This document shows, piece by piece, positions 1-27,049 of a DNA stretch of 27,049 nt. The translations under genes and the position numbers were made by a program. This stretch comes from Candidatus Woesearchaeota archaeon (GTDB lineage: Archaea; Nanobdellota; Nanobdellia; SCGC-AAA011-G17; GW2011-AR17), in NCBI GenBank assembly GCA_964485975.1, contig CAZAKS010000001.1:1-27049 (forward strand). The letters are read 5' to 3'. The notes beneath the pieces were generated by a model. That model was not told where the DNA came from and did no database searches. It worked only from the letters and a program-made list of their open reading frames with translations. How positions within the stretch are numbered: position 1 is the stretch's first letter; every line of letters starts with the position of its first letter.

Positions 1-981
1 CCCTATTGTGTGTCTTACTAGTATTTCTGCTAAATACTCTAATTCCTCGGGAGAGAGGTTAATACCTTGTTGTTCTGCAAGGTCTCTTAATAGGTCTTTA
101 CCAATATTTGTAAAAGTACTACGCATTTTTTGAGGATCTAGGAATTCTTCTTCTCTTGGTTGGTGTTGAGCTAAAACTCCCTTTGCAAGATCAATTAAGG
201 CATACTGGTCTTCAGTTAATTTAAATTCTGGAGGATTAATATGATAGACTTTTTTAATCTCTTTTATAGTATCAAAGATAGTAACATCTGTTTGAGGATC
301 TATTTTGTAGATAGAAAGTTGTTCCCCATCTAAAGGGGGAGAGGACATTATCTTACTAAACATAAAATCTGGAGTTATTGAAGGTCTAAAGATTGTTTTG
401 TATGGCTCTCTATCCCCCAACTTATACCCTGGTAGATATATTCTTGCAGAATTGATTAAATTTGTTGAATCTAAACTTTCAAATATTTGTTGAAGAATTG
501 TAATATATGCTCTGATTGATTCTTTTTCATTTCTCAAAGCAGACTTTTTTAAATTTATATTTTCTGTTCTTATTACTCTTTTAAGTTCTACATAAGCACC
601 TAATGGATCTGTTTTCAAAAGATGAATTAATATTTGCCTTAATGTTTCGAATCTTTGAGCTAATAACTGGGGATGATCTGTTGGTAATCCCATAGATTGT
701 GGGTTCATTACTCTCTTACTTTTTACATAATAGCTATAGATTTTAGCTATATCCATCAACATGGTTGTTTGAGGGTAATCATAATTGTAGTTTCTTCTTT
801 GAAAGAATGAAAGTCTAGTTATTGAGGGGTTTTCTATGAGTTTATCTATGGCATCCATCATAACTAATGGATTACCTTCAATGGAGGGAGAATAGGGTTT
901 TTCTTCATAATTTAGCTTTAAAACTTCATCTTGTCCCTCTTTTTCTATTTTATATTCTTCTTGTTTTTTTGTAAAAGCCAT
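1..981 (-). CDS. N-terminal part of a probable type II/IV secretion (type IV pilus) ATPase, VirB11/FlaI/CpaF-like; runs off the window start
   Basis: Not in the ORF track. Manual translation from ATG at 981 (GAGG upstream) is open for 327 codons to base 1: MAFTKKQEEYKIEKEGQDEVLKLNY...YHINPPEFKLTEDQYALIDLAKGVLAQHQPREEEFLDPQKMRSTFTNIGKDLL...LAEILVRHTIG. It resembles the N-terminal region of DPANN secretion ATPases from memory. Walker motifs would lie outside the window. Confidence 0.6.
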   Translation of the reverse strand, partial: MAFTKKQEEYKIEKEGQDEVLKLNYEEKPYSPSIEGNPLVMMDAIDKLIENPSITRLSFFQRRNYNYDYPQTTMLMDIAKIYSYYVKSKRVMNPQSMGLPTDHPQLLAQRFETLRQILIHLLKTDPLGAYVELKRVIRTENINLKKSALRNEKESIRAYITILQQIFESLDSTNLINSARIYLPGYKLGDREPYKTIFRPSITPDFMFSKIMSSPPLDGEQLSIYKIDPQTDVTIFDTIKEIKKVYHINPPEFKLTEDQYALIDLAKGVLAQHQPREEEFLDPQKMRSTFTNIGKDLLRDLAEQQGINLSPEELEYLAEILVRHTIG

Positions 982-1069
982 ATTTTTCCTCTTTTTATAA
1001 CCGTAAACCTTTTAATTTATAATATTATACAAATAATTATAAACTTAAAATAACTTTCGTTTGTATAAA

Positions 1070-1480
1070 ATGGCTGAACAAGTACAACAAACTAATTTTG
1101 ATCCACAGATTGTTTTTGAATTAGTTAATCGGATTAGAGTTCTTGAAAGTAAACAGAATTTGTTTGGTGAGAAATTATTAGTTATGAATCAAAATATGAT
1201 TGAAGAGTATAACAAAGTTATGAAGGAAATAAAAAGGAGTAATACTAACCTCAAAAAAGTAGAGGAAAGTATCGGAAATGTGAAGAATGTAGTTAAACAT
1301 TTATCTGAAGAAGCAAGTAAATTTGCAATAAAATCAGATGTTAAGATTTTAGAAAAATATATTAATATGTGGGACCCATTAAAGTTCGTAACAGAAGATG
1401 ATGTGGTGGAGATATTAGACAATGCCAGACATACCAATAGAAAAAGTACAACAAATGCAAAGTCAAGGATTGACAAATGA
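1070..1480 (+). CDS. Hypothetical coiled-coil protein (136 aa)
   Basis: ATG at 1070 preferred over TTG 1061. Heptad-rich helical sequence. The 3' end overlaps the next gene by 59 nt. Confidence 0.75.
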   Translation: MAEQVQQTNFDPQIVFELVNRIRVLESKQNLFGEKLLVMNQNMIEEYNKVMKEIKRSNTNLKKVEESIGNVKNVVKHLSEEASKFAIKSDVKILEKYINMWDPLKFVTEDDVVEILDNARHTNRKSTTNAKSRIDK

Positions 1481-2051
1481 GGATATTACCCGGAGTCTAG
1501 AAGGGCAAGGGTATAATCTAGATCAGATTTCTATGGCAATGAATCAAGCAGGAATGGGTGGAACTGGTGCTCCAGTTGGAATGGAACAATCTGCTATGGA
1601 GGAAATACCAATTCCTACACAACAGCAAGCTCCACCAGTAGAGCAACCAGCACAACAATATCAACCTCAACAACAAGATTATGGCCAACAATATCAATTG
1701 CCACAACAACAATTTGGTTATGAAGATATTCAGGCTATTGTCGAGGAGATATTAGAAGAGAAATGGAAAGAGTTTACAAGAGATGTTGGAGATATTAATC
1801 TTTGGAAAGGAGCTATTTCGGATGATTTAGATGCTACCAAACAAGAATTAGTTAGAACACAAAAGAGATTAGAAGATTTACAAGTTGCAGTATTGGGCAA
1901 AGTTAGTGAGTATAATAAAACAATGCAAGATATTGGAACAGATATGAAAGCTTTAGAATCTGTGTTTGGTAAGATCTTAGCACCACTGACTTCAAATATT
2001 AAAGATTTAGATAGAATCACACAAGATTTAAAGAGTAAAACAAAAAAATAA
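1422..2051 (+). CDS. Hypothetical protein: small helical N-domain, Pro/Gln-rich linker, C-terminal coiled coil
   Basis: 209-aa ORF with GGTGGAG Shine-Dalgarno about 10 nt upstream. P/Q linker (PTQQQAPPVEQPAQQYQPQQQ). Long heptad C-terminus. Confidence 0.8.
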   Translation: MPDIPIEKVQQMQSQGLTNEDITRSLEGQGYNLDQISMAMNQAGMGGTGAPVGMEQSAMEEIPIPTQQQAPPVEQPAQQYQPQQQDYGQQYQLPQQQFGYEDIQAIVEEILEEKWKEFTRDVGDINLWKGAISDDLDATKQELVRTQKRLEDLQVAVLGKVSEYNKTMQDIGTDMKALESVFGKILAPLTSNIKDLDRITQDLKSKTKK

Positions 2052-2066
2052 TTTTTTTCTTTTTTG

Positions 2067-2594
2067 TCAACGCGAGGCTGAAACAAATCTAACAATTAGA
2101 CCCGCAATTGCAAGAACTAATCCCATACCCATTATTTTAGGATGGAATATTATTTGCCCAATTTGAGCATTTAGATTATTCTCATCTTCAGGCGAAGTAA
2201 TATTATGTACTGCATCTCCATAAACCATCATAAGAGCGTAACCTAAAATTCCTAAACTAACTAGAACTATAACCCAAATAACAAATTGATTTCCTCCAAA
2301 AACTCCAGCTATAGTATCTCCTTTTACACCCATAAATAAGAAGATTACAACTAATAAAATTACAAAAATAAAGAAAACAATAAACCAAGGAGTTATAATT
2401 TGGATAACATCTGTCAATCCCGGAACAATAACTACCATTACAGCCATACATAAGGCAATTACCCAATGGATTGCTTGATTGTCTCCGAATAGTTTTGTTT
2501 TTTCTAGAATAGCATAAGTAATAATCCAAACTAATGCAAAAATAAATACTGGAGCAAAATATGACAAGATACTCATATCAAGTACTGATGCCAT
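2067..2594 (-). CDS. Multi-pass membrane protein, paralog 3 of a tandem trio
   Basis: Hydrophobic 175 aa with shared motif FIFALVWIITYAILEKTKLFG. TAATG overlap with the upstream paralog. Confidence 0.8.
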   Translation of the reverse strand: MASVLDMSILSYFAPVFIFALVWIITYAILEKTKLFGDNQAIHWVIALCMAVMVVIVPGLTDVIQIITPWFIVFFIFVILLVVIFLFMGVKGDTIAGVFGGNQFVIWVIVLVSLGILGYALMMVYGDAVHNITSPEDENNLNAQIGQIIFHPKIMGMGLVLAIAGLIVRFVSASR

Positions 2595-3172
2595 TAGCTA
2601 CCTCCCTTCCCTAATTCACCAGGAAGTTTTTCAAGATAATTTGTAAACTTACCCCAAGAGTTTTTATCTTTTGGTTCTGATACTACAAACCAAACAAATA
2701 GGAAAAACAATACTATTGCAATAAGAATATTTCTATCTTGGCTCGTTAACTGGAGCCATGAAGGTAGTCCACCTAATGCAACCCCTGAAGAAGTTAATAA
2801 AGCATAAATTATAACTCCAACAGTAATTATAATTCCTAAAAATAAAGGTATTCCACTCCACCCATTTTCAGTTGGTCCTATTAATATACCTAAAAGTAAA
2901 AGGAACATAATAAATATTAAAGCTAGGAATGAAACTTGAGGTAAAAATGTGTTCATTGTTTCTACAAGAGATTGAACTCTTATTACTAAGAAAGCCATTA
3001 CTAATGCAATTAATAGATTGAATCTTTTACTTTGAGCTCCGAAAAGTTTTATCTTTTCAAGCATAGCAAATATGATTGTAAATACAAGTAAGAATGGCAA
3101 AGCTACTGAGTAGAAGCCTATTGATTCCAGTGTGCCCATAAAGGCATCGAAGTTAAATTGTTCAACTACCAT
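2594..3172 (-). CDS. Multi-pass membrane protein, paralog 2 of a tandem trio
   Basis: Motif LPFLLVFTIIFAMLEKIKLFG; about 5 hydrophobic segments. Confidence 0.8.
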   Translation of the reverse strand: MVVEQFNFDAFMGTLESIGFYSVALPFLLVFTIIFAMLEKIKLFGAQSKRFNLLIALVMAFLVIRVQSLVETMNTFLPQVSFLALIFIMFLLLLGILIGPTENGWSGIPLFLGIIITVGVIIYALLTSSGVALGGLPSWLQLTSQDRNILIAIVLFFLFVWFVVSEPKDKNSWGKFTNYLEKLPGELGKGGS

Positions 3173-3173
3173 C

Positions 3174-3710
3174 TTATTCCTCAGCTAAATCTCTTCCTCC
3201 AACTACAAAGGCAATTATTCCACCTATAACTAGTATAACTGCTACCAATATAAAGATTACTACTCCATCACCAAACAAATAATCTGTAATTGGTGTTAAC
3301 CAACCAAATGAATGTAGGAAAATTAAGAAGATTGAAAGTCCAAAAATACCTGCTAATGGAAGTTTCCAACTTGCAAATGAATTTAGGAAATCAAATTCTT
3401 CCTTGCCAGATGCAAAAGATCCAACTAACATTAAGAAAGATACTATTGCAATAAGTAGTAATGCAACTATAGGTAATGATTCCTTCATTGCGTCAACTAT
3501 TTCTTTTGCTGCAACAACAAAGAAAGCAATTACAAAGGCAACCATTGAGTTTATATTCTTTTTTGGAGCCCCATCATAAGTACCAAAGACTCTTGTTTTT
3601 TCAAGAATACCAAAAACTACAGTAAATACAAGTAAGAAGGGTAAGATTACATCAAAAAAACCAAACTCCTCTAAAAACTCTACAGCGGCTCCTAAAATTG
3701 TCTCACTCAT
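3174..3710 (-). CDS. Multi-pass membrane protein, paralog 1 of a tandem trio
   Basis: Motif LPFLLVFTVVFGILEKTRVFG; about 5 hydrophobic segments. Confidence 0.8.
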   Translation of the reverse strand: MSETILGAAVEFLEEFGFFDVILPFLLVFTVVFGILEKTRVFGTYDGAPKKNINSMVAFVIAFFVVAAKEIVDAMKESLPIVALLLIAIVSFLMLVGSFASGKEEFDFLNSFASWKLPLAGIFGLSIFLIFLHSFGWLTPITDYLFGDGVVIFILVAVILVIGGIIAFVVGGRDLAEE

Positions 3711-3772
3711 TATTTAACTTTATACTCTATTTTAGTATTTAAATCTATCGATATAAATAATTAAAAAGAAAA

Positions 3773-4048
3773 TTATTCTTCACCAGCTTCTTCTTCGTAT
3801 GAAGGAACAGCTGATTTTGAAATAATAACAATATCTCCAATTGCTTTAACTAACTGATGAGGTACAATAACACCTTTTGCTCCACCAAGAATTCTTGATA
3901 GGAAGGACTCTCTTGTAGCTCTTATCCTCCAACCTGAAATTTTATTATTTGTTAGAACTGCTTCTTCTATATCACCAAAATAATGTCCTTCATCTGTAAA
4001 AACTTGAACATTGTAAAGATCTGTTATATTCTTTATTTTTAAGGCCAT
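3773..4048 (-). CDS. PRC-barrel domain protein
   Basis: YNVQVFTDEGHYFGDIEEAVL...VIVPHQLVKAIGDIVIIS is the PRC-barrel pattern. GGAGGG Shine-Dalgarno precedes the ATG at 4048. Confidence 0.85.
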   Translation of the reverse strand: MALKIKNITDLYNVQVFTDEGHYFGDIEEAVLTNNKISGWRIRATRESFLSRILGGAKGVIVPHQLVKAIGDIVIISKSAVPSYEEEAGEE

Positions 4049-4114
4049 TGTCTCTCCCTCCAATTGAATATTATAGTAAATCTTTTAAGCCTTTAAATAC
4101 TTTTCTTTTCTCTA

Positions 4115-4786
4115 ATGGTGGATTATAAAAACCTTAAGATTGTTGGAACATCCCATATTGCAGTATCTAGTATTAAGGAAGTTAAAAAAGAAATCTTGGA
4201 GAACAAACCAGAATTTGTTGCCTTGGAGTTAGATAAAAATAGATTGATTGGTTTGATGAGCAATAAAAAGAGAAAGATAAAACTAAAAGATCTCAAAGGA
4301 TTGGGTATTTCTGGTTTTTTATTTGTGATGTTTGGTCAATGGTTAGAAGAGAAATTAGGAAAGATGGTAGGTACTAAACCTGGAGGGGAGATGAAGATTG
4401 CAGTTAAAGCTGCTGCAATGGTAGGATCAAAAATAGTATTGATTGATCAAGAGATTAATATTACAATTAAAAAATTGATGAAAACCATCACATTTAAAGA
4501 AAAATTTAGATTTGTTTGGGATATTTTAAAAGGTTTAATGGGAAAGGGAGATATTGAAAAATTTGATTTGAGAAAGGTTCCTTCTGATAAATTAATTGAG
4601 AAAATGATAAAAAGTGTTGAAAATAGGTATCCTAGTGTCTATAAAGTGTTAATTTCAGATAGGAATAAGATTATGGGGAAGAGATTACACAAGCTTATGA
4701 ATAAGTTTCCAGAGTCTCAGATTATAGCTGTTGTTGGTGCAGGTCATGAAGAAGGCATTATAGAAGAAATAAAAAAATATAAATAG
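4115..4786 (+). CDS. traB: TraB/PrgY/GumN (TIKI-like) family protein
   Basis: Motifs GTSHI, VALELD, KPGGEM, LIDQEINIT, DRNKIM and VVGAGH. Confidence 0.85.
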   Translation: MVDYKNLKIVGTSHIAVSSIKEVKKEILENKPEFVALELDKNRLIGLMSNKKRKIKLKDLKGLGISGFLFVMFGQWLEEKLGKMVGTKPGGEMKIAVKAAAMVGSKIVLIDQEINITIKKLMKTITFKEKFRFVWDILKGLMGKGDIEKFDLRKVPSDKLIEKMIKSVENRYPSVYKVLISDRNKIMGKRLHKLMNKFPESQIIAVVGAGHEEGIIEEIKKYK

Positions 4787-4807
4787 TTCTATAGTTCTAT
4801 TAGTTTT

Positions 4808-5605
4808 ATGTTTACTAAAAAAGAATGGATTCATTTTATTATAATCGTTCTAGTTGTAGGTTTTGCTTTAGGATTTAATGATGGTGCTGATGAGTTTGTT
4901 TTGGGTGCTTGGTTGTTAAATTTGCTGATAGTTACAATTATGGTTGCTATTTCATTATTCTTATATCAATGGGCACAGAAAACTGTTGCTAAGATGAATG
5001 GATTTATTACAGAGTTTAAAATTTGGGGTGTGGATACTTTTCATTGGGGGCTTTGGCGGGGTATTATGTTGAAAAAAGAAAAAGATTTGCCTAAAACCTT
5101 TAAATTCTTTGGTAGAGAGATTACAATTAAATCTGTTCCAATTGGAATCTTCCTTTCTATTATTGTTACATTAGTTACCAATGGTCACTTATTTTGGTTA
5201 GGTTTAACAAATTATGATTTACTGATTAAAAGATCTAAGAGGTTAGGTAGAAAGTTTGTTAATGTTACTGGTTATGATGAAGCAAAGATTGCTTTGGCTG
5301 GACCAATGACTTGTGTTGTTTTAATGATTGTATTTGGATTGTTAAATGCACAAGGTATGTTTACTAAGATGATTATGGTCAATACTTGGCTTGCTGTTTT
5401 TAATATGATTCCATTTTTCCAGTTTGATGGAGGAAAAGTTTGGAATGGTTCAAGAGTCTTATATGTTTTTAGTGCAGTATTTATAGCTGCAATTGCAATC
5501 TTAGTTCATTTCTTGGACTTTATGCCTTTGTTAATTGTTAGTGTTGTTTTAGCTTTGACTGCTGCTATTATCTTTTTTGTGAAGAGGTATGTAGAAGACA
5601 AATGA
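4808..5605 (+). CDS. Site-2 protease (M50)-like membrane protein with degenerate zinc site
   Basis: IALAGP and FNMIPFFQFDG motifs present; the expected HExxH reads YQWAQ. Confidence 0.65.
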   Translation: MFTKKEWIHFIIIVLVVGFALGFNDGADEFVLGAWLLNLLIVTIMVAISLFLYQWAQKTVAKMNGFITEFKIWGVDTFHWGLWRGIMLKKEKDLPKTFKFFGREITIKSVPIGIFLSIIVTLVTNGHLFWLGLTNYDLLIKRSKRLGRKFVNVTGYDEAKIALAGPMTCVVLMIVFGLLNAQGMFTKMIMVNTWLAVFNMIPFFQFDGGKVWNGSRVLYVFSAVFIAAIAILVHFLDFMPLLIVSVVLALTAAIIFFVKRYVEDK

Positions 5606-6627
5606 AGTATGATGTTGTTATTATAGGTGCTGGCCCTGGGGGACTTAATTGTGCCCAAACCCTATCTAAATCTAAAAAGAAAGTTTTGTTATTGGATCAA
5701 AAAGAAGTTATTGGCCCCAAGGTGTGTGCAGGAGGATTGACTGGACATGATTTAGAGTATTTGAACTTGCCCCCTAAATTATTAGATTATAAGTTCAAAT
5801 CTATTAAAGTTAGGATGCCTCTGCAAGAAACAAAGATGGAAATGTCAAAACCATTTGTTTATACAATTGATAGGCAAAGAATGGGGCAGTGGCAGTTAAG
5901 AAGATTGAAAAATACAAATATTGAAGTTAGAACTGGAGTTAGAGTTACTAAATTAGAAAAAAATCACATTATTTTAGAAGATGGAGAAAAAATAGAATTC
6001 AAATATTTGGTTGGTGCAGATGGTTCTAACTCTATTGTTAGAGGGTATTTGGGTTTGAAAACTGAAAGAGTGGTTACTGCTATGCAATATATTATAAAAA
6101 ATAAGAAATTAAAAGAGCTAGAGCTTATATTTGATTCAAAATTATTTGATGTTGGTTACGCATGGATATTCCCTCATTCTAATTATGTTTCAGTTGGTTG
6201 TGGGTGTGATTCAAGATACTTGTCTGCAAAGAAATTAAAGTTGAATTTTCATAAATGGTTAAAGAGTAATAAAATTGATGTGAGTAAGGGAGAGTTTCAA
6301 TCTCACCCAATAAATTATGATTTTAAAGGTTATAAATTTAAGAATACTTTTTTAGTTGGTGATGCTGCAGGATTTACTTCTGGATTCACTGGAGAAGGTA
6401 TATATTATGCATTGATCTCTGGGGAAGAGATTGCTAAGAAAATAATGAATTCAAGGTATTCTTGTAAAAAAATTGAAGACATATTAGATATAAAAAATAA
6501 ACAAGAGACAGTTATGAACATTTTAGAGAAATCTGGATCTATGAGAAATTTGGAATTTGAGTTCATTCAATTGGTTTTAAAAGCCAGAATATTTAATAAA
6601 AGTCTCTTAAACTTATTCTGCCCTTAG
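5602..6627 (+). CDS. Geranylgeranyl-reductase family FAD-dependent oxidoreductase
   Basis: IIGAGPGG Rossmann motif, KVCAGGL, GADGSNS, GYAWIFP and GDAAGF...TGEGIYYA. Confidence 0.85.
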   Translation: MKYDVVIIGAGPGGLNCAQTLSKSKKKVLLLDQKEVIGPKVCAGGLTGHDLEYLNLPPKLLDYKFKSIKVRMPLQETKMEMSKPFVYTIDRQRMGQWQLRRLKNTNIEVRTGVRVTKLEKNHIILEDGEKIEFKYLVGADGSNSIVRGYLGLKTERVVTAMQYIIKNKKLKELELIFDSKLFDVGYAWIFPHSNYVSVGCGCDSRYLSAKKLKLNFHKWLKSNKIDVSKGEFQSHPINYDFKGYKFKNTFLVGDAAGFTSGFTGEGIYYALISGEEIAKKIMNSRYSCKKIEDILDIKNKQETVMNILEKSGSMRNLEFEFIQLVLKARIFNKSLLNLFCP

Positions 6628-6890
6628 AAAAAACTACCAATTCCTTTCTGTAGAAGCCATACAATTCCCACATAAGTTATCCAATTATAAAATACTCCAG
6701 TTAGTGCCAGAATTGTTATAACTACAACTATTAGATCTACAATGCTTGCAAAGGATTTAATGAATGCAATAGATTTTATTGCGATAAAGGCTGTTGCAAA
6801 CCAACAAACTTGAGTTAGAAAGTCCCATCTAGCAAAAAATAGCGAAACTCCTGCTATAATATCTATTATCCCAAGTATAAATACAACCAT
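6624..6890 (-). CDS. Small membrane protein (about 3 TM helices)
   Basis: 88-aa hydrophobic ORF with its own TATA box about 24 nt upstream. Confidence 0.75.
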   Translation of the reverse strand: MVVFILGIIDIIAGVSLFFARWDFLTQVCWFATAFIAIKSIAFIKSFASIVDLIVVVITILALTGVFYNWITYVGIVWLLQKGIGSFF

Positions 6891-6913
6891 AGAATTATTA
6901 AAAATTGGTTCTG

Positions 6914-6957
6914 TTTTTAAAGGTTGTGACAGGGCATATGCACGCAGAGCTTATAAA
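6914..6957. promoter_or_regulatory. Back-to-back archaeal TATA boxes serving two probably leaderless genes
   Basis: TTTAAAAA on the minus strand (6921-6914) lies about 24 nt before ATG 6890. CTTATAAA (6950-6957) lies about 24 nt before ATG 6981. Confidence 0.55.
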
Positions 6958-6980
6958 GCAAAAGATAGTTTTTAGATAAA

Positions 6981-9161
6981 ATGTATGAAATTAAAGGATT
7001 TAAGCCCAGATTATACCAAGAGAACATATTTAACACTTGTACTAGAGCCAATACTTTAGTTGTTTTACCTACAGGGAGAGGAAAGACCAAACTGGCTATT
7101 CTGGTTGCTGTACATAGATTGAATAATTTTAAAGATTCTAAAATTGTTTTTTTAACTCCTACAAAACCTCTTGCTGCTCAAATTGTTAATGAGTTTAAAG
7201 ATAGTACAAATATTGAAGATGTAAATTTGTTTACTGGTGAGATGAAGCCAGAGCAAAGGGGTGAATTATGGAAAGATTCCAGAGTTATTGTTTCTACCCC
7301 TCAAGGATTTACAAATGATGTGATTAACAAAAGGATTAATCTGAGAGAGGTATCTTTGGTTGTTTTTGATGAATGTCACAGAGCAACTGGTGATTATGAT
7401 TATGTTTGGTTGGCTAAACACTATAATAAAATGGGGAACTTTCCAAGAATTGTAGGTTTGACAGCTTCTCCTGGAAGTGATTTGGTTACTATTAATGAAG
7501 TTTCAAAAAATCTTTTTGTTGAAGATGTGGAAGTAAGAACTGATAAAGATGAGGATTTGAAACCTTATGTACAAGAAACTAAAGTAGAATATGTTCTTAT
7601 TGATTTTCCTGAAGACTTTAAACAAGTTCAAAAATATTTAACTGATTGTTTTAAGTCTAAATTGAGATTATTGAAAGAGTTTAATGTTCTTGGTGCTATT
7701 AGTATGATTAGTAAGAAAAAACTATTAGATACTCAAAGAGATTTACAAAGAAGAGTTGCTAGAGGTGAAAGAGACCAGCTGATTTGGCAATCAATTGCTT
7801 TGGTGGCTGAAGCAATAAAAGTTCAGCATGCTTTGGAATTATTAGAAACCCAAGGTGTCATGGCTTCTATGGAATATTTTAAGAAATTGTATAAGGAAGC
7901 TGAAGTAGGAAAGGCAAAGTCTACTAAGAACTTAGTACAAGATGTTAATTTTAAGTCAGCTTATGCAAAATTGAATTTAATGGATGGAGATAATGTTGAA
8001 CATCCAAAGTTAAAGAAACTAGTCAATATTGTTAAACAGGAATTGAAAGAAGGAGTTAAGATTTTAATATTTAATCAATATAGAGATTCTGCTAATTTCT
8101 TAGTTAAGCAATTGAATGAGCTTGATGATGTAAATGCAAAGTTGTTTGTTGGACAAATGAAGAAAAAGGGAACTGGTTTGACTCAAAAAGAGCAAATACA
8201 AATAATCCAAGATTTTAAAGAGGGAGTATATAATATTTTAGTTGGAACTTCTGTTTCTGAAGAGGGTTTAGATATTCCTTCTGTTGATTTAGTTCTATTT
8301 TATGAACCTATTCCTTCTGCTATTAGGACAGTTCAAAGGAGAGGTAGGACCGGAAGGATGAGTGAGGGAAAAGTTAAGGTTTTAGTTACAAAAGGAACTA
8401 GAGATGAAGCTTATAGATGGACTGCTTATCATAAAGAGAATAGAATGCATAGGATTTTAGGGGGTTTAAAATCTAAATTAAGTTTAAGCACACAAAAACA
8501 AAAGTCTGTTGCTGATTATGGTGGGAAGATTAAGATTTATGCTGATTCAAGGGAGAAAGGTTCAGGGATTATGAAAAGATTAGTTGATTTGAATGTAGAT
8601 GTAAAAATGCAAAACTTAGATGTGGGAGATTTTTTAATTAGTGAAGACTGTGTTATTGAAAGGAAAGAAGTTAGTGATTTTGTTGCATCGATTATTGATA
8701 AAAGGGTGTTAGATCAAGTTAAAGCTATGAAACAATTTTCTAAACCTATTCTAATTATTGAAGGAACTGATGATATCTACTCAGTTAGAAAAGTTCATCC
8801 AAATGCAATAAGGGGAATGTTGGCTTATATTGCAATAGATATGAAAATCCCAATTATTTATACAAAAGATTCTAGAGATACTGCCGAGTTCTTGCTTGTT
8901 GCTGCTAAAAGAGAGCAGGATAAAGTTAACAAAGAATTTGCCATTAGAGGAGAAAGAAAACCTTTAACACCTAAAGAGCAAAAAGAGTTTATTGTTGGTT
9001 CTTTGCCAGGGGTTGGTGGAGCTTTAGCTAAGAACTTATTAAATGAGTTTAGATCTGTTAAAGGAATTGTTAATGCTTCTGCTGATGAATTAAAAGATGT
9101 TGATCTTGTGGGTAAGAAAAAGGCTGAAGCCATAAAGAAAGCTGTTGAAGAAGAGTATTAG
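6981..9161 (+). CDS. hef: Hef (FANCM/ERCC4-like) DEAH helicase-nuclease
   Basis: Walker A LPTGRGKT, DECH, TAS, EEGLDIP, QRRGRTGR; ERCC4 nuclease DSRE...GDF...ERK; C-terminal HhH LPGVG. Confidence 0.95.
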   Translation: MYEIKGFKPRLYQENIFNTCTRANTLVVLPTGRGKTKLAILVAVHRLNNFKDSKIVFLTPTKPLAAQIVNEFKDSTNIEDVNLFTGEMKPEQRGELWKDSRVIVSTPQGFTNDVINKRINLREVSLVVFDECHRATGDYDYVWLAKHYNKMGNFPRIVGLTASPGSDLVTINEVSKNLFVEDVEVRTDKDEDLKPYVQETKVEYVLIDFPEDFKQVQKYLTDCFKSKLRLLKEFNVLGAISMISKKKLLDTQRDLQRRVARGERDQLIWQSIALVAEAIKVQHALELLETQGVMASMEYFKKLYKEAEVGKAKSTKNLVQDVNFKSAYAKLNLMDGDNVEHPKLKKLVNIVKQELKEGVKILIFNQYRDSANFLVKQLNELDDVNAKLFVGQMKKKGTGLTQKEQIQIIQDFKEGVYNILVGTSVSEEGLDIPSVDLVLFYEPIPSAIRTVQRRGRTGRMSEGKVKVLVTKGTRDEAYRWTAYHKENRMHRILGGLKSKLSLSTQKQKSVADYGGKIKIYADSREKGSGIMKRLVDLNVDVKMQNLDVGDFLISEDCVIERKEVSDFVASIIDKRVLDQVKAMKQFSKPILIIEGTDDIYSVRKVHPNAIRGMLAYIAIDMKIPIIYTKDSRDTAEFLLVAAKREQDKVNKEFAIRGERKPLTPKEQKEFIVGSLPGVGGALAKNLLNEFRSVKGIVNASADELKDVDLVGKKKAEAIKKAVEEEY

Positions 9162-9268
9162 TCTTCTTCTACTACTAGGGTGCCTTGATAACCACAAGAT
9201 TCACAGAAATATAAACCAGTCCAGGGGTCTCCTTTGACTTTTTTTAAACACTTAGGACATTTCAACAT
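9158..9268 (-). CDS. 36-aa C4 zinc-finger microprotein (CPxC...CxxCG), absent from the ORF track
   Basis: Translation MLKCPKCLKKVKGDPWTGLYFCESCGYQGTLVVEED*. It starts within the last codons of thpR, and its stop overlaps the hef stop. Confidence 0.75.
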   Translation of the reverse strand: MLKCPKCLKKVKGDPWTGLYFCESCGYQGTLVVEED

Positions 9269-9782
9269 TTTCAATTGGATAGTATTGTGGTCCCTCTCTT
9301 TTTAATACAGATTTGTATAATGTAAAAGAATTTATTTCAAACTCTATTGGTTCTATTTCTAATTCCTTTATTGAATTATGGAAATCATCTTTTTTCTTTA
9401 TCCCTTTCATTCTTCCAAGAGTTATATGGGTTTCAAATCTTTGTTCTTTTGAAAAAGCCAATAGTTCTGCATCTATAGTTTGTGCTAATTGATAGACTTC
9501 TTCTTTGGGTTCTACACCCAACCATATAATTTTTGGAGTTTTTTCATTTGGAAAGAAACCAATTTGAGATAATTTTACTTTAAATGGTTTGAATTTTATT
9601 GTCTTTATTACTTCTTTTATTTTATCTACTTTTTCTTCAGGCATTTCTCCTAAGAATTGCATAGTTATATGGAGATTCTTTTTTGAAGTCCATTTTACTT
9701 TAGCCCCTTTGATTTTCTTGGGGAGTTTGAATAGGTAATCTTTTACTTCTTTAGGTAGATCTATTGCTATGAAGGTTCTCAT
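9252..9782 (-). CDS. thpR: RNA 2',3'-cyclic phosphodiesterase (2H family, LigT)
   Basis: MRTFIAI start; two HxT motifs (HITMQF, HITLGR); LYKSVL. Confidence 0.93.
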   Translation of the reverse strand: MRTFIAIDLPKEVKDYLFKLPKKIKGAKVKWTSKKNLHITMQFLGEMPEEKVDKIKEVIKTIKFKPFKVKLSQIGFFPNEKTPKIIWLGVEPKEEVYQLAQTIDAELLAFSKEQRFETHITLGRMKGIKKKDDFHNSIKELEIEPIEFEINSFTLYKSVLKREGPQYYPIENVEMS

Positions 9783-9805
9783 GGTTTAGAGGAATATATT
9801 GATAT

Positions 9806-10507
9806 TTATAAGAATTCTGCTATGATTTTGGCTGCTATTTTTGAAGTGATGTTATTGATATCCTTATCAGGATTGACTTCTACTAGATCTAGAGAGTTTA
9901 AGTTATTTAGATTTCTTAATCTTTGTAAGTAGTATAATAATTGTCTTGTGCTTAATCCTGCTGGTTCTGGGTATGATACTCCTGGTGCAAATGCAGGATC
10001 TAAAACATCCAGATCTATTGAAATATGGAAAGATTTTAGTTTTCTTAATTTTTCCATAATTGCATCACAAGATTCTTGGAGTTTTATTCCTTTACAAGTA
10101 AGATATGTTATTCCTTTTTCTTTGAAATAGCTAATTTCAGTTGGATGAGGATTTCTTATTCCTATAACAAAAATATTATTTGGAGAAATTATATTCTCTT
10201 CTACTATAAACTTTAACCAATCTAAATGTGTGGGATCATCAAATTGTTGGAAGACATCTGGATGAGCATCAAATATTACTAATCCTTCTGTTGGATTTTG
10301 TTTTAGAATATGATAAGATACTGTATGGTCTCCTCCAATGTAAATCTTATCTGAAGGTATTGAATCTAGGGGTGCTTCTTGTGCTTTTGGTGGACTTATT
10401 TTCTTAAAACTTTCATTACTATAGATCCCATTAAATTGATCTAGAATAGATTTTGGAGCCTTTTCACAAGCTGAATGTTCTCCATCTGAATAGGGTAGTA
10501 ATATCAT
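9806..10507 (-). CDS. Arginase/agmatinase family ureohydrolase
   Basis: GGDHTVS, FDAHPD, SIDLDVLDPAFAPGVSYPEPAGLS and VEVNP. Confidence 0.9.
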   Translation of the reverse strand: MILLPYSDGEHSACEKAPKSILDQFNGIYSNESFKKISPPKAQEAPLDSIPSDKIYIGGDHTVSYHILKQNPTEGLVIFDAHPDVFQQFDDPTHLDWLKFIVEENIISPNNIFVIGIRNPHPTEISYFKEKGITYLTCKGIKLQESCDAIMEKLRKLKSFHISIDLDVLDPAFAPGVSYPEPAGLSTRQLLYYLQRLRNLNNLNSLDLVEVNPDKDINNITSKIAAKIIAEFL

Positions 10508-10532
10508 AGAATTTAAGAAAAATAAATGGTTT

Positions 10533-11549
10533 TTAAGGGTATGCTTTTTTAATTAATGCCTTATTTTTGAATCCTTTTCTTATTGGTTCTAAAAGTATAT
10601 TTATTTCATTAGCAAGGGCATTTTTTAGATCCATAGGATGTAGTTTTTTAGCAACATAATCTTTATCTAGAGCACTGTAAGATTTGTATTCTACATTCCC
10701 CCCAAATTTTTCAGGTCTTTCTATTATAAAAGTTTCATTTTTGTCTTCTTTTAAAACAAAAACAACATATCTTAAGAAACTTAAAACTCCATTATCCTTT
10801 ACTTCACCAGCTGGACAGTGTGCTTTGTTTAATTTAGTTTTTACATCTTCAGGTGAATCCAATAAATCTATTTTTGACTTAAAATCTGAAGCCGACATTT
10901 TTACCCCTTGTAATCCGGGGATTATAGGCGTCATTATTTCTATCCTAGGTTTATAGCCTATTGAGGGTAATCTCTCTCTTGCTAACATAAATATTTTCCT
11001 TTGATCTACTCCACCATATTGCATATCTACTTTTAGATATTCTTCATCAAGTGCTTGCATTAATGGGTAAATTAGTCCTGAAAGCTTAGGATTTTTCCCA
11101 AATTTAACTACCTCTGCTCCGGCCCTTTTACAATCATTAATACTTGTGTATGAAGCTAGTTTAAACAAGTCTAAAACATAATTTTTATTTAATTGAAAAG
11201 AAGATCCTTTTATTGTTTCAAAGTTTTTTGCATCTACACCTATTGATTTAAATGCTAACCTTATTACATCATCATAGTAGTTATATCTATGTTCTAAAAC
11301 ATCCCAAGGAGTATTATCTAAAGCAGCATGTAGATCTGCAAGTAGTAATTTAACTTTTAATCCAGCTTTAAGAAAATCTCTCATTTTTATAAACCACATA
11401 AAATATCCAACATGGGGTCTTCCAGTTGGAGTAGTTCCTAGATAAACTACTGGAGTTTTTTTCTTTTTGAGTAGATCCTTTAATTCTTTTTCTGAAACTA
11501 TCTCTTGTGTGTTTCTTTTGATTAAATTGAATCTTTCTGTATTATCCAT
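10533..11549 (-). CDS. tyrS: Tyrosine--tRNA ligase (archaeal type)
   Basis: PTGRPHVGY (HIGH), YPLMQALD, GGVDQRKI and KMSAS. Confidence 0.96.
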   Translation of the reverse strand: MDNTERFNLIKRNTQEIVSEKELKDLLKKKKTPVVYLGTTPTGRPHVGYFMWFIKMRDFLKAGLKVKLLLADLHAALDNTPWDVLEHRYNYYDDVIRLAFKSIGVDAKNFETIKGSSFQLNKNYVLDLFKLASYTSINDCKRAGAEVVKFGKNPKLSGLIYPLMQALDEEYLKVDMQYGGVDQRKIFMLARERLPSIGYKPRIEIMTPIIPGLQGVKMSASDFKSKIDLLDSPEDVKTKLNKAHCPAGEVKDNGVLSFLRYVVFVLKEDKNETFIIERPEKFGGNVEYKSYSALDKDYVAKKLHPMDLKNALANEINILLEPIRKGFKNKALIKKAYP

Positions 11550-11570
11550 AGATGTTGAAATGGAGTGTAT

Positions 11571-11587
11571 TTTTATAAATTTATTGG
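11571..11587. repeat. 17-bp direct repeat, copy 1 (TTTTATAAATTTATTGG), containing the tyrS TATA/BRE
   Basis: Identical to 13932-13948. Confidence 0.85.
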
Positions 11588-11613
11588 TGAGACCACAATA
11601 TTTCTTGGTTTTA

Positions 11614-12834
11614 TTATAACTCTTCAGAATTTAACAAAACATAGTCTCTATAAACTGCATTGGCATTATAGTCTTTTACAACTGCTTCAAAATTTTCATA
11701 GCCTCCAAGGGGCTCCATACTATAATATTCTATTGGAGAAAATTTCGAAACGAGTCCCAATCTATTTCGATAAGGGTTCTGTATCATAAGGGATTCTGGA
11801 AGCAAAAAATAAGTATAATCATCGCTGCCACCTGTATAGTCAAGTACATAAGGGTGAGTAATTCCAAGAGTGTGGCCTATTTCGTGAAAATATCTAGCAT
11901 CAAAAGTGTAGGAAGGATCTCTAAGTACTACATTGCATCCATCTTGCCCATTAGGTCTTGCTAATGGAGATAAAACAGTAGACTCATCCAGTACAGAAAT
12001 GTAAATATCTATATTCAAATCTTCAGATTTGCATACGGGGTGGTTATATTCATCCAAATCTCCATAAAAATATTCCTCTCCATTTGTATAAAGGGTTGTG
12101 CCTGGTCCAGAAAAATATTTTATTGAATCAACAAAATAAACATATCCTGTTGAAGCTTGGGTCCCATCAGGTTTAAAATATGGTAAAGACCAATAACCTG
12201 GTTCTATATAGGGTGGAGCAGAGGGAGTGTAAGCCATTTCTGTGATCTCACAAAGTTCACATGAAAAAATATCTTCGTATTCTTCTTCTATTATATTTCT
12301 AGTTACAATGAAAAAGGGATTATTTGGATCTCTTCCATAAGCAATGTTTAAGTTATTTTGGAAATCTTCTATAGCCATATGGTCCCAAATTGGATAGTCC
12401 AAAATTGAATCTGGATCTTTGATGTAATTTATATTAACTTTCATTGTCTCTTCAGATTTAAATGCTCTCATTCTTTGGTTGGGATTATTAAAGTTTAGTT
12501 TCATTAATATATCATACCAAGCTAGGTATGCAAACCCCATTTCATCTTTCATTCCATCAATATAAGTATCAATAAAATCCGGCTCATATCCTTTGTCTTG
12601 CATCCATGTAAAAAGGCCATAGAAAGTATCAATACAATATCCTAAACTCTCTAAACAAAATTCATTTTCTGCACATTCAAAATCGCCTTGACAATGACCC
12701 CTACATTCCCCAAGAACACAAAGTTCCTGATCATTTTCATAACAAAGATAATCTCCAAAAAAATCATAATTGTGTGCTGATGTGTCTACATAATCACAAG
12801 TTGATTCCCCCATTTTTTCACCATAAAACCCCAC
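11614..12834 (-). CDS. Metzincin-type zinc metalloprotease domain; C-terminal part of an interrupted gene
   Basis: HEIGHTLGITH (HExxHxxGxxH) and Met-turn SLM. In frame with the upstream ORF across a single TAG at 12886-12888. Confidence 0.75.
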   Translation of the reverse strand: MGFYGEKMGESTCDYVDTSAHNYDFFGDYLCYENDQELCVLGECRGHCQGDFECAENEFCLESLGYCIDTFYGLFTWMQDKGYEPDFIDTYIDGMKDEMGFAYLAWYDILMKLNFNNPNQRMRAFKSEETMKVNINYIKDPDSILDYPIWDHMAIEDFQNNLNIAYGRDPNNPFFIVTRNIIEEEYEDIFSCELCEITEMAYTPSAPPYIEPGYWSLPYFKPDGTQASTGYVYFVDSIKYFSGPGTTLYTNGEEYFYGDLDEYNHPVCKSEDLNIDIYISVLDESTVLSPLARPNGQDGCNVVLRDPSYTFDARYFHEIGHTLGITHPYVLDYTGGSDDYTYFLLPESLMIQNPYRNRLGLVSKFSPIEYYSMEPLGGYENFEAVVKDYNANAVYRDYVLLNSEEL

Positions 12835-12885
12835 ATAAAATGGATGACTATTCTCAAAACATCCCTCAATACCATTCTGAACCCC

Positions 12886-13911
12886 CTATGCAGTTACTTG
12901 TACAATTGTGCTAGATTCTTCAGGTGAACCATAATCTGGATCATAACAATCTTCGCATTTGCCATTTACACAAATTGGTTTATCAAGAGGACAATCAAAA
13001 TCTACCCATCCATTAACTCCAGTACAACGAATGATTTCTTCATCTTGTGTATCCATGCTTTTACAATCTGAATCATAGTCATACCATGTGGCCTCTCCAA
13101 TTGAACCACCAAAATAATCTAAACAACTTTTCCATCCTTCTTTTTTAATTGTTTGTTCATTATAATATTCTGTTGATACATAAGTCCCACTTTCAATATG
13201 ATTTGCCCTGGCCTTAGAAGAAATTTTACCATCTTGGTCAATATCACACCAACCACCATTTCCATTATTATAATCAATTTTACCATCTCCATCATTATCG
13301 TAACCATCATCGCATTCAGGTTTAGAGGGAGGAGTAACTTGAGTAGGTTCTTGAATTAGAATTGATTCTCTCTGTATTGTTAATAAGTTTTGTTTATTAT
13401 TCATATTTAAAGCACAAGTATTTCCTTGACAAACCATTCTTCCATCTCCAGGACATTCAGCATCAAATTCACAAAATACAATATGATCTTCAGAAATACA
13501 AGTGTTAGGATCATAACATCTTTCAGGAGGAGGCATTCTAACTAGACAGTTTGGATCTTCAATTATGCCACAAGTATCAAGATATTTAGTTAATTGTTCA
13601 GCCCTATATTTTTCTGGAGAACAGTCTTTATCACATTTTCCAATTTTTTCTCTAAAACTACATTTTCCATCCCCACACCCCCTTTTAGTAGTTGTCTTTG
13701 TTGTTGAAGTTGTACTTTCAGTTGTGGAACAGTCTTCTGAACAACTATCTAAGATTTTTTCTTTAATATTACAAACCCCATCCCCACAACTTCCAGCAAT
13801 ACTTGGAGGATTTCTTGTTCCATCTCCAGTTATAAATTCAAATATTCCAGCATAAACTATAGAGCAAGATAATAAGAATATAACAAGCGAGATAAACACC
13901 AACTTTTTCAT
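12886..13911 (-). CDS. Secreted Cys-rich surface protein; N-terminal part of the interrupted metzincin gene
   Basis: Signal peptide MKKLVFISLVIFLLSCSIVYA; two CGDGxC...C..DC repeats; Thr-rich linker; CDDGYDNDGDGKID Ca-binding-like motif. Confidence 0.8.
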   Translation of the reverse strand: MKKLVFISLVIFLLSCSIVYAGIFEFITGDGTRNPPSIAGSCGDGVCNIKEKILDSCSEDCSTTESTTSTTKTTTKRGCGDGKCSFREKIGKCDKDCSPEKYRAEQLTKYLDTCGIIEDPNCLVRMPPPERCYDPNTCISEDHIVFCEFDAECPGDGRMVCQGNTCALNMNNKQNLLTIQRESILIQEPTQVTPPSKPECDDGYDNDGDGKIDYNNGNGGWCDIDQDGKISSKARANHIESGTYVSTEYYNEQTIKKEGWKSCLDYFGGSIGEATWYDYDSDCKSMDTQDEEIIRCTGVNGWVDFDCPLDKPICVNGKCEDCYDPDYGSPEESSTIVQVTA

Positions 13912-13931
13912 AAATATATATTGCTTGTCAA

Positions 13932-13948
13932 TTTTATAAATTTATTGG
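13932..13948. repeat. 17-bp direct repeat, copy 2, containing the TATA/BRE of the Cys-rich gene
   Basis: Identical to 11571-11587. Confidence 0.85.
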
Positions 13949-14004
13949 AAATCTTTCAGGATTTGGTGGTTTAGCTTCTTAAATTGAAATTCTACTATCT
14001 TATC

Positions 14005-14340
14005 ATGAAAGAGAAGGTTTTACTAAGAATTGCTTGGATTACTTCTTTTGTAGGGGTTTTGTTTCTTTTGATATTATGTTTCTTTCTTAGAGAAAGAATT
14101 GATATTGGAATAATTGATGATAGCTATTTAGATGGATCTATTTTTGTTGAAGGGAGAGTTAGTGGGATAAGGGAGAGTTCTAAAATAACTATGTTTGATT
14201 TAGAAGATGATTCTGGTAAAATTAAAGTTGTTGTATTTACTGAAGAAAAGATCTATTTAGAAGAGGAAGTAGGTGTTCAAGGAACTCTTACTGAATATGA
14301 AGGAGAATATGAAATTATTGCTGAGAGGATTTTAGAATGA
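14005..14340 (+). CDS. Membrane-anchored OB-fold protein
   Basis: N-terminal TM helix, then IFVEGRVSGIRE...MFDLEDDSGKIKVVVF...VGVQGTLTEYEGEYEIIAE (OB-fold strand pattern). ATG 14005 preferred. Confidence 0.75.
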   Translation: MKEKVLLRIAWITSFVGVLFLLILCFFLRERIDIGIIDDSYLDGSIFVEGRVSGIRESSKITMFDLEDDSGKIKVVVFTEEKIYLEEEVGVQGTLTEYEGEYEIIAERILE

Positions 14341-15524
14341 TATTTTTTGAAATTATATTAGCTACTTTGTTAGGAATTAGTTTAGGTATAGTTACAGGGT
14401 TAATTCCTGGAATACATGTTAATTTAATCTCTGTTCTATTGCTTAGTTTGTCTGTTTATTTATTGGATTTGGTATCTCCTTTGATTGTTTGTGTGATTAT
14501 TATTTCAATGGCAATAACTCATTCTTTTTTGGATACTATTCCTTCTGTATTTTTAGGTGCACCAGATCCAGATACTGCACTTTCAATATTACCCGGACAT
14601 AGATTATTATTAGAAGGGAAAGGATTTGAAGCAGTAATATTAACAGTTATTGGTTCTTTAGGTGGTTTAATTGTATCATTAATGTTTATTCCTCTTTTGT
14701 TAAAGATTGTAGAAATAATCTATCCTGTGATAAAGGCATATATTGGTTATTTTTTAATTTTGGTTTCTGCTTTTTTAATATTAAAAGATAAAAAGAGATT
14801 GTGGGCTTTGACTTTATTTTTACTTTCTGGTGCTCTCGGGTTTGCGGTTTTGAATCAGCCATTAAAAGAAGGGTTATTTCCTTTGTTTTCTGGATTGTTT
14901 GGTATTAGTATGTTGTTGGTAAGTTTGAAAGATAAAGTACAGATACCTAAACAAGAATTTAATGATGTTGAGAGTATTGGAAAAGGTAAGGCTATTGGTA
15001 GTGCTTTTGTTACTGGTTGGATTTGTAGTTTTATGCCTGGAATGGGTCCTGCTCAGGCTGCAATTATTGGTTCTCAGTTTGTTAATTTAACTGAAAGAGG
15101 ATTTTTAATTTTAGTAGGTGGTTTGAGTACTGTAAACATGGTTTTATCATTAGTTACTTTTTATGTGTTAGATAAGGCTAGAAATGGTGCTGTTGTGGTT
15201 GTTTCTAAGATTATTGATGTTTCTTTTAATGATTTTTTAATTTTTTTATCTGTGGCTTTAATTGTGGGTGGAGTTGCAACGATTTTAGCTTGTAAGTTAT
15301 CAAAGATATTCTCAAAGATATTGGAAAGAGTTGATTACAAGAAACTTTGCATTGGAATTATAATTATGATTTGTGTTTTGGTTTTTGTCTTAACTGGGTT
15401 TTTAGGGAGTTTAGTTTTAATTGTGAGTACAGCTGTGGGTTTGATCCCTAATTTGAAAAATATTGGAAGAAATCATATGATGGGTTGTTTGTTGATTCCA
15501 GTTATATTGTTTTTTATTATTTAG
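14337..15524 (+). CDS. Tripartite tricarboxylate transporter TctA-like permease (archaeal type)
   Basis: GLIPGIHVN, THSFLDTIPSVFLGAPD, LPGHRLLLEGKG and the internal repeat PGMGPAQA. Confidence 0.88.
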   Translation: MIFFEIILATLLGISLGIVTGLIPGIHVNLISVLLLSLSVYLLDLVSPLIVCVIIISMAITHSFLDTIPSVFLGAPDPDTALSILPGHRLLLEGKGFEAVILTVIGSLGGLIVSLMFIPLLLKIVEIIYPVIKAYIGYFLILVSAFLILKDKKRLWALTLFLLSGALGFAVLNQPLKEGLFPLFSGLFGISMLLVSLKDKVQIPKQEFNDVESIGKGKAIGSAFVTGWICSFMPGMGPAQAAIIGSQFVNLTERGFLILVGGLSTVNMVLSLVTFYVLDKARNGAVVVVSKIIDVSFNDFLIFLSVALIVGGVATILACKLSKIFSKILERVDYKKLCIGIIIMICVLVFVLTGFLGSLVLIVSTAVGLIPNLKNIGRNHMMGCLLIPVILFFII

Positions 15525-15559
15525 GAGGTTATTTAAAATATAAAGAATATTTTTTTAAT

Positions 15560-16072
15560 ATGGAAGAGGAAGAATATGAAGATAGTAAGCTAAAGAAGGT
15601 TTTAGTAACAGGAGGTGCTATTTTTCTTATTTTGCTTGTTCTTAGCTACATGTTAACAAGTTTTGGTGTTGGAACAATATTAGCAAGTATGATTGAAAGT
15701 GATAAAATTGAAGGTGATTCTATTGATACTGGTGAGTTTGTTGTTGTTTTTTTAAATAATACTTATGAGGAAGTTTTAGAAGTTTACAATGAAGATTTAA
15801 GTGTTGAAACTAAAATGTGTTTATTTGGTTATTATGATGGAGATTATTATGTTACTGAAGTGTTAAAACCTATTATTCACTCCCAATCTTTTAATCAAGT
15901 GGTTTCAGAGGGTTGTCCTGAAGAGGTTTTGATTAGTTTACATTCACATCCTTACAAACAATGCTTGGCTTCTGAGCAAGATTTAGATAACTTGATGGGT
16001 TCCAAAGAAGTAAATCCTAATGCTTTAATTGGAATAATTTGTGAAGAAGAGAGATTCTCTTTTTATAGTTAA
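15560..16072 (+). CDS. Membrane-anchored JAB/MPN+ (JAMM) domain protein
   Basis: One N-terminal TM helix; E(TKMC)...HSH-x7-S-x2-D (HSHPYKQCLASEQD). ATG 15560 preferred. Confidence 0.75.
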   Translation: MEEEEYEDSKLKKVLVTGGAIFLILLVLSYMLTSFGVGTILASMIESDKIEGDSIDTGEFVVVFLNNTYEEVLEVYNEDLSVETKMCLFGYYDGDYYVTEVLKPIIHSQSFNQVVSEGCPEEVLISLHSHPYKQCLASEQDLDNLMGSKEVNPNALIGIICEEERFSFYS

Positions 16073-16103
16073 ATTTAAATATATATTTTGTTCTATATTG
16101 TTT

Positions 16104-16763
16104 ATGGGAAAAAGGGGATTTTTTGATAAAATTTTTAATCGATCTGAAAAAACAATTGTTGATGGCACTAAAGATGTAGAAGATGCCCTCTATAAAACAG
16201 GTAAAACCATTAGTAAACAAGTTGACAAAACTACAGATAAACTGTTTGGTGATGCCTTAAAAGAGTTTGAGGAAGTTGGTAAGGACTTTGGCCATATGTC
16301 AGATAGATTTCTTAATAATTTATTGAGAGAAGAATGGTACATTAAAGGAATTTATGCTAAAGATATTATGGATAAAGCTAACAAAATAAAAGAGCATGAT
16401 AGTGTTAAAAAAGTAATTAATAAGTTGAAGACTGGTGAAGATAGTTTAATTGTTATAAGAGGGAAAAATAAAATTGTAGGTCTGATTGATGAATTTACTT
16501 TATTAAAACTTGCAGTTTCTCAAGATGATATTTCTTCACAAGATGTTGTAGGTTTTATGGGTGCAGGTTATGATAGGGGATTTACTGCTAAACATGCAAG
16601 TGATTTGATGAAAACAGATATTTATTTTGTTACTCCTTCTACACCCATTGAAAAGGTTTCTTACTTGTTGTATAAAATGAGATTAAGGGCTGTTCCTGTT
16701 GTTAAGGGGAATAAAATTGTAGGTGTGGTTCATGTTAGAAATATTGTAGGTAGTTTAAAATGA
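16104..16763 (+). CDS. CBS-pair domain protein with helical N-terminal extension
   Basis: AKDIM...KIVGLID and SDLMKTDIYFVTPSTPI...RAVPVVKGNKIVGVV. ATG 16104 preferred. Confidence 0.85.
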   Translation: MGKRGFFDKIFNRSEKTIVDGTKDVEDALYKTGKTISKQVDKTTDKLFGDALKEFEEVGKDFGHMSDRFLNNLLREEWYIKGIYAKDIMDKANKIKEHDSVKKVINKLKTGEDSLIVIRGKNKIVGLIDEFTLLKLAVSQDDISSQDVVGFMGAGYDRGFTAKHASDLMKTDIYFVTPSTPIEKVSYLLYKMRLRAVPVVKGNKIVGVVHVRNIVGSLK

Positions 16764-17968
16764 GTGAAGCAGTAGCAATAAGCAATGTGATATTATCTTT
16801 ATTTGTTCTACTTGGGGTTTCTGTTATTTTTGGTGAACTTTTTGAGAGAATTAAACTAGATGCTGTTGTAGGTTATTTAATTGCAGGTTTATTACTTGGA
16901 CCTTCTTTATTAAATTGGATCTCTCCTCATGCTATTGAAGATTTTGCTATTATAGGTGCTATTCTTATTTTATTTTTAGCAGGATTAAAAGAACAAGATG
17001 CTAGTGCTCTTTACAAAAATAAAAAAGCAATGTTCTTAGGTATTGGTGTCTTAGTTGTCACTTTTTTTGTAATTTTTGCATTTTTAATGAGTCCTTTAAT
17101 GCCTTGGTTATCTGGAAAAGAATATACCTTTTTACAAGTTCTATTTATTGCCTTGGCTTTTGCTGTTGTTGATTTGGGGGTTCCAGCAAAGATCTTACTT
17201 TCTAAGAAATTGTTAAATACTGAATTTGGACAAACTGTTTTGAATGGTGCAGTGATAAATGTTATTGCTGGTTTGAGTATGTTAACTGTTTTGACTTTGT
17301 TCTTTTCTCCAGAATTTTCAACTATAGCATATAAATTATTGGGTGTGTTGGCATTTATTGGTTTATTTTTAGTATTATTCTTCTTAGTATCAAGATTAGG
17401 GAGATATATGGTGTTGTTGGAGAGTGAAGAGATTCAATTTACTCTTACATTTGTTTTGATTTTAGTTTTGGCTTTCTTAACTGAAACATTGGGTTTTTCA
17501 AATATTTTAGGAGCTTTCCTAGCAGGTATTGTTATTTCTAGAGCTCATTTTGCAACTTCAAAGAGTTTTATGGATAAGTTTAAAGCTGTTTCAATGGGAT
17601 TGTTTATTCCTTTATTCTTTGCTTGGTTTGGACTAGAATTACAATTATGGGGAGAGATGGGGATTATTGCTAACTTCGGTGTTGCTTTGATATTTTTAGC
17701 TCTATCATTAATTCCTAAGTTTGTTGTTACTTACTTTATTTGTAAGGCAAATAAGATTAAAGCTCCTGCATTGGTAGGGAGTACTATGCTTAGTTTAGAT
17801 GTAGAGACTTTGATTATTTTATTATTGGCTGTAGAAATTGGTGTATTTCCAAACAATGAGATTTTGTCTATATTTGCACCAACAGTATTAATTACTACAA
17901 TACTTGTTTCTGTATTGGTAATTGTATTTATGAAAATTGAGAAAAAAGATTTAGAAAGAAGTGATTAA
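16760..17968 (+). CDS. Cation:proton antiporter (CPA2/Kef-type), no C-terminal regulatory domain
   Basis: VVGYLIAGLLLGP, ILILFLAGL, LGAFLAGIVIS and FIPLFFAWFG. ATGA overlap with the CBS gene. Confidence 0.88.
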   Translation: MSEAVAISNVILSLFVLLGVSVIFGELFERIKLDAVVGYLIAGLLLGPSLLNWISPHAIEDFAIIGAILILFLAGLKEQDASALYKNKKAMFLGIGVLVVTFFVIFAFLMSPLMPWLSGKEYTFLQVLFIALAFAVVDLGVPAKILLSKKLLNTEFGQTVLNGAVINVIAGLSMLTVLTLFFSPEFSTIAYKLLGVLAFIGLFLVLFFLVSRLGRYMVLLESEEIQFTLTFVLILVLAFLTETLGFSNILGAFLAGIVISRAHFATSKSFMDKFKAVSMGLFIPLFFAWFGLELQLWGEMGIIANFGVALIFLALSLIPKFVVTYFICKANKIKAPALVGSTMLSLDVETLIILLLAVEIGVFPNNEILSIFAPTVLITTILVSVLVIVFMKIEKKDLERSD

Positions 17969-18261
17969 TCTCTTCCTGCTTTTCTTATTGCCAGTAGTTT
18001 TTCTTCTTCTTCTTCATTAATAACTTCTATTTCACCAGCCACTTCTTCACTTCTGCTTTCTTGAATATTTGCTTCTATTATTTGGCAGGCCTCATCAATA
18101 TGTGTAGAAGTTATTCCCCTTCTTTTTAGAAGATTGACAGACTTAATACTACTATTAACTTTACTAATTTGGTCTTGTAAAATTGCTTTTTTCATATTTG
18201 CAAGTTTTACAAATTCCAAAATTGCTTGATCTAATGCCAGTTTATCCATTTGATTTATCAT
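17965..18261 (-). CDS. Hypothetical helical protein
   Basis: 98-aa ORF filling the gap, with an AT-rich promoter upstream. Confidence 0.6.
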   Translation of the reverse strand: MINQMDKLALDQAILEFVKLANMKKAILQDQISKVNSSIKSVNLLKRRGITSTHIDEACQIIEANIQESRSEEVAGEIEVINEEEEEKLLAIRKAGRD

Positions 18262-18301
18262 AACAAAAAAGTTTATAAAGTTTTATGTCGTGTATTGGAG
18301 T

Positions 18302-18736
18302 ATGGCTTTAGAAATGGGTTCATTGATGATCATGCCTGCCCTTGTTATGGGTATTATAATTGGTATTATTAATTTAATCATGATGATTAAAGATGAGACC
18401 GGTTCTGCTAGCTCAGTTATAAGCCATGGAGCAACTGCTTTTATTTGGGTTATTGTATTTGTATTCTTATCTATGAATTATACTTTAGTCCTATCTATGA
18501 TACCTTCTTTGCAGAATGGATTTTTTGGTAATGTTATTGTAATAAGGTTGATTCTTGGATTGATTTCAGCTATTTATGTACATGTACACTCTGGATTGTT
18601 TAAGGGTGCTAGAGGGGCTGGAATGCATGAGACCTGGCTTCATAGTTTTGGATTGGGTCTTTTAGTTGCTATTTCACCATATATTTGGCCTTTTTTGGCT
18701 CCAATGTTACCTACTTGGATGGGTGGAAGTAGTTAA
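18302..18736 (+). CDS. Hypothetical membrane protein (about 4 TM helices)
   Basis: GGAG directly before ATG 18302; hydrophobic segments with conserved-looking His residues (SHG, HVHS, HETWLH). Confidence 0.75.
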   Translation: MALEMGSLMIMPALVMGIIIGIINLIMMIKDETGSASSVISHGATAFIWVIVFVFLSMNYTLVLSMIPSLQNGFFGNVIVIRLILGLISAIYVHVHSGLFKGARGAGMHETWLHSFGLGLLVAISPYIWPFLAPMLPTWMGGSS

Positions 18737-18781
18737 TATAAAAACAAAATTCTTTTATAATTCATTTAATTTGAAAATAAT

Positions 18782-19249
18782 ATGAATCCAAAACATGCCC
18801 ATTATGTTGCAGTTACTGGAGTGGTTGTAAAAGATGGAAAGTTCTTGATCACTAAAAGGGCAGCTAATGAAGATTTCTTTGCTGACAAATGGACTATTCC
18901 TGGTGGTAAAATTGAAACTAGTGATTATATTAATAGGCCGACTAAAACAGAGAAACAATGGTATAATGTATTTGAAGATGCATTAAGAAGAGAGATAATG
19001 GAAGAGGTGGGTTTGTTGATAAGTAATATCAAATATCTTACTAATCTTACATTTATTAGGAAGGATAATGTTCCAGTTGTAGTAGTTAGTTTGTATGCTG
19101 ACCATATGGAAGGAAGTGTTAAATTATCTAGTGAGTTAAGTGAATATGCTTGGGTAGATATAAATGAAGCAAGAAATTATAATTTTATTGAAGGAATTTA
19201 TGAAGAATTGGTGTTGTTGGATAAAGTTTTGAAAAAGGAAAATCTTTAG
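18782..19249 (+). CDS. NUDIX hydrolase
   Basis: PGGKIE...EDALRREIMEEVGL Nudix box with an insertion; SELSEYAWV. Confidence 0.9.
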   Translation: MNPKHAHYVAVTGVVVKDGKFLITKRAANEDFFADKWTIPGGKIETSDYINRPTKTEKQWYNVFEDALRREIMEEVGLLISNIKYLTNLTFIRKDNVPVVVVSLYADHMEGSVKLSSELSEYAWVDINEARNYNFIEGIYEELVLLDKVLKKENL

Positions 19250-19312
19250 TTTTTGCTTAAATCTTTTAATTCTTATTAAATCTAATACTTTTTATCAAAA
19301 ATTAAAAGTTTT

Positions 19313-19414
19313 ATTTATTGAATAAGCAATATATCTAACATTCTATATATAGATCAACAAATATATTTTAGATACAATATATAGTTTATACAATATATAA
19401 TTTTAAAAAGATAT
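19313..19414. repeat. ATATAT array with exact 16-bp spacing upstream of the PadR gene
   Basis: ATATAT at 19329, 19345, 19361, 19377 and 19393; one-mismatch copies at 19313 and 19409. ATACAATATATA is repeated at 19372 and 19388. Confidence 0.6.
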
Positions 19415-19430
19415 TTTACACAAAATAAGT

Positions 19431-19742
19431 ATGGCAACCAAGACACCGAGAGTCCTCTCATTGAGGGGATTCTTAGCCTTTCAAATACTTCATGAACTGA
19501 AGAGAAAGAGACTCTGTGGGGATGAACTAGCTGAAAATATAGGAAAGAAAAAAGGTTCAAAACTAACACCTGGAACTATATATCCTACTTTGAAATATCT
19601 TAGAAAAAAGAAATTACTGACGAGAAAGAAGGCAGGAAGGAAGAAAATCTATGATTTAACAGAAAAAGGAGTAGAAGAGTACAAGCTTTTCAAAAAAGCA
19701 TTTATTAAAATATTCAAAGATATTTACAACAAAAAGATTTAA
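19431..19742 (+). CDS. PadR-family winged-helix transcriptional regulator
   Basis: ILHELK...GDELAE...LTPGTIYPTLKYL...RKKIYDLTEKG. Confidence 0.9.
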   Translation: MATKTPRVLSLRGFLAFQILHELKRKRLCGDELAENIGKKKGSKLTPGTIYPTLKYLRKKKLLTRKKAGRKKIYDLTEKGVEEYKLFKKAFIKIFKDIYNKKI

Positions 19743-19778
19743 GCAATTCTTAAATGTTTTATAATCAAAAACTTTTGA

Positions 19779-20117
19779 TCATTTCTTAATATTTCTTATT
19801 TTATTTTTAGTATCTTCTATTTTATTCAAATAGTGTTCAGGTAGAATTAGCTCTTTTTCTTCTTTCTCATTAAGTATTTCTAAGAACTCTTTTTCTGCTT
19901 TTCTTAGTTCATAGAATAAAGATAGATAAGAGTCAGAATCTGCTAGGATCTTCTTTCTTATTTGCTCAATATTAGACATTGCCTTATCAAGCTTTTTCAT
20001 GAAAACAGACTCAGGAGTTACTGGTTTATGCATACCTGTAACATCTTTATCTACAGGATTAGGTACTCTCCAAGGGCTGTTTTTCAGCTTTTCAAGCCTA
20101 TCTCTCATTGATTCCAT
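19779..20117 (-). CDS. Hypothetical protein
   Basis: 112-aa ORF with AGGA upstream; helical C-terminus. Confidence 0.6.
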   Translation of the reverse strand: MESMRDRLEKLKNSPWRVPNPVDKDVTGMHKPVTPESVFMKKLDKAMSNIEQIRKKILADSDSYLSLFYELRKAEKEFLEILNEKEEKELILPEHYLNKIEDTKNKIRNIKK

Positions 20118-20209
20118 ATCCTATAAAATCACAAAGGATTTAATAAACTTTTATGTGATAAACAATCAATTTACAGAATATTTATAAGGAAAAAAGGTAT
20201 TGAAATATT

Positions 20210-20845
20210 ATGAATATTGATTTTGGTTTATTTGCAGTAGAATTAGCAACCTTAGAGAGGAATTTTGCTGAGTTCTATGAGGAAGTTAAAGGTTCTGGGA
20301 ATTCAACAGTTATAAATGCTATATGGAGAATCCAAGGATCTATTGAATATTTAAGATCTATTAATAAATCTAATTTTGCAAAAAATCATGAACCTATAAT
20401 GTTATCTTTAGAATCTATGAGATTATCAGTTGAGATAATAATAACTGAAGTTGGAAAACCAGGAAATACTAATTTCTTTTTGAGAGTTGTAAATGGTTTA
20501 ATTATTGGTATGGGTGGAAGTGAAAAGAGTCAGGTTGGGACTCTTTCAGTTGAATTAAAAGATGAGCTTATTGCTATTCAAACACAGTATAGTGCAATAC
20601 AATTAGGAAATCATGTTCAAGAATCAGATGCTAAGTTTTTTAGTTTAAGTAAATTTGAACAAATATTAACTAAACAGAATTTAAGTTTAGTAGAATTGAA
20701 TGATTTAGGAGAATCATTAAGATATTTCAGTAATATTTCAAGGGGTTTGAAGGGTGCAGTTGTTGGAATTGAAATTATTGAGACTCATGCTAAAGCTGGA
20801 TTAGTAATACTAACAAAAATAATAAAATTGATGCCTAAAGAGTAG
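20210..20845 (+). CDS. Hypothetical all-helical protein
   Basis: 211-aa ORF with no recognised motif. Confidence 0.65.
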   Translation: MNIDFGLFAVELATLERNFAEFYEEVKGSGNSTVINAIWRIQGSIEYLRSINKSNFAKNHEPIMLSLESMRLSVEIIITEVGKPGNTNFFLRVVNGLIIGMGGSEKSQVGTLSVELKDELIAIQTQYSAIQLGNHVQESDAKFFSLSKFEQILTKQNLSLVELNDLGESLRYFSNISRGLKGAVVGIEIIETHAKAGLVILTKIIKLMPKE

Positions 20846-20974
20846 GTATTTTAGTACAAATATAGTGAAAGAAGTAATTCTTTTATATTTGAGCATTACA
20901 GGGCTTAATTCTAAAGACTAGATATAATATACATTCAGGGAAGTTTTATATATTAGTTTGGAGTGTATAGTGTT

Positions 20975-21796
20975 ATGGATTATTTGAATAAATTAGAGGT
21001 GGAATTAAAAATTAGAGGGATGAGTAAGAATACTATTGAAACTTATGTCTTCCATGTTAGGAACTTTTTAGATTATGTAAATAAGCACCCTTCAAGAATT
21101 ATTGAAGATGATGTTAAGAGGTATCAGGCATATTTAATGTATGATAAAAAAATTAAATCTAGAACAATAAATATAATCTTGAGTTCATTGAAGTTCTTTT
21201 TTGGTGAGATTTTAGGTAATGATATTACAGCTAGAATCAAAAGACCCAAATTTGAGAAGAAAATACCAATTACCTTGTCTAAAAAGGAGATTAAAAACCT
21301 TTTAGAAACGATTAAAAACATTAAGCATAGAATTTTACTTGAGTTAATGGTTTCCAGTGGGTTAAGGGTTTCTGAAGCTGTTGCCTTGAAAGTAGAAGAT
21401 ATTGATTTTGATGAAAAGACAGTCCATATTAAGTCAGGGAAAGGAAATAAGGATAGAAAGACAATTATTTCTAGTTCTATTTTGAAGTTGATTAATGAGT
21501 ATCTAGATTCTAGGAAAAGAGATTCTGAGTATTTATTTGAGAAAAAGGAAGGACATATTGGGGTTAAACTCCCTCAATTAATAGTTAAAGAAGCTGCAAA
21601 GAAGGCGAAGATTAGGAAGAAAGTATCTTGTCATAATCTTAGGCATTCATTTGCTACTCATCTCCTTAATGAAGGAGTAGATATAAGGTTAATTCAGGTT
21701 CTTTTAGGACATTCAGATATATCAACAACCCAAATTTATACACAAGTGAGTACAGAACAGATAAAGAAAATTAAGAATCCTTTTGAAGAGATTTAA
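20975..21796 (+). CDS. Xer-type tyrosine recombinase (XerA-like)
   Basis: N-terminal SAM-like domain; intact catalytic set GLRVSE (R), KGNK (K), HNLRH, LLGH and TTQIY. GGAG upstream of ATG 20975. Confidence 0.9.
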   Translation: MDYLNKLEVELKIRGMSKNTIETYVFHVRNFLDYVNKHPSRIIEDDVKRYQAYLMYDKKIKSRTINIILSSLKFFFGEILGNDITARIKRPKFEKKIPITLSKKEIKNLLETIKNIKHRILLELMVSSGLRVSEAVALKVEDIDFDEKTVHIKSGKGNKDRKTIISSSILKLINEYLDSRKRDSEYLFEKKEGHIGVKLPQLIVKEAAKKAKIRKKVSCHNLRHSFATHLLNEGVDIRLIQVLLGHSDISTTQIYTQVSTEQIKKIKNPFEEI

Positions 21797-22413
21797 TCTA
21801 ATTCTTCTTGATTAACATCTTCTTTTTTATTAGAATTCTTAGATTTTTTTGCCTTTTTTGTTGGTTTTATTTGAAAATATTTCCTCTTATCTTGTTTCAA
21901 ACAAACATAAGCATACTTACCTATTCTTTTCTTTAAGATATATCCATCTAATTCTAACTTTATTACTAATTGAGAAATTTGTGATCTTGATTTTTCATAA
22001 TCCTTCTCGGGGTACAACTCTATTGCTAAGGCCTTTAGTGCTACCCAGTCTCCCTTTTCATTGTGTAAAGAACCAAGAATTCTACATGCTCTTCTTTCAG
22101 CTATAGACATATGGATGATTGGGCTTTCTTCTTGTGAAGTTTCTTTTTCTTCTACTCTTTCGATTTCTTCTACTCTTTCTGGCATTGGAGTAGCTGCTAA
22201 GATTTGTTCTAGTTTTTCAATTCTATCTAAAAGAGATTGGTGATTATTTGTATGTTCTTCATGTTTTTTATTGTGATCAGTATGTGTACTTTTGAAGTGG
22301 TTTATCCAACTAGAAATATGATTCATATCGTGTTTAATATTAGAAAATGAATTTTTAATTGCTTCAGGATCTACCTGATTATCACTTCTTTTTTTGAATA
22401 GCCACCAGACCAT
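21793..22413 (-). CDS. Coiled-coil + C-terminal winged-helix protein A
   Basis: N-terminal AIKNSFSNIKHDM; C-terminal MSIAERRACRIL...LKALAIEL...RSQISQLVIKLELDGYILKKRIGKYAYV has a wHTH-like pattern. Confidence 0.75.
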   Translation of the reverse strand: MVWWLFKKRSDNQVDPEAIKNSFSNIKHDMNHISSWINHFKSTHTDHNKKHEEHTNNHQSLLDRIEKLEQILAATPMPERVEEIERVEEKETSQEESPIIHMSIAERRACRILGSLHNEKGDWVALKALAIELYPEKDYEKSRSQISQLVIKLELDGYILKKRIGKYAYVCLKQDKRKYFQIKPTKKAKKSKNSNKKEDVNQEELD

Positions 22414-22472
22414 TCTTTATTGAGTGTTGTTTTTATTTATTAATGTTTTGGATTGTTTATTTTTTGTCAATG

Positions 22473-22532
22473 ATTGTCAAGTTACGTTAGTATAACGTCA
22501 ACTGAAACGTTAGACGACAAAAACTTGACAAT
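22473..22532. repeat. Perfect 11-bp inverted repeat enclosing three phased ACGT motifs
   Basis: ATTGTCAAGTT (22473-22483) and AACTTGACAAT (22522-22532); ACGT at 22484, 22495 and 22507. Confidence 0.8.
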
Positions 22533-22660
22533 AAATATACAATAATTATCGACGATAGAAGTAAAAATCAATAAAATAAAGAAATAATACTCTAAAATAA
22601 GCAAATTTAAGCTAAAAAAGGCAAAAGTGAGAGTTAGAATAGGTGTGCATAAGCAATGAA

Positions 22661-22693
22661 TAAGTGCACAAGATGTGTCCAGGATGTGTTTAA
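22661..22693. repeat. 33-bp repeat block, copy A (downstream of wHTH gene B)
   Basis: 31/33 identical to 23442-23474, including an identical 22-bp core GATGTGTCCAGGATGTGTTTAA. Confidence 0.9.
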
Positions 22694-22750
22694 ACAATAA
22701 AAAGAGACAAAATAAAGCTAAAATAAGCTTATTTTTACTAAAGTGAGAGT

Positions 22751-23386
22751 TTAGAAGCTATCATTTAGCTTTTTTTGAGTAGGATCTAGGTTATAGAAAG
22801 TATTTACAAGCTTCTTCTTAATATTAAGTGAGCGTATTTCAGGAGGAATAGATAAGATAATAACTTTATTATTATACTTAGATTTAAGCACGGGAAGACC
22901 TTTTTTAATCAATCCAGAAACATAAGTTCTTACACAACCAGAGGTTATTTTAAGGTTTTGTCCGACGTCGTCGTATGTTACCTTGGAAATCTCTTCTTCT
23001 AATTGATATATAGTCAGGAAGGTTAAGAATTCTTGCTTTGAAAGTCTTGAAAGAATGCTTGGAAGGTTCTCCTGGAGCTCTTGAATATTAAGTGAATAAC
23101 CATCTAGTGAATAACCAGGAAGTGAATAACCATCTAATGAAACCCCTTTATTTCCACTGGAGTCTTCATTTTTAAGTGATGAATCCAGTAAATTTTGGGG
23201 TTTTAGGTCTTCTAAAGCCCTAATTTGGCTATTTTGGTCTTTAAGTTGAGTCATAAGTGTGAGAAGTTGCTTATTTTGCTCTATTATGAAGTCTCTATTA
23301 GCTTTTACTTCCTGTTCCAATGTAGCAATATGGGCTTTTACCCTCGAGAAAGCATCTTTTATTGCATCTTCTTTAGAATCAACCAT
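22751..23386 (-). CDS. Coiled-coil + repeat linker + C-terminal winged-helix protein B
   Basis: N-terminal AIKDAFSRVKAHI; linker SLDGY-SLPGY-SLDGY; C-terminal LSKQEFLTFLTIYQLEE...TYDDVGQNLKITSGCVRTYVSGLIKKG has a wHTH-like pattern. Confidence 0.8.
   Translation of the reverse strand: MVDSKEDAIKDAFSRVKAHIATLEQEVKANRDFIIEQNKQLLTLMTQLKDQNSQIRALEDLKPQNLLDSSLKNEDSSGNKGVSLDGYSLPGYSLDGYSLNIQELQENLPSILSRLSKQEFLTFLTIYQLEEEISKVTYDDVGQNLKITSGCVRTYVSGLIKKGLPVLKSKYNNKVIILSIPPEIRSLNIKKKLVNTFYNLDPTQKKLNDSF
23091..23135. repeat. 3 x 15-bp tandem repeat inside gene B
   Basis: AGTGAATAACCATCT / AGTGAATAACCAGGA / AGTGAATAACCATCT. Confidence 0.9.
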
Positions 23387-23407
23387 TTAGTAACCCTCAA
23401 TAGGCTA

Positions 23408-23520
23408 ATGTGAGTGAATAATATAAAAAAGTTTATGTGTTTAAGTGCATAGGATGTGTCCAGGATGTGTTTAAGATGTGCATAATGAGTGAATAAGTGC
23501 CCAATGAATGTTTAATGAGT
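23408..23520. repeat. Iteron-like array upstream of gene B (includes repeat block copy B, 23442-23474)
   Basis: ATGTG at 23408, 23435, 23454, 23465 and 23476 (last three 11 bp apart); TGAGTGAATAA at 23411 and 23486; ATGAGT at 23485 and 23515. Confidence 0.85.
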
Positions 23521-23558
23521 CTTTTTATACAAAGAAAGTAAAAAGAAATAAAAAATAA

Positions 23559-24017
23559 TTAACCAATATACTCTTCTGCCTTTTTCTCTGAAGGTGTTTT
23601 CTCAGAGTCTGCAGGTTGGATCATTGGTAATCTAATGTGTGGTGGCAAACCTAGCTCTTGACCTAATAATAATGCCTTAATGTTACATCTTAAAAGAACA
23701 TTATTCATTATTAATTGGGTGGCTTTAGGTTCAAATTTTTTGGTTTTTTTCCATTCTCCAATCATTTTTATTAATTTGTCTTTTTCTTCTAAAAACATCA
23801 AATGGCCTTCTATCAATATTTCTGCTTGTTTTGGAGCATATCTTACAGAAAACTCATAATCCACCTTCATTACAGTTTGGGTTTGATCTCCACTTAATGG
23901 AATTTCTTCTTGTTTAATATCTACAATCTTCATCCCAGTATCTATATTTAAGGGGGCCTCTAATGGTTTTTTTCGTTCAACATGGAACTTATCAAAATTA
24001 AATCCTACTACTGGCAT
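23559..24017 (-). CDS. Hypothetical protein, possibly SecB-like fold
   Basis: MPVVGFNFDKFHVER...YEFSVRYAP...ILIEGHL...NNVLLRCNIKALLLGQELGLPPHIRLP. Four beta-strands followed by helices is reminiscent of SecB (inference). Confidence 0.6.
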   Translation of the reverse strand: MPVVGFNFDKFHVERKKPLEAPLNIDTGMKIVDIKQEEIPLSGDQTQTVMKVDYEFSVRYAPKQAEILIEGHLMFLEEKDKLIKMIGEWKKTKKFEPKATQLIMNNVLLRCNIKALLLGQELGLPPHIRLPMIQPADSEKTPSEKKAEEYIG

Positions 24018-24071
24018 TTATATCACCAATGTTCAAGAAATTTGGAGATTATATAAAGATTATGGTTCTTA

Positions 24072-25751
24072 TCACATCTCTTTTAGGGCTTTTAAACCTA
24101 GTAAATTTAATGTATTTGCTAGAACTTGCTTTGTGGACTTAACTAAGAGGGTCCTTGCCTTTGTAAGCTCTTTATCTTCAGTAATACATTTATGAGTATT
24201 ATAAAAATTATTAAATGCATGAGAAAGTTCTATTGCATATTTAGCTATGTGGAAAGGTTTGTATTCTTTTGCCCCTTTTTCTACTATTTCTGGGAAGATC
24301 CCTAATATATTAAGTAGATTTGTTTCCTCTGGTTGATCCAATAGGGCTAAATTTGCTTTTGTTGAAGCTTTTGTTTTCTTTAGTATTGAACATGCCCTTG
24401 CATGAGAATATAAAATATATGGACCTGTATCTCCCTCAAATGCCATTGCTTGTTTTTGGTCAAAAATTATTGGTTTATTGTTATCTTGGAAGATCATACT
24501 GAACTTCAAGGAGGTTATTGCTATTCCCTTTGCTGTTTCTTTTATTTTTTTAGCTGTCCATTCTGGATGTCTTAACTTTGTTTCATTTGTTGCATAATCT
24601 AATAACTCATCTCTTAGATCTGAATAGAGTATGTTGACTCCAGTTCTTGAAGACATCTTTCCAGAAGGCAATCTTACCTCATCAAATGAAAGGTGGAATG
24701 AATCTTTTGCTTGTTTAAATTTCATTAAGTGTAAAACCTTGAATAGTTGTTGGAAATGTAGTGCTTGTGCTTTTCCGACTATATATACTGAATTATCTAT
24801 TTTGAATTTATTGAATTTTTTTTCTGCAAGAGCTAAGTCCTTTGCTGAATATAGTATTGTTCCATCTCTTCTTAATAGTACCCAAACCCCCAATTTATCT
24901 AGTTCTACTATTGTAGCTCCGTCACTGATTTTTGCTATTTTATCTTTTAGAAGTTGGTTAACTATTTCTTTTCCCTTCTTTTCCATCTCCCTCTCAAAAA
25001 AGAAATGATCAAAATGTGCATCTAGCTCTTTGTAGATTCTATTGAATTCATCTAATGACCATTTTCTTGATTTTTTCCAAAGGGATTTTAATTCCTTGCT
25101 TTTATTGTGTTCTAAGTTATAGTTTATTTTTTCTACTTCTTCTTTTAGTTCTGGTTTATCTTTTAGTTTTTTTACTGAGTTGACATATATTTTTGCTAGC
25201 CATTGGCCTTCTTTTCCTTTTGGAGGTGTACCATTTGAGTATTTTTTATAATACCAAAGCCACTTTGCTACATGTGCCCCAGTATCTCCTTGGTAGTTTG
25301 CTTGGATTACTTGGTAACCATTGAACTTTAAGATTCTAGCTAATGACTCCCCTAAGGATGTTCCCCTTAAGTGACCTACATGAAATGCTTTGTGGGTGTT
25401 TGCTTGGCAGTATTCTACCATTACTTTCTTTTTCTTTTTTTTATGAGAACCATATTTGTTTTTTTCTTTTTGGATTTTTTCTATTATTGATTTATTCTTT
25501 AACTTTAAGTCAATAAAAAAGTTAAGGTATGGGCCAATATTGAGTATTTTCTCTATTGGGGAGAGTGGTTTGATTTTATTCTTTAGCTCTTTTGCTATTG
25601 ACTTTGGATCTTTTTTGTATGATTTTGAGAGAGTGAAGCAAGGTAATGCGTAATCCCCCATTTCTGGATTTGGTGGAACTTCTAGTAATTTGTCGTCGAA
25701 ACCCTTTATTTCTTTTTTTAGAAGTTTTATTATTTCTTTTTTGAAATCCAT
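24072..25751 (-). CDS. argS: Arginine--tRNA ligase
   Basis: GDYALPCF, GPYLNF, ANTHKAFHVGHLR (HIGH), KMSSR, FEGDTGPYILYSHAR and DALR-like anticodon domain. Confidence 0.96.
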   Translation of the reverse strand: MDFKKEIIKLLKKEIKGFDDKLLEVPPNPEMGDYALPCFTLSKSYKKDPKSIAKELKNKIKPLSPIEKILNIGPYLNFFIDLKLKNKSIIEKIQKEKNKYGSHKKKKKKVMVEYCQANTHKAFHVGHLRGTSLGESLARILKFNGYQVIQANYQGDTGAHVAKWLWYYKKYSNGTPPKGKEGQWLAKIYVNSVKKLKDKPELKEEVEKINYNLEHNKSKELKSLWKKSRKWSLDEFNRIYKELDAHFDHFFFEREMEKKGKEIVNQLLKDKIAKISDGATIVELDKLGVWVLLRRDGTILYSAKDLALAEKKFNKFKIDNSVYIVGKAQALHFQQLFKVLHLMKFKQAKDSFHLSFDEVRLPSGKMSSRTGVNILYSDLRDELLDYATNETKLRHPEWTAKKIKETAKGIAITSLKFSMIFQDNNKPIIFDQKQAMAFEGDTGPYILYSHARACSILKKTKASTKANLALLDQPEETNLLNILGIFPEIVEKGAKEYKPFHIAKYAIELSHAFNNFYNTHKCITEDKELTKARTLLVKSTKQVLANTLNLLGLKALKEM

Positions 25752-25786
25752 TTTAATTTATTTGTTATATTTGTTTATAAGTTTTA

Positions 25787-25837
25787 CCTGGCGGACGCCT
25801 TTGATAGGGAGGGGGCGAGATTCGCGTTATAGCGCCA
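25787..25837. other. GC-rich, self-complementary 51-nt element between divergent genes
   Basis: 32/51 G+C in an AT-rich background; TGGCG/CGCCA ends pair; internal CGCCTTT/GGGGGCG stem. Confidence 0.35.
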
Positions 25838-25872
25838 TAAAATATTTAAAGGAGTTTTGATACTTTTTTTAG

Positions 25873-26127
25873 ATGAGTAAGATTAGTGATAATGGAATTG
25901 AAAGAATTCAATCAAATATTTTAAGAATTATTTATGATGAAGCCCCAAGTTCTATTTCTGCAAATAGAATTTCTGAGATAGAGATTAGAGATAAACAATT
26001 CATTCTTCGTCTATTAAAAGATCTTGAAAGGAAAAAATTAGTAAAGAATGTTAGAAGAAACTTTACTAGGAAAAGTTTTTGGGTTATGACTGATCGTGCC
26101 TATAAAAAATATGATGAATTATTGTAG
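25873..26127 (+). CDS. Small winged-helix-like hypothetical protein
   Basis: 84 aa; ILRIIYD...ISANRISEIEIRDKQFILRLLKDLERKKLV. TATA-like TTTAAA about 24 nt upstream. Confidence 0.7.
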   Translation: MSKISDNGIERIQSNILRIIYDEAPSSISANRISEIEIRDKQFILRLLKDLERKKLVKNVRRNFTRKSFWVMTDRAYKKYDELL

Positions 26128-27048
26128 TTATTGGTTTTCATATTTTTCTAGTTCTTTATTTAATACCACAAGTTCAACACCTGCCTGTATAAACATTTCT
26201 CTTGTGTCTTTTGCTGCATGATACATTTTGTCACAAACTACTCTTTTTATTCCTGAGTTTATAATTGATTTAGCACATACGGAACAGGGTTCAAACTTTG
26301 TATACATTGTTGCACCATCTACTGCTATTCCATGTCTTGCTGCATTACAAATAGCATTCATCTCTGAATGAGCTGTTCTTACACAGTGTTGTGATACTTC
26401 TCCATTTTCATGTACTGTCTTTTTTATTTGGTGGCCAACTTCATCACAATGAGATAGTCCTTTTGGAGAACCAACATAACCAGTTGCTAGTATTCTCTTA
26501 TCTTTTACAATAACACAACCAGTTCTTCCCCTATCACAGGTTCCTCTTTTTGCTACTTGTTGCATTATTCCTAGGAAGTATTCATCCCATGTGGGTCTTT
26601 TATATTCTTTTTCTGTTCCTTCAATATTATCAATAACTTGATTTGTTTCTTTTTTTATGTCCTCAATTGATGAAGTATTGTTTAGTAAATAATCTGCCAT
26701 TGCAATTGGTCCTCCTTTATCACTATTCTCAATTTCTGAAAGATCTCTTGATCTTGCTTCTTCAATTGAAAAATGGTGATTTCTTAGATTTTGATCATTT
26801 TTGTCTGGTTGTCTTTTTGATAATCTTTCATATCTCACTTTAGGTGGGGCATATACAGCAATTACTTTCATATCTGGAAATTTTTGTTTTAAAATTTTAT
26901 ATTCATCCCAAGAATATAGGCCATCACCTACAACATTACCCTTTTGTAACAATTCTTCTATTTTGGGTAGGTTTAGAGTTGCAAATCCACCCATTCCATG
27001 TTGTTGTCTAATTGCTTCTCTTATTTTTTTTTGATTTTCTTCATTTGG
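26128..27048 (-). CDS. Fusion of a nucleotide-kinase-like (dephospho-CoA/adenylate kinase-like) domain and dCMP deaminase; 5' end outside the window
   Basis: Frame stays open upstream of the listed ATG to the window end (PNEENQKKIREAIRQQHGM...). Kinase-like VVGDG...RYERLSKR...DYLLNN. Deaminase RPTWDEYF, HSE and PCSVC. Confidence 0.85.
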   Translation of the reverse strand, partial: PNEENQKKIREAIRQQHGMGGFATLNLPKIEELLQKGNVVGDGLYSWDEYKILKQKFPDMKVIAVYAPPKVRYERLSKRQPDKNDQNLRNHHFSIEEARSRDLSEIENSDKGGPIAMADYLLNNTSSIEDIKKETNQVIDNIEGTEKEYKRPTWDEYFLGIMQQVAKRGTCDRGRTGCVIVKDKRILATGYVGSPKGLSHCDEVGHQIKKTVHENGEVSQHCVRTAHSEMNAICNAARHGIAVDGATMYTKFEPCSVCAKSIINSGIKRVVCDKMYHAAKDTREMFIQAGVELVVLNKELEKYENQ

Positions 27049-27049
27049 T

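What the first reader, a model, noticed from the sequence alone, without database searches (positions are those of the whole stretch)
20975..23530. Candidate undescribed origin/partition locus: Xer recombinase + two paralogous coiled-coil/wHTH proteins in phased repeat arrays
Seen: two co-oriented genes share an N-terminal signature (AIKNSFSNIKHDM vs AIKDAFSRVKAHI) and both end in wHTH-like domains. They border two of the longest intergenic spaces in the window (about 340 and 170 bp). These hold 11-bp-phased repeats, palindromes and a 60-bp tract of about 17% GC (22561-22620). A catalytically intact Xer-type recombinase gene converges on gene A with a 4-nt overlap. Established: repeats phased by one helical turn plus an AT-rich unwinding element next to a wHTH initiator gene is the layout of iteron replicons and of Sulfolobus WhiP/oriC3. 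Repeat arrays plus DNA-binding proteins also define centromere/partition loci. Inference: this is a non-Orc1 replication origin or chromosome-segregation module of a DPANN archaeon, with the recombinase resolving dimers.
Basis: partly seen in the sequence, partly recalled or inferred. Interest (0 to 1): 0.88.

Follow-up and report, generated by a model that had tools for sequence, protein, structure and literature searches.

The report
Origin-proximal DNA-binding gene pair with repeat arrays
Two related DNA-binding protein genes of a tiny (DPANN) archaeon lie in 11-bp-phased repeat arrays about 7 kb from the ordinary replication origin, and one gene carries a conserved binding box for the replication initiator in its codons, so the locus looks like an undescribed accessory of the origin, not a new origin.

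Summary
A (21793-22413, -) and B (22751-23386, -) are true paralogues (hhalign 97%, E 6e-11). Each has a long N-terminal helix, a disordered linker and a C-terminal winged helix. The 11-nt phasing upstream of B is the strongest of 237 upstream regions in this genome, and clusters of both repeat types occur only at this locus.

In relatives the single orc1/cdc6 gene lies 5-15 kb away. It is followed by the PolD genes and preceded by a textbook origin: inverted ORB boxes around a tract of about 11% GC. A non-Orc1 origin is therefore unnecessary. No partition NTPase lies in any of 30 loci. XerA adjacency holds only in close relatives.

New here: B codons 75-81 (S-S-G-N-K-G-V, 23142-23161) spell a perfect ORB-type box. 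It is present in 26 of 28 relatives, always with the rare codons TCC and GGG, which indicates selection on the DNA. The B-A pair with phased arrays abutting each TATA box is kept in all 30 loci examined.

Best reading (0.5): a self-binding, autoregulated pair forming an Orc1-linked accessory module of the nearby origin. This scan has already reported the same module in other DPANN genomes.

The parts
20963..21796 (+). xerA, archaeal Xer-type tyrosine recombinase (277 aa; alternative ATG at 20975). A neighbour, probably not a functional part of the module.
   Evidence: NCBIfam recomb_XerA_Arch 268 bits against cut-off 220. Pfam Phage_integrase 1e-45. Catalytic R, K, HxxR, H and Y read in the translation.
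21793..22413 (-). Gene A (206 aa): conserved N-terminal MxWWLFKKR peptide, helix with the IKNSFSNIKxDM signature, acidic disordered linker, C-terminal winged helix, Lys-rich tail.
   Evidence: An A homologue is adjacent to B in all 30 loci.
22431..22444 (-). TATA-like box of gene A (TTAATAAATAAAAA on the - strand), 18-31 nt before the ATG.
   Evidence: Read. The same xGAAAxxTTTAATAA-type element precedes A in relatives.
22450..22558 (-). A-type repeat region: ATTGTC / GACAAT words in direct and inverted copies around TAACGT / ACGTTA words, abutting the A promoter.
   Evidence: Clusters of TAACGT or TTGACAA are unique to this place in the genome. Relatives have 6-10 units at an 11-nt period here, with lineage-specific words.
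22561..22620 (.). AT-rich tract (16.7% GC) between the two repeat types.
   Evidence: Not unusual for this genome: 120 of 300 spacers have an equally AT-rich 60-mer.
22623..22636 (-). Second copy of the locus-specific motif TAACTCTCACTTTT.
   Evidence: (D15). It is not a genome-wide element. Two to four copies lie in the spacers of relatives.
22641..22693 (-). Downstream B-type array (ACACAT / GCACTT words at an 11-nt period).
   Evidence: (D3, D5).
22739..22753 (-). First copy of TAAACTCTCACTTT, overlapping the stop codon of B.
   Evidence: It follows the B stop codon in L002-L006, L012, L061 and L069.
22751..23386 (-). Gene B (211 aa): N-terminal helix with the IKDAFSRVKxHI signature, disordered linker, C-terminal MarR-like winged helix, conserved C-terminal QKxLxxxF tail.
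   Evidence: The family has 1055 representative clusters and was found in 116 of 151 sampled genomes of the phylum.
23082..23142 (-). Three 15-nt tandem units GGTTATTCACT inside the linker codons of B (peptide GYSL x3). They carry the same word TTATTCAC as the upstream array.
   Evidence: (D1): 5 of the genome's 37 TTATTCAC copies lie here within 400 bp, all on the B sense strand.
23142..23161 (-). ORB-type box TCCAGTGGAAATAAAGGGGT (mini-ORB dyad plus G-string), equal to codons 75-81 (S-S-G-N-K-G-V) of B.
   Evidence: It is the only zero-mismatch match in the window and the only dyad plus G-string in the genome. It is present in 26 of 28 B genes, always with TCC (4.4% of Ser codons) and GGG (10.7% of Gly codons). 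It resembles the oriC boxes of the sister genome.
23420..23431 (-). TATA box of gene B (TTTTTTATATT on the - strand), about 34-45 nt before the ATG.
   Evidence: It aligns with TTTATTTATAT in 7 loci.
23431..23512 (-). Upstream B-type array: 7-8 co-oriented units (TAAACACAT, GGACACATC, ATGCACWT, TTATTCACT) at an 11-nt period, abutting the TATA box.
   Evidence: Four or more RCACWT in 70 nt is unique in the genome. The periodicity is the top of 237 controls.
23559..24017 (-). Conserved 152-aa gene always found between argS and B. In G030 it is divergent from B and shares the array spacer.
   Evidence: No Pfam or NCBIfam match. Atlas look-alikes are archaeal hypotheticals.

Best explanation
This is a conserved two-gene module of the origin-proximal region of DPANN (Nanoarchaeota-type) chromosomes. 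It is neither an origin nor a classical partition locus. A and B are paralogous DNA-binding proteins, each with an N-terminal coiled-coil-type helix, a flexible linker and a C-terminal winged helix. Inferred mechanism: the helices make dimers or higher oligomers. Each winged helix reads one short word. Because the words are co-oriented and spaced by one helical turn, several proteins line up on one face of the DNA. B words lie directly upstream of the B TATA box, inside the linker codons of B and just after its stop codon. A words lie directly upstream of the A TATA box. Occupancy would therefore set the transcription of both genes (autoregulation) and build one large nucleoprotein complex at this single place in the chromosome. 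A canonical Orc1/Cdc6 recognition box is written into the linker codons of B. It has the same polarity as the near-side box of the true oriC about 7 kb away. The module is thus probably coupled to the replication initiator, either through control of B expression by Orc1/Cdc6 or through B-assisted binding or titration of Orc1/Cdc6. Shown: paralogy, folds, arrays and their uniqueness, conservation, the ORB box and its synonymous-site fixation, and proximity to cdc6-oriC. Inferred: who binds what, autoregulation, and the link to initiation.
For: Paralogy and fold. Arrays. The 11-nt periodicity upstream of B is the highest of 237 control regions. Of the relatives, 12 of 27 upstream-B and 18 of 23 upstream-A regions exceed the 95th percentile of controls, nearly always at lag 11. 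The arrays abut BRE/TATA-like boxes in all loci. Clusters of B words and of A words occur only here in this genome, and clusters of A words only there in the closed relative G025. B words are all on the B sense strand, including three inside the coding linker. Words change where the recognition helix changes: GC(I/V)RTY lineages carry CACWT / ATTCA words, while lineages with other helices (L063, L068, L070, L071, L062) carry other words. The A-B adjacency is kept in 30 of 30 loci. The ORB box is shown, and the oriC boxes for comparison. Origin proximity. A precedent for initiator boxes inside a gene beside oriC is the dp1 ORB cluster bound by Cdc6 in Pyrococcus (PMC1904270).
Against: No binding has been measured, and which protein reads which word rests only on position and on co-variation that follows phylogeny. 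The A:B complex prediction gave no verdict. A lone mini-ORB did not bind Cdc6 stably in Pyrococcus in vivo (PMC1904270), although this box also has the G-string of a full ORB. Two relatives (G025 and L062) lack the box yet keep the pair, so the Orc1 link is not essential to the module. No RNA data exist for this organism, so promoters and autoregulation remain predictions.
Confidence: 0.5

Rival explanations
1. Ordinary pair of autoregulated transcription factors. The arrays are operators only. The 'ORB box' is a by-product of a conserved peptide motif (SxGNxGV) needed by the protein, with no role for Orc1/Cdc6 or for the origin.
For: The winged helix is MarR-like. The arrays abut the TATA boxes. 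A repeat operator at a single locus is known for autoregulators such as KfrA (PMC7783346). Two lineages lack the box.
Against: Synonymous positions of the motif are fixed on rare codons in 24 or more lineages (TCC 4.4% of Ser, GGG 10.7% of Gly), while the positions that vary are those that vary in ORB boxes. Operator words also sit inside the coding linker and after the stop codon. The module stays 5-15 kb from cdc6 across many families.
Confidence: 0.2
2. Origin-proximal centromere or membrane tether. The arrays are a single cis site near oriC that A and B hold together. A anchors it to the membrane through its hydrophobic-basic N-terminal peptide (MVWWLFKKR), helping to place or segregate sister origins, as RicO/ricS does in Staphylococcus or ParR/parC on plasmids.
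For: The arrays form a single locus in the genome. They lie near oriC in 14 of 14 genomes. The architecture of 11-nt direct repeats at the binder's own promoter resembles parC/tubC (own knowledge). The A N-terminus is conserved in most of 34 sequences. RicO shows that a DNA-binding domain plus a membrane helix plus origin-proximal sites can do this (bioRxiv 10.64898/2026.03.06.710092).
Against: No motor NTPase lies in any of the 30 loci, and the genome has only a weak CbiA-family hit elsewhere. Membrane binding of nine residues is a guess, and the model leaves them unstructured. B lacks such a peptide.
Confidence: 0.15
3. A second replication origin, fired by A/B as initiators or by Orc1/Cdc6 from the intragenic box, with the AT-rich tract as the unwinding element.
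For: There are repeats, an AT-rich tract and one ORB box within 700 bp.
Against: A complete canonical oriC lies next to cdc6 about 7 kb away in the sister genome. There is only one box, it is inside a gene, it lies about 520 bp from the AT tract, and its dyad side faces away from that tract. The AT tract is ordinary for this genome. In closed G025 the gene-orientation switch and the purine-skew minimum fall at the cdc6 spacer, not at A/B. A and B match no Rep, WhiP/Cdt1 or Orc families.
Confidence: 0.04
4. Remnant of an integrated plasmid or virus: integrase plus two wHTH genes with iterons.
For: A tyrosine recombinase is adjacent. The repeats look like iterons. The genome has seven further recombinase hits.
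Against: The recombinase is the XerA equivalog. The pair is single-copy and syntenic with argS, lonB and cdc6 across the order. Composition does not differ from the flanks.
Confidence: 0.02

Closest known systems
Intragenic ORB / mini-ORB cluster in the dp1 (PolD small subunit) gene beside oriC of Pyrococcus and Thermococcus (Matsunaga et al. 2007, PMC1904270)
   Same: Initiator recognition boxes are written into a protein-coding gene a few kb from the true origin and conserved across an order. In Pyrococcus they are bound by Cdc6/Orc1 in vivo and in vitro.
   Different: Here there is a single box rather than a cluster. It lies in the linker codons of a DNA-binding protein gene, 5-15 kb from oriC, and is surrounded by arrays of another word. 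Binding has not been tested.
KfrA of IncP/IncU plasmids (PMC7783346)
   Same: It is an HTH plus long coiled-coil protein and a strong autoregulator. Its operator is made of several short repeats at its own promoter, occurs once in the replicon, and has an accessory role in DNA maintenance.
   Different: The domain order is reversed (HTH N-terminal in KfrA). There was no hit at E <= 0.1 to any KfrA model or to any other family above its curated cut-off. KfrA is bacterial and plasmid-borne, with five 9-nt repeats overlapping the promoter rather than 11-nt phased arrays upstream of a TATA box.
ParR/parC (plasmid R1) and TubR/tubC centromeres (own knowledge)
   Same: Direct repeats of 11-12 bp spaced by one helical turn lie at the promoter of the gene for the binder. 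Binding is cooperative on one face of the DNA, and the centromere doubles as the operator. TubR is a winged-helix protein.
   Different: No ParM, TubZ or ParA motor gene is present. The module is chromosomal and vertically inherited, has two paralogous binders with different words, and includes an ORB box.
RicO/ricS of Staphylococcus aureus (bioRxiv 10.64898/2026.03.06.710092)
   Same: A DNA-binding protein with a short membrane-binding peptide recognises sites in the origin-proximal region.
   Different: RicO is bacterial and unrelated in sequence. Its sites are dispersed rather than arrayed at its own gene. The membrane role of the A N-terminus is only guessed.
Canonical archaeal oriC (ORB boxes flanking a DUE next to orc1/cdc6, as in Pyrococcus oriC-cdc6-dp1-dp2)
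   Same: The box type is the same (TTCC..GGAA dyad plus G-string), and the neighbourhood is the same.
   Different: The window locus lacks the inverted pair of boxes around an unwinding element and lacks the adjacent cdc6. The real oriC of this clade lies in the cdc6 spacer.

Membership tests
Archaeal Orc1/Cdc6-dependent oriC | Lies directly beside an orc1/cdc6 gene | tested here: not met
   cdc6 of this genome is on contig C66. In relatives it lies 5-33 kb from B.
Archaeal Orc1/Cdc6-dependent oriC | Two or more ORB boxes in inverted orientation flanking an AT-rich unwinding element | tested here: not met
   One box only, inside B. The cdc6 spacer of L010, L012 and L007 does show this layout.
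Archaeal Orc1/Cdc6-dependent oriC | Strand-asymmetry or gene-orientation switch at the site | tested here: not met
   In closed G025 the gene-orientation minimum is at 270,050 and the purine-skew minimum at 270,501, in or at the cdc6 spacer. A/B lie at 286.6-287.9 kb. The window's own genome is too fragmented to test.
Archaeal Orc1/Cdc6-dependent oriC | Origin activity (marker frequency, ARS assay) | not testable with these tools
   Only assembled contigs of DNA runs are available and no raw reads.
Iteron replicon / WhiP-oriC3 type origin | Initiator homologous to Rep, WhiP/Cdt1 or Orc families | tested here: not met
   No such hits in Pfam, NCBIfam or PDB profile searches. Each protein has a single MarR-like wHTH.
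Plasmid-type partition (par) locus | NTPase motor gene (ParA/SegA, ParM or TubZ) in the operon | tested here: not met
   None appears in the gene lists of the loci examined.
Plasmid-type partition (par) locus | Centromere of phased repeats at the promoter of the centromere-binding protein gene | tested here: met
   Arrays with an 11-nt period abut the TATA boxes of A and B. This shows architecture only; binding is not shown.
XerA (archaeal Xer recombinase) | Passes the NCBIfam equivalog model and has intact catalytic residues | tested here: met
   268 bits against cut-off 220. R, K, HxxR, H and Y are present in the translation.
XerA (archaeal Xer recombinase) | Cognate dif site | not tested
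   No dif model for this clade was at hand. In Thermococcales dif is in the terminus region, unlinked to xerA (PMC2958812).
MarR/ArsR-type winged-helix regulators | Sequence match above the Pfam gathering score | tested here: not met
   Only sub-threshold hits: DUF7343 15 bits, Fe_dep_repress 14 bits.
MarR/ArsR-type winged-helix regulators | Winged-helix fold (H-H-H-beta-beta) | tested here: met
   Models with pLDDT around 90 in this domain. Foldseek best hit MepR at E 8e-4, with many MarR and ArsR chains. PDB profile hit SSO2273 at E 9e-5.
ORB (origin recognition box) | TTCC..GGAA dyad followed by a G-string, like the boxes of the clade's own oriC | tested here: met
   TCCAGTGGAAATAAAGGGGT at 23142-23161, against TTTCCATAGGAAATAGGGGTGG in the L010 oriC.
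ORB (origin recognition box) | Bound by Orc1/Cdc6 | not testable with these tools
   Needs EMSA, footprinting or ChIP.

The most novel reading that the evidence does not exclude
The module is an initiator-control locus of archaeal chromosomes, an analogue of bacterial datA/DARS or of an origin tether. Oligomers of B and A assemble on the phased words around a lone ORB box and load, titrate or hand over Orc1/Cdc6, possibly looping to oriC 7 kb away. In this way they would time initiation or position the origin in organisms that have a single Orc1/Cdc6 and no known partition system. The odd linker peptides of B (SxGNxGV, GYSL repeats) would be by-products of DNA sites written through a reading frame.
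Probability: 0.2. Interest if true: 0.85.

Novelty: new variant of a known kind. Interest (0 to 1): 0.6.

Why it matters
Replication control and chromosome segregation in DPANN archaea are unknown, and these organisms cannot yet be grown alone. This is a large uncharacterised protein family: 1055 clusters at 50% identity, found in 116 of 151 sampled genomes of the phylum. It is fixed next to the origin. It carries a conserved initiator box in its own codons and sits in arrays found nowhere else in the genome. That gives a concrete hypothesis that can be tested with recombinant proteins: which proteins bind which words, and whether Orc1/Cdc6 binds outside oriC. It is also a clear case of DNA sites constraining a protein sequence (dual coding), which matters for how conserved 'peptide motifs' in disordered linkers are read.

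Tried and rejected
- A:B complex prediction with the N-terminal helices: score 0.02, no verdict. It is evidence neither for nor against binding.
- Rfam on the window and on 15 related loci, and tRNA scans: nothing found, so no known RNA gene explains the long B-A spacer. The spacers of relatives (240-920 bp) hold no conserved ORF.
- Bacterial-type promoter and terminator scan: uninformative for an archaeon.
- RNA runs: none hold the locus, so expression, transcript ends and a read-depth gradient could not be examined. Read laying was not used because only assembled contigs are kept.
- Classical GC skew: the window's genome is in 144 contigs, and the closed relative G025 shows no sign switch at all. 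GC skew therefore cannot locate an origin in this clade. Gene orientation and purine skew were used instead.
- The idea that TAACTCTCACTTT is a general terminator or promoter word was rejected: it is not a genome-wide element.
The arrays are direct repeats that vary between genera, not a conserved 11-6-11 palindrome. No dif search was run.
- Literature searches found no description of this protein family. The library is limited to open-access papers and preprints.
Full report
**What is in the window.** The window is the whole of contig C1 of a 909-kb, 144-contig, 88%-complete genome of about 30% GC. Database relatives of its proteins are labelled archaeon or Nanoarchaeota (DPANN) from marine metagenomes. 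The genes at the finding are:
- xerA, 20963-21796 (+)
- gene A, 21793-22413 (-), 206 aa
- a 337-bp spacer
- gene B, 22751-23386 (-), 211 aa
- a 172-bp spacer
- a 152-aa gene, then argS

**Check of the observation.** Every descriptive point holds.
- The two proteins share the N-terminal signature. Pairwise BLASTP is weak, but profiles of the two families align over 155 columns at 97% probability, E 6e-11. They are real paralogues along their whole length.
- AlphaFold models built on family alignments give the same architecture for both: one long helix, a disordered linker and a C-terminal winged helix. Foldseek and a PDB profile search place that domain among MarR/ArsR-type winged helices.
- The two spacers are the first and third longest of the contig.
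- Upstream of B there are 7-8 co-oriented units (TAAACACAT, GGACACATC, ATGCACWT, TTATTCACT) at an 11-nt period. The periodicity score is the highest of 237 upstream regions of this genome. A run of four or more RCACWT in 70 nt occurs nowhere else in the genome.
- A 33-nt block of the same words lies just after B.
- The recombinase is the XerA equivalog with intact catalytic residues.
- The one weak point is the AT-rich tract. It is real (16.7% GC), but 40% of the spacers of this genome hold an equally AT-rich 60-mer.

**Conservation.** B has 94 word-index hits and 1055 representative clusters in an exhaustive profile search. A profile search found it in 116 of 151 high-quality genomes sampled over the phylum, with full-length matches throughout this order. 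In all 30 loci examined, an A homologue lies next to B: 26 in tandem and 4 convergent. The block argS - 150-aa gene - B - A is kept. The B-A spacer is long in most tandem loci (126-919 bp) and holds no conserved ORF, tRNA or Rfam RNA.

In nearly every locus, arrays of 5-10 short units at an 11-nt period abut a BRE/TATA-like box in front of A and in front of B. Against the 95th percentile of controls, 18 of 23 tandem upstream-A regions and 12 of 27 upstream-B regions score higher, almost always at lag 11. The words differ between lineages:
- A words: GTAACGYGTYR, TGTCTAYRA, GAACGTTCAC, and ATTGTC / TAACGT in this window.
- B words: stable (xxCACWT, ATTCAYT) wherever the B recognition helix reads GC(I/V)RTY, and different in lineages whose helix differs.

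Clusters of A-type words are likewise unique in this genome and in the closed relative G025. This pattern is what one expects if each protein reads the array in front of its own gene. It is an inference, and the co-variation is not independent of phylogeny.

Each genome has one orc1/cdc6 gene. In this assembly it sits at the cut end of another contig (C66). In the sister genome G002 (B 91% identical) cdc6 lies about 7 kb from B. It is followed by the two PolD subunit genes and preceded by a 520-bp spacer. That spacer holds inverted ORB boxes (TTTCCATAGGAAATAGGGGTGG on one side, its mirror on the other, plus a mini-ORB) around about 200 bp of 11% GC. The same layout is seen in L012, L007 and G025. 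This is the classical oriC-cdc6-dp1-dp2 arrangement.

In the closed 737-kb relative G025, cumulative gene orientation has its minimum at 270,050 and purine skew at 270,501. Both fall at the cdc6 spacer, 16 kb from A/B. The A/B locus lacks the inverted pair of boxes around an unwinding element, and A and B match no initiator family. A non-Orc1 origin is therefore not needed and not supported.

**Is it a partition locus?** The repeat architecture resembles parC or tubC, but no NTPase gene is present in any locus. The genome shows only a marginal CbiA-family hit elsewhere, together with an SMC. XerA overlaps A only in the closest relatives. Elsewhere it lies 1-4 kb away in varying positions. Published work places XerA action at a dif site in the terminus region, unlinked to the gene (PMC2958812). 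The recombinase is best treated as a neighbour.

Earlier reports of this scan on other DPANN genomes said that such gene pairs carry origin-recognition boxes in their linker codons. I tested this here.
- Codons 75-81 of B (S-S-G-N-K-G-V) read TCCAGTGGAAATAAAGGGGT at 23142-23161. This is a perfect mini-ORB dyad plus G-string.
- It is the only zero-mismatch site in the window and the only dyad plus G-string in the genome.
- The box is present, in the same orientation and about 200-250 nt into the gene, in 26 of 28 B genes.
- It always uses TCC and GGG, which make up 4.4% of Ser and 10.7% of Gly codons here.
- The positions that vary between lineages are the ones that vary in ORB boxes.

This explains the nearly invariant SxGNxG motif in an otherwise disordered, variable linker as selection on the DNA. 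Read on the chromosome, the box has the same polarity as the oriC box on its side of the origin.

Directly after it, the linker is built from three 15-nt units carrying TTATTCAC, the same word as in the upstream array. Five of the genome's 37 copies lie within 400 bp here, all on the B sense strand. A third motif, TAACTCTCACTTT, overlaps the B stop codon and recurs in the spacer. In relatives it also follows the B TATA box, and it is not a genome-wide element. Its role is unexplained.

**Origin proximity.** In 14 genomes where B and cdc6 share a contig, they are 5-15 kb apart in 13 and 33 kb apart in one, across more than ten families. These genomes are kin, so this is conserved synteny and not 14 independent events. 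It has nevertheless survived much rearrangement around it.

**Synthesis.** The most economical reading is a self-binding, autoregulated pair of paralogous coiled-coil/winged-helix proteins. They would form one large nucleoprotein complex at their own locus, beside the true origin, with a conserved Orc1/Cdc6 box inside it. I give this 0.5. The rivals are:
- plain transcription factors with an accidental box (0.2; the synonymous-site evidence argues against it)
- an origin-proximal centromere or membrane tether (0.15; it relies on the conserved MxWWLFKKR N-terminus of A, an untested lead, with RicO as a functional precedent)
- a second origin (0.04)
- a mobile-element remnant (0.02)

The closest described things are the Cdc6-bound ORB cluster inside dp1 of Thermococcales (PMC1904270) and repeat-operator autoregulators with maintenance roles, such as KfrA (PMC7783346). 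Neither combines the features seen here, and I found no paper on this family.

**Verdict.** It is a new variant of known kinds. The scan has already met this module in several other genomes, so it is not new to the scan, but it appears unpublished. Interest 0.6.

Noticed in passing
G025 (relative, closed 736,802-bp contig; loci L015-L051): One strand is C>G and A>T along the whole chromosome. The orientation-independent offset is negative for GC skew in every 60-kb bin, and cumulative GC skew falls monotonically to -24,544 with no sign switch at the cdc6 origin or elsewhere. This is unexplained; unidirectional replication or another strand-specific process are possibilities.
   Followed up: partly
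window 22751-22790 (C-terminus of B): The extreme C-terminus of B is a conserved disordered tail, DPxQKxLxxxF-COOH. It loosely resembles a PCNA-interacting (PIP) box but lacks the paired aromatic residues.
   Followed up: no
window 22387-22413 (N-terminus of A): The first nine residues of A, M-V-W-W-L-F-K-K-R, are conserved in most of 34 homologues and are unstructured in the model. The peptide is hydrophobic then basic, like short membrane-targeting peptides.
   Followed up: partly
window 22623-22636 and 22739-22753: The locus-specific motif TAACTCTCACTTT overlaps the B stop codon and is repeated in the spacer. In relatives there are 2-4 copies in the spacer and one just after the B TATA box. 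It is not a genome-wide element. Its function is unknown.
   Followed up: partly
window 23559-24017: A 152-aa protein is always found between argS and B, and in G030 it is divergent from B across the array. It has no Pfam or NCBIfam match. Atlas look-alikes are archaeal hypotheticals from several phyla, with distant SecB / DUF1149-like rows as leads only.
   Followed up: partly
G000:C66 and cdc6 contigs of G001, G032, G037, G033, G008, G006: In many of these assemblies cdc6 lies about 1 kb from a contig end, so assemblies tend to break in the oriC spacer. In this genome the origin itself is unassembled.
   Followed up: no
G000 contigs C38, C14, C85, C31, C30, C113: Seven further tyrosine-recombinase hits occur in a 0.9-Mb genome besides XerA. 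This hints at integrated elements.
   Followed up: no
L055 spacer 241-420 and L060 spacer 341-814 (B orientation): Two relatives carry an extra ORF inside the B-A spacer: a 59-aa HTH-like protein in L055 and a 157-aa Cys-containing protein in L060. Neither is conserved elsewhere.
   Followed up: no
window 19431-19742: A PadR-type winged-helix gene is kept 2-4 kb from the pair in L002, L003, L006, L008 and G030. It may belong to the same neighbourhood.
   Followed up: no

What the first reader, a model, noticed from the sequence alone, without database searches (positions are those of the whole stretch)
23091..23496. Dual-coding repeats: the intergenic motif AGTGAATAA is written three times into the coding linker of its putative binder
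Seen: AGTGAATAA occurs at 23091, 23106 and 23121 inside gene B, encoding SLDGY/SLPGY/SLDGY. It occurs again at 23413 and 23488 in the upstream intergenic array, and TGAATAA lies in the downstream array (22657). Five exact 9-mers within about 410 bp, in coding and non-coding DNA alike, suggest selection at the DNA level. Inference: the low-complexity linker exists to host binding sites, similar to iterons inside lambda O. From memory (unverified), homologous DPANN proteins carry species-specific repeat peptides right after a similar S-x-G-N-x-G-V motif, here SSGNKGV.
Basis: partly seen in the sequence, partly recalled or inferred. Interest (0 to 1): 0.8.

Follow-up and report, generated by a model that had tools for sequence, protein, structure and literature searches.

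The report
Origin box and binding repeats inside gene
The repeated 9-mer is real and belongs to a DNA signal module written into the flexible linker of a small archaeal DNA-binding protein: a replication-initiator (Orc1/Cdc6) box followed by short repeats of the kind that flank the gene, so here the DNA, not the peptide, is what evolution conserves.

Summary
AGTGAATAA sits at all five stated places. However, three copies are one 15-nt tandem repeat, and a shared 9-mer between a gene and its flanks is commonplace in this window. The window alone therefore proves little; about 65 homologous loci decide the matter.

1. The 'S-x-G-N-x-G-V motif' is the translation of a canonical archaeal origin recognition box (ORB; 23142-23162, minus strand). 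It is frozen at synonymous sites. Four lineages keep it in a different reading frame.
2. The repeats after the ORB are lineage-specific DNA units: TTCA, AAGC, AACA, TGCA, GACA, or here 3 x TTATTCACT. In four of the five classes they match the repeat arrays in the gene's own promoter. The peptide changes with them.
3. In this clade the repeat codons are synonymously identical (12-16 of 12-16, against 53-76% elsewhere in the gene).
4. The TTAnnCA(C) arrays flanking the gene are unique in the 0.9-Mb genome.
5. One recognition-helix residue tracks the repeat class one to one.
6. In relatives the gene lies 6-15 kb from the orc1/cdc6 origin.

This scan has already reported the same module in other DPANN genomes. 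I found no paper describing it.

The parts
22751..23386 (-). Gene B, 211 aa. N-terminal long helix (residues 3-60), disordered linker (62-96), C-terminal MarR-like winged helix-turn-helix (101-200).
   Evidence: ORF. AlphaFold2 model with pLDDT below 50 for residues 62-96. Foldseek matches to MarR/MepR-type proteins. 94 homologues, all from DPANN/Nanoarchaeota-type sources.
23142..23162 (-). Origin recognition box (ORB) written in the coding linker. The sense strand reads CTCCAGTGGAAATAAAGGGGT and encodes (D)SSGNKGV.
   Evidence: Only match in the 0.9-Mb genome. Homologue consensus is gTTCCAnnGGAAATnAAGGGGT. Codons TCC 21/21, GGA 21/24, AAT 20/20, GGG 21/21, whereas equally conserved wHTH residues use 3-6 codons. 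Same consensus as the ORBs upstream of orc1/cdc6 in relatives.
23091..23141 (-). They encode GYSLPGYSLDGYSL.
   Evidence: Tandem Repeats Finder: period 15, 3.4 copies. Synonymous identity to clade members is 12-16 of 12-16 codons, against 53-76% in the rest of the gene; Fisher p 1e-5 to 5e-4 for seven of eight clade members, 0.017 for the closest.
23414..23515 (-). Promoter array of direct TTAnnCA(C)/YTRnnCAC units spaced 8-11 nt apart. It includes TTATTCACT at 23413-23421 and 23488-23496.
   Evidence: Repeat families D1, D2 and D4. It is the only cluster of at least 5 units in 120 nt in the whole genome.
23421..23431 (-). TATA-like box (sense strand CTTTTTTATAT). The TTATTCACT unit follows immediately, 35 to 27 nt before the ATG.
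   Evidence: Read from the sequence. Homologue loci show the same layout: TATA, then a unit, then the ATG. Promoter function is inferred.
22645..22693 (-). 3' array of five units of the same family. It shares a 33-nt block (94% identical) and a 31-nt block (84% identical) with the promoter array.
   Evidence: D2, D4. With the promoter array, it is one of only two clusters of at least 4 units in 70 nt in the genome.
22739..22750 (-). ACTCTCACTTT directly after the stop codon, with a second copy at 22623-22635. This locus-specific motif is conserved after the stop codon in most homologue loci. Its role is unknown.

Best explanation
The three coding AGTGAATAA copies are the antisense reading of three TTATTCACT units. 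Together with an adjacent Orc1/Cdc6-type origin recognition box, they form a DNA module written into the disordered linker of a coiled-coil/winged-helix protein. The peptide there is a passenger.

The units belong to one TTAnnCA(C) repeat family. That family also builds two arrays, unique in the genome, across the gene's promoter and just 3' of the gene.

Most likely mechanism (inferred, not shown):
- Protein B reads these units with its recognition helix.
- It represses its own promoter through the unit lying between the TATA box and the start codon.
- Through its coiled coil it bridges the promoter, intragenic and 3' arrays.
- The single Orc1/Cdc6 of the cell binds the intragenic ORB right beside the first intragenic unit.

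The locus would then be a non-origin initiator-binding and regulatory site a few kb from oriC, not an origin itself.

My odds by step:
- DNA-level constraint: about 0.95.
- The box is ORB-type: about 0.85.
- Linker and flank repeats are one family under common constraint: about 0.85.
- B is the binder: about 0.55.
- The physiological role is open.
For: ORB:
- Its synonymous sites are frozen across 24 loci, while the wHTH codons vary freely.
- It is present in about 56 of 65 loci and degenerate in the others examined.
- Four lineages read it in the +1 frame (PQEMKGS instead of STGNEGV) and still keep the DNA.
- The ORBs upstream of orc1/cdc6 in five relatives have the same consensus and flank an AT-rich tract.
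- The Pyrococcus mini-ORB TTCCAGTGGAACT, and Cdc6 binding to an ORB cluster inside the dp1 gene, give a precedent (PMC1904270).

Repeats:
- There are five repeat classes after the ORB. Each has the same unit in its own promoter array, except the GACA locus.
- 18% of linker 7-mers recur in the locus's own upstream 150 nt. The figure is 9% in other loci's upstream regions and 2.2% for the rest of the coding sequence.
- Identical blocks of 22-26 nt are shared between promoter array and linker in L015 and L085.
- Repeat codons are frozen in the window's clade.
- The arrays are unique in the genome.

Binder:
- The residue after the invariant Arg153 in the predicted recognition helix is T in all TTCA loci, A in AAGC, G in AACA, S in TGCA and D in GACA.
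- The repeat classes map to clades, with at least 5 changes on the tree.

Place:
- Gene B and orc1/cdc6 lie on one contig, 6-15 kb apart and divergently oriented, in four relatives.
Against: - There are no binding or expression data of any kind.
- The helix/repeat covariation is confounded by phylogeny: each class is nearly one clade.
- Concordance is imperfect. Several TTCA-class loci have 0-1 ATTCA units in the proximal 150 nt. The GACA locus (L086) has all its repeats inside the gene and none in its flanks.
- The window's own oriC is not assembled: orc1/cdc6 is cut by a contig end. The ORB identity therefore rests on relatives and on the literature.
- Within the window alone, the 9-mer sharing is not beyond chance.
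- The tetranucleotide nature of most repeats, and the long identical promoter/linker blocks, also fit slippage or gene conversion.
Confidence: 0.6

Rival explanations
1. The locus is a second replication origin built like lambda ori. The initiator-binding sites (the ORB plus iteron-like units) lie inside the gene of an origin-specific accessory initiator (B), and replication starts here.
For: An ORB sits next to iteron-like direct repeats, in arrays unique in the genome. [quoted passage not shown] Many archaea have several origins, each with its own initiator gene (PMC4010727).
Against: There is a single ORB with no inverted partner, and I noted no AT-rich unwinding tract beside it. A textbook origin, with 3-4 ORBs in inverted orientation around an AT-rich tract, lies next to orc1/cdc6 only 6-15 kb away in relatives. 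The module also lies in a transcribed coding region.
Confidence: 0.15
2. Only the ORB is functional. The repeats are neutral microsatellites, kept similar to the nearby promoter array by slippage and gene conversion and tolerated because the linker is disordered.
For: Most classes are tetranucleotide repeats. Identical blocks of 22-26 nt shared between promoter array and linker look like recent conversion. The linker is predicted to be disordered.
Against: - Repeats persist directly after the ORB in every lineage sampled. In most, the first unit starts 1 nt after GGGGT.
- In the window's clade, the non-microsatellite 15-nt units are synonymously frozen across 56-91% protein identity.
- The recognition-helix residue tracks the class.
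- Copy number always keeps the reading frame.
Confidence: 0.12
3. The signal acts at the RNA level. The shared motif in the 5' leader and in the linker part of the mRNA is read by an RNA-binding factor or a small RNA.
For: One unit lies between the TATA box and the ATG, and the linker units are transcribed in the same sense.
Against: Most array units lie upstream of the TATA box, and a further array lies 3' of the gene, flanked by the two ACTCTCACTTT copies. The most conserved element is a known DNA site type. No Rfam family matches: the best hit has E 0.084, far below its threshold.
Confidence: 0.05
4. Selection acts on the peptide: a functional GYSL-type short linear repeat. On this view the likeness to intergenic DNA is codon bias plus chance.
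For: The peptide GVSLDGYSLPGYSL is conserved down to about 55% identity. Shared 9-mers are common in this AT-rich window.
Against: Synonymous sites are frozen. The ORB is kept in another reading frame with a different peptide. The peptide changes completely between repeat classes, while the match between DNA unit and promoter is kept.
Confidence: 0.03
5. The repeats are a slipped-strand phase-variation switch for gene B.
For: Tetranucleotide tracts, such as (TTCA)4-5 and (AAGC)6-8 in relatives, are in principle prone to frameshifts.
Against: All sampled copies are in frame. The window's clade has a fixed three (some relatives four) 15-nt units. Near-identical loci carry identical tracts.
Confidence: 0.03

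Closest known systems
Intragenic ORB/mini-ORB cluster in the dp1 (PolD small subunit) gene of Pyrococcus/Thermococcales (Matsunaga et al. 2007, PMC1904270)
   Same: Orc1/Cdc6-type boxes lie inside a protein-coding gene a few kb from the cdc6-adjacent origin and are conserved across an order. In Pyrococcus they are bound by Cdc6 in vivo and in vitro.
   Different: The host gene differs: here a small wHTH protein, not dp1. Here there is a single ORB, frozen in a disordered linker and coupled to lineage-specific short repeats that match the gene's promoter arrays. No binding data exist here.
ori lambda inside the O gene of lambdoid phages (iterons bound by O; PMC7466680)
   Same: Repeated binding sites are written into the middle of the gene for a DNA-binding protein. 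The number of repeats changes the length of the protein. The encoded peptide is not thought to contact DNA.
   Different: B has no homology to O; it is a MarR-like wHTH with a coiled coil. I noted no AT-rich unwinding tract. The most conserved site is for a different protein (Orc1/Cdc6). This is a cellular chromosome, and a canonical origin lies nearby. Origin activity is unlikely.
Canonical archaeal oriC1-type origin (inverted ORBs around an AT-rich DUE next to orc1/cdc6)
   Same: The box consensus is the same: TTCCAnnGGAAAT, then 1-3 nt, then a G-string.
   Different: There is one box only, with no inverted partner and no DUE, and it is not adjacent to orc1/cdc6.
Autoregulated repeat-array binders such as ParR-parC of plasmid R1 or plasmid Rep-iteron systems (from general knowledge)
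   Same: Phased direct repeats of 8-11 bp cover the promoter of the gene for the presumed binder. The locus is unique in the replicon.
   Different: The fold family differs. Additional sites lie inside the coding sequence. The module is coupled to an initiator box. No partner ATPase gene is seen.

Membership tests
Archaeal origin recognition box (Orc1/Cdc6 site) | 13-nt core with the TTCC and GAA motifs (TTCCAnnGGAAAT) | tested here: met
   The window reads CTCCAGTGGAAAT, a 12/13 match to the 13-nt consensus TTCCAGTGGAAAT of the homologue loci; it shares 11 of 13 positions with the Pyrococcus mini-ORB TTCCAGTGGAACT. The homologue consensus is TTCCAnnGGAAAT.
Archaeal origin recognition box (Orc1/Cdc6 site) | G-rich string a few nt 3' of the core | tested here: met
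   GGGGT lies 3 nt after the core. GGG is invariant (21/21) and the Val codon is GTT or GTC. In the two degenerate loci, L009 and L050, the string is 3 G long.
Archaeal origin recognition box (Orc1/Cdc6 site) | Same consensus as the boxes at the lineage's own orc1/cdc6-adjacent origin | tested here: met
   Relatives G001-G005 carry TTCCATAGGAAATAGGGGTG-type boxes upstream of cdc6. The origin of the window's own genome is not assembled.
Archaeal origin recognition box (Orc1/Cdc6 site) | Bound by Orc1/Cdc6 | not testable with these tools
   This needs EMSA, footprinting or ChIP.
Replication origin (oriC) | Two or more ORBs in inverted orientation around an AT-rich unwinding element | tested here: not met
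   There is a single ORB in the genome assembly, with no inverted partner within the locus.
Replication origin (oriC) | Adjacent to the initiator gene orc1/cdc6 | tested here: not met
   In relatives, orc1/cdc6 lies 6-15 kb away and has its own ORB/DUE region.
Lambda-O-like arrangement (binding sites for a protein inside its own gene) | Repeated sites within the coding sequence between two domains | tested here: met
   The repeats lie in the disordered linker between the coiled coil and the wHTH.
Lambda-O-like arrangement (binding sites for a protein inside its own gene) | The encoded protein binds those sites | tested here: inconclusive
   There is only correlative support. Recognition-helix residue 154 tracks repeat class one to one, but the classes are nearly clades.
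Lambda-O-like arrangement (binding sites for a protein inside its own gene) | Homology to lambda O or to plasmid Rep initiators | tested here: not met
   Pfam gives only sub-threshold wHTH hits. The fold matches are MarR/ArsR-type regulators.
MarR/ArsR-type winged helix-turn-helix regulators | wHTH fold with a recognition helix and a beta wing | tested here: met
   The model has H138-145, H149-161, E167-171 and E175-179. Best Foldseek match is MepR, E 6.8e-4, TM 0.51 by target.
MarR/ArsR-type winged helix-turn-helix regulators | Sequence membership: a Pfam family over its gathering score | tested here: not met
   The best wHTH-type hit is Fe_dep_repress at 13.7 bits against a cut-off of 26; the top-scoring hit, IcmW (15.9 bits against 27), is also below its cut-off.

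The most novel reading that the evidence does not exclude
A lineage-specific winged-helix protein and the replication initiator Orc1/Cdc6 bind side by side inside that protein's own coding sequence. This would form a conserved control locus near oriC, functionally like E. coli datA or lambda ori-in-O. It would couple initiator availability or cell-cycle state to expression of B, or the reverse. The protein's DNA specificity would co-evolve with repeats written both in its promoter and in its own linker.
Probability: 0.3. Interest if true: 0.85.

Novelty: new variant of a known kind. Interest (0 to 1): 0.7.

Why it matters
Replication control in DPANN archaea is essentially unstudied, and I found no paper on ORBs in these lineages.

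Here a textbook initiator site is conserved base for base inside a gene across an entire group of tiny archaea. It sits next to repeats that co-vary with the promoter arrays and with one recognition-helix residue of the encoded protein. This has three consequences:
- It explains an apparent 'protein motif' (STGNEGV plus YSFIHSF-type repeats) as translated DNA signals.
- It provides a clean natural case of dual coding.
- It points to a factor working with Orc1/Cdc6 that can be tested with two recombinant proteins and short oligonucleotides.

It is also a warning for annotation: conserved low-complexity peptide motifs in these genomes can be cis-elements.

Tried and rejected
- Complex prediction of Orc1/Cdc6 (from relative G002) with protein B gave no verdict. 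It is not evidence either way.
- Sequencing-run search: no RNA holder is listed for this stretch, so expression, transcript ends and internal starts could not be examined.
- Rfam scan of 21700-24100: only a sub-threshold frameshift-element hit (E 0.084, 19 bits against a gathering score of 70), rejected.
- Pfam on genes A and B and on the 152-aa neighbour: nothing over threshold.
- PDB sequence search: only weak wHTH and coiled-coil hits.
- Paralogy of genes A and B: BLASTP finds only the short N-terminal AIKxxFSxxK likeness (E 0.095), so I did not treat them as demonstrated paralogues.
- ORB text search in PMC3089459 returned nothing usable.
- DNA for P0088 and P0090 could not be fetched because the sample files were too large.
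- A frameshift or phase-variation reading, and a purely peptide-level reading, were considered and rejected (see rivals).
- The 11-nt core alone with 2 mismatches is not enriched in the window (7 found, 9.8 expected). Only the full box is specific.

Full report
**1. The observation**

AGTGAATAA is at 23091, 23106, 23121, 23413 and 23488 on the + strand. One unrelated copy lies on the - strand at 15873. That is 6 matches against 0.68 expected, and no shuffle reaches 6.

Gene B is 22751-23386 on the minus strand (211 aa). The three coding copies read TTATTCACT in the sense strand and encode the SLDGY/SLPGY/SLDGY stretch.

Two cautions apply:
- The three coding copies are one tandem repeat of period 15.
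- In this AT-rich window a shared 9-mer between a gene and its flanks is ordinary. Other genes share 0-15; gene B shares 2.

The window alone therefore does not show selection on DNA.

**2. Anatomy of the locus**

Both intergenic spaces around gene B hold direct repeats of a degenerate 8-mer. In the sense strand the unit reads TTAnnCA(C)/YTRnnCAC: TTATTCAC, TTATGCAC, TTAAACAC, CTGGACAC. The units are spaced 8-11 nt apart.

The two arrays share a 33-nt block (94% identical) and a 31-nt block (84% identical).

Arrays of this kind occur nowhere else in the 0.9-Mb genome. The only clusters are 23445-23515 and 22645-22693.

One TTATTCACT unit lies directly after a TATA-like box, 35-27 nt before the ATG. 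By general knowledge this is the position from which archaeal repressors block polymerase recruitment; that function here is an inference.

The AlphaFold2 model of protein B has three parts:
- a long N-terminal helix (residues 3-60);
- a disordered segment (62-96) that contains the whole region in question;
- a C-terminal winged helix-turn-helix.

The closest folds to the C-terminal domain are MarR/MepR-type regulators. No Pfam family passes its threshold.

**3. The 'S-x-G-N-x-G-V motif' is an origin recognition box**

A codon alignment of 24 homologous loci shows frozen synonymous sites exactly here: TCC 21/21, GGA 21/24, AAT 20/20, GGG 21/21, GTY. Equally conserved residues of the wHTH use 3-6 codons (for example Gly150: GGT 7, GGA 7, GGC 6, GGG 4).

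The nucleotide consensus is gTTCCAnnGGAAATnAAGGGGT. In the window it reads CTCCAGTGGAAATAAAGGGGT, at 23142-23162 on the minus strand, and it is unique in the genome.

This is the archaeal ORB pattern:
- The Pyrococcus mini-ORB is TTCCAGTGGAACT, with core motifs TTCC and GAA (PMC1904270).
- The orc1/cdc6-upstream regions of five relatives carry boxes such as TTCCATAGGAAATAGGGGTG, in inverted arrangement around an AT-rich tract.

Of about 65 loci from genomes and metagenomes, about 56 match a strict pattern. Two that fail it were examined (L009, L050), and both carry degenerate versions.

Decisively, four lineages (L012, L014, L064, L066) read the same DNA in the +1 frame, giving V-PQEMKGS instead of S-STGNEGV. 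So the DNA is what is conserved, not the peptide.

In four relatives, gene B and orc1/cdc6 lie on one contig, 6-15 kb apart and divergently oriented. In the window's own genome, orc1/cdc6 is cut by a contig end.

**4.

Lineage-specific DNA repeats follow the ORB. In most lineages they start 1 nt after GGGGT. The classes are:

| Repeat class | Peptide encoded | Loci |
|---|---|---|
| (TTCA)n | YSFIHSF | most lineages |
| 3 x GGTTATTCACTnnnn | (S)LDGYSLPGYSLDGYS | the window's clade |
| (AAGC)n | LSKQASKQ | e.g. L015, L018, L026 |
| (AACA)n | not recorded | L071 |
| TGCA-type | CASMHASM | L085 |
| (GACA)n | not recorded | L086 |

In four of the five classes the promoter arrays use the same unit:
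- AAGC loci have 5-9 AAGCA and no ATTCA in the upstream 150 nt.
- TTCA loci show the reverse pattern.
- L071 has TTAAACA units.
- L085 shares a 24-26-nt block between promoter array and linker; L015 shares a 22-nt block.

On average, 18% of linker 7-mers recur in the locus's own upstream 150 nt. The figure is 9% in other loci's upstream regions and 2.2% for the rest of the same coding sequence.

On a tree of the protein without its linker, the classes form clades and need at least five changes.

Within the window's clade (56-91% protein identity), the repeat codons are synonymously identical in 12-16 of 12-16 cases. Elsewhere in the gene the figure is 53-76%. Fisher p is 1e-5 to 5e-4 for seven of the eight clade members and 0.017 for the closest.

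Exceptions:
- L086 has all its repeats inside the gene.
- Some TTCA loci have few units in the proximal 150 nt.

**5. Who binds the repeats**

In the predicted recognition helix (residues 149-161), the residue after the invariant Arg153 depends on the repeat class:

| Repeat class | Residue 154 | Loci or proteins |
|---|---|---|
| TTCA (incl. the window's clade) | T | all such loci, about 33 |
| AAGC | A | six loci |
| AACA | G | L071, P0088 |
| TGCA | S | L085 |
| GACA | D | L086 |

This one-to-one relation is what direct read-out of the variable dinucleotide of TTA-NN-CA would predict, and it makes B the best candidate binder. It is nevertheless correlative and partly confounded by phylogeny.

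The genome has a single Orc1/Cdc6. That it binds the intragenic ORB is inferred from the sequence class, and from the Thermococcales precedent of Cdc6 binding an ORB cluster inside dp1 (PMC1904270).

**6. Mechanism proposed**

Shown:
- There is a DNA-level constraint on a bipartite module (an ORB plus repeat units) inside a disordered linker.
- The units belong to the same family as two flanking arrays that are unique in the genome.
- The locus lies near oriC in relatives.

Inferred:
- B binds the units.
- B represses its own promoter via the unit just downstream of the TATA box.
- B bridges the arrays through its coiled coil.
- Orc1/Cdc6 sits on the ORB next to the first intragenic unit. The locus then acts as a non-origin initiator-binding and control site.

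A true second origin is less likely. There is a single ORB with no inverted partner, I noted no unwinding tract beside it, and a canonical origin lies nearby.

Neutral concerted evolution of the repeats, RNA-level readings, peptide-level selection and phase variation are weighed under the rival explanations.

**7. Comparison with known systems and novelty**

Three systems come closest:
- The dp1 intragenic ORB cluster of Thermococcales: the same kind of site, inside a gene near oriC.
- ori lambda in the O gene: binding repeats in the middle of the binder's own gene, with extra repeats adding residues (PMC7466680).
- Autoregulated repeat-array binders.

None of these combines an initiator box with co-evolving repeats in a protein's own linker and promoter.

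I found no paper describing this. The search covers only the held library.

This scan has reported the same module several times in other DPANN genomes (e1-4670067, e1-907488, e1-964255, e1-1494129, e1-4808118, e1-1398031). I reached the ORB reading before consulting those notes, and I re-tested it here.

What this window adds:
- the 15-nt TTATTCACT variant of the repeat arm, with direct evidence of frozen synonymous sites;
- a five-class covariation table that includes the recognition helix.

**8. Verdict**

I class it as a new variant of known kinds and rate its interest at 0.7.

Noticed in passing
window 21793-22413 (-), 22140-22180, 22473-22532: Neighbouring gene A has the same build as gene B (N-terminal AIKxxFSxxK helix, wHTH-like C-terminus). 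Its own linker carries an 18-nt tandem repeat encoding ERVEEIERVEEKE, and a nested palindrome sits upstream. It has no ORB and no TTAnnCAC units. Homologue loci show analogous CG-rich palindromes downstream of gene B.
   Followed up: partly
window 22739-22750 and 22623-22635 (-): ACTCTCACTTT follows the gene B stop codon and recurs about 115 nt further on. The motif is rare elsewhere in the genome, yet it is conserved right after the stop codon, and often repeated, in most homologue loci of every repeat class. It could be a terminator or another protein's site.
   Followed up: partly
G000 contig C66 (L045) 4271-5235; window end 27049: The genome's only orc1/cdc6 is cut by a contig end, and the window's contig ends 3.7 kb beyond gene B. 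In relatives the two genes lie 6-15 kb apart. The canonical origin therefore probably lies in this assembly gap.
   Followed up: partly
L086:1695-1850: A distant homologue (30% identity) carries two ORBs in its coding linker, read in different frames (VPQEIEGL and STGNEGV), plus seven TTCGACA units and (GACA)n tracts. All lie inside the gene, with none in its flanks.
   Followed up: partly
window 23559-24017 (-): A 152-aa ORF with no Pfam match lies between gene B and argS. The ORF upstream of gene B in many Nanoarchaeota loci ends in a similar LPPHIRLP...YIG tail, which suggests conserved synteny.
   Followed up: no
window 20963-21796 (+): A XerA-type tyrosine recombinase gene (Phage_integrase, 1.2e-45) converges on gene A and overlaps its end by 4 nt. 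I did not look for a dif-like site.
   Followed up: no
L004 upstream of gene B (about 60-170 nt before the ATG): In a clade member, one unit variant (CTCTGGACACA) is amplified to five perfect tandem copies in the promoter array. This shows rapid turnover of array composition.
   Followed up: no
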